Of a stretch of DNA of 64,000 bases, positions 1 to 64,000 are shown piece by piece. The translations under genes were made by a program, and so were the position numbers. The stretch covers positions 67 to 64,066 of the forward strand of contig CAWKCZ010000003.1 in NCBI GenBank assembly GCA_963848285.1, read 5' to 3'. Position 1 is the first letter of the stretch; every line of letters begins with the position of its first letter. The notes under the pieces were generated by a model. The model did not search any database. It was given only the letters and a program-made list of their open reading frames with translations, and had not been told where the DNA came from. This stretch comes from an uncultured delta proteobacterium. GTDB taxonomy: Bacteria > Desulfobacterota > Binatia > Binatales > Binataceae.

Positions 1-25
1 TTCGTCGCGCGAGGCGTACCGCAAT

Positions 26-593
26 ATGAAGCTTAACGCAGAGTTCGTGACCTCGGTGTTTTCCCTGGAGGGATGTCCGCGATGGCATCGCGCCGAGGTC
101 GCGCTCGCGGGCCGTTCCAACGTCGGCAAAAGCTCGCTGCTCAACGCGCTGACCGGAATCAAGGGCCTCGCGCGCACCAGCAAAACACCGGGCCGCACCC
201 AGAGCATCAATCTCTTCGCGGTCGGCGATTCCCTCGCGCTCGCGGATTTGCCCGGCTATGGATACGCGAAAATGCCGGAGGCAATCGCACAGCGGATCGC
301 GGCGTCGATGAGCGAATATCTGCACGAGCGCGAAAATCTCGCCGCGCTGGTGATGCTGGTCGATTCGCGTCGCGGCCCCGGTCGCGAGGAACTCGATCTT
401 GCCGGGAATCATTCGCGAGCGCGGGCTGACGCTAATCGTCGTCGCGACTAAATGCGACAAGCTCAAGCGCTCCGAGCGCGCGCGGGCAATCTCAACATTC
501 ACGCCGCTCAACATCGAACCGATTCTATGCTCCGTAACCGATGGCGAGGGCATCGAGGAGCTGCGCAAACGCATCCTGAGGATCGGGCGATGA
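26..593 (+). CDS. engB: Ribosome biogenesis GTP-binding protein YihA/EngB (frameshift near 400)
   Basis: GRSNVGKSS, SKTPGRTQ and DLPGYGY in ORF 26..451; TKCDK G4 motif in ORF 399..593. Confidence 0.92.
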
Positions 594-597
594 CGCG

Positions 598-1460
598 ATG
601 GCTCCCGAAGTCAGCGTTATCATCCCGACCTACAATCGCTGTGCGATGGTGCGCGAGGCGATCGCCTCGGTGCTGGCACAGCGCGACGTGAACTTCGAGC
701 TGATCGTGGTCGACGATGGCTCGACGGATGGCACCTCGGAGATGCTCGCCGGCCTCGACGGCATCATCGTCGAGCGAACCGCGCATCGAGGTCCCGCTGC
801 GGCGCGCAATCGCGGCGTCGCGCGGGCGACTGCGCCGCTCATCGCGTTCCTCGATTCCGATGATCTATGGGTGCCCGACAAGCTCAGCCGCCAGCTCGGC
901 TTCATGCGCGCAATTTCCTGATTGCGCGATTTCGCAGACCTCCGAGCTTTGGATCCGCGACGGACGCCGAGTGAATCCGGGCCTGCGCCATCTGAAACGC
1001 GCTGGCGAGATCTTCCTCGATTCGCTTCGGACTTGCCTCATCAGTCCCTCAGCGGTGATTCATGCGGACCGAGCTTTTTCGCAGCCTCGGCGGCTTCGAT
1101 GAGGACCTCGCGGCGGCGGAGGACTACGATTTGTGGCTGCGCATTCTCGTCGATCATGAGGTCGGCCTGCTCGACGAGCCGATGGTGACGCGCCGCGCCG
1201 GTCATGCCGATCAGCTTTCCTCGTCGATTCCGGCGATCGATCGATTTCGCGTTCTCGCGCTGATGAAACTGCTCGCGAACGATCATCTTTCTCGAGTGCG
1301 CCGCGCCGCCGTAGTTGAAGTGCTCATCGAGAAATGCGGCATCCTGGCGAAGGGCGCGCGCCATCGCGGCCGCATCGCAGGAATCGAATCTTTACGAAGC
1401 TATCGTCACGGCGGCTTCGCAATGGAAAATCGGCTTTTGACGAGCCGTTGTTTGAAATGA
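598..1460 (+). CDS. Glycosyltransferase family 2 (frameshifted)
   Basis: VSVIIPTYNR, VVDDGSTD, FLDSDD, and GGFDE...EDYDLWLR across three frames. Confidence 0.85.
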
Positions 1461-1552
1461 CGTCCCAGCGGCGAATGCTGGCAGGAATCCGTCCCAGCGG
1501 GTAGTAGGCCAACCGCCTGCACGCGATACACCGCACGGGAGGGGACAGTCTG

Positions 1553-2108
1553 ATGATGCGCGATGAAACCACCGCGGCCGCGATCCGCGCGTGTGCTGCC
1601 AGTCGCCACCTCGACCGAGGCGCATACCGAGAGGTGGCTCGCGATGCTGACGCCGTCGCGGATGGCGCTGCTCGACATCGCCGAACGCCTCAATCTTCGC
1701 ACCGGCCAGCTCGCGGCCGCGATCGATCTGCTCGACGAGATCGAAATCCGCGAGGGCGTTTCGCCCGCGCAAACCCTGCGCGCGACGAGGTTCGGCGCGC
1801 CTGCAAGCTCGCGGGCTCTGGTCCGTGGCGCGCTGCCGCTTTCATCGAGGCGCTGCGCAAGATACGGTTTCCGCGCCTGCGCGAGGCCGATGGAACGCTT
1901 GTCAGCCGAGATCGCCGCGCTCAAACTGCCCTCTGGCATGCGCGTCGACTTGCCCAAAGACCTCGGCTCCGATGAGATGACGATTCACATCAGAGCGCGC
2001 ACCGGCGACGGATATGGAGAAGCTTATCGAGCGCTGGTGGAGAAGAAGGCTGCGCTGGTTCGCATCGCCAAACTGATCGGCGGCGACGACGCTGAGCATG
2101 ACGAATGA
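1553..2108 (+). CDS. Hypothetical helical protein, possibly ParB C-terminal-like (frameshifted)
   Basis: Coding-like segments (LNLRTGQLAAAIDLLDEI; LRKIRFPRL; LKLPSGMRV); stop overlaps next start. Confidence 0.5.
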
Positions 2109-3208
2109 AATTTGACCTCGACCACATCTATATAGAGGATGCGTGCCGCGACATCCGCGTGGCGCGGCGCGTTATCGCGCGTGCCGCATCGCTCGCCCCG
2201 ATTACCTTCGTCGCGGATGGGCGCGAGTGCCGCGCGGCCGCTGCGCCGATGCCGCCGATTCGTTCGCCTCCGGCAAGCGCCGGATGGTCATCATGCGTCG
2301 GCGCAGTCCTTTTCTGATGGCGTGCCCGGCCGGCTCGGCGAAATTTGCCTGCTGCGGATACCTCGTCCTGACGCTCGCGTCGAATTGCCCGATGGATTGC
2401 AGCTACTGCTTCCTGCAGGAGTATGTCGCCGACAATCCCGAGCTTCCAGGTCTATGCGAACTACGACGACGCATTTGCCGAAATCGACAAGCTGAGCGCG
2501 AGCGCGCCCGCGCGCCACTTTCGCATCGGCACCGGCGAGCTGGCCGATTCCCTCGCGATGGATTCCCTCACCGGCCTCAGCATCGATCTGGTGAACTTTT
2601 TCGCCGCGCGCGAGAATCTGACCCTCGAACTCAAAACCAAGACCGACGAAATCGAAAATCTTCTGACGCTCGATCCCAAGCGGCCGCGTGCTGGTTTCAT
2701 GGACGCTCTCGCCGCGGCAGCGTTTTCGAGGACTGCGAGCATCGCACAGCGTCGCCCTCGGCACGGATTGCGCGCGGCGCGCCGCGTGCTCGAGGCGGGC
2801 TATCGCGTCGCGTTTCATCTCGATCCGATGATCGCGTATCCCGACGCCGAACGTGATTACCTTGATTTGATGGACGAACTCTTTTCCACGATTTCGCCCG
2901 CGAAGATTTCCTTCATCAGCATGGGCGGGCTGCGGATGACGGCAGGATTGCGCGCCGCCGCCCGGCGGCGTTTTCCCAAAGACGCGATGCTGCTCGGCGA
3001 GGACGTGCTCGCCGAGGACGGCCGCTATCGCACTTTCGCGCCGATGCGGATTCGTCTTTACAAAATTCTCGCCGATAAAGTTCAAAAGCGCCGGCGCCGA
3101 GGTTCCATCCTATTTGTGCATGGAAAATTCCAGCGTGCATGAGCGCGTGTTCGGCGCGCCGCCACCGCCATCCCGGCGACGGCGGGCGAACGGCTGGCGA
3201 TAAGATGA
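2105..3208 (+). CDS. Spore-photoproduct-lyase-like radical SAM protein (frameshifted)
   Basis: CPMDCSYC cluster motif, GTGELADSL, LELKTK, FHLDPMI, YLCME-like C-terminus. Confidence 0.82.
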
Positions 3209-4129
3209 CGCGCCGCATCGCACCATCGTCGAAGGCAGTGCCCGCGCGGCTGACGCCGGGACCGCGCCGCTCGCCCAATGGCTATCGCGCTCCCGGCGCC
3301 GCGCGCGGCGGCAAGCTCCAACAATCCCGGCGGCGCGAGCGTCCGATCGGCGTGTTCGATTCCGGCATCGGCGGGCTCACCGTGCTGAAGGAACTGGTCG
3401 CGGTGCTGCCCGCGCGAAGATTTTATCTACCTCGGCGACACGGCGCGACTGCCCTACGGTACCAAGACCAACGAGGTGATCATCAAGTACTCGCGCGAGA
3501 ACAGCGAATTTCTGCTCGCCAAGGGCATCAAGATGCTGGTGATCGCGTGCAACACTTCGAGCGCGGTGGCGCTCGAGCGCATCGCCGCCGAAACCGCGGT
3601 GCCCGGTCATCGGCGTGATCGAACCGGGCGCGCGCGCGGCGGCGAAAGCCTCGCGCTCGGGCAAAATCGGCGTCATCGGCACCGAGGCGACTATCGCCTC
3701 GGGGGCGTACACGCGGGCGATTCAGACGGTGCGGCCGCGCGCGGAAATTTACACCCGCGCCTGCCCGCTGCTGGTGCCGCTGGTCGAGGAAGGATTTCTC
3801 GATAACGAGATCGCCGAGAAGACCGTCGCGTACTACCTCGAAAGCCTCAAAGCCAGCGGCATCGATACGCTGCTGCTCGGATGCACGCATTATCCGCTGC
3901 TGCGGCCGCTGTTTCAGCGCGTGATGGGCCCTGGCGTGAAAATCATCGATTCCGCGACCGCGACCGCCGAGAGCGGTGCGCGAGCGCCTCGATGCGTTGG
4001 GCATCGCCTCGCGCAGCCGCGCGCGGGAGCCAGAGTTTTTTCGTCACCGAAATGCCCGACCGATTTGTGCGCGTCGGACGCAGCTTTTTCGGGCCCGAGG
4101 TCGAATCCGCAGTCAGAATAGAGCGATGA
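3205..4129 (+). CDS. murI: Glutamate racemase (frameshifted)
   Basis: IGVFDSGIGGLTV, IACNTS, LLGCTHYP. Confidence 0.93.
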
Positions 4130-4223
4130 TATCGGGACTGCTCTGATACCGCTACTCTTGCTAGAATGGTGGGTCGGGTAAAGGAGCGAGGGCGACCTGC
4201 GCCGCCGCTCCGCCCGCTAAAAA

Positions 4224-6916
4224 ATGGCATCAACTTTTTCATCGAATAGGGCGGAAAATCTTCGGCTCGAAGAACGACCGCGAAGTTAAGCGGATGCGGC
4301 CGTACGTTGACGAGATCAACGGACTGGAGACGGAGTTCGAAAAGCTCTCCGACGACGAGCTGCGCGCGAAGATCGCCGAATGGCGGGCGACGCTATCGGC
4401 GATCGAGGAGCGCGAGCGCCAGAACGAGGCGATGCAGGACCTGCTGGCGCCGAGGTGTTCGCCGCGGTGCGCGAGGCCAGCAAGCGCACGCTCGGTCAGC
4501 GCCATTTCGACGTCCAGCTCATCGGCGGCATGGTGCTGCACGAGGGCAAGATCGCCGAGATGAAGACCGGCGAGGGCAAGACCCTCGTCGCGACGCTGCC
4601 GGCGGTCCTCAACGCGCTGACCGGGCGCGGCGTGCACGTCGTCACCGTCAACGACTACCTGGCGCGACGCGACTCCGAGTGGATGGGGCGCATCTACAAT
4701 TTCCTCGGGCTCAGCGTCGGCGTCATCGTGCATGGCGTGACCGACCAGGAACGCAAGGTCGCTTACGGACGCGGACATCACGTACGGGCAGAACAACGAA
4801 TTCGGCTTCGATTACCTGCGCGACAATATGAAGTTCAACCTGAACGACTACGTTCAGCGCGAGCATAATTTTGCGATCGTCGACGAGGTCGATTCGATTC
4901 TCATCGACGAGGCGCGCACCCCGCTCATCATCTCGGGCGCATCGGAAGAATCGACCGACACTTACTACCTCGTCGATCGCGCGATCCCGAAGCTGCAGCA
5001 AGGAAGAGCACTACACCATCGACGAGAAGCTGAAGACCGTCGCGCTGACCGAAGAGGGCGTGACCAAAGCCGAGCAGGTACTCGGAGTAGAGAATCTCTA
5101 CGACCCGCGCAACATCCTGGTGCTGCATCATGTGAACCAGGGACTGCGCGCGCATACGCTCTACAGGCGCGACGTCGACTACGTGGTGAAGGAGGGCGAG
5201 GTCGATCATCGTCGATGAATTCACCGGGCGCCTGATGCCGGGGCGGCGCTGGAGCGACGGGCTGCATCAGGCGGTCGAGGCCAAGGAAGGGGTCAAGATC
5301 GAATCGGAGAACCAGACGCTGGCGACGATCACCTTCCAGAATTATTTCCGCATGTACAAGAAGCTCTCCGGCATGACCGGCACCGCGGATACCGAATCGG
5401 TCGAATTCCAGGAGATCTACAACCTTCCCGTGATGGTCGCGCCGACCAACAAGCCGATGATCCGCATCGACCATCACGACATGATCTTCAAGACCGAGGA
5501 CGAAAAGTTCGACGCGGTCATCGACGAGATCGTCGAGTGCAGCGAGAAGGGACAGCCGGTGCTGGTCGGCACGGTGTCGATCGAAAAATCCGAGCGCGTC
5601 GCCGAGCCAAGCTCAAGAAGACCGGCGTCAAGCATCACGTGCTCAACGCGAAGAATCATGAGCGCGAGGCCGAGATCGTCGCGCAGGCGGGCCGGCTTCA
5701 GCGCGGTGACGATTTCCACCAACATGGCGGGGCGCGGCACCGACATCGTGCTGGGCGGCAATCCCGAGTTCATGGCGGCGGCCGAGGTCGGCACGCGCGA
5801 TCCGAAGGATCCGAATTTCCAGGCGGCGCTGGAGAAATATCGCGCGCAATGCGCCGGCCGAGCGCGAGCAGGTGCTCAAGGCCGGCGGACTGCACATCCT
5901 CGGCACCGAGCGGCACGAGTCGCGGCGCATCGACAATCAGTTGCGCGGACGCTCGGGACGCCAGGGCGATCCGGGCTCCTCGCGCTTTTACATTTCGCTC
6001 GAAGACGACCTGCTGCGGATCTTCGGCGCCGATCGCCTCAAGGGCCTGATGGGCAAGATGGGGATGGAAGACGGGGTGCCGATCGAGCATCGATGGATTT
6101 CGCGCGCGATCGAAAACGCGCAGAAGAAAGTCGAATCGCACAACTTCGACATCCGCAAACATCTGCTCGAATACGATGACGTGATGAACAAGCAGCGCGA
6201 GGTGGTTTACCATCGCCGCCGCGAGCTGCTCTCGCCGCAGCCGCTCAAGGACGACGTCCTCGAAATGTGCGAGGCGGCCATCGAGGAGATCGCCGAGGCG
6301 CATTGCGACGCCGACATCGACACCGAAAATTGGGATTGGGCCGGAAATCGAGAATGCATTCTTCAAGCAGTTCCGCTTCCGTCCGCAGATGAAGGAATTC
6401 ATCGCCGATAAGGACGTGCGGCGTCCCGAGGACCTGGTCGAGGTCGCGCCTGAATCCGGTGAAAGTTCTGTACGACATGCGCGAGGCGGAATTCACCCCC
6501 GAGGTGATGCGTCAGATCGAGAAGATCGTTTCGCTGCAGACGCTTGACGCATTGTGGAAAGACCACCTGCTCGCGATGGATCATCTGAAGGAGGGCATCG
6601 GGCTGCGCGGCTATGCGCAGCAGAACCCGCTGGTCGAATATCAGAAGGAAGGCTTCTCGATGTTCGAATCGCTGATGACGTGATGCAGAAGGACATCGTC
6701 GAGAAAGTTTTTTCGGTCCAGGTCCAGAAGCCGCAGGACGTCCAGCAGGTCCAGCAGCAGCAGGCGGCCAAGCCGCAGCGCGTCACCATGGCGCATGGCG
6801 CCGACGTGCAGCAATCGCAGCCGGCGCAGGCCAAGCGCGATGGCGATCGGGTCGGGCGCAACGACCCGTGCCCATGCGGATCGGGCAAGAAATACAAACG
6901 CTGCCACGGGAAATGA
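4224..6916 (+). CDS. secA: Preprotein translocase ATPase SecA (multiple indels)
   Basis: [64 protein letters not shown] motif [19 protein letters not shown]. Confidence 0.97.
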
Positions 6917-6969
6917 CCTCGCGACATCGTCGCGAGGTCATCCTGAGCGTCCTCGCGAAGGATCTCGAA
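6915..6969. repeat. Structured intergenic repeat family C, copy 1
   Basis: 11-bp stem GACCTCGCGAC-ATC-GTCGCGAGGTC followed by ATCCTGAGCGTCCTCGCGAAGGATCTCGAA; second copy at 33323. Confidence 0.8.
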
Positions 6970-7006
6970 CCCCGCAGAGCCGACCCTCAACTTCACATCA
7001 CTGCGC

Positions 7007-7034
7007 TTGCACGCCCGCGCGTCATCCGTATAGT
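7007..7034 (+). promoter_or_regulatory. Putative sigma70 promoter of argJ
   Basis: TTGCAC-N16-TATAGT, then GGAGG RBS before ATG 7055. Confidence 0.5.
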
Positions 7035-7054
7035 ACGGCGCACGGAGGATTCTG

Positions 7055-8257
7055 ATGCGCGTAAACGCTGAGCCCGTCGCGGTGCGAGGCTTTCGCTTTT
7101 CCGGCGTGAGTGCCGGATTGAAAAAGGTCGCGGGTGCGAAGGACCTCGGCCTCATCGTCGCCGATGCTCCCGCACCTGCGACCGCCGTGTTCAGCGCCAA
7201 CCAGCGTCAAGGCGGCGCCCGTCTACGTCACGATGGATCGCATCCGCGCAGGCCGCTTGCAAGCGGTGGTCGCGAACTCCGGATGCGCCAACAGCTTCAC
7301 CGGCAAGCCGGGCCTGAAGCTCGCGACGCGATTCGTGCGCAATCGCCGCGAAGGAAATCGGCTGCGACGCCGAAGCTGGTCGTGCCGTCGTCGACCGGCG
7401 TCATCGGGCATCTGTTTGATTTGGAAAAATTCGCCGCCGGCGTGCGCGAGGCCGCCAGCGAACTCCGTCCCGAGGGCATGGAAGATTTCGCGCGCGCCAT
7501 CATGACCACCGATACGCGGCCGAAAATCGCGTCGGTGACGATCCGGATCGCTGGCGCCGAGGTGACCATCGCGGGCGTCGCGAAAGGCGCGGGCATGATC
7601 TCGCCGAAGATGGCGACCATGCTCGCCTACCTCGTGACCGACGCTGCGGTTTCATCGGCGCAGCTCAAGGCGGCTCTCAAAGCGGCTCTGCCGCACAGCT
7701 TCAACGCGATCACCGTCGACGGCGACATGTCGACCAACGACACCGTCATCCTGATGGCGAGCGGCGCGGCGGGAAATCGCGCGCTCTCGCGCAAGGATCT
7801 CGACGCTTTCAATGCCGGCGTCGAGGCAGTATCGGCCGCGACTCGCGCGAGAACTGGTTTACGATGGCGAGGGCGCGACCAAGCTGGTGACCGTCGAGGT
7901 CAAAGGCGCGAAGTCTCCCGCCGATGCCGAGCGCTGTGCGCGGCAAATCGCCAATTCACCGCTGGTCAAGACGGCGTTCTTCGGAAACGATCCCAACGTC
8001 GGCCGCATCCTGATGGCGGCGGGATCGTCGGGCGCCAATGGTCGAATCAGATCGCCTGGTGCTCGCGATTGCAGGCGTGAAGGTTGCCGCGCGCGGAGCG
8101 CTGCTGGTCGATGCGCTGCCGGCGGCGGCGGAAAAAATGCGCGCGCGCGAGTTCAAGGTCGACCCTCGATCTGAAGCTCGGCAGCGCGACCGCGACCATC
8201 CTGACGTGTGACCTGAGCTACGACTACGTTAAGATCAACGCCGAATACACGACGTAA
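7055..8257 (+). CDS. argJ: Ornithine acetyltransferase ArgJ (frameshifted)
   Basis: [43 protein letters not shown]-terminal INAEYTT. Confidence 0.95.
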
Positions 8258-8287
8258 TCCGGTTTCCCCGGGGGAGGGAGGTTTCAC

Positions 8288-8588
8288 ATGGCCACCAAAG
8301 TCGCGTCGCGCGCGGACATTCCGGAAGGAACCGGAAAGATCGTTGACGTCGCGAGGCAAGAAAATCGCGCTGTTCAACGTAGGCGGAAAATTTTACGCGA
8401 TCGACAACGAGTGTAAGCATCGCAAGGGACCGCTCGGCGAGGGCACCCTCGACGGCACCACGGTGACCTGTCCATGGCACGGATGGGAATACGACGTCAC
8501 AACCGGCGCGAATCTCGATGATGAAAACGTCAAAGTCGGATGCTACCCGGTGAAGCTCGACGGCGACGATATCTTGATCGATGACTAG
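8288..8588 (+). CDS. Rieske [2Fe-2S] ferredoxin (indel near 5' end)
   Basis: CKH...CPWHGW motifs; GGAGG RBS before ATG 8288. Confidence 0.88.
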
Positions 8589-8591
8589 CGG

Positions 8592-9311
8592 CTAGCGGCC
8601 GCCGAACAGGCGGCCCGCTCCGTAAGTAACCGCGCCCGCCGCGATGCCGGTCAGCATGCTCTCGATGCCGCTGCGCCACCATGACCGCGCGGTGATGATG
8701 GTTTTCGCGGCGCCCACCGCGAACAGCACCACCACGGTCGCGATCGCCGAAAGCATGACGCCCGTCGACGGTACGACGAACAGGTAAGGAACGACCGGCA
8801 CCGCCGCGCCGATCAGATATGACGCGCCGACCACCATCGAGGATTTCAGCGGCGACTCGAAGTTATCCTCGGTAAAGCCGAGCTCCTCGCGCATCATCAC
8901 GTCGGCCCAGCGCTCGGGATCGCCGGTGATGTGCGCGACGATTTGATCGAGCAGCGGCCCGGAAAAGCCTTTCTGCTGATAGATGCCGCGGATCTCGTCG
9001 CGCTCGTGTTCCGGAAAGCGGCGGATTTCGTAGCGCTCGCGATCGACTTCGCTCTGGTAAAACTCGATTTGCGAACGCGCCGAGATGAACGCCGCCAGGC
9101 CCATCGAAACCGCGCCGCCCAGCATCTCTGCGAGGCCTGCCATGATCACGATTCGAGGATTGTTAAACGCCCCCGCGACGCCCGAGGTCACCGCGAACGA
9201 CGCGACCAGCCCGTCGTTGAGCCCCAGCATCACATCGCGCAGATTGGCGCCCGCGGCGACGTGACGCTCGGCGTGATGCTTGTATTCGCGTTGTCGAATT
9301 GCGTGGGCCAT
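8592..9311 (-). CDS. VIT1/CCC1 family Fe/Mn transporter
   Basis: RDVMLGLNDGLV, GAVSMGL, MMREELG, transmembrane helices. Confidence 0.9.
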   Translation of the reverse strand: MAHAIRQREYKHHAERHVAAGANLRDVMLGLNDGLVASFAVTSGVAGAFNNPRIVIMAGLAEMLGGAVSMGLAAFISARSQIEFYQSEVDRERYEIRRFPEHERDEIRGIYQQKGFSGPLLDQIVAHITGDPERWADVMMREELGFTEDNFESPLKSSMVVGASYLIGAAVPVVPYLFVVPSTGVMLSAIATVVVLFAVGAAKTIITARSWWRSGIESMLTGIAAGAVTYGAGRLFGGR

Positions 9312-9334
9312 TTCGATGTGATGGAGACTGCCGG

Positions 9335-10148
9335 TTAGCGGCGGCGCTCCCGCGAGCGCTCGACCGTGCGCCGCAAAGCCATATACTCCGCGACCGCTTT
9401 TCTGCGCGCGCGCCGATCGAGCTGACGTCCGATATAAGCGTACAGGAAATCGAGGCGTCCGGCGCGCGAGACGAATCTGCCGATGCTGCGATCGAGATGC
9501 ACCAGGTTCAGCATCCGTCGGCGATGCGACGCCTTGGGCGCGTGGCGAAAATCCTCGAGGTCGAGGAAGTAGAAGCGCAGCGCGCCCTCGCGTTGCTCGA
9601 CCATGATGTTGGTTTCCTGCAGGTCGCGAGTGTAGATGCCGGCGTCATGCATGCGCCGAAGCTCGGCGGCGAGTGCGTCGGAGACCGCCTTACGGCGCGC
9701 ATAACCACGTCTCGGCTGAGCGGGACCTCCCAGCGCGAAATGGCTCAGGATTTCCGCGTGCTCGAGCGCCTCGCTGATGAGGTAGCTGGCTCGGACTGCG
9801 CGCGCATGCATCAGATCCATCGCAGCCAGCGGCGTCGCGCAATGAAAACCAGCATCGCGCGAGGATCCTTGCACTGCGTAGGGCGCGGGCGGCTCGCGAG
9901 CCGCGAGTCCGTTGCGCCAATCCCCGCACCAGCGACCGGACTTCGCTGCGTTTTATGAAGACCGTGGCGCCGTCGGAGCAGGAAAGAAATCCCGCGATGG
10001 TTTTCCCTTCGGACTTGACCGCGCGAAACGCCGCCGAGGCCATCAACTGATCGGCTTGCTCAATCAGCGCCGCCCATTTCGGAGACGCGGCGAAAAGCAC
10101 CCGCCTACGCATCGAGGGCAGCGTAGCGGATTCCGGAAGCGATCGCAT
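9335..10148 (-). CDS. Lipopolysaccharide kinase (Kdo/WaaP/InaA family), frameshifted
   Basis: VFIKR, MHDAGIYTRDLQETNI, YFLDLE. Confidence 0.7.
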
Positions 10149-10182
10149 CGCGCCAGCGGGCTCGCGGATGAGGTTAAAGGAC

Positions 10183-10229
10183 CGCTGCGCGGATCAGGAT
10201 TCTATGGGGGCGGTAAAACCGCCCCCTAC
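10183..10229 (-). repeat. GTAG-type REP, family B, copy 1
   Basis: Minus strand GTAG+GGGGCGG-TTTTA-CCGCCCC hairpin; shares GATCAGGATTC with copies at 28713 and 35821. Confidence 0.8.
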
Positions 10230-10246
10230 GATTCGACGTGGCGTGC

Positions 10247-10693
10247 CTACTTGCTGGAGGGTTCCACTACCAACTGGCCGCCCACGTGGCCCGGATGGAG
10301 CTGGCAATAATACGGATAGATGCCGGGCTTGTCGGCGGTGAAATGCACCACCATCGGCTTCTCGCCGCGCTTCACGAGCTCGCTGATCTTGAAGGCCGGC
10401 AACTCGAAGCCATGCGTCACCGAGGTCCCGGGAACTTCATTCTTGAGCGTCAGAGTAACCTTGTCTCCGGGCTCGACCACGATCACGCTGGGAAGCCAGA
10501 ACTTGGTGTCGCCAAGCTGCTCCGATACGAGGGTGAACTTTTTCTCGCCCGCGCCGACGTCGCTGGAGCCGGCGGTGCTGGTCGAAGGCGCGGCTGCGGG
10601 CGCGTCCTCCGCGTATGCGTTCGAATTGTAGGTAGCGGCCAACGCACCAATAACCAGGCCTGCCGCGAAGGTTCGAAATAGAACTTTGAACAT
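10247..10693 (-). CDS. Secreted single-domain cupredoxin, nitrosocyanin-like
   Basis: Signal peptide; THGF...FTADKPG.Y.YYCQLHPGH. Confidence 0.8.
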   Translation of the reverse strand: MFKVLFRTFAAGLVIGALAATYNSNAYAEDAPAAAPSTSTAGSSDVGAGEKKFTLVSEQLGDTKFWLPSVIVVEPGDKVTLTLKNEVPGTSVTHGFELPAFKISELVKRGEKPMVVHFTADKPGIYPYYCQLHPGHVGGQLVVEPSSK

Positions 10694-10732
10694 CTGTCCT
10701 CCCCTGGCGCCTCGCACGGCGCCGGCAAAAAG

Positions 10733-11752
10733 TTATCCGTTGAATTCCTTGGTCAGCTTACGCCATTCAGTTTCGTTTTTGCCCGGATTGTACGGCATGT
10801 AAAACGCGACGCGATCCAGCAGTCCATCATAGCGTTTCTTCAGCTTGCCGCCGATGTCGTCCCAGGTGCCGGTCACCGAATACACGTCGAGCATCTCGTC
10901 GGTGATCTCATTCGCCATCTCGGCCCACTGGCCTTTCGCGGCCTTCTCGTTGAGGCGATCCGCAACCGCACCCCATCCGTGAGTTTCGAGGACTATCCGA
11001 TAGGTGCGCGTCGAGGCGTAAAATGAAATCTGCTGCCGAACCTGCGCGCGCACCTTGTCCTGCTCTTCCTTGTTGTGCCCGACGATCGCGAACGCGATTG
11101 CCGCGATGGTGAAATTTTTCCGATCGCGTCCCGACTTCTTCAATCCTTGCTCAACGTGCGGCAGCACATAGTCCGCCAGATACTTGGGCGAGTTGAACGG
11201 ATGCGCATGAAGTCCTTCGCATGCCTCGCCCGCGAGCCGCAGGATGTGCTCATTGAGCCCCGCGATGTAAATGGGAACATTCGGCCAGTTATGATGCGGC
11301 GGCGTGAAGAACGGCGTCATCAGCGAAAAGTTATAATATTTGCCCTCGTACTTCAGCTTCGAGCCGCCCTTGTCCCAACATTCGAAAATCGCGCGCATCG
11401 ATTGGATGTACTCGCGCAGGCGCGGCACTGGCGCTTCCCACTTGGTGCTGTAGCGGCGTTCGATGTGGCCCTTCACCTGGGTGCCGAGGCCGAGGATAAA
11501 GCGGCCGCCGGAAAGCCCGGCGAGATCCCACGCGACTTGCGCAGTGGCCATCGGGCTGCGCGGAAACGCGATCGCGACCGCGGTTCCGATTTTGGCTTTC
11601 TTGGTATGTTCCGATGCGAGCGCCGCGGGCAGAAAGGCGTCGCTGCCGGCCTCAGCCGTCCAGATCGCGTCGAAGCCGGCGGCCTCGGCGGCGGCAGCAA
11701 CCGCGGGCGCATCTTTCAAATTGCGCGCGAGCAAAGTGGTATCGAGCTTCAT
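10733..11752 (-). CDS. LLM-class (probably F420-dependent) oxidoreductase
   Basis: GTAVAIAFPRSP, GRFILGLGTQVKGHIERR, QISFYAST. Confidence 0.88.
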   Translation of the reverse strand: MKLDTTLLARNLKDAPAVAAAAEAAGFDAIWTAEAGSDAFLPAALASEHTKKAKIGTAVAIAFPRSPMATAQVAWDLAGLSGGRFILGLGTQVKGHIERRYSTKWEAPVPRLREYIQSMRAIFECWDKGGSKLKYEGKYYNFSLMTPFFTPPHHNWPNVPIYIAGLNEHILRLAGEACEGLHAHPFNSPKYLADYVLPHVEQGLKKSGRDRKNFTIAAIAFAIVGHNKEEQDKVRAQVRQQISFYASTRTYRIVLETHGWGAVADRLNEKAAKGQWAEMANEITDEMLDVYSVTGTWDDIGGKLKKRYDGLLDRVAFYMPYNPGKNETEWRKLTKEFNG

Positions 11753-11827
11753 CGAGGATGACTCCTTGAGTTCGCGGAAAAGAGAGACGCTAACAAACCG
11801 GCGGGCAATCTGGAAAGCGCTCGCGCA

Positions 11828-12649
11828 TTACGGTCGTTGGCGCGAGGCGACTACTTTGAACGCCAGCTCCGGAAAATCGCCGATGATGCCGTCGGCGCCG
11901 AGGTCGAGCAGCGCGCGCATTTCGGCTTCCTCGTTGATGGTCCAGTAGTGGACCTCGAGGCCGTGCCGATGCGCAAATGCGAGGAATTCGGGGGTCGCTA
12001 ATTTGAAGGAATAGTACTCGGTCGGAGGCTGCAACGCCTCGCCGGGCGGGTGGTAAGTATCGTCGTTGGCGGCCATCGCCTGCAGGAATGCCGCTCCTTC
12101 CTGCAATCCGAGGACGGTCGGAGCTTGCGGCGCGAGCGCGCGGATTTCGTCGATTCGATTCTGGAACTCGCTCGCCAGCATGACCCGCCGTCGCATCTTC
12201 GCGGCATCGATTACCTTGATCGCTCTTTCGGTCAGGCTCACGTCCTCGGGCTTGAAGTCGATGTTGAAAATCGCTTTCGGGAAAGCCGTCAGCACCTCGG
12301 CGAGGAGCGGGACGCGGATGCCTTTACCGCGAAACGGAAAATCCTTGCCGTTGGGCGAGAACGTGTAACCTGCGTCGTACTTCGCGAGGTCGGCATAATC
12401 CATGTCCTTGATCACGCCGGGCTTGCCGCTGACCAGTTCCAGATCCGGCTCGTGCGAGGTGACGATCTCGCCGTCGCGCGTCATGTGGATGTCGGTTTCG
12501 AGGTAAAGCACGCCCAAGTCGACGGCTGCCTGAAACGATACCATCGTGTTTTCGGGATGAGTTCCGGAGGCGCCGCGATGGCCGAAGACGCGCGGCAACG
12601 GAGAGCTGAAGAAATCGGTGTCGAGATTTGCGCGCATCGCCCACTCCAC
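11828..12649 (-). CDS. Glycerophosphodiester phosphodiesterase
   Basis: HRGASGTHPENT, ETDIHMTRDG, WTINE...GADGIIGDFP. Confidence 0.9.
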   Translation of the reverse strand: MEWAMRANLDTDFFSSPLPRVFGHRGASGTHPENTMVSFQAAVDLGVLYLETDIHMTRDGEIVTSHEPDLELVSGKPGVIKDMDYADLAKYDAGYTFSPNGKDFPFRGKGIRVPLLAEVLTAFPKAIFNIDFKPEDVSLTERAIKVIDAAKMRRRVMLASEFQNRIDEIRALAPQAPTVLGLQEGAAFLQAMAANDDTYHPPGEALQPPTEYYSFKLATPEFLAFAHRHGLEVHYWTINEEAEMRALLDLGADGIIGDFPELAFKVVASRQRP

Positions 12650-12655
12650 TCGGAG

Positions 12656-14116
12656 TTAGAAGGTTGATGCGGCTTTATAGACTTGCCCGGCCTCGGACAT
12701 CAACTGATGGCGGCCTCGATGCGCCGAAGTTTTCAGATGCGGCGTCAGCGTAACGTGAAACTGGTCGGCCAGCTTCGAGATCGCGGGCTTGCGATCGATC
12801 GCGGCGGCGAAATGGCTGCCCAGGTTGGGCAACTTCGCGAGCGCGCCCTGGTAGCGGGTCTTGAGATTATCAAACAGCGCCTTCATGCGCGGCGAAATCT
12901 GATGATGCACCCCGAGCGTCTGGGTCAGCGGGTCGACATTGACCCCACGCTTCTCGATTGCGAAATGAAGATGCGGCCCGGTCGAGAGGCCAGTCGAACC
13001 CACCCGCCCGATAATCTCGCCGATGCGGATGTAACTGCCGGGTCGCGCGGTCGGATCGATCTTCGAGAGATGGCCGTAGATGCTGGTGGTGTTGTTGTCG
13101 TGGTTGAGCCGGATGCAGTTGCCGAGTTCGCCGCACCATCCGGAGGTTTCAATGCGGCCGTCGGCAATTGCTTTCACCGGCGTGCCATATTGCGCGGCGA
13201 GGTCCACCCCAAGATGCGGACGGTATTGATGAAGGATCGGATGGTAACGATGCAAGCGTGAACGACGATGAGATGTACTGGAAATTGACCGGGAAGCTTG
13301 AGGAACTGAGGACCGAGTGCATGCCCCTCTTCGTCGTAGAGATGCGCTCGGCCATGCTCGTCGCGAAACGCAAACGCCTTGACGGTATGGGTGCCGTGCC
13401 GAATTTCCGCAGCCTCGACATCGCCCGGCAATCGATGGACACCGTCGCGACTGATGCGCTCATCGTAAATCAGCTTTACCGCCGTCCCGGCCGCCACCTG
13501 ATCGAGGTCGTACCGGCCGGAAAACGCGTCCTCGATGGAATCGACGATCGGCTGCGGAAGTGCTGCTTGTGGCGCAGCATCGCGGAAGCTGTTGCCGTGT
13601 AGCTCGAACGCGAGGCTGACAGGGCGCACGGTGTAATTGATCGGCTGCCGATACGCCTTGACGATGCCGGCGCCGAGCGTCGATTCGTAGATCTGATACC
13701 CGATCGTCGACGTCGTATTTGAATCCGGTCACCGCACCGGTTTCGGAATCTTTATAGATGGTAATCGGGTGGCCTTTGCGAAGCAGGTTGGTCTGCGCGA
13801 CGCTCTGAAAGTAGGTCGCCCACGAATGCGCATCCTGCCGGCTGAGGCCAGCCTGCACGAGGTAGCGTTCGATGTTGGCGGTGCGTTCGAGGTCGGTTTG
13901 GATTGCTATCGGAGGCGGAGCGGGGTCGATCGAGTCAACATTCTCGAGGTAGGCATCGACATCGGAAGTTCCGGCGGCGATCAGGGCGTCATCTGCGCCC
14001 GGCGGGGCGCCGGTTCCCCAAAACATATGCAGCGCGGCCACAGTTGCAAAAAGCGCAACTGCGAGTGCGACCAGCGCACGCGGACGGATTAATCCAGACG
14101 CTCCCCGAAGCCCCAT
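12656..14116 (-). CDS. M23 family metallopeptidase, MepM-like (frameshifted)
   Basis: N-terminal TM; HLGVD, YGHL, STGLSTGPHLHF. Confidence 0.85.
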
Positions 14117-14234
14117 CGGTGCGAACCTTAAGCGATTTGAGAAATGCTGGCAAGGATTTGAATGATCATTTACTAACTGCACCTCGCTGGTATTGTTCAC
14201 AAGCCGGAGTGGGATAGCATGGCGCGTACCACTC

Positions 14235-14654
14235 ATGGCGATCGCTGCTTTGGATTTAGGTGCGCGTCGAATCGGGGTTGCGGTAACCGATGCGGAAAAC
14301 CACTCCGCCCATCCTCTGCGCACCCTCGAAAGGCGCTCGTTCAGCGCCGACTTGGAGGCCATCCGACACACATTCGGAGACCGTGTAATAGAGTGCCTTG
14401 TTATCGGGCTGCCGGTCAACATGGACGGATCCGAGGGCCCAATGGCGCGCCATGCTCGCAATTTCGGCGCGCGCCTCGCCGAAGCCCTGGGCGTCGAGGT
14501 GAAGTTTCAGGATGAGCGCCTGTCCAGCTTCGAAGCGGAAAACCGCCTCGGTCATTCGGTGCGTCGAGGCAAAAGGAAACCCGCCATGGATGCGGTCGCG
14601 GCCGTCGTCATCCTCGAAAGCTATCTCGCCGCCAATCCTGTCGCATCGAAATAA
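14235..14654 (+). CDS. ruvX: YqgF/RuvX RNase H-like nuclease
   Basis: LDLGARRIGVA, GLPVNMDG, DERLSS, DAVAAVVIL. Confidence 0.92.
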   Translation: MAIAALDLGARRIGVAVTDAENHSAHPLRTLERRSFSADLEAIRHTFGDRVIECLVIGLPVNMDGSEGPMARHARNFGARLAEALGVEVKFQDERLSSFEAENRLGHSVRRGKRKPAMDAVAAVVILESYLAANPVASK

Positions 14655-14720
14655 GTGGTAAGACCTCGGACAGGCTGTAAGCGCGAGGGCGTCCAACTAT
14701 GATGATCCTCAGGCCGCTGA

Positions 14721-15770
14721 ATGGGGAACAACTCGGTTCGTCTCGCAAGCTCGATTGTCGGCGTGATTATCCTCGCCGGAGTGGCGGCGTGGTTTTATCT
14801 TTGGGTCTCGCCTCCGCCGATGCTCGCACCACCCGCGCAGGTCTCGATCGAAAAGGGCGAATCGTTCCGTTCCGTCGCGCGACGGCTCAAGGATGCGGGC
14901 GTCGTGCGAAGCTCCACCGCCTTGCTCATCTATGGCGAATTGACCGGCAAAGCCCGCCGCATCCAGCCCGGCGATTATGAATTCAAGGGCGGCGAGCGCA
15001 TCCCCGAGGTGATGCGACATCTGGTCAATGGCGATTTCGTATCGATCGTCGTCACGATTCCCGAAGGACTCACGGTTCATCAAATTGCCGAGCGCCTCGC
15101 GATGACCGGCCTCATCTGCCAGCCAGAATTCGAAGCATGCCGCGCACGATGGCCCGCTCATCAAGGCGCTCGGGACTGCTGCCGCTCGGCGCCGAGGGAT
15201 ATCTGTTTCCCGCGACTTACAAATTTTCGCCGCGCGCGAAGGTCAAAGATGTCCTGAGCGCGATGCTGATGCGGTTTTTCCAGGTGCTGACGCCGCAGGC
15301 CGAGAAGCGAATGTTTCAGCTCGGGCTGACGCCGCGCGAACTGGTCACGATGGCATCGATCATCGAGAAGGAAGCCAAGGTGGCGGGCGAGCGCCCAGCT
15401 CATCGCGAGCGTTTTTTACAACCGCATTGCGGCTCGGAATGCCGCTTCAATCTGACCCCACTGCTGAGTATAGTTTCGAGGGAGAGAGTGAGTCTGCGGC
15501 AGCCGCGGTGCGGGTCCCATCAACCTTCAATACTTATTCGTTCGCGGGGCTTCCGCCGGGACCGATTGCGAATCCGGGGCAGAAATCGATCGAGGCCGCG
15601 CTTTATCCAGCGAAAAGCGATTACCTGTACTTTGTCGCGCGCGATGACGGCACACACGTGTTTTCCAAATCCTACCAGGAGCATCAGAAAGGCGATCGCG
15701 ATGCTGCGCAAAACCGTATGGCATGATGCCGCGAAACCATCGCGCCGCAGCGCCCGTCGTGAGATAAGAT
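14721..15770 (+). CDS. mltG: Endolytic transglycosylase MltG (frameshifted; end approximate)
   Basis: TIPEG, EGYLFPATY, ASIIEKE, LQSDPT, GLPPGPIANPG, YLYFVA. Confidence 0.9.
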
Positions 15771-15775
15771 CAGCG

Positions 15776-17339
15776 TGGCCATCAATCCTGTCGAACTGAT
15801 CTCCGCGCGCGCACCCGAATTGCCCGCATCGCCGCCATCGAGGCGTCGAGCCTATTTCCTCGCACCCGCGCTGACCGCGCTCGCCTGGCGGCACTGCTTC
15901 CGGTGATCGGCGCGATCACCTGGGAGCGGATGGGCTATTTCATGTCCGCCGGATATGATGGCGGATGCGCGCCTCGCGCTGATGGTTGCAGGCGGCATCG
16001 CTCATTCTGTTGATTGGCGCGGTTCTCGGCATGGCGCGCATATTGCGGCTTCCGATGACTTCATCGGCGCGGCGATCCACGTCGATGCGCGTGTCCATGC
16101 GAACGAGCAGGTGGTAACCCTCGCGACGCTGGCCAATCCCGCGGCTCCCGAGGTTCCCGCAACTTCGCGCTCGCCGCTGTTCCCGGTGCTATGGCGCAAT
16201 GTGACTCGCAGCGCTGAGCGCATTCGATCCCGATAAGGAATTCGTCCTCGAGCTCGGCGACCCGATCAAAGAGTCGTGGCTTCCAACCGCGGTCATTTTC
16301 GATCGCTCGGCATCGTCGCGATGCTGGCGCTCATTCGGATGCCTACGCCGCTGGAGCAGACCGCCATCGAATTGCGCAAGTTGGCCAACAAGATCGACGC
16401 CTCGGCAAAGACTCGCCGACGACAAGCAGCTTGCGGAGAAGATCAAGAAGGTCGCCCTCAACCTGACCAATCCGAAAGATGACGCCCGAGGAAAAAAAGA
16501 AGGAGCTCGACGAGGTCCTCGCCGAAGTCGAGAAGAAGGAAGCCAAGGTCCGGCGACCAGATCGGCGCTGCCACCGGCACCAGCAGGGCTCGTCGGGTAG
16601 CGGGAGATCGTCGTCATCGAGCGCGTCGGGCGGCAGCGAGGGCAAGGGCGAGGGCGGCCAGAGCCAGGGCCAGGGCAAGGGTAGCGGAAAAGGCGAAGGA
16701 AAAGGCGGGAGCGGAAACTCGCAGAGCAAGAGGGCGGCAAGAAAAACGGCCAGAAAAATGGCCGGCACCGCCGACAGCATCGAGCTGAAAAACGAACTCG
16801 CCAAGGCGCAGGCGCAGGTCCAGACCGAGGACCTCGCGGCCAATCAGATCGCCCAACAAACCCGCGCCCGAATGCGAAAACTGCGCAGGCGCCGCAGCCC
16901 GGCAACAATCCCAATCAGCAGGGCGGCAGCACCAAAAATCCCGAATCAGAAGGGCAGCGCGCCGATGCCGGTTCCTCAGGCCGGCAACAATGCCGCAAAC
17001 CAAGATGCCGTAATGGCCAGGGTCCCGAAGCCGAATACCAGGCGGCACCGGCGGCGATACGCATCTCGGCGAGTTTCCGACTGCGGCGAATTATGAGCGA
17101 TTTCTCAAACCCGGCGAAAAGGGCTCGGGCACTGCAATCTTAATGATGCGCGCTACGTAGTTTTCAAAATTCCGTCCGGCGCCCACTTCCGAGTGGCGAA
17201 GGAAAAACTGTAATCGACACCGAGCGGCCTAAGGCCACCACCGCGTACACCAACGCGCCACTGGCACCGACCGTCCGATACCGCGCCTCCCGATGAGAGG
17301 CAGTTGGTGCCGCCGCGCTATCGCGAGTTGATTCGATAA
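15776..17339 (+). CDS. MoxR-operon membrane protein with coiled coil and Gly/Gln/Lys-rich linker (heavily frameshifted)
   Basis: TM segments, GQSQGQGKGSGKGEGKGG low-complexity region, C-terminal VPPRYRELIR; directly upstream of MoxR. Confidence 0.55.
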
Positions 17340-17381
17340 CCGCGTGCGCGCAATCGCAATTGCGAAAGTAGAGGAGAACGG

Positions 17382-18410
17382 ATGGGAGCGGCTCCGAAAG
17401 CATCGCCCGACCAACGCGTCGCGGAATTTCAGCAGCGTCTTTGCGCGCGCCGAGGAAGAAGTCGGCAAAGTAATCGTCGGCCATCGCGAGGTGGTGCGAA
17501 AGCTTCTCACCGCGCTCTTCGCCGGTGGCCATATTCTGATCGAAGGCGTTCCCGGCCTGGGCAAAACGCTGATGGTCAAAACCGCCAGCGAGGTGCTCGG
17601 GCTGAGTTTCAAGCGCATCCAGTTCACCCCCGACCTGATGCCCGCCGACATCATCGGCACCCAGGTCCTGACCGAGGCGAACGGGCGCCGCGAGTTCGTC
17701 TTCAAGCCCGGCCCTATTTTCGCGCACATGGTGCTCGGCGACGAAATCAATCGCGCGACGCCGAAAACGCAATCGGCCGTCCTCGAAGCGATGGAGGAGC
17801 GCCAGGTTACGGTGTTCGGCGAAACCTATCGTCTCGATCCGCCGTACATCGTGATGGCCACGCAAAATCCCATCGAGCTCGAGGGCACCTATCCGCTGCC
17901 CGAAGCGCAGATGGATCGCTTCCTGTTCAAGGTCGTAATCGGATCGCCCAAGCCCGACGAGCTGCGCGAGATTATGCATCGCACCACCGGCGCGCATAGC
18001 TACAAGGTCCAGCCGAACTTCGACTCGATCGATGCCTCCATCAAAATCGAAGAGCTCAAGCAACTCGCACGCGAGGTTATCGTGGGCGAACCGATCGAGC
18101 GCTACATCATCTCGATCATCACCGCATGCACGCCGGGCAGTTCCGGTGCGACGCCTGAAATAACGCAGTACCTGCGCTTCGGCCCCAGTCCGCGCGGCGC
18201 GCAGGCGCTGATTCTCGGCGGCAAGGTCAATGCGCTCCTCGCCGGGCGTGGGTAGCGTGAGTTACGAGGATATCGACGACAACGTTGTTCCCGCGTTGCG
18301 CCATCGCCTGCTGCGCAACTTCCAGGCTGAGGCAGAAGACATCTCGCACCGAGCAACTCCTCGAGCAGGTGACGAAGAAGATCAAGCGTCCCACCACCTC
18401 GCGCAGTTAA
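17382..18410 (+). CDS. MoxR family AAA+ ATPase
   Basis: GVPGLGKT, RIQFTPDLMPADI, DEINRATPKTQSA, ATQNPIE.EGTYPLPEAQMDRF. Confidence 0.95.
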
Positions 18411-18499
18411 GGAAAGGGTTCGGTCATTCCGGTTACGGACTCCATGAACAGAGTCTCGAAGCGCATTTTTGTGATGAAACTTCGCCGCGATGTCTCGAT

Positions 18500-18570
18500 C
18501 GAGACACGAAGTGGGCGCGCAGCGCCGCGACGGAGTCGCACCCGAGGCGCAGCGCAGCGTAGTCGAGGGG
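18500..18570 (+). repeat. Intergenic repeat family D, copy 1
   Basis: GAGGCGCAGCGCAGCGTAGTCGA core; related inverted copy at 36945-37015. Confidence 0.6.
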
Positions 18571-18577
18571 AAGTCTA

Positions 18578-19480
18578 GTGTTCGGATTACCCGACGAGTT
18601 CACGCCGACCTTCCTCGGACGGCTGGAAGAGTTGCGCATCAAAACGCGCCGCCAGTATCGCGGGTATGGGCCGCGGGCAGCATCTGTCGCCCAAGCGCGG
18701 CTCCTCGCTGGAGTGGAGCGACTATCGGCATTACTCGGTCGGCGACGATTTCCGCTACATCGACTGGGGAATGTACGCGCGCACCGACAAGCTCTACATC
18801 AAGCTGTTCAAGGAAGAAGAGGACCTGCTCACGTACATCTTCCTCGATGCGAGCGCGTCGATGGGATTTCCCGCCGCCGATAAAAAATTCGATCGCGCCG
18901 TCGCGACCGCATTGGCGATCGCATACGTGGCGTTGGCTTCCGGCGATCGCGTGATGATTCGGGTGCTGGCCGGCGCGGGCTCCGGCCCGCCTGCCGAGCT
19001 TCGTGATCGGGACGCCATCGCATGGTCGAGTTGGCGCAGCGTCTCAAGACGGTGAAGCCGAGCGGCCAGACCGATTTCGCTTCGGAGCTGGCGCGCTACC
19101 TGGTCGGACTTCGGCGCGCGGGAAAAGTCTTCGTCATCTCGGATTTTCTGATGATGCCGAAATTCGTGACGCGCGGGCTGGGTCTGTTCAGCGCGGCCAC
19201 CATGGACGTCACCGCGGTCCAAATCCTCGGCGGCCGCGAGATATCCGGCCAGGGACTCGAGGGCGACGTCGAGGTCGTCGATGCGGAGACGGGCGAAGCG
19301 GTGCGCGTGTCGATCGGCAATCGCGAGCGCGAACAATATCGCACCACGCTGATGCGGCTTTCGCGCGAGATCCGGGCATTCTGCCTCAAGCGCGGGATGC
19401 ACTATGCGTTGTACACGACCGACCACGACTTCCACGAATTTTTCCTGAAAGCGGTCGCCGACCTGGGCCTCGCAAAGTAA
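18578..19480 (+). CDS. DUF58 protein (frameshifted)
   Basis: EWSDYRHYSVGDDFRYIDW...R, FLDASASM, VISDFL. Confidence 0.9.
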
Positions 19481-19947
19481 TGCGCAATCTACTCCTCCGT
19501 ATATTCCCTCCCCCATTGATTGGGGGAGGTGTCCCGGCGCAGTTCGTGCGATGTCTGAGAGCACGAATTGTGACGGGACGGAGAGGGTCCTTAGCTCCGG
19601 ATTCTGCTCTGCCGCGCCCCGCAATCTATCTCGACGCTCCCCGCATTCGCACGACGAGGGCGATATCGACCATTTGTGGACATTCGCCGGACCAGAATCC
19701 GGCGACGTCTCAAGCGCGGAATGCATTATGCGTACACGACCGACCGCGACTTCCACGAATTTTTCCTGAAGGCGGTCGCCGACCTGGGCCTCGCAAAGTA
19801 ATGCGCAATCTACTCCTCCGTGATATTCCCTCCCCCATTGATTGGGGGAGGTGTCCCGGCGCAGTTCGTGCGATGTCTGCGAGCACGAATTGTGACGGGC
19901 CGGAGAGGGTCCTCAGCTCCGGATTCTGCTCTGCCGCGCTCCGCAAT
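19385..19947 (+). repeat. Tandem duplication (period 321 bp) of the DUF58 3' end plus downstream repeat
   Basis: ...GACCTGGGCCTCGCAAAGTAATGCGCAATCTACTCC... occurs twice, with stop codons ending at 19480 and 19801. Confidence 0.85.
19506..19614 (+). repeat. ~110-bp structured repeat family A, copy 1
   Basis: CCCTCCCCCATTGATTGGGGGAGG...GGAGAGGG..CT.AGCTCCGGATTCTG. Confidence 0.85.
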
Positions 19948-20116
19948 CGATCGGTGACCACCCGCATTCTCTTGCCGAGACCTCAGCGCGAAGCGCTGGC
20001 AGAACAGAGCCGGACCAGAATCCGGAGCTAAGGTCCCTCTCCGGTTCGTCACAATTTTCGTTCGCAGCCACCACGAAAATCGCGCCGAACCACCTCTCCC
20101 GATCAACGGGGGAGGG
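19828..20116. repeat. Family A inverted pair (19828-19936 on +, ~20010-20116 on -)
   Basis: Reverse complement of 20010-20116 reads CCCTCCCCCGTTGATCGGGAGAGG...GGAGAGGGACCTTAGCTCCGGATTCTG. Confidence 0.85.
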
Positions 20117-20150
20117 ACCAGACCAGGACCGGAGCGGCGAGGCACCCACA

Positions 20151-21963
20151 ATGGGTCTCCTGAACCCCGGCGCGCTCATCTTCTTCGCGATCGTGCCGGC
20201 GCTCGCAATCGCCTACCTCGTGCGCGAGCGCGCGCGGCGCGTCACGGTTTCCAGCGTGCTCGCATTTCGCGCCCTCCATGCGATGCGCAAGGAACGCTTC
20301 GGCGGCTTGCCAAAATTCGACTGGACGTTCTTCGTCGAGTTGCTCATCCTCAGCTCTCGCCGTCCTCGCGATGGCGCGGCCGTATCTGATTCGGCACGGC
20401 AATCCGATCGCTATCGTGCTGGATAATTCCGCCGCGATGCAGGCCCGCGCGCGCGATGGCGAAAACCCGCTTCGAGCAGGCGCCAAGGAAACCGATGCGA
20501 TGCTCTCCAACAGCGACGCGACCACGGTGGCGCTATATCTCACCACGCCCCATCCGCATCAGGTGAACGGCGCGCCGATGTCGCCCACCGATGCGCATGT
20601 TTCAAATCGCCGAGGCAAAACGCCTCCGATGCGCCGGGCGATCCAGCTGCGATCACCAACCTGCTCGGCGAACTGTCGTCGAGCGGGCGCGTGAGCAAGG
20701 TGATCTTCGCGAGTTCGCGCCGCTCGCGCCGCCAGCGCCACCGCGCATCAATGCGATCACGGTCGGCGATCCGATCGATAACTTCGCGATCGGATCATTC
20801 ACGCTGCGCCGCGAAACCTTCGGCGCCGAGGCGCTTCATGCGCGGCTCACGGTCGCGAATTTTTCGCCGCAAGCCGCTCAAATCGCCGTGACTGTCAGTG
20901 GCGATGACAAGCCGCTCGGTACCGCGAAAACCAGCCTCGGCCCTCGCGAAACCGGCGTCGTCGAGTTTCCCTCGCTGGGCCCGGCGAAGATTTACAAGGC
21001 CGAGCTCACTCCGAGCGATGGCTTTCCACTCGATAACATCGCTTACGCAACCGCCGGGTTCGGTGAAATCGGTGTCGATACTTTTCGTCAGTCCGCATCC
21101 GTGCCGACGCGCAGGGCCTCGACAGTATTCCCGGTGTGACGGTGACGTCCAAATCGCCTGACGCATTCGCGCCCGCCGACTTGAACAATATCGACCTCGC
21201 GATTTTCGAATATCGCCGCGCCCAAGGAGCTTCCCACCGTCAACATCATGCTGGTGATGCCGCCGGCCGGCGATCCGGTGTTCGGCTTCACCACGACCTC
21301 GGTCGCGCCGGTGCAGATCACGCGAGTGGAGTCCCATCGATTCGCTCACCGATGCGGTCAACTTCCGCCTGCTCAACATCCGCGCAGGGCGAGGTTTTCG
21401 GCTCGCATCCGTGGATGGAATCCACCGTGGATGGCGCGGGCGGCGCGTTGCTGCTGCGCGGCGAGCGCCAGGGCCATCGCTTCGTCGCGACCGGCTTCAA
21501 TCCGTTTCCCTATCTCGGCCAGGCGCAACCTCCCGATGTCGATTCTTACCCTCAACATTCTCGGTTACCTCGCGGGCGTGGGCGCCAACTCGGGCGGCTA
21601 TCGGACCGGACAGCCGTGGCTGGTGCCGGCGGGCGTTCACGATGTCGTCGTGCCCTCGGGAAAAAAGATTCCCGCTAAGCCCGGAACGCTTATTCACCGA
21701 GATCGCGGCGCAAGGAATCTACAAACTGATCGGTCCCGGCAGCTCAGGAAACCTTGCGCGCCATAAATCTTGCCGATTTGACGGTTTCGGATTTCGAGAA
21801 CGTGCCGCCGCTGAAAATCGAGTCGGCAAAAACCGCCTCGACGCCCGAACCTGTGAACGAAAAATCGCCCTTGACCGCATATGTCCTCGCCGCGATCCTC
21901 GCGCTGTTGGCTCTGGAAGCGATGCTCCTCTATCGGCGCAAGCGCCTCGCGCTGGAGGCATAG
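20151..21963 (+). CDS. BatA/vWA domain membrane protein (frameshifted)
   Basis: MGLLNPGAL N-terminal BatA-like TMs, LAMARP, IVLDNSAAM MIDAS-like motif, C-terminal LLALE TM. Confidence 0.75.
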
Positions 21964-21969
21964 GCGAGC

Positions 21970-24559
21970 ATGGATGTGCAGCACATCGCCGCGATGCTTC
22001 GCGAGGTCAGCTTCGCGCGACCCGAGGCATTTTACCTATTCGCGATTCCGGCGTGGTACTGTTGTGGTCGCTGATCGGCCTGCGCCGCTTCGGCGGCATC
22101 TTCGCGCGGCTGATGCGCGCGATCGCACTCGCGCTGTTCGTGCTCGCGCTGGCCGGACCCGAGAAAGTCATGCGCAGCGAGGGCGCGACCCGCCCCGCCG
22201 TCATCGATACGTCCGCGAGCATCACGCCCGCGATGCGCGCCTGGGCAATCGACCTGATTGGCAATCAGCTGAAGCTGCGCGGAAGCGATCCGGCGATGCT
22301 GTTCGCCGCCGAAAACCACGCGACCTCGATCAGCGATGCGGTCGCGATCTCAAAAGCGCCGATGGATGCAAGGAGTGCGCGCCGGGCGCAACCAACCTTG
22401 AAAACGCGCTCGGCGCGCTCGCCTCGAATCCCGCGGCCAAGGGCGGCCCCGCGGTGATCGTCACCGACGGATGGCAAAATCGCGGCGATGCGACACGCTC
22501 GATATCCGCGTTGCTGGCGGCCGGGATTCGGCTCTTCATGTTCACGCCGCCCGGCGCAGCATCGGTGCCCAACGTTGCGATGACCGAGCTCGCGCTGCCC
22601 TCGGCGCTGTCGAAATCGGCGCCCTTCGCGCTCGGCGTCACGATGGAAAATCTGAACAGCGCGCCGGTCGCGGGCACTATCGAAATCTATCGCAACGGCA
22701 CCCTGCTCGATCAGCGCAAGGTCAGCCTCAAGCCGGGCGAGGAGCGCTTCGATTTTCCGGTGCAGACCGAAAATGCCGGCCTCGATTCCTACAAAGCTTC
22801 GTTCAAGGCCGACAATCCCGCGCTCGATGCATATGCAGAAGACGATTCGCTACAAGGATGGGTCGGCGTCGGTGCACGAGCGGAAAATTCTCGTGCTGAC
22901 CGACAGTCAGAAGGACGCGAGCTATCTTGAGACCGTGATTCATCGGATGGGACTGGATGCGGTGATCGTCCCGGTCCCCGACGGCCAGTGGAACGGCAGC
23001 CTCAGCCGGTTACGATGCCGTCGATCCTGAACAACCTGCCGCGCGAGCGGCTCTCCGAAGCCGCGCAAAATGCGCTGGTTAGTTATGTCGAGCGCGGTGG
23101 CTCATTGGTGATGACCGGCGGCGACGAAAGTTTCGGCCTCGGCGGATATCAGAACAGTCCGCTGGCGAAGATTATGCCGGTGGTGATGAAGCCGCCGGAG
23201 CATAAGGAGCGCCAGCGCGCGCTGGTCCTGGTCATCGACAAATCGGGCTCGATGAATCGCGACGACAAGCTCAAGTATGCGGTCGCGGCGGCAGAAAAAA
23301 TCCTGACCACGCTGCAAAGACAACGATCTCATCGCGGTGATCGGCTTCGATTCGCAGCCGTTCGTGGTGGTTCCGCTGGAAACCGTCGCGAAGGCGCGGC
23401 CCTACTTCAATGAGATGGTCGAGCGGCTTAAGGCGCAAGGCCGCACCTTTCTGATGCCTGCGATGGAGCAGGCCGAGCGCACGCTGGTCGACAGCGACGC
23501 GCCCATCAAGCACGTGATCGTGCTGTCGGATGGAAAAGTCGGCGGCACGCTGGACATGTACTACAGCCTGGTCGCCTCGATGCATCATGATCTCGGCGCG
23601 AAGCGTTTCGACCATCGCCATCGGCAAGGATGCGGATTTCTCGCTGCTGGAAGGAATTTCCAAATATGGCGGCGGCGGATATTTTCAGACCGATAGCGCG
23701 AAGAATCTGCCGGAAATCTTCGTCGAGGATTTCAAGCAACACGGCGGCGACGTCACCATGGTCGAGACCCAGTTCACGCCACATACGGTCAGCCCCAACC
23801 CGGTGCTGAAAGACTGGGCGGGTCGCCCACTCCCGCCGCTGCTCGGTTACGTGACCACCGAGCTGAAGCCGAAGGCCTCGCTCGATGCCTACGTCGATCG
23901 CCAGGGCCGTCGCGACCCAGTCATCGCGAGCTGGAAGTATGATGCGGGCAAGGCGCTCGCCGTCACCACCGATGCGAGCGGGCGATGGTCCGGGCCGTGG
24001 ATCGCGCGCAACACCTTCACGCCGGTGTGGAATCGGATCCTCGCGTGGATGACGCCCGAGACTGCGAGTGAGCAGAAAATCGACGTCGCGCTCGGATACC
24101 AGGCCGGACGCATCCGCGTGAAGCTGACCGACTACAGCGACTCGCCCGGATTCGGCGCGCATCTGGTGACCGCGACGGTCACGCGCCCCGACGGCAGCAC
24201 GCGCGCAGACTGCGCTCGGCGAAGAAGCGCCGGGCGAACTCGCGGGCGCCATCGATGCGCCGGAGCCCGGCACCTACTACATCGAGGTGAAATCCGCCGA
24301 CAGCAAGGGGACGCCGCTGCCGCCCCTCGCCTATACGGTGAGCCCCTCGGTGAACGCGGAGCTGCCGCGGCCCGAGCCCAACTATGCGTTGCTTGAGCAA
24401 CTGGCCTCGGCGACCGGCGGGCGCCTGAATCCCGCGACCTCGGATCTGGAAATCACGCGCCCCACAATGGAGACGCGCCAACCGTTCGACGGCTATCTCG
24501 TTCTCGCCGCGATGATCATGCTCATCGGCGAGGCGCTGGTGCGGCGGCTTACGGCATGA
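21970..24559 (+). CDS. vWA plus class-I glutamine amidotransferase-like domain membrane protein (frameshifted)
   Basis: IDTSAS, VTDGWQN, GGSLVMTGG..SFGLGGY, LVIDKSGSM, LSDG, LASATGGR. Confidence 0.8.
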
Positions 24560-24578
24560 CCGATGAAGCATCCACATC

Positions 24579-25144
24579 ATGGCACATGGCCACATCGAGG
24601 CGAATCACAAAGTTCAGCATGCATATCCGCGCAATGTGAAATTCTGCCCGATGTGCGGCGGCGCGCTGGAGACACGGATCGTCGCGCCCGATAACAAAGA
24701 GAACAAGGTCTGCAGCCAGTGCGGATTTGTCTACTTCCTGGCGCCCAAGCTGGTCGCCGGATGCATCATCGCCGACGGCAATCGCACGCTGCTGCTACGG
24801 CGCGGCCTGGAGCCCTCGCAGGGCAAATGGACTTATCCGGGAGGGTTCGTCGATTTGGGCGAGACGCCGGAAAGCTGCGCGATGCGCGAAACCATGGAGG
24901 AAGTCGGCATGACGGTGCGTGACCCGGAGTTGCTCGGCATCTATGCGCGATCGGCAACGAGCCCCCTCCGATCATGGTCGTGACCTATCTCGCGAAGCCC
25001 GGTCCCGAAGCTCCCATCGTCACGCCCGAAGCGACCGAGGTCCGCTACTTCGGCGTCGATGAGATTGCGTGGAACGAGCTCGCGTTCGACACGACCATCC
25101 AGGCGCTGGAAGCGTGGGCTGCGCGCGTGAAAAAGCAGCATTAG
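24579..25144 (+). CDS. NUDIX hydrolase with N-terminal Zn ribbon
   Basis: FCPMCG...CSQCG; Nudix box GFVDLGETPESCAMRETMEEVG. Confidence 0.9.
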
Positions 25145-25229
25145 CGATACTGACTGAATCGTGCTAAGCATCTAATGACCACGGTCACCGATGGCCATGG
25201 GAAATCACTCACTCAGTTGGAGGTGATCC

Positions 25230-25433
25230 ATGGAACGGGTGGAGATAGTTGGGGCTAGCCTGTTCGTCCTGCGCACGCGTCAGTTGAGCGCGACCTGTTG
25301 GTGCTGCGATGTCTGGGAGAAGCATCCGGACCACGCACCGCACGAATCCGAAGAAACCTTCCTGCTCGAAGACTACGGCGAGAGCGAGTTGGAGGCCGTC
25401 GCGATGGCGCTCAGCGACGCCTACGGCCACTGA
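25230..25433 (+). CDS. Small acidic hypothetical protein (67 aa)
   Basis: GGAGGTGA RBS; fills the gap between NUDIX and ligase; CWCC motif. Confidence 0.6.
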
Positions 25434-25441
25434 GAGTGACG

Positions 25442-27156
25442 CTACTGTGAGGCGGGTTTTTCTGCCAACGGTTTGACCGCCTGGCGCTCGTAATCCTGCG
25501 TCATCGTGGCGATGGTGTCTGCCTCCTCGGCGGCCTTGTCGTCTCGGATCGCGACGATGCGTGCGAAACGCAGCGCCATCCCGCTCGCGTACTGCGGGCT
25601 GCGCTGGATGTCGCTGTAGGCGACCTCGACCACGACCTCGGGGCGCACGGTCACGGTGCCGTGCGCGTCCTCGATTTTGATGCGATAGCAGGCTGTCGGT
25701 GATCGCTTCGAATTGCGCATCAGTCAGGCCTTTGAAGGTCTTGCCGACTTCGGCGAATCCACCGTGAGTCTCATCGCGCGCCGCAAGATGATAGTTCGAG
25801 AGCCATCCCTTGCGCCGTCCGTAGCCCCAGTCCGCCGCGACGATCACCAAATCCAGTGTGCGCGCGTTTTTGATTTTAAGCCATCCGCGGCCGCGCGCGC
25901 CCGGGCGTGTATTTGCTCGCGAGCGATTTGGCGACCACGCCCTCGAAGCCCGCCTCGATCGCATGCCGATAAAATTCCTGGGCCTCGGCAAGCGACTTCG
26001 GTGAACTGCGCCCCACCATTTCGATGCCGGCTGACTGCGCGACCTCGGTCAGCGCCGCGACGCGTTCCGTGTACGGCCTGTCGATCCACAACTCGCCGTC
26101 CAGCGCGATGAGGTCGAAGACAAAGAGCCGTATCGCGAGCTCGGCGCGGGCGCGTTCGATTTCGCGCCGCCGCCCGAGCCGCCGCATCAGCTCCTGGAAT
26201 GCGAGGGTGTTCCCTTCCGCGTCGATGGCGATGACCTCGCCGTCGAAGATGACATTGCGATCGCCCAGCGCGCTCATCTGCTCGACGACCTCGGGCAGGC
26301 TCTGCGTGATCTCGTTGAGGCGTCGCGAAAAGATGCGTGTGACGCCTTCCGCGTGATGAATCTGCACCCGCGCGCCATCGAGTTTGTGTTCGAGCGCGAA
26401 CTCGCCGCCGAGGATCGAAAACGCATCGGCGATTTCGTTGGCGGGTTGCGCGAGCATCGGCTTGAGCGGCTTCATCGCACGCGCCCGCTCGATGGCCGGG
26501 GCCGGCGCATCGACATCCGACAGCGTCGCGCCCGCTTCGCTGCGCATGTCGCGCACCACGCGTCCGAGGTCGCCCTCGAGCATGTGCGCCCGACGCACCA
26601 CCGCGACCGGCTTCTGCGCCATCTTCGCGATCGCCTCGAGCATGATGCCGTCGCTCATCCCATGGCGCATCTCTCGAATCAGCACCTTGGTCAGATATTT
26701 TCCTTCCAGCGCGGTCGCACGCTCGAAGAGCGATTGGAGTTCGGCGTTTTTGCGAGCGCGCGAGGCGCGCCCCTCGATGTCCGCGATTTCGGCGAACTTG
26801 GCGGCAACTTGACGTAGAGTTAGCGCCGGCGCCGGCTCCGCCGCGCGCAGCCTGAGCAGCATGCCGATGGCGTCGCCGAAATCCTCGGCGGAATTGTAGA
26901 TGTCCTCGCCCTGGTCACCCTGATCCTGGGCGCCGGTCATCGCGACGACGATTTTCCAGATCGCGCGCCCGCTGATTTGCAGGCGCTTCTCCTCGCCCTG
27001 CTGGAGCGAACGGCCAACCATGAAGCGCGCCGCGATCTCAGCTTCATCAATATCCAACCGCGCGAGAAAATCGCCGACGATCTCTGCCATCTGCAGACGG
27101 CTGCCGGTCTGGCTGAGCGACTGGCAAACCTCCGCGAACTCCTGAAATGACGCCAC
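25442..27156 (-). CDS. ATP-dependent DNA ligase, LigB/archaeal-type (frameshifted)
   Basis: [37 protein letters not shown]. Confidence 0.93.
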
Positions 27157-27399
27157 GGTGCGATTAAGTCGCGAAATCCCACACACGCGCAATAGCGACG
27201 AGGTTTACTCTTGCGGTTGACTTGCCAAATGGCCCACGGCGGCTGAAGTTTCGGCGCTACGTTCCGCCACCCAGATGTAGCGATCGGTGTCAGCATCATC
27301 GCGGCGAATGGCACGATCGGCGACTCGACGTGGCCTCGATTGATGTTTTACCGAGAGCAATGGGTCGTCTTTGCGGGCCTTTCGAGGAGCCGAGGCCGT

Positions 27400-27415
27400 T
27401 GGCAGGAGCTTTGCT
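27400..27415 (+). promoter_or_regulatory. Sigma54 -24/-12 promoter
   Basis: TGGCAGGAGCTTTGCT has GG-N10-GC spacing and lies 46 bp upstream of ATG 27461. Confidence 0.7.
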
Positions 27416-27460
27416 GTTCCTTGGTCTATGACGTGTAAATTCGCGCCAAGGATATGAACC

Positions 27461-27715
27461 ATGGCTACTGAAAAGGACCGGCTAGGGCAAAAACTTCACG
27501 ACGCCGAGGCTGCCCTCGAAGACCAGTGGGCGCGCCAGCACGACGCCGAACTGCTCGAACAGATCCGCCAAAGGCTGACCAGCGCGTTGCATTGCCTCAA
27601 GTGCGGCAAGACTCTTCAGAGCAGGTCGCTCGGTAAGGCGCGCGCTTTCGCTTGCCCCGACGGTCATGGCGCGTGGATAGACGAAGCTACCCTCGGCGCC
27701 ATCGCGGCGAGTTGA
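27461..27715 (+). CDS. Small helical protein with zf-TFIIB-like Zn ribbon
   Basis: CLKCG...CPDGHGAW; charged N-terminal helix. Confidence 0.75.
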   Translation: MATEKDRLGQKLHDAEAALEDQWARQHDAELLEQIRQRLTSALHCLKCGKTLQSRSLGKARAFACPDGHGAWIDEATLGAIAAS

Positions 27716-27725
27716 CGGCAACCCG

Positions 27726-28169
27726 ATGGCTCGCCGAAACAGCACCCGCGCTCCATCCACCGGAACGGCCGCGCCCGCGCGAATGCCGGTCCTGGTGCTG
27801 CTCTCCAACGACAAGGAGTTACTCGTAACGGTTCGCAGGGCCGCCGCGCTGGGCTGGACGATCGTCACCTCGGAAATTAGCGATCTCGCGAGTCTCATCC
27901 GCGAGCCCCATGTGAAGCTGGTGATTTTCGACGATGAATCGGTCGCCGCTTCCGATCGCGGATGGGTGCTGACCGAAATTCGGCGCTGCGCCTCGCGCGC
28001 TTCCATCATCTATATCGCCGGCGACCATGACCATGAGGGTGAGAAGCTGGCACGCGCCCGTGGGGTGCTCTTTTATACCGCCAAGCCGTTGGCTCTCAGT
28101 TACCTAACCTTGCTGCTACAGCGGCAGCTTCAGATGCATAACGGAAATAGCCACCTTGCGAATCCGTAG
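27726..28169 (+). CDS. Stand-alone atypical receiver-domain protein
   Basis: LVIFD, ARARGVLFYTAKP; acidic pocket and Thr/Ser switch residue degenerate. Confidence 0.65.
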   Translation: MARRNSTRAPSTGTAAPARMPVLVLLSNDKELLVTVRRAAALGWTIVTSEISDLASLIREPHVKLVIFDDESVAASDRGWVLTEIRRCASRASIIYIAGDHDHEGEKLARARGVLFYTAKPLALSYLTLLLQRQLQMHNGNSHLANP

Positions 28170-28208
28170 GCGCGCGGGCAAGGATAGTCCCATCATCGTC
28201 ACACGCGA

Positions 28209-28655
28209 GTGCAAATGAAGCGAAGAGAGCTCAGCCTGATAGTGGCCGTCCTTGCGATATTGTCGTTCGCATCATCGGTACGCGCCGGCGACAAGACCTC
28301 CGCCAAGGATGATGTTCGCGCCGGACAGAAATACTTCATGCGCTACTGCGCTTCCTGCCACGGTACCAACGGTACCGGCGACGGACCGGTCGCGAAAAGC
28401 CTCAGCAAGCCGCCCGCCAACCTGCGTCTGCTCTCCGATAGATTCGGATCGCCGCTTCCGGCCGCGAAGTTGGCCGAGCTAATCGACGGACGGGATGCGG
28501 TCCGAGCGCATGGTACCGCAGACATGCCGGTATGGGGCGAGCGGCTCTACTCGACGGGTGAAGGCGAGCGCGGCGAATTGGGCATCAGCGAAGTAATCGG
28601 GAAGATCGTCGCCTACCTGGATACGATCCAGGATCGTCGGCAAGCGATGCGCTGA
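28209..28655 (+). CDS. Periplasmic monoheme cytochrome c
   Basis: Signal peptide, CASCH, HG..DMPVWG (Met ligand). Confidence 0.9.
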   Translation: MQMKRRELSLIVAVLAILSFASSVRAGDKTSAKDDVRAGQKYFMRYCASCHGTNGTGDGPVAKSLSKPPANLRLLSDRFGSPLPAAKLAELIDGRDAVRAHGTADMPVWGERLYSTGEGERGELGISEVIGKIVAYLDTIQDRRQAMR

Positions 28656-28712
28656 GGGTTTAATCGCGTTTTTTTTTGACGCCGACCGCGAATCGGCAAC
28701 GGAAAATAGGGA

Positions 28713-28759
28713 CGCTGCGCGGATCAGGATTCGACGGGTCGTTCGCGAACGACCCCTAC
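28713..28759 (-). repeat. GTAG-type REP, family B, copy 2
   Basis: CGCTGCGCGGATCAGGATTC followed by GGGTCGTTC-GC-GAACGACCC-CTAC, between convergent genes. Confidence 0.8.
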
Positions 28760-28824
28760 GGTTCCTCGGTTGCCACGGCTTCTCAAAGTTGGGCTTCCCA
28801 GTGCACTCCGCGCGGCTATGATCT

Positions 28825-30310
28825 CTATTCGAGGCCGTACTTTTCGATTTTTGCGTAAAGCCGCTTGCGGGAAATTTTCAATGTGCGCGCGGCGTGAACC
28901 TTGTTCCCTCCCGCCATCTCCAGCGCCCGCGCGATGATGTCGCGCTCGGCCTCGGCGAAGGTTCCCACTGCTACCGCGCTGCCTGTCTGCGCCGCCTGAA
29001 CCCGCTTGCCACCAATCGCGGGAGGCAGATTGGACAGCTCGATCATCGGAGTGCGGCCGAAGATGAACGCGCCCTCGATGGCGTTGGAAAGCTCGCGCAC
29101 GTTGCCCGGCCATGAGTACTCGCGCAGGGCCTGCAATGCATCATCCTCGATGCCCGCGACTTGCGTGGGACGGACCAGTTTCTGATTGAACAGATCGATG
29201 AAATGGCCGGCCAGCAGGGGAACATCGTCGATGCGATCGCGCAGCGGCGGAACGTGCAGGATGCTGGCCTGGATCCGATAGTAGAGGTCCTGGCGGAATT
29301 GCCGCTCTCGCATCGCCTCTTCAGGATCGCGATTGGTCGATGCGATCACGCGCACATCGATGGGGACCTCGGCGCTGGCGCCGACCGGCCGCACCCTTCG
29401 TTCCTGGATGGCACGCAGCAGCTTGCTCTGCGTATCCGGATTCATCTCGGTGATTTCATCGAGGAAAAGCGTGCCGCCCTCGGCCGCGCGAAACAGTCCG
29501 AGATATTCCGCCGTCGCGCCGCTGAATGCGCCCCGCTTGTAGCCGAACAGTTCGCTCTCGATGAGTTCCTTGGGAAGCGCGGCGCAGTTGAGCGGAACGA
29601 ACGGCGAATTGGGATTCGGGCCGCATTCGTGAATCGCGCGCGCGACCAGCTCCTTGCCGGTCCCGCTCTCACCCACGATGAGCGCGATGGCGCGGGCGCG
29701 GCCCACCGCCTCGATGCGTCGATAGAGTTCGCGCATCGCGGGACTTTTGCCGACCAGCCCGTGAAAGCGCGTGCGCTCCTCAGGCGGAAGATATTTTCGC
29801 CTCCAGCTCGAGCGCGTGGATGCGCGTCGCTGCCGATGCCCATTGCGATCGCGAGTAGGCATCGACCAGCAAAATAATCCGGATGTGACTGAGCTTGTCG
29901 AATTTGTTGTAGACGTCGGTGGTGGGCGGGGGCTCTTGCGGAAAAACCGCCTGTGCGGCCTCCTCGAACAGGTGCAGCGACGCGATGATCTCCTGCAGCG
30001 GCACGTGATGCTCGGCCAACTCCTCGCCGAGTTTCAGAATCGCGCGCGCATAGCCGTCCATGTCCTTGTGCAGCAGACATTCCTGGTTACGCAGCAGGGC
30101 CGGCTCGAAGATGTTGCGGAATTCGGCCTCCGAAAGCGCGCGCCGATCGCCGAAGTGCAACTGATAGAGTTCGTACCAGACGCTGACGACCTCGCTGCGG
30201 CGGTCGCGAACCGCAGTGAGCACATCATGCAATTCGTCCAGATCCTCATCCCACAAGCAGATGGAAATAGCGAGGCGGATCGACCCGCGTAACATTTTTG
30301 AGAGGTTCAT
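28825..30310 (-). CDS. Sigma54-dependent enhancer-binding protein with N-terminal globin-like (RsbRD_N/protoglobin-type) sensor (frameshift near 29790)
   Basis: GESGTGKE, ESELFG..RGAFSGA, FLDEI, WPGNVREL, Fis-type HTH; N-terminal all-helical domain without receiver motifs. Confidence 0.88.
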
Positions 30311-30609
30311 TCATCGCGAATGCCTTATCGTAAAAGCTCGTTCGCTACACAAATCATAGCCGCGCTACGTCAATGCAGCGATACGCTACGCTAGCGAGAT
30401 CAGATTACTCGCTAACACACTACCATCTGTCCTAGTGGTTACCCCTTTAATGGTCGAGGCTTGCTAGGCGGTGTGACGCAACCCCGACCGAATGTCGATC
30501 AACCACCGTCGATGCCCGGTATCTCTCGCCATAAGACGCTTCCTGCTGCGATAGCCCTTTCCCTGACGTTCTATGTTAAACATGCTTCCCGAATAAGTTT
30601 CTGGGGGAT

Positions 30610-31983
30610 GTGCGTGTGCTAACCATTCTCGGCGGCGGGCCGGCCGGCCTCGGCACCGCTTTCTATGCTCATCGAGCGGGCGTTCCGTTTGTTTTGTTGG
30701 AAAAATCCCCGCACCTGGGCGGCCTATGCCGAACTTTGAAGCATGGGGAGCATTCCTATGATTGCGGCGCCCATCGCTTTCATGATCGCGATGCCGACAT
30801 CACCAATGACGTCCGCGCGCTGATGGGCGACGAGCTGGTGATCGTCGATGCGCCGAGCAAGATTTACGATCGCGGCCGCTTCATCGATTTTCCTCCGACT
30901 CCACTCAACGTGTTGTTCTCAGGATTCAATCTGTTGGAGTCGGGACGGATCGGCATCGAGCTGATTCGTTCGCGTAGCCGCAAAACCCAGCCAGTCTCAT
31001 TCGAGGATTTCGCGGTCGGCCAATTCGGCGAGACGCTCGCACGCCGCCTGCTCCTCAACTACTCGGAAAAGCTGTGGGGGTTGCCGTCAAACGAGTTGTC
31101 GCCCGACGTCGCAACGCGTCGCCTCCAAGGCATGACGCTGATGTCGTTGTTCTTCGAAGTGCTGTTCCCGAAAAAGAAGACCACCCACATCGACGGAAGT
31201 TTCCTTTATCCGCGCGAAGGCTACGGCGACATTGTGGCGACGCTCGAGGAAGGCTTGCCGCCGGAGTCGGTTCGCACCGGAAGCGACATCATGCGCCTCG
31301 AATGCGATCGCAACCGCATCCGACGCATCCACTTTGCCGAGGGACGTCCTCTCGATCCCGACTCGCGCGTCGTCTCGACCTTGCCGCTCACGCTGACAGT
31401 GAAATTTCTCGGCGATGCGGTCTCCGATGAAGTCCGCGAGGCGGTGTCCGCCCTGCGCTTCCGCCACATCCGGATGTTCTTCCTGCGCCTCAATCAGCCC
31501 AGCGTATCCACCAACGCATCGATCTATATTCCCGATCCCAAAAAATGCGTGACGCGGATGTACGAACCCAAGAATCGCTCGCCGAAAATGGCGCCGGCGC
31601 ACGAAACCTCGCTGGTGGTCGAGGTGCCATGCTTCACCGACGATCCGATCTACACCGCCACGACCGAGGACCTCGCGACGCGCGTCGTCGCCGAACTCGA
31701 CAGCATCGGCATCATTAAGGCGGCGAATGTGCTGGAGTGGAAGCATCACTTTTTGCCCAATGCCTACCCGGTCTACTCGCTCAACTACCAGGCGCGGGTA
31801 TCGACGATCATCGAAGGGCTGGGTGCGATTTCAAATCTCGATCTGATCGGACGCGGCGGGCAATTCTTCTACAGCCATCTGCACGATCAACTCCGCTTCG
31901 GAAAGGATTACGTCGCCAATTTTAGCGAAGGCGCGGAACATTCTTCCGAAGCCGCGCTTACCGCATCCGCGGCGAATGGCTAG
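30610..31983 (+). CDS. FAD-dependent oxidoreductase (protoporphyrinogen oxidase/UDP-galactopyranose mutase-like)
   Basis: GGGPAG, GGLCRT, D.GAHRF, FLYP..GYG, AYPVY, GRGGQF.Y. Confidence 0.8.
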   Translation: MRVLTILGGGPAGLGTAFYAHRAGVPFVLLEKSPHLGGLCRTLKHGEHSYDCGAHRFHDRDADITNDVRALMGDELVIVDAPSKIYDRGRFIDFPPTPLNVLFSGFNLLESGRIGIELIRSRSRKTQPVSFEDFAVGQFGETLARRLLLNYSEKLWGLPSNELSPDVATRRLQGMTLMSLFFEVLFPKKKTTHIDGSFLYPREGYGDIVATLEEGLPPESVRTGSDIMRLECDRNRIRRIHFAEGRPLDPDSRVVSTLPLTLTVKFLGDAVSDEVREAVSALRFRHIRMFFLRLNQPSVSTNASIYIPDPKKCVTRMYEPKNRSPKMAPAHETSLVVEVPCFTDDPIYTATTEDLATRVVAELDSIGIIKAANVLEWKHHFLPNAYPVYSLNYQARVSTIIEGLGAISNLDLIGRGGQFFYSHLHDQLRFGKDYVANFSEGAEHSSEAALTASAANG

Positions 31984-32169
31984 CTGATCCGACCGCCGAA
32001 ATAATGGCGCGGCTCGCGCCACCGCATCGAACGGCTGCGGCAATATTGCCGCTCATTTCGCACAATCGCGTCGGCGGTCCGAATCCTCGGGCCGCTTCCA
32101 TTTTTCTCAAGAGACGCGTTCGGACGATTTCGATGCCAAGTTTAAGCAACCGCCTTCACGCAAATTTTC

Positions 32170-32185
32170 CGGCATGCCCCATGCT
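32170..32185 (+). promoter_or_regulatory. Possible sigma54 -24/-12 promoter
   Basis: CGGCATGCCCCATGCT (GG-N10-GC), 42 bp upstream of ATG 32227. Confidence 0.5.
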
Positions 32186-32226
32186 CCCCCATGCGTCGTC
32201 CGACCAGTCAGGAGGTTCGCAGGGGT

Positions 32227-33145
32227 ATGATCGCGAAGGCCACAATCTGTCTTGGCGTGCTCAGTTTGTTGAGTGTGACATTATGGCATCCTGCTTCGGC
32301 ATCGGCGGCCGATAAAGCCGCCAAAGTTTCGTCGTCGCGCGCGACGGAAGCCCGCCTGGAAGCGCTCGAACGGCAAAACCAAATGCTCGAAGACCAGAAT
32401 CGCGCGATCCAGGGCCAGCTCTCGTCGCAAAAATCGGAAATCGACGCCCTCAAGCAGCAGTTGCAAGGCACCGTCGCGCCGGTCGTCAGCCTCCAGCATG
32501 AGATGCCGCAGCTCAAGCAGCAGGTCGCCGAGGTGAAGCGCGCGCAAATCGACCTGCCGCTCGCAAGTAGGATTTCGCGTCGGATGGTCGGAATCGCCCT
32601 ACAACATGCCGGGCGGCGTTTCCTATGGCGCTTACCTGAATCATCTGTTGTTGTCGCCCGAAGACGGCATCCCGGGAGGTTTCGTCAGCGGCGAATTGAT
32701 GGCGGCGTGGATACAGGGAAATCACGCGACTACCAACGCCAACCTGGTGGGGCAATTGACCGGTCAGCCCTCCAGCTCATGGCTTTACACCGTCGAGATT
32801 CAGCCGACCGTGCAGTATCACCTCGATCCCGGACTGATCGGATTTCCCTCGTTGGCATCGATCAAACCGTATGTGCTGGCGGGTCCCGCGATGTGGATCA
32901 ATCTCTTGAGCACGCCACTGGTGGTTAAAAATGGCCCGGGCAAAGGCTATCGCCACTACGACGCCGATATCCAGGGCGGCGGTGTGTTCGGTCTGGGCAC
33001 CGAGGTCTCGCTATCGAGCCTCCGAGTGGAACCGATCCAGCGCATCCTCGACAAGACTTTCGTGGGCGCGGAATGGAGGCACAATCAGTTCGGCAATGGC
33101 CAGGAATTCGAACAATACAGCGGCTCGATCGGCTTCGGATGGTAG
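32227..33145 (+). CDS. Putative outer-membrane beta-barrel protein with N-terminal coiled coil (frameshift near 32570)
   Basis: Signal peptide, heptad region, amphipathic strands, C-terminal YSGSIGFGW. Confidence 0.6.
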
Positions 33146-33186
33146 GCTCATCTGAAGGTTGAGATGTGCTATCATGAGGTGTTCTT

Positions 33187-33294
33187 CCCTCCCCATTGAT
33201 TGGGGGAGGTGTCTCGGCCCAGTTCATGCCATGGCTGCGAGGATGAACTGTGACGAGACGGAGAGGGACCTCAGCTCTGGATTCTGCATCTGCC
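33187..33294 (+). repeat. Structured repeat family A, copy 4
   Basis: CCCTCCCCATTGATTGGGGGAGGTGTCTCG...CGAGACGGAGAGGGACCTCAGCTCTGGATTCTG. Confidence 0.85.
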
Positions 33295-33310
33295 GAATGT
33301 GCTGAAATCG

Positions 33311-33615
33311 CAAAAACAAACCCACTTCTCGGCATCGCCGAGAAGTGGTCCTGAGCGTCCTCGCGAAGGACCTCGAATGGCAAATCATCGACAGTGCTCC
33401 ATTGCACAAACGAACCCACCAAACCTGAGCGGATACGCGCACGCATTACCAAACGAAGCCAAATGATCGAGGGAATTCAAGGCTCTCGCCAAAACGAGGT
33501 CGCGAGGTCTAAAGCAAAAACAAACCCATTCGAATCCGCGCCGTGCGCCTCCTACTCCCTTTACCCTGGCGATTTGTTCTTCCGTGTGATCGCGGAAAGA
33601 CAAAAACAAACCCAC
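33311..33615 (+). repeat. Cluster of short direct repeats AAAC(A/G)AA(C/G)CCA (family E)
   Basis: Copies near 33311, 33407, 33450, 33515 and 33601, plus a degenerate copy near 33490. Confidence 0.7.
33323..33377. repeat. Structured repeat family C, copy 2
   Basis: CACTTCTCGGC-ATC-GCCGAGAAGTG followed by GTCCTGAGCGTCCTCGCGAAGGACCTCGAA. Confidence 0.8.
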
Positions 33616-33659
33616 TCGGAGGGCTTATCGACATCCTGTCGGAATGTGGCGATCACACC

Positions 33660-34541
33660 TCAGCGATCCTCTCTAAGCAGCGCCGCCTTGGCCGCCTTTA
33701 GCTCCTTCATCTGGGCCGCGTTCATCTTCGGATAGTCCACCTTCATGTTGGCCAGCGTCTCGACGATAGTCTCCGCAACCACCACCCGGGTAAACCACTT
33801 GTTGTCGGCCGGCACCACGTACCATGGTGCATCCGGAGTCGCGGTATGCGCGATCATCTCCTCGTATGCCGTCATATAGTCGTCCCATCGCTCGCGCTCG
33901 CGCACGTCGGAGGCCGACAGCTTCCAATGCTTCTCCGGCTCCTCGAGCCGTTCGAGGAAGCGCTTCTTCTGCTCCTGCTTCGACACGTTGAGGAAGAACT
34001 TCCGAATCACGATGCCGTTGCGCGTCAGGTAGCGTTCGAAGTTCGCGATGTCCTGGTAGCGCTCCTTCCAGATGTGCTTTGAAATCAGCGTCGGCGGAAG
34101 ATGCTGGCTCTGAAGCATCTCGTTGTGGACGCGGACCACCAGCACTTCCTCATAATAGGATCGGTTGAAAATGCCGATGTCGCCGCGCCGCGGCAGAACC
34201 TTGCTCGCGCGCCACAGATAGTCATGATCGAGCTCCTCGGTCGAGGGCGATTTAAACGAATGGACCGTGCATCCCTGCGGATTGACCCCCGACATTACGT
34301 GCTTGATGGCGCTGTCCTTGCCGGCCGCATCCATCGCCTGGAACATGACCAGCAGCGCCCATCGATCCTGTGCGTAGAGCTTGTCCTGCAATTCCGCCAT
34401 CCGATGCACTCCTTGCTGGAGGAGCTCGGCGGCATCTTCATTCGTCTTCAAACCCCGAGTCTCGCCGGGGTCGTAATCGCTCAGACGGAAATGTTTTCCA
34501 TGCTCAACCCGGAACGGCTTGATGAACTTGGCGCGCTTCAT
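33660..34541 (-). CDS. ppk2: Polyphosphate kinase 2 (class III-like)
   Basis: FQAMDAAGKD, HDYLWR, FNRSYYE, APWYVVPADNKW. Confidence 0.93.
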   Translation of the reverse strand: MKRAKFIKPFRVEHGKHFRLSDYDPGETRGLKTNEDAAELLQQGVHRMAELQDKLYAQDRWALLVMFQAMDAAGKDSAIKHVMSGVNPQGCTVHSFKSPSTEELDHDYLWRASKVLPRRGDIGIFNRSYYEEVLVVRVHNEMLQSQHLPPTLISKHIWKERYQDIANFERYLTRNGIVIRKFFLNVSKQEQKKRFLERLEEPEKHWKLSASDVRERERWDDYMTAYEEMIAHTATPDAPWYVVPADNKWFTRVVVAETIVETLANMKVDYPKMNAAQMKELKAAKAALLREDR

Positions 34542-34550
34542 GTCTCGATG

Positions 34551-34868
34551 TTAGCGCAGCCGGTGCGAATCCGAGACAGGTGAAATTGCTATGCGCCCTT
34601 TTTTCTTCTGGAGGATGTGCTTGGCCTTTTCGAGTTCGCGCTTGCGCGCAGCGCTGAGCTTCTTGCCGCCGCGATTGATGAACATCTGGACCATTTTGAT
34701 GGCCGAGCCGACGCCCCCCGGCGAGACGCTCTTGCGCTCCATGATGCGCGCGATCTCCTCGCCCGATTTGGTGAAGGTACCTTCGGGGGGATGGGTCGAA
34801 TCGGTCTTGATGGTCCGCGCCCACTTCCGTTTTGGTGGCGCACTCTTACTGTTCGCTTTGGACGGCAT
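34551..34868 (-). CDS. DUF3175-like small basic protein (true stop may be ~34589)
   Basis: KW...T.S...PEG.F...IA...SA..M..FINRGGK.L....R.LE.AK pattern. Confidence 0.7.
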   Translation of the reverse strand: MPSKANSKSAPPKRKWARTIKTDSTHPPEGTFTKSGEEIARIMERKSVSPGGVGSAIKMVQMFINRGGKKLSAARKRELEKAKHILQKKKGRIAISPVSDSHRLR

Positions 34869-34988
34869 CTGAATTACCTCAGCGATCTAAGGGTTCGATC
34901 GATTTGACGGAGAGTCTGTCTCGATGATTCGAGCCATCGAAACTGCCTTGGTACATTTGCCGTTCGGAGCTAGCCTGATCGCACTCCA

Positions 34989-35609
34989 ATGCGCAGGAAC
35001 GCTCTCAGACCGATCGCGATTGTCGCACTCCTGATCGTGTCGTCATGCTCGCTCTACCAGGACTATCAGGCGAGCAGTCCCGCAAAGATTATGGAGACCG
35101 AGGCGCGGCTGGTGAAGGCGGGCTTCGAGCGGGTTCCCATCCAGACCCCCGAGCAGGGCGGGGCCGTCGAACAGCTTCCGCTGCATCGCTTGAATCGTTA
35201 CGACAGCGTCGAGGGCAGCGTCTTCTGGTACGCAGACCCTACCGTTTGTAGCTGCCTGTACGAGGGCGACCAGGCGGCCTACGAGCGCTATGCCGGAGAG
35301 CTTCAGCAGGAGCACGACACCGCGGAATACATGAATGAGCAGGCGCCGGCGCAGTTAGTGAATCTGAGTCCGTTCGGCTATGCGTTTCCCGCGCCGTTGA
35401 TCTTCCGCACCTGGCCGGTCTGGATTCCTCCGCGCGGCGGCGGCGTCCATTCAACTGGCGGTGGCGGCATCCAACCTAAGAGTGGAGGAAGCAATGGTGG
35501 TGGCGGAGTGAAGTCCTCGGGCGGCGGAGGCGGCCCTATCCATTCGCACGGCAGCGGAGGCGGCGGCCATTACGGCGTCCACGGCGGCGGCATCCACAGC
35601 CATCACTGA
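34989..35609 (+). CDS. Hypothetical lipoprotein with Gly/His-rich tail
   Basis: Lipobox-like IVSSC, YADPTVCSCLY.G, tail GGGPIHSHG...GIHSHH. Confidence 0.7.
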   Translation: MRRNALRPIAIVALLIVSSCSLYQDYQASSPAKIMETEARLVKAGFERVPIQTPEQGGAVEQLPLHRLNRYDSVEGSVFWYADPTVCSCLYEGDQAAYERYAGELQQEHDTAEYMNEQAPAQLVNLSPFGYAFPAPLIFRTWPVWIPPRGGGVHSTGGGGIQPKSGGSNGGGGVKSSGGGGGPIHSHGSGGGGHYGVHGGGIHSHH

Positions 35610-35717
35610 GGAAGTCGAATTGCTAGCAGATGGTGAGAACCGCGCGAGCGGCGGGCACTGGTGATCGCTCACTGTGAAGAACCCTCGACATTGGAGGTCG
35701 GCGCAAGCCGCGGCGCC

Positions 35718-35859
35718 GTAGGGGGCGGTTGTACCGCCTCGTTGGAATCTTGGATGCTTTGGTCCACATAGTTGATTGGCTAAATCTTCCCGTGGGCGGA
35801 TGTAGAAATGGTCGCTTCGCGATCAGGATTCTATCGGGGCGTTCGCGAACGCCCCCTAC
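35718..35859. repeat. Inverted pair of family B GTAG REPs (REPIN-like)
   Basis: GTAGGGGGCGGTTGTACCGCC at 35718, and GATCAGGATTC..GGGGCGTTCGCGAACGCCCCCTAC ending at 35859. Confidence 0.75.
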
Positions 35860-35888
35860 AGCTTTGAAGGATCGAGGCCTGCTATATG

Positions 35889-35922
35889 AAAAACGAAAGG
35901 GCCGTTCCGATGAACGGCCCTT
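35889..35922 (-). terminator. Rho-independent terminator after etfA
   Basis: 11-bp stem AAGGGCCGTTC/GAACGGCCCTT with T-rich tail on the minus strand. Confidence 0.75.
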
Positions 35923-35947
35923 CTCAATAACATGCTGATGACTCCGG

Positions 35948-36925
35948 TTAGTGCGCTTTCGCCTTCTTCACTTCCTCGGCCATCTCGGGGACGGCTTTGA
36001 AGAGATCGGCGACCAGGCCGTAGTCGGCGACGTTGAAAATCGGCGCTTCCTCATCCTTGTTGATCGCGACGATGATCTTGGAATCTTTCATCCCCGCCAG
36101 ATGCTGAATGGCGCCGGAAATTCCCACTGCCACATATAGCTCGGGCGCGACCACCTTGCCGGTCTGGCCGACCTGCAAATCGTTGGGGACGAAGCCCGCA
36201 TCGACGGCGGCGCGGCTGGCGCCCATCGCGGCGCCCATCTCATCGACGAGCGGCTCGAGCACAGTCTTGAAGTTCTCGCCGGACTTGAGGCCGCGTCCGC
36301 CTGACACCACGATGCGCGCCTCGGTGAGCTGCGGACGATCACTCTTGGTCTGGTTGAACGAGACGAACTCCATCTTCGCCGATGCGGTATCGATCTCGGC
36401 AGTGACCTTCTCGATCGGAGCGGCGGCGTCGGTCGGGCTTCGAGGCATCGAAAGCGGTGCCGCGCACCGTGATGACTTTGACCGGACCATCGAACTCGAC
36501 CGTCGCCATCGCATTGCCGGCGTACATCGGACGCACCACGGTGCCGTCGTCGCCAATCGAGCTGATGTCGGATGCCATCGGCGCTTTCATGCGCGCGGCC
36601 AGCCGCGGCATCAGGTCCTTGCCGATCGCGGTCGCCGTCGCGAGGACGTACTCGGCGCCGGTCGCCTTGACGAGGTTGGCGAGCGCCTGCGCATGCGCAT
36701 CGGCGAGGTAGTTCTTCAGCGCCGGGACTCGCCGAGCGCGATCACCTTCGCGACGCCATACTTCGCGATGTCGCCGGCGAGCGCATCAGGATTGTCGCTC
36801 GCGACCACCGCGATGGCCTTGCCGCCGCGCTTTTGCGCGAGTTCGAGGCCGGCGTGGATAGCGGTCAGTGTTGTTTTAGGAAAATGGCCGAGCTGATGTT
36901 CGGCAAAAATCAGTACGTCACCCAT
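35948..36925 (-). CDS. etfA: Electron transfer flavoprotein alpha subunit (frameshifted)
   Basis: [40 protein letters not shown]. Confidence 0.96.
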
Positions 36926-36944
36926 AATTTTATTGACCTAATTC

Positions 36945-37015
36945 GCTTCGACTCCGCTGCGCTCCGCCTCACGGCGCACGCGCGGCGCTCGAGAAGACGC
37001 CCCTTCGGTCTCATC
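36945..37015 (-). repeat. Intergenic repeat family D, copy 2 (between etfB and etfA)
   Basis: Minus strand GAGGCGGAGCGCAGCGGAGTCGA. Confidence 0.6.
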
Positions 37016-37024
37016 CGTCAAATA

Positions 37025-37771
37025 CTAGATAACTTTCGCTTCGGTATGCAGCACCGCGACCAGTTCCTGCACCGATGCGACCTTCCTGCCGGCCTGACGC
37101 TTCGGCGGCGCCGCCAGCGTCTTGATCTTCAGCTTCGGCGCGAGGTCGACGCCGAGGCTGTCGGCCGGGACTTCCTTCAGTTCCTTCTTGCGCGCCTTCA
37201 TGATGCCGGGCAGGGACGCATAGCGCGGTTCGTTGAGGCGCAGGTCGGTGCTGATGACGCCCGGGAGGTTGAACGCGATAGTCTCGAGGCCGCCATCGAC
37301 CTCGCGCACCACCGTGCATTTGGTGTCCGCGAACTCGACCTTCGAGGCGAAGGTGGCCTGCGGCCATCCGAGCAGCTCGGCCACCATCTGCGGAACCTGG
37401 CTGGAGTCGTCGTCGATGGCCTGCTTGCCCAGCACGATGAGGTCGGGCTTCTGCTCTTCGGCGACCTTCGCGAGGATGCCGGCGAGCGCGAGCGAATCGA
37501 GCGCGGCGTCAGTCTTCACCAGGATCGCGCGGTCGGCGCCCATCGCGAGGCCGGTGCGAAGCTGCTCCTGCCAGGTCGATTGACCGATGGTGACGAGCAC
37601 GACCTCGCCGCCCTGCTTCTCCTTGATGCGGAGCGCTTCTTCGATCGCGATCTCATCGAATGGGTTGATGACCCATTTGACGTTGTCGGTGGCAATCCCG
37701 GAACCATCGGGCATCACGCGGATGGTGGTTGCGGGATCGGGAACTCTTTTGATGGGCACGAGAATCTTCAC
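37025..37771 (-). CDS. etfB: Electron transfer flavoprotein beta subunit
   Basis: KRVPD, NPFDEIAIEEA, GKQAIDDD, LNEPRYASL. Confidence 0.97.
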   Translation of the reverse strand: MKILVPIKRVPDPATTIRVMPDGSGIATDNVKWVINPFDEIAIEEALRIKEKQGGEVVLVTIGQSTWQEQLRTGLAMGADRAILVKTDAALDSLALAGILAKVAEEQKPDLIVLGKQAIDDDSSQVPQMVAELLGWPQATFASKVEFADTKCTVVREVDGGLETIAFNLPGVISTDLRLNEPRYASLPGIMKARKKELKEVPADSLGVDLAPKLKIKTLAAPPKRQAGRKVASVQELVAVLHTEAKVI

Positions 37772-37922
37772 GACAGTTTCACCTGAAGCGTATCAGTGTA
37801 TTTGCGGCGAATGCTATGGAAGACTGATGGTCGTATCGATTTCGAGCGCCAAGCGAACGTAACAGCGGCCCTAATGCCAGTCAAATGCTAAATCAGCTGC
37901 ATCTAATAATAGCCCGAATCGA

Positions 37923-38711
37923 TTATTCGTTATAGCCCAGCCGATGACTCAGCTCGCGCCCCGCATCGAGGATCAACGGCGCGATTTCCGAGGCCACCCG
38001 ATCATCCGGGAATCCGGTAGGCCGGCCCCGATACCGACAGCGAGCCGACTACCGAGCGGGTGTAGTCGCGAATCGGCACCGCGATCGAGGAAACCTCATC
38101 GAGATACTCGCCGCTGTCGACCGCATAGCCATTTTTCGCCACCGACTCCAACTGCGCGAAGAGCTGCGCGCGATCGGTGATGGTGCGCTCGGTGTATGCG
38201 CTTGCAGGATATCCGGCAGCGACGACTTCAGTTGCTCATCGGTATCGAACGCCAGATGCGTCTTGCCCGCCGCCGTCGCCCATAGCGGCAGGGTCTGCCC
38301 GACCGGCGAATTGATACGCACCGCGCGATCCTCGGGATCGACCGCCTCCAGTGGCATCACGCCCTCGCGCCGATACACCGCGACATAGGTGCTCTCGCGG
38401 CATTTGCGGGTGACATCGGCGAGGATCGGGCGCGCCTGGCGCACCAGCCCCATATGCTCGATGTAGCGCCGCCCGAGATGCAGGCATTTGATGCCGAGGC
38501 GATAGTTCTCGCTCGCCTTGTTCTGCTCGATATAGCCGCGCGCTTCGAGGGTGGCGAGCAGCCTGAAAACATTGTTCTTATGGAGCTTGAGGCGTTTGGA
38601 AATTCGGTGACGCCGAGCTCATCGACGTCGCCGAAGAACTGCTCCATCACGTCGAGCGCGTGCGACGACGGACTGGATGAGGTAATTGGTTTTATCGCGT
38701 CTCACTACCAT
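37923..38711 (-). CDS. IclR family transcriptional regulator (frameshifted)
   Basis: HALDVME, HTH region LHKNNVFRLL, ATAAGK, IAVPIRD, ends ELSHRLGYNE. Confidence 0.85.
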
Positions 38712-38901
38712 GCTGAATCGGAACGCCTTCCTATCGCTCGCGTCCATTTTGGGAAAGCGTTTTAATCTAGACGGGCAGGGCAAAGCATGTCAACGATGCC
38801 TTCGAGTCGATTTTGCCCTCGAATTCGCCGTAGTTTTCTGCCTATGACACTATGCGCGTAGTCACATCGCGGACTTGCGGAGCACGGAGGCGTCATGAAA
38901 A

Positions 38902-39531
38902 ATGGCATCCGATTTTAAACCTGAGTTTTTTCGCCGCCTCGATGATTCCGAAGACGAGGGTTTTTACTCGGCGCCGCGCTTCGTCGTCCATATAGATGAA
39001 GGCGCCATCGCCAAAGTCGGCGCCATCTATGCGCAACTGCTTCCGCAAGGCGGCGCCATCCTCGACTTGATGAGCAGTTGGCGCACGCATCTGACCGAAC
39101 ACGTTCGGCCCTCGCGCGTGGTCGGCGTCGGCCTCAATCGCGATGAGATGGAGGACAATCCGCAACTCACCGAGGCCGTCGTTCACAACGTCAATGCGAA
39201 TCCGCGCCTGCCCTTCGATGACGCGCAGTTCGATGGCGCGATCATGACCGTCTCGGCGCAGTACCTGACGCATCCGATCGAAACATTCTCCGATGTCGGC
39301 CGCGTGCTGAAGCCGGGCGCGCCGTTCATCGTGACATTTTCCAATCGGATGTTCCCGACCAAGGCGGTTGCGATCTGGCAACACCTCGACGAGCGCGACC
39401 GGGTCGGGCTGGTGGGGCGCTACTTCAAGGACAGCGGCGCATTTGAGAAGATAGATGTGATCGACAAGAGCGCGCCGACCAATCCGCCCTCCGATCCGAT
39501 TTGGGCGGTGGTGGGATACCGAATCTCATGA
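38902..39531 (+). CDS. Class I SAM-dependent methyltransferase
   Basis: FYSAPRFVVHID, ILDLMSSW, FSNRMFPTKA. Confidence 0.85.
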   Translation: MASDFKPEFFRRLDDSEDEGFYSAPRFVVHIDEGAIAKVGAIYAQLLPQGGAILDLMSSWRTHLTEHVRPSRVVGVGLNRDEMEDNPQLTEAVVHNVNANPRLPFDDAQFDGAIMTVSAQYLTHPIETFSDVGRVLKPGAPFIVTFSNRMFPTKAVAIWQHLDERDRVGLVGRYFKDSGAFEKIDVIDKSAPTNPPSDPIWAVVGYRIS

Positions 39532-41128
39532 GCGCGAAAGGCGCTTGGTCAGGCTCGCGACGACGGTCAGAAGTTCCAGCGGCTCGATCGGCTTCGGCAC
39601 GTGCATTTGATATCCCGCCGATAGCACATTGAGGCGGTCCTGCGTACGGGCGAACGCGGTCAACGCGATGGCGGGAATTGCGCCACCTTGTTCGGGCGGC
39701 AGCGCGCGCAGTTTCCGCATCAGGCTGAAACCATCTTCATTAGGCATCCCGATGTCCGACACCAGCAGGTCGGGATGCCATTGCTCGATCAGCTCCAACG
39801 CGCGAGCAGCACTCGCCGCGGTTTTCAATTCCGCGCCCGCGTTGCTGAGGACCAGCGAAATCACCTCGCGCGCATCGGGTTCGTCATCGACCACCAGAAC
39901 CTTCAAACCGGCCAACGACGGGTCGTCGCCATGAAGAATTTGTGCCGCGGTCGGATGACTGCGCTCTTCCGCGGTCGAAGCGGGCTGGAGTGCGGCCATC
40001 AGCGGCAGATGCACGACGAACTGCGCCCCTTTGTCGCGTCCTTCACTCGCCGCGGTGACGTCGCCTCCGTGCAGTTGCGCGAGATGACGCGCGATGGTCA
40101 GGCCCAGGCCGAGGCCTCCATATTCGCGGGTACTGCCGGTACCGCCTTGGCGAAAGCGCTCGAAGATAAACGGCAGCACTTCCGCGGCGATTCCCTCACC
40201 GGTATCAGTGACGACGATTTCGACGTGCGAGTTAATCCGATGCAGCTGAATCTGCACTCTGCCGCCACGCGGAGTGAATTTGACCGAATTCGAAAGCAGG
40301 TTGGTAAAGACCTGCTGCAGCCGATCGGGATCGCCCGCGACCGGGCCGGCGCCCGGATCCAGAAACGTCTGTAATCGGATTCCCTTACCGGCGGCGGCAG
40401 GCCGCACCACCTCGAGCGCAGATTCGATGACGTCGATCAGGTGAAACGGCCGGATGTCGAGACGCATGCGTCCTGAAACGATCCGCGAGACATCGAGCAG
40501 GTCCGCAATCATCTGATTTTGCAATTGGGCGTTGCGTTGGATGGTGTCGATCGCGCGCGCGGCCTGGTCCTCGGTCAATCGGCCGGTCTTGCAGGAGCGA
40601 AGCCCATCCGGTGATAGCATTCAGTGGACTGCGCAGCTCATGCGAGACGACCGCGAGGAATTCGTCCTTGAGGCGATTGGCGGTTTCGGCGTCCTCGCGG
40701 GCCTGTTTTTCAGAGGCGTGCAGCCTTTCGCGTTCCTCTTCGGCGGCCTTGCGCTCGGTCACGTCGCGCGCAACCTTGGACGCGCCGATGACACGTCCGG
40801 TCGCGTCGCGCACCGGCGAAACCGTCAGCGAAAACTGCAGCAGGCGGCCGTCCTTGGTGCGGCGCACCGTTTCAAAATGATCGACGCGCTCGCCGCGTCC
40901 AATGCGAGCCAGAACGTCATCCTCCTCGGGCCACCGCTCGCGCGGTATGATCAATGTAATATGTTTGCCGATCGCTTCGTCGGCGCTGTAGCCGAGAATG
41001 CGCTCGGCCGCCGGGTTCCATGACGTGATGATGCCCGCGAGCGTTTTGCTGACTATGACGTCATCGGAAGAGGCGACGATCGCGGCGAGATGTGCGGCGA
41101 CGTCAGACGGTAATCGCGGTATAGTCAA
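39526..41128 (-). CDS. PAS-domain hybrid sensor histidine kinase/response regulator (frameshift near 40600)
   Basis: PAS (SWNPAAERILGY), SHELRSPL, NLLSNSVKF, GLGLGL, receiver VVDD..SDIGMP..KP. Confidence 0.92.
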
Positions 41129-41230
41129 AGCTTCTCTCTATGGTTCGGTCGGAAGTACCTGGAGCGATATAGAGATATGATAAATCTATCTTAACATGCA
41201 TAACTCGCAAATGTTTCGGAGAACGGCCGG

Positions 41231-41623
41231 ATGATTCAGCATCGAGGGCTGCGCCATCTCGCACTGAAGGTTTCCGATGTGGAGCGCGCGGTGAAGTTCT
41301 ACTCACGGGTGTTCGGCATGCGCCTCGTATGGCAACCCGACCCCGAAAATGCGTATCTCTCCTCGGGATGCGATAACCTCGCACTCCACCAAGGATCGCA
41401 TGGCGATGCCGATGCGCAGGTGCTCGATCACCTCGGCTTCATTGTACCGAGCATCGCCGAGGTCGAGGCGGCATGGTCATGGGCGCAGGCAGAGCATCTC
41501 GAGGTTGCGCATCCGTTCAAGCATCATCGCGATGGTTCCGCGTCATTTTATATTCGCGACCCCGACGGCAACGTGATCCAGGTGCTGTACGAACCAACCA
41601 TTTCTCCGCAACAGATTTCATAG
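41231..41623 (+). CDS. VOC/glyoxalase family protein
   Basis: LRHLALKV.D, DHLGF, FYIRDPDGN. Confidence 0.88.
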   Translation: MIQHRGLRHLALKVSDVERAVKFYSRVFGMRLVWQPDPENAYLSSGCDNLALHQGSHGDADAQVLDHLGFIVPSIAEVEAAWSWAQAEHLEVAHPFKHHRDGSASFYIRDPDGNVIQVLYEPTISPQQIS

Positions 41624-41655
41624 CGCCGACGGCTATACGCGGCGACAGGAACCTC

Positions 41656-42767
41656 ATGCTGAAAAATCGCGCCACCTCTGCCGGAACCGCCTCCTATGCT
41701 TCTCGTCATGCCGATATGCCGGGGAATTTTCGCAGCGTGCTCGGACTCGCGATCTCATCGATCGGACTCGGTACCTATCTCGGCGAGACCGACGAGGAAA
41801 CCGATCGCGCCTACGAAGAATCGATTCGCGCCGCGCTTGCGAGGTGGGATCAATCTCATCGATACGGCGGTGAACTATCGCTTCCAGCGCAGCGAGCGCA
41901 CCATCGGAAAAGTGATCGCCGAGATGGTCGCGGCCGGCGAGCTGAAGCGCGAAGAAGTCGTGGTCGCCACTAAGGGTGGCTACATCACCTTCGATGGTGA
42001 GGTGCCGCCCAATCCGCGCGAATGGTTCGAGGAGCACTTCATCCGCACCGGCATCGTTTCGGCGCGAGACATGGTCGAGGGCTCGCATTGCATGACGCCC
42101 AAGTACCTCGGCGCGATGCTCGAAATGAGCCGGCAAAACCTCGGCCTCGACACCATCGACATTTACTATGTCCACAATCCCGAGACCCAGCTCGCCGCCA
42201 TCGATCGCAAGGAATTCCTCGCGCGGATGGGCAAGGCTTTCGAATTCCTCGAGCGCGCGGTGACGGAAAACAAGATCGCATACTACGGCACCGCGACGTG
42301 GAATGGATTTCGCGCGCAGCAGACCGAGCGCGGATGGCTCTCGCTCGACGAGTTGTTGCGCGTCGCGCGCGAGGTCGGTGGCGACGACCATCATTTTCGC
42401 GCGATTCAGCTTCCCTACAACCTCGCGATGCCCGAAGCCGCGACCCTCGCGAATCAGGGCGCCGCCGAATTCGAAGACCACTCCGGTCGCGCTGGCGAAG
42501 GCTTTCGGCATGGCGGTATGTGCGAGCGCCTCGTTGCTGCAAGGCCGCCTCTCGCAGGGACTGCCGCCGATTCTCGCGGAGGCATTTCCGGGGCTCACCA
42601 CCGACGCGCAACGTTCGGTGCAGTTCGTGCGCTCGACCCCCGGCATCGACGTGGCGCTGGTCGGCATGAAATCGCAGGAGCACGTCGAGGACATCCTGGC
42701 GGCGATGCGCCAACCTCCCGCCTCGCGCGACGCGCTGATGAAGCTCTTCAGCCCCGCCAAGCAGTAA
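41656..42767 (+). CDS. Aldo/keto reductase (frameshifted)
   Basis: SSIGLGTY, IDTAVNY, ATKGG, YYVHNP, IQLPYNL. Confidence 0.88.
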
Positions 42768-42793
42768 CTTATCGATGCTCACGGATGTTGGTC

Positions 42794-43975
42794 TCACTTG
42801 CTCGCGATGGGGCGGCTGAAGGCCTCGATCATGTCGCGCCATCGATCGCCGAATGCGAGGATCATCACCTGCTGATTGATCTGCTCGTTGCTATCGAGGC
42901 TATGCATCGCCCCGCCGCCGGCGCGCGTCAGCACCTGATACGCGAGTTGGGTCTCGCGATAGAATTGTGGCAACGCGCCATCGGATTTTCCCGAACCGAG
43001 GTCGCCATGAATCTTTTGTTCGAAGGCCAGCTCGAACCGTTCATGCTCCAGGCGCGATAGATCGACCGCGTTGAACGTTCCATTGCGCGCACGAAATGCC
43101 TCGATCAGTTGCCGCGTCGGCGCGAAATCGTCCTTGGACGGAGGAGCATCGGCGACGAGCACGATGACCTTCTTCGCATACGGACGCCATTCCATTTTGT
43201 CGATCGCAGTCGCGATGCCGCCGCGCACATTCTCTTCCCATTCGTCCCCGCCGGCCGCTGCGATCGATCCGAGAAAGGCTTCCAGCTTCGCGGGCGACAA
43301 GGTGAGCGGCTGCGACTGGATGCCCTCGCCTCTGCCGCCATACACCACCATGCCGATTCTCGCCGTCGGCACCATCCGATGAATCGCCGCAACCAGTTCG
43401 CGCATCTTCGCTTTGACGTCCTGAATCACCAGCGACATGGAGCCGGTGCCGTCGATCACCAGCACCACATCGAGTCCTTTCCGTCGTAGCTCCATTAGAT
43501 AGCCGCCGAAACCGTTGCCGATACCGGGACCGTAGCCGCTTCCGATGCCATCACCGCGCCGCACTCCGATTCCACCCGAAGACCATCCGCGTACGTAAGT
43601 ATCGAGCGCGACCGAGTTCACCTCGGACGTAGCCACTACCGGCGCGCCAAGCGCGACCGGCGCGATCTCCGGCATCGGCTCTTCGGGAACCTCGAGGTCG
43701 CGCATCTCGCTGCCCCCGCCACCGCCGCCGCCAGCTTCGAGCGTAAGCAGCGTGAGATCGCGATTTCGATGCTCATGGATCGTGACGATCAGGAACAGCA
43801 GGAGGAGCGCATGCAGCGAAATCGAAAGCGGGAACGGCCCGCCAATGAAGTGAAGCGCATTGCGTAAGATGCTGTCGCGCTGCGACGAATCATCGCGGCG
43901 GCGCGCGCGCCTGATTAGATACGCAATCAAGATCACTGAGACGCAAGTCACCGTCGCCGCAATGACAATCGTCAT
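42794..43975 (-). CDS. Membrane-anchored vWA domain protein
   Basis: Two N-terminal TMs, Gly-rich linker, LVIDGTGSM, GGD..E, VADAPP; GGAGGTG RBS. Confidence 0.8.
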   Translation of the reverse strand: MTIVIAATVTCVSVILIAYLIRRARRRDDSSQRDSILRNALHFIGGPFPLSISLHALLLLFLIVTIHEHRNRDLTLLTLEAGGGGGGGSEMRDLEVPEEPMPEIAPVALGAPVVATSEVNSVALDTYVRGWSSGGIGVRRGDGIGSGYGPGIGNGFGGYLMELRRKGLDVVLVIDGTGSMSLVIQDVKAKMRELVAAIHRMVPTARIGMVVYGGRGEGIQSQPLTLSPAKLEAFLGSIAAAGGDEWEENVRGGIATAIDKMEWRPYAKKVIVLVADAPPSKDDFAPTRQLIEAFRARNGTFNAVDLSRLEHERFELAFEQKIHGDLGSGKSDGALPQFYRETQLAYQVLTRAGGGAMHSLDSNEQINQQVMILAFGDRWRDMIEAFSRPIASK

Positions 43976-44189
43976 CGGCCTCACCTCCGAAGATGTGGTT
44001 GGAAAGGCCGACCGAGCGAGTGCCCCTGATTTTCCGAAGGTGCGGCCTTCATGGCTAAGACGGCGGCGCGGAATTTTCTTGCAGGATCGAGATGCCCTAC
44101 TGCTTGACACAATGCGATGGGTGCCGCATTTTGGCCGCTGAACGGAGCTGTTTTGAACCTACTCTGCTACCCTGTTTTGCGGAGTTAAG

Positions 44190-45575
44190 ATGCGTCCGAA
44201 ATACCTGATCCTCGTCTTCGCAATCGCATCTCTCAGTCTAGTTGCGCCGCCGCCGACGTGGGCGCAGGCTTCGCCATCCGAGACCCCTCCATCCCCGGTG
44301 ACTCCGCCCGCGGGCAGCCTCGGCGCGAACGCGGGCGGCAAGAGGGCTGATCCCGAGCCGGCCGACCAGGCGGGATTTCCGCACGACCTCTATCGATGGG
44401 TTCTGCCGGCCGATAACCTCGGAGCGTCCGCCTGAGAAGATCGGACTCGGTCGCGCGCTGTTTTTCGATCGCCGCCTCTCCGCCGATGACAAGGAGAGTT
44501 GCTCGACCTGTCACGATCCCGAAAAGGGCTTCACCGATCAGCTCCCGACCTCGATGGGGATCCATAATCAGTTCGGCAAGCGCAATGCGCCGACCATCGT
44601 CAACGCGAATTTCAACATTCTGCAATTCTGGGATGGACGCGAACCGACCCTCGAGGAGCAGGCCAAGCGCCCGATTCTGAATCCGATCGAAATGGGCATG
44701 CCCGACGAGAAGACCGTGGTCGCCAAGCTTAACGCCGCGCCCGAGTATCAGAAAGCGTTCATGGAAGTCTTCGGGCATCCGCCGAATTACGACGACATGG
44801 TGAAAGCGATCGCGGCATTCGAGCGCACCCAGGTCGCCTTCGATGCGCCCTTCGACAAGTTCATGGCCGGCGATCGACAAGGCGCTCACCGAGCAGCAGA
44901 AGCGCGGATGGTCGATCTTCAATGGCAAGGGCCGCTGCATGTCGTGTCACGGAGTCAACCAGTGCAGCCGATGTTCAGCGACAACCGCTTCCACAACATC
45001 GGCGTGTCGGCGCACAACAAGGATTTCGTCGGGCTCGCGCGCAAGGCGCTTGCAGATCATCTCGTAGGGCGGCAGTGCCGGAGAAGATCGACCAGCTCGC
45101 GATTCAAACCGACATGAGCGAGCTCGGCCGCTTCCTCGTCACCAAGCAGCCGCACGATATCGGCGCGTTCCGCACCATGGGCCTGCGCAATCTGCTGGTC
45201 ACCGAGCCGTACTTCCACGACGGCTCGCAGGCGACGCTGTGGGACACCATCGATCATTACAACAAGGGCGGCGTGCAGAATCCCTATCTCGATGGCGGCA
45301 TCGTTCCACTCGGGCTGTCGGAGCAGGAGATTGATGACCTCGTCGCGTTTCTGAAATCGCTCACCAGCCCGCGCTATGCGGACGCGGCCGAGCATGAGTA
45401 TGCCGCGCAGCTCGCGCGCTCGAAGACCGATCGTCCGCAGCGCGACGTCGACGCCGCGATGGGACTCAAGGGACGCAACGATCCGAATCTGTCCGGCCCG
45501 TTTGGCGATATCGGACCCGACACAGGATCAGATGCAGGAAAATCCGGCGCTGCATTCGGCGGCACTGACAGATAG
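44190..45575 (+). CDS. Secreted diheme bCcP/MauG-superfamily enzyme, MauG-type (frameshifted)
   Basis: Signal peptide; CSTCH and CMSCH; RNAP, QFWDGR, FRT..LRN..TEPYFHDG; Tyr at His+14. Confidence 0.9.
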
Positions 45576-45596
45576 ATCTGAAACGAGGTTCGCGCA

Positions 45597-46748
45597 ATGG
45601 CGGTCCGGCACAAGAGCGTCGAAACGAAATATATGGAGGATCGCGACCGCGTGCATGCGCGGACTGCGCGGCCTCGACCGCCGCAGCTTCCTCAAAGTGC
45701 TGGCGCGCACGATGGGCGCGGTCGCGGCGAAGGGCCTGATGCCGCCGCATTCGTTCCAGCTCATCACGCTGGCCGATGCCGCGACCGACAAGGCCTTCGG
45801 GACCAAGGGCGCCGAGGGCAAGCGCCCGTTCACGTTCGCATACATTTCGGACACGCCATCTTTACGAGCGCAGCTGAATCAGCGCTTCGTGCGCGCCGCG
45901 GTCAAAGCAGTCGAGGACGTCAACGCGCTCGACCCGCAGCCGGATTTCGTGCTCTTCGGCGGCGATCTCGCTCAGCTCGGGCGCGCGCAAGGAACTCGAA
46001 CTCGGCAAGCAGATCCTCGATGAGCTGAAGGCGCCGGTTAAGATGATGGTCGGCGAGCACGACTGGTTCTACGACATGGGCGACACCTGGCAGGAAATGT
46101 TCGGCCCGCCCAATTACTCTTTCGACTGGAAGGGCGTCCACGTCATCACGCTGATGAGCGTGCATGAGAAGGATTTCTGGACCCCGCTCAAGATGACGCC
46201 CGAGCAGCGGATGCATACCGTCGCCGGACTCGACAACGGCACTCAGTCGCGCTTCGAAGTCGGCGACGAAGAGCGCGCGTGGCTGAAAAAGGATCTCGCG
46301 AAGGTGCCGCCGCGACGCCGATTCTGATCTTCTCGCATTCGCCGCTCTACAAATATTACCGCAACTGGAATTTCTGGACCGAGGACGCCGACGAGGTGCA
46401 GGAAATCCTGCGCCCCTACGAGCACGTCACCGTCATCCACGGCCATACCCATCAGATGCTGCTCAACCAGATTCACAACATCAGCTTCTACGGGATGCTC
46501 TCGACCGCGTGGCCGTGGCCCTATGCGCCGCAGGGACTGCCGCCGCTGACGGTGCAGATGAATCGCGCCGATCCGTTCGATCAGTTCGACGGCCTCGGTG
46601 ACGGACAGTTCAACGTTGCGCCCCGAGGGCCTGGCCGACAGCATCTACAATCTGTGGGATCGCAATCCGGTGACGGTGAAGGCGAGCTACCTGACCTCGC
46701 GCGGACAAGTCAACAAGCCCGCCGGCGCCGCAGTTCGCGAGCTACTGA
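45597..46748 (+). CDS. Tat-exported calcineurin-like metallophosphoesterase (frameshifted)
   Basis: DRRSFLK Tat motif; SDTH (broken by indel), GGDL, GEHD, HSP, HGHTH. Confidence 0.85.
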
Positions 46749-47561
46749 TGAAGCCTCGAAGCAAAATCCTCATCGCGCTGGCCGCTACCTCGATCGCAAG
46801 TTCGCTCGCGCTCGCGCAGCAGTTGCCGACGCATCAGACCGGCGCAGCCGCAAATGGCAGCGTCGTGGTCGAGCTATGCGACGGCGTCACCAAAACCGAA
46901 GTGAAGGGACTGAAGCCCGGCCAGGCGATGACGCATGAGCAGGCGCTCGCCGTCACGCATTCGCTGATGGCGGAGTGGGAGCGCAAGCATCCCGATGAGC
47001 ATTGGCAGATGGCGCAGGACACCAGCGCCAGCGAGGACGAAGAAACCCGCCCGCCGCAACGAATCGAATCCGGCCGGCAGCAGCCAATGCTCCCGCGGCG
47101 GAGAAGCCCTCCGCGGAACGCGCACCGCCGCGCACGCCACCTCGCCGCGCAGACGCCAATCCGGTCATCGGTGGTCCCGGCCACAAGCAGCCAAGCAGAC
47201 TCAGCAGGGCGACACCTACGCGAGCTTCAACGAGCGCGACTTCAAGGTGTGGCAGGCCAACACCGATCGCTTCGTCCAGCAGGGCAAGGAAGTTTTCCAC
47301 GACGCGAATAAGCTCGGCGGCACCATCGGCATCAGTTGCGATATGTGCCATCCGGACGCGCCGAATACGCATCCCGAGACCTATCCGAAGTACCAGGTGC
47401 AGCTACAGCGCGTGGCGTTGCTGCGCGACATGATCGAGTGGTGCATCGAGAATCCGGTCAAGGGCAAAACCATGGATCCCAACGATCCGCGCCTGCGCGC
47501 GCTCGAAGCCTACATCATCGCGCAACGCAAAGGCGTCCCGCTCGACTACGGCAAGCATTAG
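46748..47561 (+). CDS. Secreted monoheme cytochrome c of SoxA/TsdA-like His/Cys type (frameshifted linker)
   Basis: Signal peptide; SCDMCH...YPKY...LRDMIEWCIENPVKG...ALEAYI; TGATG overlap with the previous gene. Confidence 0.8.
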
Positions 47562-48089
47562 CCGCGGCGGAAGTATCCGATCATGCGCTCGCCGATCGCC
47601 GCTATATAGAAGACCGCGAGCAGCGGACACAGTTCTCGAAGTGCGGTTCCCGGAACTGCCGGCGCAGGTGCGACGCTCAGAATGATCACCAGCGCGAAGT
47701 TGATGATGCCGCCGAAGTGGCCGAGGCGGCTCTTGATTGGCGCGCCGGCAAGCAGCATCGAGTCGATCGCATACTGCGAGAATGAGATCGCGATCAGCAT
47801 CGGAATGTAGAACGGAATGCGCACCGATGCACGCTTCGCAGGTCAGCGCGGTCAACACGAAGACGATGTCCGCGAGGCTGTCGAGCCATCGTCCGACGCC
47901 GTCGGCGATTCCCATCCGGCGCGCGAGGCGTCCGTCGAGGAGGTCGGATATCGCGCCGGCGATCGCGATGGCTGCCGAGCAGCATCGCGCCTCGGTAGCC
48001 GGCCTCGAACGCGCATAGCCACGCCATCGCGAGCGATGACGCGCGCGGCGCTGAGCAGGTTCGCCGCCTGCGAACGTATCGGGAAACAA
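47558..48089 (-). CDS. CDP-alcohol phosphatidyltransferase (frameshifted; start approximate)
   Basis: [11 protein letters not shown]....G.WLDSLAD signature. Confidence 0.85.
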
Positions 48090-48139
48090 CTCGTGCGCGG
48101 AGTGATGTGGCTCGCCGCTTCCGTTACAATCGATGCCTC

Positions 48140-49104
48140 ATGTCTAAAACGCGCACCATCCAGATCATCAGCCACGGACCCTCATGCCTCGACGGCGTGA
48201 TGGCGGCCGCGGCTATCGCCAGGTTTTTCGAGGGCAATCACGTGTATCGCGAACCTGCCCGGCAACAACGAAAGCGACCGCGCCATCCAGAGTCTCAAGC
48301 TGCGCGACAAATCCGGCGCCGACGAAATCTGGATCACCGACCTTTCATGGACCAAGCCGGAAACCGCAGCGCATCTGAAGGAACTCGCCGAGGCGGGCGC
48401 GCGCGTGTTCTGGATCGACCACCATCGCACCGCAGTCTCGCGCGCCGACGCGCCTGAGTTCAAGGTGCCGTTTGCGGGCAAGGTGTTGTCGGAAAAATAT
48501 TCCGCCGCGCGCCTGACCTTCGAGTTTCTCAAGAAGCGCGAGGACGAGCTGCTCGGCGGAGAAGCGCCGCGACTTCGAAGCGTTCCGGCGCTTCGCGGAA
48601 ATCGCCGACGATCACGATCGCTGGATTCATAAAATTCCCGAGTCGCCCGATTGGGCGCTCGCGGTGCAGACTCTGGGTGGAATTCCGTCGTATCGCGAGA
48701 TCCTCAAGTTGCGCGAACCCGTAATGTCACGCCGACTGCGCGACGCGTTGCGCGCCGGGCAGGACGGCCTGAAGAAGAGCATGGACCTCGCGGATTCGAC
48801 GCTGGTGCTACGCCCGTTGAGCAACGGCGTCACCCTGCGCACCGCATGCTGCTTCGGCTACAGCAGCGAGGTCGCCGCGCATCTGTATGAGAACACGACG
48901 CAAACGGTTATCGCGCTGTTCGACCTGCGCAGCCAGGGCGTGAGCCTGCGCCGCAGCGCCGATTGCGAAGTCGATTTATCAAAGCTGGCGGAGCAGTTCG
49001 GCGGCGGCGGACATGCGGCAGCCAGCGGCTTCATGACTCCCGAGCTGCGCAAGGTCCCGGCCGAGCGCCTCGCCGAGCTCCTCGCGGGCCGCCTGGAGCG
49101 CTAA
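48140..49104 (+). CDS. DHH/DHHA1 phosphoesterase (frameshifted)
   Basis: SH..CLDG, ITDL, WIDHH, SLR, GGGGHAAASG. Confidence 0.85.
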
Positions 49105-49111
49105 CTGATGG

Positions 49112-50152
49112 TCAAAGCCGGGCGAGCAGCGGCAGGCTGAGCGAAAAAGCCAGGGCCAGGAAGATCAACGCCATCAATATCCGCGCACCGCGATGCGCGA
49201 AGTTGAGCGTCCATCCGATGCCGAAACGCTTTTCGACCATCAGCGCCGGATCGTCGGGGTTATAGTAGATCATTCCCCACTTCCAGCAGGCATCTGGAGT
49301 TCGATCGGATACGTTCTCGTTGGCGCCCGCAGGCAACAACCGAACCCCGCCCTGTCCGCGCCGAACCAGTTCGAGCGCTCCCACCGTCATAATCGCGATC
49401 AATGCGGCGAGGCCTCCAAACATAGTGGTGATGTGCGGGTAGAGCGGAAGAAAAGCGAGCACGGCGACCAGATAACTGGCTGCTAGCATGACGCCGATTC
49501 CGATCCAGCGAAACCGGCTCTCTTCGCGTGCTTTAACCTCGGTGACGGCAATCCGACGCGAGTGGTTCACCACGCCGACGACGACCAGCGTGCTGACCAG
49601 GCAGAGGAGCAGGTACGCGGCGTTGATCATCCAAAAGATCGTTGGTGTCTTCGGCATCCATCCATTCGGGTTCCCCACCAGGTCCCAATGTACCGGCATC
49701 GGATTGGGTATTTCGTTCCAGTGTAAGAGGAGGGTAAGGGTCGCGGCTCCGAGGACCAGGTATGGCCCGACCAGTAGTGGAATCAGACCTGGCATCTGCG
49801 GTTGCGTCTCGAGCGAGGCTTCACGTCCGCTACGGGGAGTTGCTCGGAAAGGAAACGTCCGGCGATGCGCGACCACGAAAACCGCATCGGTGCAGAGCAG
49901 TTCCAGCATGAGCAAGCCGGCGCCGAGGAGTCCCGCGTCATTTGCGCCAACTTTGAAGGCGAACCCCAGCGCAGTCAGTGTGACCGCGACGATCCCTCGC
50001 CGATACGCAGCCAAGATGCGGCGCGCCGCGGCGGTATCGCGAAAATCCGCTGCGACAGTCACGGAAAAGAAAATGTCGCTGCGCGTGAGTTGCGGCATCG
50101 CGTATTGGAGCAAACCGATAAGTAACACCATCGCAATCCAGAAGATTTCCAT
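49112..50152 (-). CDS. DUF1648/DUF5808 membrane protein
   Basis: IP.PMPVHW..GNPNGW; WKWG.IYYNPDDP.L.VEKRFGIGWTLNF. Confidence 0.88.
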   Translation of the reverse strand: MEIFWIAMVLLIGLLQYAMPQLTRSDIFFSVTVAADFRDTAAARRILAAYRRGIVAVTLTALGFAFKVGANDAGLLGAGLLMLELLCTDAVFVVAHRRTFPFRATPRSGREASLETQPQMPGLIPLLVGPYLVLGAATLTLLLHWNEIPNPMPVHWDLVGNPNGWMPKTPTIFWMINAAYLLLCLVSTLVVVGVVNHSRRIAVTEVKAREESRFRWIGIGVMLAASYLVAVLAFLPLYPHITTMFGGLAALIAIMTVGALELVRRGQGGVRLLPAGANENVSDRTPDACWKWGMIYYNPDDPALMVEKRFGIGWTLNFAHRGARILMALIFLALAFSLSLPLLARL

Positions 50153-50154
50153 GG

Positions 50155-50559
50155 CTATTCTCCCTTCGCGGATGGATCCCGGCGTACGATGGAGTCGAAT
50201 TCCGCGCGAATGGATTCCAGCGGCAGACCCGCGGTACGCATCTCGGCGATCAGCCCTCGCAAGCGCTCGCGCAAGGCCCCGCGCTGCTTCGCACCGGCAT
50301 TGGGAGTCACACGATCGAGCACCATCGCTCCGCGCCGCCGCCTGAGGTCGAGCCAGCCTTCTTCGGAGAGCAAGCGATAGGCTTCGGCAACCGTGTTGTG
50401 ATGAACCGCGAGATCGATCGCGAGCTGGCGCACCGTGGGAAGCTGCTGGCCGGGCTTCAGGCGCCGATCAACCAGGCGCGCGCGAATCGCATCGGCGATT
50501 TGCCGGTAGGCCGGCGTCGGCGACGAAAGATCGATGCGAATGATATTTCTTTCCGACAT
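50155..50559 (-). CDS. GntR (YtrA subfamily) regulator
   Basis: PAYRQIA, LPTVRQLA.DL.V..NTVA.AY..L; short C-terminus. Confidence 0.9.
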   Translation of the reverse strand: MSERNIIRIDLSSPTPAYRQIADAIRARLVDRRLKPGQQLPTVRQLAIDLAVHHNTVAEAYRLLSEEGWLDLRRRRGAMVLDRVTPNAGAKQRGALRERLRGLIAEMRTAGLPLESIRAEFDSIVRRDPSAKGE

Positions 50560-50565
50560 TTGTCT

Positions 50566-50588
50566 TTTGTACACATACACTATACAAA
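50566..50588. promoter_or_regulatory. Putative YtrA/GntR operator
   Basis: TTTGTA-N11-TACAAA inverted repeat just upstream of the GntR start codon. Confidence 0.65.
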
Positions 50589-50662
50589 TGACTCGCAGGA
50601 GATCAATCAGCAGTCATCGCGTTGTCAAAGGACTTCGCGATATCGGTCGAGGGGAGACCACG

Positions 50663-51089
50663 ATGTTCAGAAGAGTAATCGTTTCGATTCTGATGTTGGT
50701 TGCGGTCGGTGGATTTGCCGGCGTTGCTCATGCCGACGGGAGGACCGCGGTTGAAAAGGCGAAGAAAGCCGCGGCGGCTTGGCTCAAGTTGGTCGATGAA
50801 GAAAAGTATCAGGAGAGTTGGAATCAAGCCGCCGGTTTCTTCAAGGATCACGTGACCGCGATCGATGGACGGAAATGGCGGCGCCGTGCGAAAACCTCTA
50901 GGTCCCGTCGTCTCGCGGGAATTCAAACTTGCGCACTACTCGACCAGCCTGCCCGGCGCGCCCGACGGCGAGTACGTCGTGATTCAGTACGATACTTCAT
51001 TCGCGAACAAGAAGGCCGCCGTCGAGACCATCACCCCGATGCTCGACAAAGACGGGCAGTGGCGCGTCTCGGGGTACTACATCAAGTAG
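50663..51089 (+). CDS. DUF4019 secreted protein (frameshifted)
   Basis: [13 protein letters not shown]; [23 protein letters not shown]; WRVSGYYIK. Confidence 0.85.
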
Positions 51090-51091
51090 AG

Positions 51092-51970
51092 CTACAGGCG
51101 GAGAGCGACGCGTATCCACCCCACGAGGTCGCGGTAGACCTCGGAGCGGTTGGTTTCGTTGAACATCTCGTGGCGGCCGTCGGTGTAGTACTTCTCGGTC
51201 ACATCCTTGATGCCCGCCGCGCGATAGCGGTCGGCGACCGGGCGCAACCACTCGAGGTTGTGGTTAATCGGATCCTTGTCGCCCGCCATGATCCAGATCG
51301 GCAGGTCCTTGCGGATGCGCGCGAGTTGGGTGGGATCGATGGTACGCATCGAGGCCGCTGCCATGGTCGCCATCGAGCGCGCGATGACGCCGAAGCCGCA
51401 GAGCGGGTCCGCGATGTACTTGTCGACCTCGGCCGGATCGCGGCTCAGCCAATCGAAAGGTGTGCGCGCCGGCTCGAACGCCTGATTTATCGCGGTGAGG
51501 TCCGCATCGCCCGAGGAACTCATCTGCAGTTTGTCGATGGCGGCCGATCCCGAAAGCACCGCCGCCTCGATGAGGTCGCTGTGATCGAGCAGATAAGCCT
51601 GGGTCGCGAAGGAGCCCATGCTGTGACCGAGCAGCACGACCGGCAGCCCGCGCTCGCGTTCTCGGATTATCCGCGTCAGGCGCGCCATGTCCTCGATAAG
51701 CGCGTCCCATCCGCCGACGCCGAAGTCACCTAGCGCTTCTTTCGATAGCGCGGTGCGGCCGTGCCCCCGATGATCGTTCGAGTAAACGTCGAACCCGGCC
51801 TCATTGAGAAAGGCGGCGAGGTTGGCATAGCGCAGCGAATGCTCGCCCATCCCGTGTGAGATCTGGACGATGCCGACCGGACTGACAGCAGGCCACCGGA
51901 AGCATGCGACTTCGATAGGCGGGCGGTTTGAGTCCTCAGGGCTTAGAAACGAAAATTCCTCGCGAGTCAT
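51092..51970 (-). CDS. Alpha/beta hydrolase, lysophospholipase-like
   Basis: HGMGEH..RY, DHRGHG, GHSMG, RHEMFNE. Confidence 0.9.
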   Translation of the reverse strand: MTREEFSFLSPEDSNRPPIEVACFRWPAVSPVGIVQISHGMGEHSLRYANLAAFLNEAGFDVYSNDHRGHGRTALSKEALGDFGVGGWDALIEDMARLTRIIRERERGLPVVLLGHSMGSFATQAYLLDHSDLIEAAVLSGSAAIDKLQMSSSGDADLTAINQAFEPARTPFDWLSRDPAEVDKYIADPLCGFGVIARSMATMAAASMRTIDPTQLARIRKDLPIWIMAGDKDPINHNLEWLRPVADRYRAAGIKDVTEKYYTDGRHEMFNETNRSEVYRDLVGWIRVALRL

Positions 51971-52045
51971 GGCTCGTCGTAACACGCGTCGAGGGCTCGC
52001 TCCAAGGTTCCAGACCCCCTTGCCTCATTTTGATGGCGATGAGAG

Positions 52046-52080
52046 ACTGAACCTCCGTTCAGTTGACTGAACGAACAGTC
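52046..52080. promoter_or_regulatory. Two tandem palindromes, putative TetR operators
   Basis: ACTGAAC-CTCC-GTTCAGT and GACTG-AACGAA-CAGTC abut GTG 52081. Confidence 0.65.
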
Positions 52081-52710
52081 GTGGCAACCAAAGAAGAAAT
52101 TTTAAAGAATTACCGCGTCGGTGAAATCCTCGAGGCTGCTCGCCGTGTCATCGGACGCTTCGGGTTCGAGGGCACCACCATCGATCGCGTCGCCGACGAA
52201 GCCCGCATCGCCAAGGGCACCATCTACCTGTATTTCCCCAACAAAGAGGCCCTGCTGCATTCGGCGGTGGTCGAGGGAATCCGCGACCTGACCGCTGAGA
52301 TCGCGCAGTACGATGATAAAACGCGCCCGGCGATTGAGCGTCTCGCAACGTTGATCCGCTGCATGTTTAAGGTGCAAAAAGACCATCAAGACTTCTTCAA
52401 GGCGCTCATACTCGACTCACGTTTCGTCAGCTATGAACCCGGAGACCGTCGCGGCGAGGAACTCCGCAAGGTCTACCTCGAATGGGTGGACTACTTCGCA
52501 TGCGTAATTAAGGCGGCCACCGAACAAGGCGCCATCCGCCCAATGGATCCGCAACTCGCAGCCCTCTCGCTCTCCGAAATGATGACCGCGCCGCTGCGCA
52601 GGCGGCTCCTTTCGCTAACCGATACTCCGCCCGAAACCGATGTCGAAGCCGTTCTCGACCTCTTCTTATATGGGGTCCGTGGATTGCATCCGGAAAGGAA
52701 CGGCAAATGA
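52081..52710 (+). CDS. TetR/AcrR family regulator
   Basis: GFEGTTIDRVADEA.IAKGTIYLYFPNKEAL. Confidence 0.92.
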   Translation: MATKEEILKNYRVGEILEAARRVIGRFGFEGTTIDRVADEARIAKGTIYLYFPNKEALLHSAVVEGIRDLTAEIAQYDDKTRPAIERLATLIRCMFKVQKDHQDFFKALILDSRFVSYEPGDRRGEELRKVYLEWVDYFACVIKAATEQGAIRPMDPQLAALSLSEMMTAPLRRRLLSLTDTPPETDVEAVLDLFLYGVRGLHPERNGK

Positions 52711-53792
52711 CCTATCGCCCAATCATAGCCATGGCGCTTGCGGCGGGACTTTTCGCGAGCGCATGCGGCGGGCCTTCCGCGGCCAAGGCATCGACGCCCG
52801 TTGAGAGTGAACGTCTGGTGGTCGCCGTAGCGACGGCCCATCAGCAGGACCTGATGCGTACCGCGCAGGCTCAAGGCGCCCTCTTCCCGAAGGAAAAGGC
52901 CGTCCTCGCGGCCGAGGTCGCGGGTGCACTGGCCCAGGTCTTCTCCGACATGGGCGATCAGGTGAAGACCGGGCAAGTCCTCGCGCGCATCGATCCCAGG
53001 GAATATCAGCTGCGAGTCGACTCCGCGCAGGCGCAACTCGAACAAGTGCAAGCGCGACTTGCCAATGCGCAAGCGAACTTCGAACGCATGAAGGCGCTGA
53101 GCACCGAACACCTGGTGTCCGCGCAGCAATACGATTCAGCCTCCGCCGAGATGCGGGTCGCCCAAGCCGATGCCGATGCGTCCGCGAAGATGCTGGGCAT
53201 CGCGCGCAAGAAACTCGATGACACCTACATCCGCGCGCCCTTCGACGGCTTCGTCCAGAAGCGCACGGTCTCGCTGGGCGAGCATGTCGGCGAAGGGATG
53301 CCGCTCTACGAACTCATCGCGATCGATCCCATCAAGCTGCGCGCGCCGATTCCCGAGCGCTTCGTGCCGCTCGCCAAAGTGGGATTGCCGCTGGACCTGA
53401 CCATCGATGCGACTCCGGGCAAAGTTTTTCATGGCACCGTGACCCGCATCGCGCCCGCCCTCGATGAGACCAGCCGCACGCTGTTGGTCGAGGCCGAGGT
53501 GCCCAATCCCGACGGGCTGCTGAAGCCCGGTTACTTCGCGCATGTGACGATGAACCTCGGCCACGACCGCGCACTATTCGTCCCCAACTCCGCCATCCTT
53601 CGCTATGCCGGGGTGGCGCGGGTGTTCGTCTTCAAGGACGGCGCAGTGCGCTCACGCGAAGTCACCACCGGATCGATCGAAGGCGACCAAATCGAAATCA
53701 TCAGCGGTCTCAAGCAAGGCGAAAAAGTCGTCAGCAGCGATGTTGACCGGCTCGCCGATGGCACCGTGGTAGTGGCAAAGGAGCAGTCGTGA
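52707..53792 (+). CDS. RND efflux membrane-fusion lipoprotein
   Basis: FASAC lipobox, GDQVKTGQVLARID, IRAPFDG, LKPG. Confidence 0.92.
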   Translation: MTYRPIIAMALAAGLFASACGGPSAAKASTPVESERLVVAVATAHQQDLMRTAQAQGALFPKEKAVLAAEVAGALAQVFSDMGDQVKTGQVLARIDPREYQLRVDSAQAQLEQVQARLANAQANFERMKALSTEHLVSAQQYDSASAEMRVAQADADASAKMLGIARKKLDDTYIRAPFDGFVQKRTVSLGEHVGEGMPLYELIAIDPIKLRAPIPERFVPLAKVGLPLDLTIDATPGKVFHGTVTRIAPALDETSRTLLVEAEVPNPDGLLKPGYFAHVTMNLGHDRALFVPNSAILRYAGVARVFVFKDGAVRSREVTTGSIEGDQIEIISGLKQGEKVVSSDVDRLADGTVVVAKEQS

Positions 53793-56700
53793 TCCTCGCC
53801 GACCTATGCGTGCGACGGCCCGTGTTCGCCACCATGTTCGTGGGCGTGCTGGTGGTGCTGGGATGGTTTTCCTACGAACGGCTCGGCGTCGACCTATATC
53901 CCAAAGTCGACATGCCGATGGTGATGGTGCTGACCTACTTGCCCGGCTCCGCGCCCGAGGAAACCGAAGCGCGTATCACCAAGCCGCTCGAAGAAGTCAT
54001 CAACACCGTCACCGGCATCGATGAGTTGCGCTCGGTCACGCTGGAAGGCGTGTCGCGCATCATGGTGCAGTTCAAGCTCGATCGCGACGTCAACGCCGGC
54101 GTGCAGGACATCCGCGACAAGATCGCCACCGTCCTCGATCAGCTACCCGACGGCACCAAGCCACCGCTGGTGGGCAAATGGGACATGGACTCGCTGCCCA
54201 TCATCACCTTCACCGTCACCGGCTACCAATCGATGAAGGAGCTGACCGAGATCGGCCGGCGCATGATCAAGGAGCCGCTCGAATCCGTCGATGGGGTCGG
54301 TTCGATCGAAATCGTCGGCGGCCGTGAGCGCGAGGTTCACATCCTGGTCGATGCGGATCGGCTCCGCGCGACCGGGCTTTCGGTGCAACAGGTTTCCAGC
54401 GCCCTCTCGCGGCAGAATGTCGAGTATCCCGGCGGCCGCATGAAGCAGGGCCTGTCGGAGCAGGTGCTCCGCACCCTCGGTCGCATTACCGAAGTTCCCG
54501 ACTTCAACAAGATCATCGTCAGCGAGCAGCAGGGACGGCCGGTGACGATTAACGATGTTGCCACGGTCGAGGACGGCATTAAGGAGCCGCGCTCGCTCTC
54601 CCGATGGGACGGCAAGAACGCGGTCTCGCTGGTGATCCGCAAGCAGTCGGGGACCAACACCATCGAGGTGGTCGATCATATCTTCGAGCGCCTGCACACC
54701 ATCCAGGATGCGCTGCCACCCGGAGTCAACGTGATCGCCTCGCGCGATTCGTCGGAGTACATCCGCGAGTCGGTGCACACCGTCCAGGAGCATCTGGTGC
54801 TGGGCGGCATCTGCGCCGCGATCGTGGTGTTCTTCTTCCTCGGCTCGTTGCGCTCGACGCTGATTGCGGCGGTCGCGATCCCGGTTTCGATCGTCTCGAC
54901 CTACACGCTGCTTTTGTGGATGGGCTTTACGCTCAACACGCTCTCGCTGCTGGCGCTCACACTCGCGGTCGGCATCGTCATCGATGACGCGATCGTGGTG
55001 CTGGAAAACATCTTCAGATTCATCGAAGAAAAAGGCATGAGCCCGATGGCCGCGGCGAAGGCTGCGACGGCCGAAGTCGGCCTCGCAGTGAGCGCGACCA
55101 CGCTTTCACTGGTAGTCATCTTCGTGCCGGTCGCTTTCATCCATAGCGTAACCGGCCGCTTCCTCAACACCTTCGGCCTCACGATGGCGTTTTCCATCAT
55201 GGTGTCGCTGCTGGTCGCGTTCACCCTGACCCCGATGCTGTGCTCGCGCTTCCTCAAGCATACCAAGGCGGAGCGCACCTCGAAGGATTCATGGTTCTTC
55301 GGTGGCATCGAGCGCGTCTATGAGCGCGCACTCAACTGGTCGCTCGATCATCGCTGGGTGATCATGACCATCGCGGGCGCGCTGGTGGCGATGATTCCGA
55401 TCCTCGGCAAGATCGTCGGCGCCAACTTCATGCCGCCCGAGGACTCCAGCGAGTTCGCCATCAACCTGCGCACGCCGCCGGGCTACTCGCTTGCGCATAC
55501 CGATGCGGTGGTGCGCGCGATGGAAGAGCGCATCCGCGCGATTCCCGAAGTGCGCCACATGTTCACCACCGTCGGCGATACGACGGGCGCGGGAAATGTG
55601 ACCGTCGCCCAAATCGTCGCGAAACTCTCGCCAGTCAACCAACGTAAACGTTCGCAGCAGGACGTGATGGCCGACGCGCGCAAGATGGTCGCTGGATTCC
55701 CGGCGATGCGCGTTAGCGTGGATGACATCAAGCCATGGGAGCAGGGCGGCTTTCGCGAGGTTGACGTCGAGTACGACGTGCGCGGCCCCGACCTCGACAA
55801 GCTGCAATCGATCATCGCGCAGTTGCGCGCCAAGGTGCAGCACATCCCTGGCGTCCTCGATATCGATTCGACATACGAGGCAGGGTTGCCCGAGCTCCAG
55901 GTGAAGATCGATCGCCAGAAGGCCGCCGATGTCGGCGTGTCGGTTTCGGATATCGCCGCGACCATCCGCACCATGGTGCAGGGCGACGTCGTCACGCGCT
56001 TCCGCGAAGGGCAGGACACCTACGACGTTCGGCTCCAGCTCAACGAAAAGGATCGCAACGATCCCCTGATTGTCGCCGGCCTGATGGTTCCGTCGAGCTC
56101 GGTCGGCCAGGTGCGCCTCGATAACGTCGCGTCGCTGGTGACCGGAACGGGGCCGGTGGAAATCGATCGGCAGTCGCGGCAGCGCCAGATCGGATTGGCC
56201 TTCAACCTCGCGCCCGGCAGCCAGATGAACGAAATCATCAAGACGGTTGGCGCGGCCGCGAAAACGATCGACATTCCGCCCGGCTATACGACCGCGTTTG
56301 GCGGGCAGAGCAAAATGTTCGGCGAGATGGTCGGCGGTTTCATCATCGCGTTCGGACTCTCGATCATCTTTATGTACATGGTGCTGGCGGCGCAGTTCGA
56401 AAGCTTCACGCATCCGATCACCATCATGTTGTCGTTGCCGCTCGCGGTGCCGTTCGCGCTGGTGTCGCTGATGTTCTTCAACCAGCAGATGTCGATGTTC
56501 TCGATCCTCGGCATCCTGCTGCTGTTCGGCATCGTCAAGAAAAATTCCATCCTGCAAGTTGATCAGACCATCAACCTGCGCAACCAGGGCATGGAGCGTC
56601 GCAAGGCGATCCTGCAGGCGAACCGCGAGCGGCTGCGTCCCATCCTGATGACCACCGCGGCGCTCGTGGCCGGCATGATTCCGGTTGCGTTCGGACGCGG

Positions 56701-56920
56701 AGCGGGTTCGGGCGAGCAGCGCGGCATCGCGATCGTCGTCATCGGTGGGCAGACGTTATGCCTCGTCATCACGCTGCTCATCACGCCGGTCGCGTATTCG
56801 CTCTTCGATGACTTGGAGACTTGGTGGTCACACGCGGTGCTGCGCAAGCGTCCGCAGCCGCAGCTCAAGCTGGTCGAGCCCGCCGACGAAGACGAAGCCT
56901 CGCGCCAGGCCGTCGACTGA
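53789..56920 (+). CDS. RND efflux permease (AcrB/HAE1-like)
   Basis: 1043 aa; RRPVFA, GIVIDDAIVVLENI, RLRPILMTT. Confidence 0.96.
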   Translation: MILADLCVRRPVFATMFVGVLVVLGWFSYERLGVDLYPKVDMPMVMVLTYLPGSAPEETEARITKPLEEVINTVTGIDELRSVTLEGVSRIMVQFKLDRDVNAGVQDIRDKIATVLDQLPDGTKPPLVGKWDMDSLPIITFTVTGYQSMKELTEIGRRMIKEPLESVDGVGSIEIVGGREREVHILVDADRLRATGLSVQQVSSALSRQNVEYPGGRMKQGLSEQVLRTLGRITEVPDFNKIIVSEQQGRPVTINDVATVEDGIKEPRSLSRWDGKNAVSLVIRKQSGTNTIEVVDHIFERLHTIQDALPPGVNVIASRDSSEYIRESVHTVQEHLVLGGICAAIVVFFFLGSLRSTLIAAVAIPVSIVSTYTLLLWMGFTLNTLSLLALTLAVGIVIDDAIVVLENIFRFIEEKGMSPMAAAKAATAEVGLAVSATTLSLVVIFVPVAFIHSVTGRFLNTFGLTMAFSIMVSLLVAFTLTPMLCSRFLKHTKAERTSKDSWFFGGIERVYERALNWSLDHRWVIMTIAGALVAMIPILGKIVGANFMPPEDSSEFAINLRTPPGYSLAHTDAVVRAMEERIRAIPEVRHMFTTVGDTTGAGNVTVAQIVAKLSPVNQRKRSQQDVMADARKMVAGFPAMRVSVDDIKPWEQGGFREVDVEYDVRGPDLDKLQSIIAQLRAKVQHIPGVLDIDSTYEAGLPELQVKIDRQKAADVGVSVSDIAATIRTMVQGDVVTRFREGQDTYDVRLQLNEKDRNDPLIVAGLMVPSSSVGQVRLDNVASLVTGTGPVEIDRQSRQRQIGLAFNLAPGSQMNEIIKTVGAAAKTIDIPPGYTTAFGGQSKMFGEMVGGFIIAFGLSIIFMYMVLAAQFESFTHPITIMLSLPLAVPFALVSLMFFNQQMSMFSILGILLLFGIVKKNSILQVDQTINLRNQGMERRKAILQANRERLRPILMTTAALVAGMIPVAFGRGAGSGEQRGIAIVVIGGQTLCLVITLLITPVAYSLFDDLETWWSHAVLRKRPQPQLKLVEPADEDEASRQAVD

Positions 56921-56921
56921 T

Positions 56922-58171
56922 TCAGTAGATGACCTTCTGCTCCATCAGCATTTTGATTTCGGCGTCCGAGAGGCCGAGCAGGCCGCCGAAGATTTCGCGA
57001 TTGTGCTCGCCGAGGTCCGGCGGCATCGAGTAGTTCAGCTCCGGCACGTTGCTCATCTCGCACCGGCATGTTGGGCAGGATGCGGCCGCCGACCTCGCGA
57101 TGCTCGAATCTTGCGGAAGAAGCCCCATTCCCACAGATGCGGGTCGTCGTGGATCTCGACGCTGTCGAGCACCGGTCCCGCCGCGACGCCGACGCTCTGT
57201 AGCTCCTTCGCGAGCGCGAGGATGTCGTGACTAGCGCGTCCACTTCGCGAGGTGCGCATCGAGCTCGTCGCTATGCTGCCAGCGGCTGTACTGGTCGGCG
57301 AACTTCGCGTCGCGTGTCCACTCCGGGTTACCCATCGCACCGCATAGCGCTTCCCACTCCGATTGCGTTGCCGACCGCGATCGCGATCCACTTGTCCTCG
57401 CCGGCGCATGTGATAGGTGTTGTGCGGCGCCATCACGTCGTCGCGATTGCCGCGCGCGCGCCGGTCGCGCCCATTCATGAAGTAGTCCATGTACCATTCG
57501 GGCATCTGGCCGATGACGGTCTCGCCCATGCTCGCATCGATCCATTGACCCTCGCCGGTGCGGTTGCGATGGCGCAGCGCCGCGAGCAGATGGAAGGTCA
57601 CCGCGCTCGCGATCGCGTAGTCGGGCCAGGTGCCGCCGGTCTGACGCGGCGGAGGATTCGGATTCGCTCGGATCGGGATAACCTTGCGCATCGAACATGC
57701 CGACGAAGCAGCACGCCATCGGACCCCATCCGACCCACGAGGCGGGCTCGAGGCCGGTCTTTCCGAGCAGCGAAACCGAAATCATTACTGATGTCGTTCT
57801 TGACCGCGCGCACCCGGTCATAAGTGATGCCGAGTTTCTTCGCGGCCGGCGTCGGGAAGCATTCGAGGACGAAATCGCTCTTGCGAATGATCTCGTCGGC
57901 GAGTGCGCGGCCTTTCTCACATGCGAGGTTCAGCGTGATCGCCTTCTTGCCGTAGTTCAGCGCGTGATAGTAGCCGTTGCGGTTCGGCCCCTGCGATGCG
58001 ATCGGCCATGCCCGACGGATTGATGCGCCCAATGTCGATGTAGACCTGCGACTCGATCTTGATCACCTCGGCGCCCATCGTCGCGAGCCACTGCGCGATC
58101 TGCGGCCCATTGATGATCCAGCTGAAGTCGGCGACCCGGATGCCTTCGAGTGGAAGTTTTGCCATCGTCAT
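56922..58171 (-). CDS. CaiB/BaiF class III CoA-transferase (frameshifted)
   Basis: PLEGIRVADF, LATMGAEVIKIE, NYGKK, PPDLGEHN. Confidence 0.88.
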
Positions 58172-58178
58172 GCCTCCT

Positions 58179-59394
58179 TCAGATCACGCCCGCGGCGCGC
58201 ATGCCCTGTTGCTGCGCGAGCGAGTAGCCAAGGCGTCCGAGGATTTCCGCTGTTGTGCTCGCCGAGCATCGGCGCGCGCGTCGAGGATCGGCGGCGTCGC
58301 GGTCATCTTCACCAGCGAGCGCGGATATTCGAAGCTGCCCGCGATCGGATGATCGATTTCGACGAACGCATTGCGCGCGCGCAGATGCGGATGATGCGCG
58401 GCCTGCGCGACCGTGAACACCGGGCCAATCGTCAAGCCCGAGGCGCTGGCCTTCGTTGACGAGGTACTCGGTGTCGTATTTGCCAGGTGCTCGCGGATCA
58501 TCGGACGCAGCACATCGTCGTTCTGCTGCGCGGCCGAGCAGCTTGTCGAAGACCTCGCTCTCGAGGTCTTCGGGATTGTGCAGCAGCGTCCTTGAGCGCC
58601 TCGTAGTGAGCTGTCCGCCGCCCACAGCGTGTAGACGTAGCCGTCCTTGCACGCGCATCGGCTCGAGGCCCGACGCGACGTTGGCCTCGCAACCGGCTGA
58701 AGGGAATTCCTACATAGGTGTAGGCCGCCATCTCGATCTTCGAGGTGCTCGCGATCGCCTGCCAGCACGGCACATCGATCCATTGCCCCTCGCCGGTCTG
58801 CTCGCGATGGAAAACCGCAAACATCGAGGACGCCGCCGCTGCCGTCGCGCCCATCATCTCGGCCTGATGGCCCGGCGCGCGCAGCGGATTCTCGCGCTCC
58901 GCGTCATCGATCATCGTCGGCGTGTTGTAGCCGGTCAGGCTCATCGCGAACTCGATGAGGTCGGTGCCTTTCCAATCGCGATACGGCCCGGTCTGCCCGA
59001 ACGGCGTGATCGAAGTGACAATGAGTCGCGGGTTGAGCGCGTGCAGTCCCTCATAGCCGAGCCCGATGCTGTCGAGATAGCCGGGCGAATGATTCTCGAT
59101 GAGCACATCGGCGCGCGCGATGAGCTTGCGGAAAACCTCGGCGCCCGTAGGGGTTGCGGCATCGAGGGTGAGGCTCTTCTTGCTGGTGTTGAGGTAGAGG
59201 AACGAGCCGCTTTTTTCCGGATGCGGAATGTCGCCGGGAAACGGCGGATGCGCGCGCATCGCGTCGCCGGCGCCGGGCGGCTCGAGCTTGATGACCTCGG
59301 CGCCCATGTCGGCGAACATCTTGCCGCACATCGGTCCGGAGACCATCTGCGCGAACTCAACTACGACCAGATCGTCGAGCGCTCTGTTGGCCAA
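58179..59394 (-). CDS. CaiB/BaiF class III CoA-transferase (frameshifted)
   Basis: FADMGAEVIKLEP, LNTSKKS, SITPFGQTGPY; GGAGGTG RBS before TTG. Confidence 0.88.
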
Positions 59395-59561
59395 GCGACG
59401 CACCTCCCGCCCGAGCAGGGAGCGCAGAATATAGCCCACAAATCGGCGCGCCGTGAAAACGGAAAATTTAACATACCGATCGGTTTGTGTTTTCCGCCAA
59501 AATGGGTAGATATTGTCCAAAGCTCTATAACCCGCGTTCAACTCTCAAATGAGGTGGCCTC

Positions 59562-61276
59562 ATGGCGGAATTCGATTTGGTCATCAAAAACGGAATGATC
59601 GTCGACGGGACCCGCGCGCCGCGTTTCCGCAGCGACATCGGAATCAAGAACGGCCGCATCGCGAAGATCGGCCGCATCGCGCATCACGCAGGGCGCGAAG
59701 GTGGTCGACGCCGACGGGCAGATCGTCGCGCCCGGATTCATCGATCTGCACACCCATTACGATGCGCAGATTTTCTGGGATCCGTATCTGACGATTTCCG
59801 GCTATCACGGCATCACCTCGGTCGTGATCGGCAATTGCGGCTTCGGCTTCGCGCCGGTGCAGCCCAAGGACGTCGAGCGCGCGATGCTCACGATGGTCCG
59901 CACCGAGGCGATTCCGCTGCGCGTCGATGCAGGCCGCGATGACGTTTGACTGGGAGAGCTATCCGCAGTTCATGGACGCGCTCGATCGGCTGCCCAAGGG
60001 CGTCAACCTGCTGCCCTACGTCCCGATGAATCCGCTGATGGGCTACGTCATGGGCATCGAGGAGTCGAAGACCGGGCGTATGCCGACCGACGACGAGCAC
60101 GCGCAGATGCGGCAGCTTGCTGCACGAGGCGATGGATGCGGGTGCGTGCGGATGGTCGGCGCAGCGGCTGATTCCGAACGGACCCAGCCTCGGTGCAGCG
60201 CGACTTCGACGGCTCGCCGATGAACACCGACGTGATGCACGACGAGACCTGCCTCGAGATGGCGCGGGTGCTCGGCGAGCGCGGCGAGGGCTTCCAGGAA
60301 CTGACGCTGGTCGAGCTGGGATCCGAAGAAGGATGCGCGACATTTCGAGAAGCTCGCCGAGGTCAGCGGCCGCCCGATCATGTACGAGGCGGTCGTCACC
60401 AACGATCGCTTCCCGCATCGCCATCGCAACACGATGCAAGTGGCTGGAGCGCTGCCGTCAGAAGGGACTGCCGGTCTACGGACAGGGCGTCACCACCGAT
60501 GCCGGCCTGACCTTCACCTTCGAAGACTGGAACCTGTTCGACGATTCCGATGCGTGGCGCGAAGCCACCACCGGCACCGTCGCCGATCGCACCGAGAAGC
60601 TGGGCGATCCGCGCCGCCGCGCCGCGCTGAAAGCGCAGATGCCGCGCGAGAGCCTGATCACCAACTACTTCGACGAGATCATCATCACCGAGTGCACGCA
60701 AGCCCGAGAACAAGAAGTTCGAAGGCATGACCCTGCGCCTGGCGGCGAAGGAAACCGGCAAGGACATCGGTCGACACGATGCTCGACCTCGCGGCTCCGA
60801 GGATCTCAAGACCGAGTTCTTCGCACCCGCGGTCAACTCGTCCGACCTGATGAAGGAGCTGCTCGACTATCCGTACATCACGTTCGGCGTCTCCGACGGC
60901 GGCGCGCACACCAAGTTCCTGACTGCGGGCCGCTATCCCGACCGAAGGCCTGATTCGCTTCGTGCGCGAGAAGCAGTGGATGTCGCTCGAGGACATCCAC
61001 TGGCGCATGTCGGGTCTGCCGGCGTTCTGCGCCGGCTTCAAGGATCGCGGCTTCCTGCGCGAGGGCGCGCCGGCCGACATCGTGGTCTACAACCTCGACA
61101 AGCTGAAGGTGCTGCCGGTCGAGATCGCGCACGACCTGCCGGGCGACGAATGGCGTCGCGTGCAGCGTGCCGAGGGCTACAGCCACATCATCGTGAACGG
61201 CCAGATCACCTGGGAGGGCGACAAGTTCACGGGCGCGACTCCTGGTAAGGTTTTGCGCCACGGAGCCGCGGCCTAG
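59562..61276 (+). CDS. N-acyl-D-amino-acid deacylase-like amidohydrolase (frameshifted)
   Basis: PGFIDLHTHYD, GNCGFG, SDGGAH, ADIVV, TGATPG. Confidence 0.88.
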
Positions 61277-61308
61277 CGGTCGGACGCCAGTTCAAGTTAG
61301 CAATACAT

Positions 61309-61347
61309 CGTGGCGGATGCCCTCGGGCATCCGCCACGTTTCATTTT
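61309..61347 (+). terminator. Rho-independent terminator
   Basis: 14-bp inverted repeat CGTGGCGGATGCCC/GGGCATCCGCCACG followed by TTTCATTTT. Confidence 0.75.
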
Positions 61348-61364
61348 CGCGTGGAGAAACGCAG

Positions 61365-62541
61365 ATGGAGACTGACCACGTTTCTGCACCGGCCGCTAAA
61401 GATGTGATGGCGGCGGTCGCTCGCGCTGGAACCGGAAATCAAGGCCGCATCCGACTCCGATCGAGGCGGAACGGCGGCTCCCTGACGCGCTCGCGCATCG
61501 CTTGATGGAAGCAGGCGTGTTCCGCATGGGTACTCCGCGCGCGTACGGCGGCGGCGAACTCGATCCGATGAGCCAGGTGCGCGTCGTCGAGGAACTTTCG
61601 CGCATCGAGGGCTCGGTCGGATGGCTCTCGATGATTTCCACGGCCGGCAGTTTCATCCCCGCGTTCCTTGAACCCGCTGCGGCACAGCGCCTGTTCGGCG
61701 CCACTCGAGAGCGTAGTCGCGGGGCAAGTTCGCCCGCCGCAGCGCGCGGATTTGGTCGAGGGCGGCTATCGTTTGAGCGGGACTTATCACTTCGGCAGCG
61801 GATGTCGGCATGCGAGCGTTATCACCGCCGGATGCAACATCTATGAGAATGGCGAGCTGCGCCGCCATGGACGTCATCCGGAATATCGCGTGCTGCTGGT
61901 GCCCGCGTCGAAGAACGACGATTGTCGACGTATGGGATACGACCGGGATGCGCGGTACCGGCAGCAACGACATCGTGCTCGACAACGTCTTCGTGCCGTT
62001 CAGCGACAGCACCACGATGGCGGACAAGCCGGTCACGCGGCGGGTCCGCTGTATGCGATTTCCACCACTCTTTCTCGTTTCGCACGCGGGCGTTCCGCTC
62101 GGCATCGCCCGCAACGCGCTCGACTTCGTCGAAGAGCTAATGCAGCAGAAAAAGGTGGTGTCGAGCGGCCAGCTGATGCGCGAGGATCCGACCTTCCAGG
62201 AAATCATCGCGTCGTGCGAGGCCCAACTCGGCGCCGCGCGCAGCTACGTCTACGCGACGCTCGAGGATTTGTGGGACACGCTCTGCAAAGGTGACAGGCC
62301 GTCACCGCGCCAGCGCGCCGCGTATCGAATGATGATGACCTACGCGCATCAGGCGGCGAAGGACCTTATTTCAAAGCTCTACGATACCGCCGCGACCAGC
62401 GCCATCTTCCGCTCCAGCCGACTCGATCGCGACATGCGCGATATCCTGACCGCCTGTCAACATCGCGTGGTGCATCTCAAGATGTACCGTCCCGCGGGGC
62501 GCCTGCTACTCGGCCTCGATCCCGAAGAGCCGATGTTTTAG
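61365..62541 (+). CDS. Acyl-CoA dehydrogenase-fold flavin-dependent monooxygenase, HsaA-like (frameshifted)
   Basis: P..YGG.E, GGYRLSG..HFGSGC, W...GMRGTGSND, LDR..RD. Confidence 0.82.
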
Positions 62542-63446
62542 GAGTGGCAGGCACGGTACGCGCGCGGCGAGATTCCGAATTCGGTGCGGAAGCTGCGGAT
62601 GAAGTTGGACAGATCCTCGAAGCCCACCTCGAGCGCGATTTCAGTAATCGGCGCGCGGCTCAAGACGATTCTCTTCGCGGCCTCGCGCAGGCGGGCGCGC
62701 AAAATCCATTGATGCGGTGTAACGCCCGCCGCGCGCTTGAAGGTGCGCAAAAAATGATATCGGCTGACTCCCGCGATGTTCGCGAGTTTTGCCAGCGGCT
62801 GCGGCTGGTCCAGATTGGCCTCAAGATGGCGCACCACTTGCGCGATGCCAGCGCAGTCGCGAGCCGCGAAACCCTCGGGCGCGCGGCAGGATTCACTTTC
62901 CAACCGCAAAACCGCGCCCGCCATCTCGAATGCGAGCTCTTCGAATGACTCGCGAGCCTTCGAGGTTGCAACTCGCGCGGCGAGCGGCGCCAGCACACGC
63001 AGCGGCGGCACCCGATCGCCGATGAAACGGCCGTGCGAGGCATTCGAGTCGCGCGCAATTTCCTCGAGCAAACCCGGCGCGAATTGAAATGAGAAACAGC
63101 GATCACCTGCTCCGTGCTGATGGGAGCATTCGAAGCTGCGGCCGACGCTACCCAGCACCAACGTGCCCGGCGAGATCAGCGACGATCCGCAATCGCTTCG
63201 ATAGGAGAAAGTCCCGCACATCACCAGGGAGACGGATTCCCAGGCATGCTGTTCCGCGAACGGCTGGTCATGCGGCCCCGCGGTGCAGATGACGTCGAGG
63301 ACCCGCCATCCCTCGCCTTCGGCAACGGGCATCCCGAAGTTCCCCCCTCGCGCCCCATCGCGCTCCTTACACGCGAGCGCGGCCAAGAGAGGGGCGTTTT
63401 GAGGCAGCAATTTTTGCAAAGTTTCCAAGCCGGCGCCGTTGTACAT
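62538..63446 (-). CDS. AraC family regulator (start uncertain)
   Basis: SRYHFLRTFK..G.TPHQ, IALEVGFEDLSNF.R.F. Confidence 0.9.
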   Translation of the reverse strand: MYNGAGLETLQKLLPQNAPLLAALACKERDGARGGNFGMPVAEGEGWRVLDVICTAGPHDQPFAEQHAWESVSLVMCGTFSYRSDCGSSLISPGTLVLGSVGRSFECSHQHGAGDRCFSFQFAPGLLEEIARDSNASHGRFIGDRVPPLRVLAPLAARVATSKARESFEELAFEMAGAVLRLESESCRAPEGFAARDCAGIAQVVRHLEANLDQPQPLAKLANIAGVSRYHFLRTFKRAAGVTPHQWILRARLREAAKRIVLSRAPITEIALEVGFEDLSNFIRSFRTEFGISPRAYRACHS

Positions 63447-63484
63447 TCATCCTCGTACAAACTACCGACAGGAGTCGATGAGTC

Positions 63485-63940
63485 ATGGCCATGGAAGGTG
63501 GATGCTCATGTGGAGCAATTCGCTACAAATTGACCAATAGTCCGCTGATCGTGCATGCGTGCCATTGTCGCGATTGCCAGCGCATCACCGGCGGACCGCA
63601 TGTCATCAACATCTGGATCGAGCGCAAGTTCGTCGAAGCGAAGGGCGCGGAGCCCAAGTCCTTCATGCTCAAGGGCGGCAGCAGCCAGAAGCATGAGGTT
63701 TTCTTTTGCGAGAAGTGCGGCACCTACGTCTGGAGCAAGTACCACATCGCGCCCGGCGACTGCCTGTTCGTGCGTGCGGGCACGCTGGACCAGCCCGACG
63801 CCGTCACCCCCGATGTCCACATCTTCACGCGCAGTAAGCTGCCGTGGGTGCGGCTGCCCGAGGGAGCGCGATCCTTCGACACCATTTACACGGACCTCGC
63901 CAAGGTGTGGCCCGCTGCGAGCGTCAAACGGTTGCGCTGA
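63485..63940 (+). CDS. GFA family Zn-binding protein
   Basis: GGCSCG, CHCRDCQ, FCEKCGT. Confidence 0.9.
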   Translation: MAMEGGCSCGAIRYKLTNSPLIVHACHCRDCQRITGGPHVINIWIERKFVEAKGAEPKSFMLKGGSSQKHEVFFCEKCGTYVWSKYHIAPGDCLFVRAGTLDQPDAVTPDVHIFTRSKLPWVRLPEGARSFDTIYTDLAKVWPAASVKRLR

Positions 63941-64000
63941 CCTGCTCAGCCCGCTGCCTCGGCGATGGCTTCCTTATCGGCCAGCTCATCGAAAAGCCGG

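What the first reader, a model, noticed from the sequence alone, without database searches (positions are those of the whole stretch)
44190..47561. Exported triad: MauG-type diheme oxidant + Tat metallophosphoesterase + SoxA/TsdA-like His/Cys cytochrome
Seen in the sequence: three tightly coupled, co-oriented exported genes (about 20 bp gap, then a TGATG overlap). Gene 1 has two CxxCH motifs, RNAP, QFWDGR, and a Tyr 14 residues after the PYFH histidine (codon 45258). Gene 2 has a Tat signal and metallophosphoesterase motifs. Gene 3 has CDMCH plus a distal Cys. Established: classical bacterial peroxidases carry Met at the gene 1 position, whereas MauG, MbnH and BthA carry Tyr; MauG and MbnH oxidatively modify a neighbouring partner protein. 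No mau, mbn or sox genes are present in the window. Inference: this is a dedicated periplasmic system in which the diheme enzyme matures a partner cofactor, or it is a compact analogue of Sox chemistry (SoxA-like Cys heme plus a SoxB-fold hydrolase). It is the best candidate here for an uncharacterised system.
Basis: partly seen in the sequence, partly recalled or inferred. Interest (0 to 1): 0.82.

Follow-up and report, generated by a model that had tools for sequence, protein, structure and literature searches.

The report
Conserved peroxide-enzyme, dimetal-protein, cytochrome gene trio
Three neighbouring genes for exported proteins (a MauG-like two-heme peroxide enzyme, a phosphatase-fold two-metal protein and a small cytochrome) always travel together in soil bacteria from several phyla and probably form one uncharacterised redox machine.

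Summary
All the motifs are at the stated coordinates, including the Tyr codon at 45258. In this window the three genes are broken by many 1-2 nt indels. These are probably assembly errors, because close relatives carry intact copies.

Gene 1 is a MauG-type diheme enzyme. Its Tyr351 and Trp141 fall on MauG residues 294 and 93, and its C-terminal half is closest to MbnH. Gene 2 is a twin-arginine metallophosphoesterase-fold protein, closest to GpdQ and Rv0805. The usual metal-binding Asn is replaced by an invariant Glu (GEHD), and it has nine invariant Trp, including a WPW motif. Gene 3 is a SoxA/TsdA-like monoheme cytochrome with an invariant distal Cys and a tethered N-domain carrying an LCDG cysteine.

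The order gene 1, gene 2, gene 3 holds in 80/80 (gene 1) and 79/80 (gene 3) of the best gene 2 loci. These span Binatia, Myxococcota, Methylocella/Methylocapsa, Acidobacteriota and others, and no other gene is conserved with them. Natural gene 1-gene 2 fusion proteins exist.

The best reading is that the diheme enzyme acts directly on or with the dimetal protein, using H2O2. A Sox analogue, a plain peroxidase plus phosphatase, and a true MauG for the genome's amine dehydrogenase are all less likely. My searches found no publication on this trio.

The parts
44190..45575 (+). Gene 1: exported MauG-type (His/Tyr) diheme enzyme. Broken here by indels into three reading frames. The intact orthologue has 452 codons.
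   Evidence: frames and indels; CCP_MauG 3.5e-55 on 44401-45114; on orthologue P0001.
44500..44514 (+). First CxxCH heme-binding motif (CSTCH), peroxide-binding heme domain
   Evidence: Cys/His conserved in 77 of 77 aligned orthologues (4 gaps).
44623..44640 (+). QFWDGR motif. Its Trp is the inter-heme Trp (orthologue W141).
   Evidence: An ungapped HMMER range places W141 on residue 93 of MauG chain 3l4m_A. Trp in 73 of 81 orthologues.
44936..44950 (+). Second CxxCH motif (CMSCH), second heme
   Evidence: 81 of 81 orthologues.
45258..45260 (+). Tyr codon (orthologue Y351), predicted axial ligand of the second heme
   Evidence: Aligns with Tyr of MbnH 6e1c and BthA 6nx0, with Met of 1iqc and 1eb7, and with residue 294 of MauG 3l4m_A. 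Tyr in 79 of 79 aligned orthologues.
45597..46748 (+). Gene 2: twin-arginine metallophosphoesterase-fold dimetal protein. Broken here by indels. The intact orthologue has 382 codons.
   Evidence: on orthologue P0002.
45679..45696 (+). Twin-arginine export motif RRSFLK
   Evidence: RR conserved in at least 98% of 81 orthologues. The Pfam and NCBIfam Tat models score just below their cut-offs.
46052..46063 (+). GEHD: metallophosphoesterase motif III with Glu in place of the usual metal-binding Asn, followed by an invariant Trp
   Evidence: Aligned to GNHD of GpdQ. E153, H154, D155 and W156 present in 81 of 81 orthologues.
46510..46518 (+). WPW (WxW) motif within STAWPWPY, specific to the triad clade
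   Evidence: frame-1 row starting at 46501. W305 and W307 in 81 of 81 orthologues. Replaced in the cupredoxin- and Rieske-fused relatives.
46748..47561 (+). Gene 3: exported protein with a small N-terminal domain, a low-complexity linker and a SoxA/TsdA-like monoheme cytochrome c domain. Its start overlaps the gene 2 stop (TGATG).
   Evidence: PF21342; SoxA 1h31.
46871..46885 (+). ELCDG: the single conserved Cys of the N-terminal domain of gene 3
   Evidence: Cys in 74 of 80 orthologues. The LCDG motif is kept in Myxococcota and Alphaproteobacteria.
47337..47351 (+). CDMCH heme-binding motif of gene 3
   Evidence: 78 of 78 aligned orthologues.
47436..47453 (+). EWCIEN: distal Cys, predicted sixth heme ligand
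   Evidence: Aligns with the Cys of both SoxA domains in 1h31. Cys in 78 of 78 aligned orthologues.

Best explanation
The three genes encode one self-contained periplasmic redox module.

- Gene 1 is a MauG-type diheme enzyme. It reacts with H2O2 at a peroxidase-like first heme and stores the oxidising equivalents on a His/Tyr-ligated second heme.
- Its dedicated partner is the gene 2 protein. This is a phosphoesterase-fold protein whose two-metal site carries Glu instead of Asn, and which is unusually rich in invariant tryptophans, including one next to the metal site and a WPW motif.
- The diheme enzyme oxidises this partner directly and at long range through tryptophans. It either installs a Trp-derived ligand or cofactor, as MbnH does in MbnP, or drives the dimetal centre to a higher oxidation state.
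- The gene 3 cytochrome is a low-potential His/Cys heme on a flexible tether. It is translationally coupled to gene 2 and passes electrons to or from the pair.

Shown: the family assignments, residue conservation, strict synteny and the existence of gene 1-gene 2 fusions. Inferred: H2O2 as the oxidant, the direct oxidation of gene 2 protein, the axial ligands, and the role of gene 3.
For: 1. MauG-type criterion. Tyr351 aligns with the Tyr of MbnH and BthA, with MauG residue 294, and with the axial Met of classical peroxidases, and is present in 79 of 79 aligned orthologues. His-Tyr versus His-Met at this heme is the stated distinction between MauG-type and canonical enzymes (PMC11892367, passages).
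2. The C-terminal half is closest to MbnH (52.5 bits; all other hits 28 bits or less). The distal-pocket stretch around the first heme is conserved with classical peroxidases.
3. Synteny. A gene 1 homologue lies directly upstream in 80 of 80 loci, and a gene 3 homologue directly downstream in 79 of 80 (the exception is cut by its contig end). These are the best gene 2 loci from Binatia, Myxococcota, Methylocella/Methylocapsa, Acidobacteriota and others. No other flanking gene is shared by more than 14 of 80 loci.
4. Two natural fusion proteins, P0394 and P0395, join a gene 1-like domain (44% identity, Tyr kept) to a gene 2-like domain (49% identity, GEHD and WPW kept).
5. Independent precedent. 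BthA, another His/Tyr diheme enzyme, always lies next to a putative purple acid phosphatase (PMC6405878, passages).
6. Gene 2 has invariant metal ligands with Glu for Asn, and nine invariant Trp. W156, W194, W305 and W307 are confined to the triad clade and its nearest relatives. MbnP, the MbnH substrate, is Trp-rich and is modified in a WxW motif (PMC11951088, passages).
7. PerR/Irr-like regulators lie directly upstream in 8 of 80 loci, and ferritin-like genes in 9. This is compatible with a link to peroxide or iron.
Against: - No biochemical data exist for any member.
- A 1:1 fusion fits a permanent catalytic partnership better than a one-off maturation, so the 'cofactor maturation' sub-variant is weakened by the evidence that supports direct contact.
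- More distant relatives of gene 2 with the same GEHD motif are fused to cupredoxin or Rieske domains. In 80 of 80 metagenome loci they have no diheme or gene 3 neighbour. The fold can therefore apparently do redox work without a MauG-type enzyme.
- The Tat and ligand assignments rest on sequence only. The AlphaFold model of gene 1 failed (pLDDT 35), so the Tyr position was checked by sequence alignment, not by structure.
- The 80 loci are the best-scoring of 549 relatives. Synteny in the other 469 was not examined.
- PerR/Irr-like neighbours occur in only 8 of 80 loci.
Confidence: 0.5

Rival explanations
1. Electron-transfer chain for peroxide reduction. The dimetal protein oxidises a small, strongly reducing substrate, for example a phosphate- or sulfate-like oxyanion precursor or a metal ion. 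Electrons pass through the His/Cys cytochrome to the diheme enzyme, which reduces H2O2. The module is then a substrate:H2O2 oxidoreductase.
For: - Relatives of gene 2 with the same GEHD motif carry fused cupredoxin (P0353, P0361) or Rieske (P0348) domains. This argues that the fold exchanges electrons.
- The fusions of gene 1 with gene 2 fit a permanent catalytic pair.
- The first heme pocket resembles that of true peroxidases.
- PerR/Irr-like regulators are adjacent in 8 of 80 loci.
- From recall, not tested: His/Cys and His/Tyr hemes are both low-potential, so they could be matched partners.
Against: - No substrate is indicated by any neighbouring gene.
- The characterised His/Tyr enzymes with a known or proposed target (MauG, MbnH) use H2O2 to oxidise a protein, not to detoxify it.
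- The fusion joins the diheme domain to the dimetal domain, not to the cytochrome that this model places between them.
Confidence: 0.2
2. Compact Sox-like sulfur chemistry. The SoxA-like His/Cys heme couples thiosulfate, or another sulfur anion, to the conserved Cys of its own tethered N-domain, which acts as a SoxY-like carrier arm. The phosphoesterase-fold protein hydrolyses the adduct as SoxB does. The diheme enzyme takes the electrons.
For: - Gene 3 matches PF21342 (1.2e-9) and the SoxA NCBIfam model below its cut-off. Its Cys aligns with both SoxA heme-ligand Cys.
- The N-domain has one conserved Cys (74 of 80) on a flexible linker.
- From recall: SoxB is also a Tat-exported dimetal enzyme of the same superfamily.
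Against: - Gene 2 is closest to GpdQ, Rv0805 and purple acid phosphatases. 5'-nucleotidase-type folds rank far lower.
- No SoxY was found in the genome (genome 69% complete).
- The match to SoxA is weak (E 8e-4 overall).
- The carriers are soil Myxococcota, Binatia and methanotroph relatives with no sulfur genes in the flanks.
Confidence: 0.07
3. Gene 1 is simply the MauG that matures the TTQ amine dehydrogenase encoded elsewhere in this genome. Its neighbours are unrelated.
For: - The genome encodes heavy and light chains of a methylamine-dehydrogenase-type enzyme on contig 7, with no diheme gene beside them.
- Only two CCP_MauG-family genes exist in the genome.
- 13 of the 20 relatives with the whole triad also have the light chain.
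Against: - 7 of the 20 relatives with the whole triad have no light-chain match, and 4 relatives with the light chain have no triad.
- 0 of 5 triad-bearing Myxococcota and Methylocapsa genomes have the light chain.
- Gene 1 scores 193 bits against the MauG equivalog model, whose cut-off is 444.
- Strict synteny and fusion tie gene 1 to gene 2.
Confidence: 0.05
4. Ordinary, functionally independent genes: a detoxifying peroxidase, a periplasmic phosphodiesterase and an electron-carrier cytochrome that happen to be co-transcribed. Alternatively, in this particular genome the three genes are decayed pseudogenes.
For: - Sources annotate the homologues as 3',5'-cyclic-AMP phosphodiesterase, Icc protein and thiosulfate dehydrogenase.
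- The window copies are frameshifted many times.
Against: - Co-occurrence in 80/80 and 79/80 loci across phyla with variable flanks, fusion proteins, the Asn-to-Glu change and the His/Tyr ligand all argue against independent ordinary functions.
- Neighbouring genes in the window are frameshifted too.
- The genome has 7 contigs but only 69% marker completeness, and another low-completeness relative shows the same split matches (L003). The breaks are therefore more likely assembly errors than decay.
Confidence: 0.08

Closest known systems
MbnH with MbnP (diheme enzyme that converts a Trp of a WxW motif in the Trp-rich copper protein MbnP to kynurenine)
   Same: The His/Tyr-type position is conserved. 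The C-terminal domain of gene 1 is closest to MbnH 6e1c, and the whole length aligns in one stretch (E 1.4e-41). The partner is encoded next door, is Trp-rich and carries an invariant WxW motif.
   Different: Gene 1 scores 225 bits against the MbnH family model, whose cut-off is 363. The partner has a metallophosphoesterase fold, not an MbnP fold, and no MbnP was found in the genome. A third gene, a His/Cys cytochrome, is always present.
MauG with pre-methylamine dehydrogenase
   Same: Two CxxCH motifs. The inter-heme Trp and the axial Tyr fall on MauG residues 93 and 294. H2O2-dependent protein oxidation is the characterised activity of this type.
   Different: Gene 1 is below the MauG equivalog cut-off (193 against 444 bits). 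It is not in a mau cluster. The triad occurs in genomes where no amine dehydrogenase light chain was found.
BthA with phosA of Burkholderia (His/Tyr diheme enzyme of unknown function, always next to a putative purple acid phosphatase)
   Same: A MauG-type diheme enzyme paired with an exported protein of the metallophosphoesterase superfamily, with function unknown (PMC6405878, passages).
   Different: BthA is only distantly related to gene 1 (E 1e-18). According to the paper passages it lacks the inter-heme Trp and the calcium site. Gene 1 keeps the Trp; I did not check the calcium site. The partner here is GpdQ/Rv0805-like, with Glu for Asn. The passages I read make no mention of a SoxA-like cytochrome. 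Supplementary Fig. 1 of that paper, which shows the neighbourhood, could not be seen.
Class III phosphodiesterases GpdQ and Rv0805, and purple acid phosphatases
   Same: Best structural matches of the gene 2 model (Foldseek E 2e-15 to 1e-10). All the metal-ligand motifs are present.
   Different: About 20% identity. Motif III is GEHD, not GNHD. Gene 2 also has Tat export, a roughly 90-residue C-terminal extension, nine invariant Trp and obligatory heme-protein neighbours.
SoxA and TsdA His/Cys cytochromes
   Same: Gene 3 matches the SoxA/TsdA cytochrome c domain above the Pfam cut-off (38.5 against 27 bits). Its invariant Cys aligns with the heme-ligand Cys of SoxA.
   Different: A single heme domain. 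It is below the SoxA equivalog cut-off (31 against 110 bits). It has no SoxX, SoxYZ or TsdB partner, and it has a unique N-terminal LCDG domain and a low-complexity linker.

Membership tests
MauG-type bacterial diheme peroxidase (bCcP/MauG superfamily, His-Tyr class) | CCP_MauG domain with two CxxCH heme-binding motifs | tested here: met
   PF03150 at 3e-58. Both motifs are in the window and in 77 of 77 and 81 of 81 aligned orthologues.
MauG-type bacterial diheme peroxidase (bCcP/MauG superfamily, His-Tyr class) | Tyr instead of Met as the sixth ligand of the second (E) heme | tested here: met
   Sequence alignment only. Y351 aligns with the Tyr of MbnH and BthA, MauG residue 294, and the Met of 1iqc and 1eb7. 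Present in 79 of 79 aligned orthologues. The structural check failed (model pLDDT 35).
MauG-type bacterial diheme peroxidase (bCcP/MauG superfamily, His-Tyr class) | Inter-heme Trp | tested here: met
   W141 falls on residue 93 of 3l4m_A by an ungapped range. Trp in 73 of 81 orthologues.
MauG-type bacterial diheme peroxidase (bCcP/MauG superfamily, His-Tyr class) | Formation of a bis-Fe(IV) state with H2O2 | not testable with these tools
   Needs near-IR, Moessbauer or EPR spectroscopy of the purified protein.
MauG proper (TTQ biosynthesis, TIGR03791) | Score above the equivalog cut-off and location in a mau cluster | tested here: not met
   193 bits against a cut-off of 444. The amine dehydrogenase genes lie on another contig. 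The triad is present where no light chain was found.
MbnH family (TIGR04039) | Score above the family cut-off and an adjacent MbnP | tested here: not met
   225 bits against a cut-off of 363. No MbnP match in the genome (genome 69% complete).
Metallophosphoesterase superfamily (calcineurin-like) | Fold and the DxH, GD, GNH[DE], H, GHxH metal-ligand motifs (canonical motif list recalled) | tested here: inconclusive
   Fold and Pfam membership are met. Motif III departs from the canon: Glu replaces the Asn of GpdQ's GNHD, in 81 of 81 orthologues. Hydrolytic activity is untested.
Tat-exported protein | Twin-arginine signal peptide | tested here: inconclusive
   The RRxFLK motif is conserved in at least 98% of 81 orthologues. 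The HMMs are just below their cut-offs (PF10518 15.9 against 22.7; TIGR01409 15.2 against 16.7). The fused forms P0394 and P0395 lack the RR.
SoxA/TsdA-type His/Cys cytochrome c | SoxA/TsdA cytochrome c domain with CxxCH and a Cys as the distal heme ligand | tested here: inconclusive
   The domain is above the Pfam cut-off. CxxCH and Cys230 are in 78 of 78 aligned orthologues, and the Cys aligns with SoxA Cys (weak alignment). Ligation itself needs spectroscopy or a structure.
Sox thiosulfate-oxidising system | SoxYZ carrier, SoxB of the 5'-nucleotidase type, and SoxAX | tested here: not met
   No SoxY in the genome. Gene 2 resembles GpdQ and Rv0805 rather than 5'-nucleotidase-type enzymes. 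Gene 3 scores 31 bits against the SoxA cut-off of 110.

The most novel reading that the evidence does not exclude
The phosphoesterase-fold protein is not a hydrolase at all. It is the catalytic subunit of a new kind of periplasmic oxidoreductase. A MauG-type diheme module, using H2O2, generates or continually re-oxidises a high-valent dimetal site or a Trp-derived cofactor in it, and a tethered His/Cys cytochrome acts as the electron relay. The wider GEHD family, with its fused cupredoxin or Rieske domains, would then be an unrecognised redox branch of the metallophosphoesterase superfamily.
Probability: 0.3. Interest if true: 0.85.

Novelty: new variant of a known kind. Interest (0 to 1): 0.72.

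Why it matters
MauG-type diheme enzymes are rare examples of long-range, peroxide-driven protein oxidation. Only two of them, MauG and MbnH, have a known or proposed substrate, and the target of BthA is still unknown.

This trio supplies a third, very widespread case. The scans found at least 549 gene 2 relatives among species-representative genomes, and more than 4000 homologues of each of genes 2 and 3 in metagenome protein sets. The partner is fixed by strict synteny and by natural fusion, so the question 'what does a His/Tyr diheme enzyme do to a phosphatase-fold protein?' can be tested directly in cultured Myxococcota or Methylocapsa.

It may also explain the BthA-phosA pairing in Burkholderia. 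It points to a redox-active branch of the metallophosphoesterase superfamily, in which Glu replaces Asn and electron-transfer domains are fused. Automatic annotation currently labels this branch as cAMP phosphodiesterase.

Tried and rejected
- **AlphaFold of gene 1 without an alignment.** The model was unusable (pLDDT 35), so the Tyr was not checked structurally.
- **Complex prediction of gene 2 (75-382) with gene 3 (27-268), heme and two Fe.** No verdict (score 0.13 against a mark of 0.32). This is no evidence either way.
- **The look-up of sequencing runs.** No RNA holder was listed, and the six DNA holders held only 0.05 of the words. I therefore did not lay reads, and the indels could not be checked against reads.
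- **ORF-length statistics of the window against relatives.** Inconclusive, because of spurious high-GC ORFs.
- **Greedy ORF calling for the neighbourhoods.** Spoiled by antisense ORFs and replaced by all-ORF clustering.
- **ESM Atlas.** For gene 2 it gave only generic metallophosphoesterase clusters. For the gene 3 N-domain it gave no usable hit.
- **Longer homologues of gene 3** (P0151, P0153, P0155, P0157, P0174). They only have longer linkers and are not fusions.
- **P0396.** It looks like a frameshift-merged ORF and was not counted as a fusion.
- **Literature searches.** 'MauG + metallophosphoesterase' (10 papers, none relevant by title or abstract start). 'cytochrome c peroxidase + metallophosphoesterase + operon' (0 papers). 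'metallophosphoesterase + cupredoxin' (1 irrelevant paper). 'purple acid phosphatase/diheme/peroxidase/periplasm' (75 papers, 15 listed, none on this trio apart from the BthA paper). One search was too loose to be useful.
- **Upstream regions**. Some loci show AT-rich palindromes, for example in L019 and L013, that resemble a Fur-type box as I recall it. No motif search or statistics were done, so this stays a lead.
- **The reading that gene 1 is the genome's MauG** was considered and rejected on the co-occurrence counts.
Supplementary Fig. 1 of PMC6405878 (the BthA neighbourhood) could not be read.

Full report
**1. Observation**

The region 44190-47561 holds three co-oriented genes on the + strand. 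In this window they are not continuous ORFs. The six-frame ORF list and a three-frame translation show each gene hopping between frames.

- Gene 1: CSTCH at 44500, RNAP at 44581, QFWDGR at 44623, CMSCH at 44936, PYFH at 45207. The Tyr of DHYNKGG is at 45258, 14 residues after the PYFH histidine.
- Gene 2: RRSFLK at 45679, GEHD at 46052, GHTH at 46441.
- Gene 3: CDMCH at 47337 and EWCIEN at 47436.

The gene 1 stop (45575) and the gene 2 ATG (45597) are 21 nt apart. Gene 2 and gene 3 overlap in a TGATG at 46746-46750.

Pfam recognises the fragments directly: CCP_MauG at 3.5e-55 and SoxA-TsdA_cyt-c at 1.6e-9. Metallophos is only weak on a fragment.

**2. The breaks are probably assembly errors**

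A DNA search of 40 relatives plus the own genome found the region in 27 of 41 genomes. All three genes were matched in 20 relatives, including three from other families of the class.

In the closest good genome (L002, 89% nucleotide identity) the genes are intact ORFs of 452, 382 and 268 codons, with a 24-nt gap and the same TGATG overlap. A pairwise alignment lists about 20 frame-changing 1-2 nt indels inside conserved coding sequence of the window.

Several things point to error rather than decay:
- Neighbouring genes in the window are also split between frames: the histidine kinase at 39.5-41.1 kb, the aldo-keto-reductase-like gene at 41.7-43.1 kb, and the genes at 47.4-49.1 kb.
- The genome has only 7 contigs yet 69% marker completeness.
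- Another low-completeness relative (L003) shows the same kind of split matches.

I therefore read the breaks as indel errors of a long-read assembly, not as decay. I could not confirm this with reads. All later protein work used the intact orthologues P0001, P0002 and P0003.

**3. Gene 1**

P0001 has a Sec-type signal, a CCP_MauG domain (3e-58) and two CxxCH motifs. NCBIfam places it nearest the MbnH family (225 bits, cut-off 363) and MauG (193 bits, cut-off 444). Both are below cut-off.

Against solved structures the two halves behave differently:
- The N-terminal half is most like classical peroxidases (about 1e-50).
- The whole length aligns in a single stretch only with MbnH 6e1c (1.4e-41) and MauG (about 1e-31). 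BthA is distant (1e-18).
- The C-terminal half alone is closest to MbnH (52.5 bits; every other hit 28 bits or less).

In those alignments the Tyr of DHYNKGG pairs with the Tyr of MbnH and BthA and with the Met of the Nitrosomonas and Pseudomonas peroxidases. The ungapped range against MauG chain 3l4m_A puts it on residue 294. A second ungapped range puts the Trp of QFWDGR on MauG residue 93.

Across 81 orthologues the Tyr is present in 79 of 79 aligned sequences and the Trp in 73 of 81. The stretch that lines the first heme pocket is conserved with true peroxidases.

A 2025 paper (PMC11892367, passages read) states that His-Met versus His-Tyr ligation of this heme separates canonical from MauG-type enzymes. 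It also states that MauG, MbnH and BthA form the bis-Fe(IV) state. Gene 1 therefore meets the sequence criteria of a MauG-type enzyme, but it is neither a MauG nor an MbnH equivalog.

**4. Gene 2**

P0002 is a metallophosphoesterase (7.5e-16) with an RRSFLK motif. The Tat HMMs score just under their cut-offs. An AlphaFold model built on 55 sequences is good (pLDDT 83.7). Its best structural matches are GpdQ (2e-15) and Rv0805, followed by purple acid phosphatases. 5'-nucleotidase-type enzymes come far lower.

Where GpdQ has GNHD, gene 2 has GEHD (alignment). D85, H87, D123, E153, H154, D155, H247, H283 and H285 are present in 81 of 81 orthologues. The protein has no Cys, and nine of its ten Trp are invariant.

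A search of 1.84 billion representatives found only 112 clusters at E 1e-30 or better. Among the more distant members with the same Glu, some carry a C-terminal cupredoxin domain (P0353, P0361) or a Rieske domain (P0348). This suggests that this branch of the fold exchanges electrons.

In that branch, W156, the W194 region, W305 and W307 are replaced or deleted, while W228 and W257 are family-wide.

**5. Gene 3**

P0003 has four parts: a Sec signal, a roughly 60-residue N-domain, a low-complexity Ala/Pro/Glu linker of variable length, and a C-terminal SoxA/TsdA cytochrome c domain (38.5 bits, cut-off 27).

Its CxxCH and Cys230 are present in 78 of 78 aligned orthologues. The N-domain Cys (LCDG) is present in 74 of 80. 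The Cys230 region aligns, weakly, with both heme-ligand Cys regions of SoxA 1h31. His/Cys ligation is thus predicted, not shown.

**6. Synteny**

A scan of one genome per species with an alignment of gene 2 relatives found 549 confirmed relatives, and the best 80 loci were returned. Their record titles name Binatia, many Myxococcota (including cultured Cystobacter, Myxococcus, Corallococcus, Pyxidicoccus, Hyalangium, Chondromyces and Minicystis), Methylocella and Methylocapsa, Acidobacteriota, Steroidobacteraceae, and MAGs labelled Planctomycetales and Desulfobacteraceae.

A gene 1 homologue lies directly upstream in 80 of 80 loci. A gene 3 homologue lies directly downstream in 79 of 80, and the exception ends 60 nt after gene 2.

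Clustering of all flanking ORFs found no other gene in more than 14 of 80 loci. The recurring neighbours are lineage-limited:
- A PerR/Irr-like Fur-family regulator directly upstream and co-oriented, in 8 loci from at least four lineages.
- A ferritin-like gene, in 9 Binatus loci.
- An ECF sigma factor, in about 10 loci.

Caveat: these 80 are the best-scoring relatives (at least 60% identity). The other 469 were not seen.

**7. Fusions**

A search restricted to longer proteins found P0394 (744 aa) and P0395 (745 aa), which carry both PF03150 and PF00149. In P0394:
- Residues 47-399 are 44% identical to gene 1, with the Tyr kept.
- Residues 424-725 are 49% identical to gene 2, with GEHD and WPW kept.
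- The twin arginines are gone.

A third hit, P0396, looks like a frameshift-merged ORF and is discounted. These fusions, together with the synteny, argue that the diheme enzyme and the dimetal protein work in direct contact.

**8. Precedents**

The BthA paper (PMC6405878, passages read) reports that bthA 'is always found' next to a putative purple acid phosphatase, and suggests that BthA may oxidise it. This is an independent pairing of a His/Tyr diheme enzyme with a protein of the same superfamily.

A 2025 review (PMC11951088, passages read) describes MbnP as a Trp-rich protein whose Trp174, in a conserved WxW motif, is converted to kynurenine by MbnH. Gene 2 protein is Trp-rich and has an invariant W305-P-W307 confined to the triad clade. 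This is a parallel, not a proof.

**9. Controls and rivals**

- *Cupredoxin-fused branch.* It is abundant in soil metagenomes (596 relatives, best 80 fetched). It has no gene 1-like or gene 3-like neighbour in 0 of 80 loci. Its neighbours are ECF sigma and anti-sigma genes, DUF2231 and extra cupredoxins. The MauG-type enzyme is therefore specific to the triad clade, and the fold may be redox-active without it.
- *Sox reading.* It finds little support: no SoxY in the genome, PF21342 only in gene 3, and gene 2 unlike 5'-nucleotidase-type enzymes.
- *True MauG reading.* The genome does encode a TTQ-type amine dehydrogenase (heavy and light chain on contig 7) with no diheme gene beside it. However:
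  - Of the 20 relatives with the whole triad, 13 have the light chain and 7 do not.
  - Four relatives with the light chain lack the triad.
  - 0 of 5 triad-bearing Myxococcota and Methylocapsa genomes have the light chain.

  Gene 1 is therefore not simply that enzyme's MauG.
- *Second diheme gene.* A divergent diheme gene with Tyr at the aligned position lies at C3:983599-985137.

**10. Mechanism**

My preferred reading (confidence about 0.5) has four steps:
1. H2O2 reacts at the first heme of gene 1 protein.
2. The oxidising equivalents are held with the help of the His/Tyr heme.
3. They are delivered through tryptophans to gene 2 protein. This either creates a Trp-derived ligand or cofactor near the GEHD site, or oxidises the dimetal centre.
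4. The tethered His/Cys cytochrome exchanges electrons with the pair.

The 1:1 fusion and the electron-transfer domains fused to relatives lean towards a permanent catalytic partnership. The known activities of MauG and MbnH, and the WxW parallel, lean towards maturation. I cannot separate the two with the tools at hand.

**11. Novelty**

Searches of the held literature found no paper on this trio. Public annotations call the proteins cAMP phosphodiesterase or Icc, and thiosulfate dehydrogenase.

The kind of system, a MauG-type enzyme with a dedicated partner, is known. What appears new is the partner (a Glu-variant metallophosphoesterase fold), the obligatory SoxA-like cytochrome and the wide distribution. 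I rate it a new variant of a known kind, with interest 0.72.

Noticed in passing
window 39526-43060 and 47403-49104: Neighbouring genes are also split between reading frames: a PAS/histidine kinase, an aldo-keto-reductase-like gene, a CDP-alcohol-transferase-like gene and a DHH/DHHA1 gene. Indels therefore affect the whole neighbourhood, not only the triad.
   Followed up: partly
G000 contig 7, about 471.8-473.6 kb (L171:7845-9556): Heavy and light chains of a TTQ-type (methylamine or aromatic amine) dehydrogenase, followed by a c-type cytochrome motif. There is no CCP_MauG gene beside them. 19 of 41 genomes of the group, G000 included, have the light chain. Which diheme enzyme matures it is open.
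   Followed up: partly
G000 contig 3, 983599-985137, minus strand (L172:3599-5137): A second, divergent 513-residue diheme protein. It is 26% identical to gene 1, has weak CCP_MauG and RoxA-like hits, and also carries Tyr at the position aligned to the axial ligand. It lies convergent to an FAD-dependent monooxygenase gene.
   Followed up: partly
L091-L170 (soil metagenome contigs); proteins P0353, P0361, P0348: A large clade of Tat-signal metallophosphoesterase-fold proteins with the same GEHD motif, fused to or next to cupredoxin (or fused to a Rieske domain). They sit beside ECF sigma and anti-sigma genes and a DUF2231 membrane protein. This may be an unrecognised redox branch of the superfamily.
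   Followed up: partly
L023, L031, L034, L037, L077, L082, L088, L089, directly upstream of gene 1: Co-oriented Fur-family regulators whose best (sub-cut-off) matches are PerR and Irr models rather than Fur. In Binatus loci a ferritin-like gene sits upstream instead.
   Followed up: partly
L019 and L013, about 20-60 nt upstream of the first in-frame start codon of gene 1: AT-rich palindromic sequences in otherwise GC-rich DNA that resemble a Fur-type operator as I recall it. No statistics were done.
   Followed up: no
proteins P0394 and P0395, linker at about residues 395-423: The linker of the diheme-phosphoesterase fusions keeps a hydrophobic stretch ending in an AxA-like site, where the separate gene 2 has its Tat signal. 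This looks like a relic signal peptide without the twin arginines.
   Followed up: no
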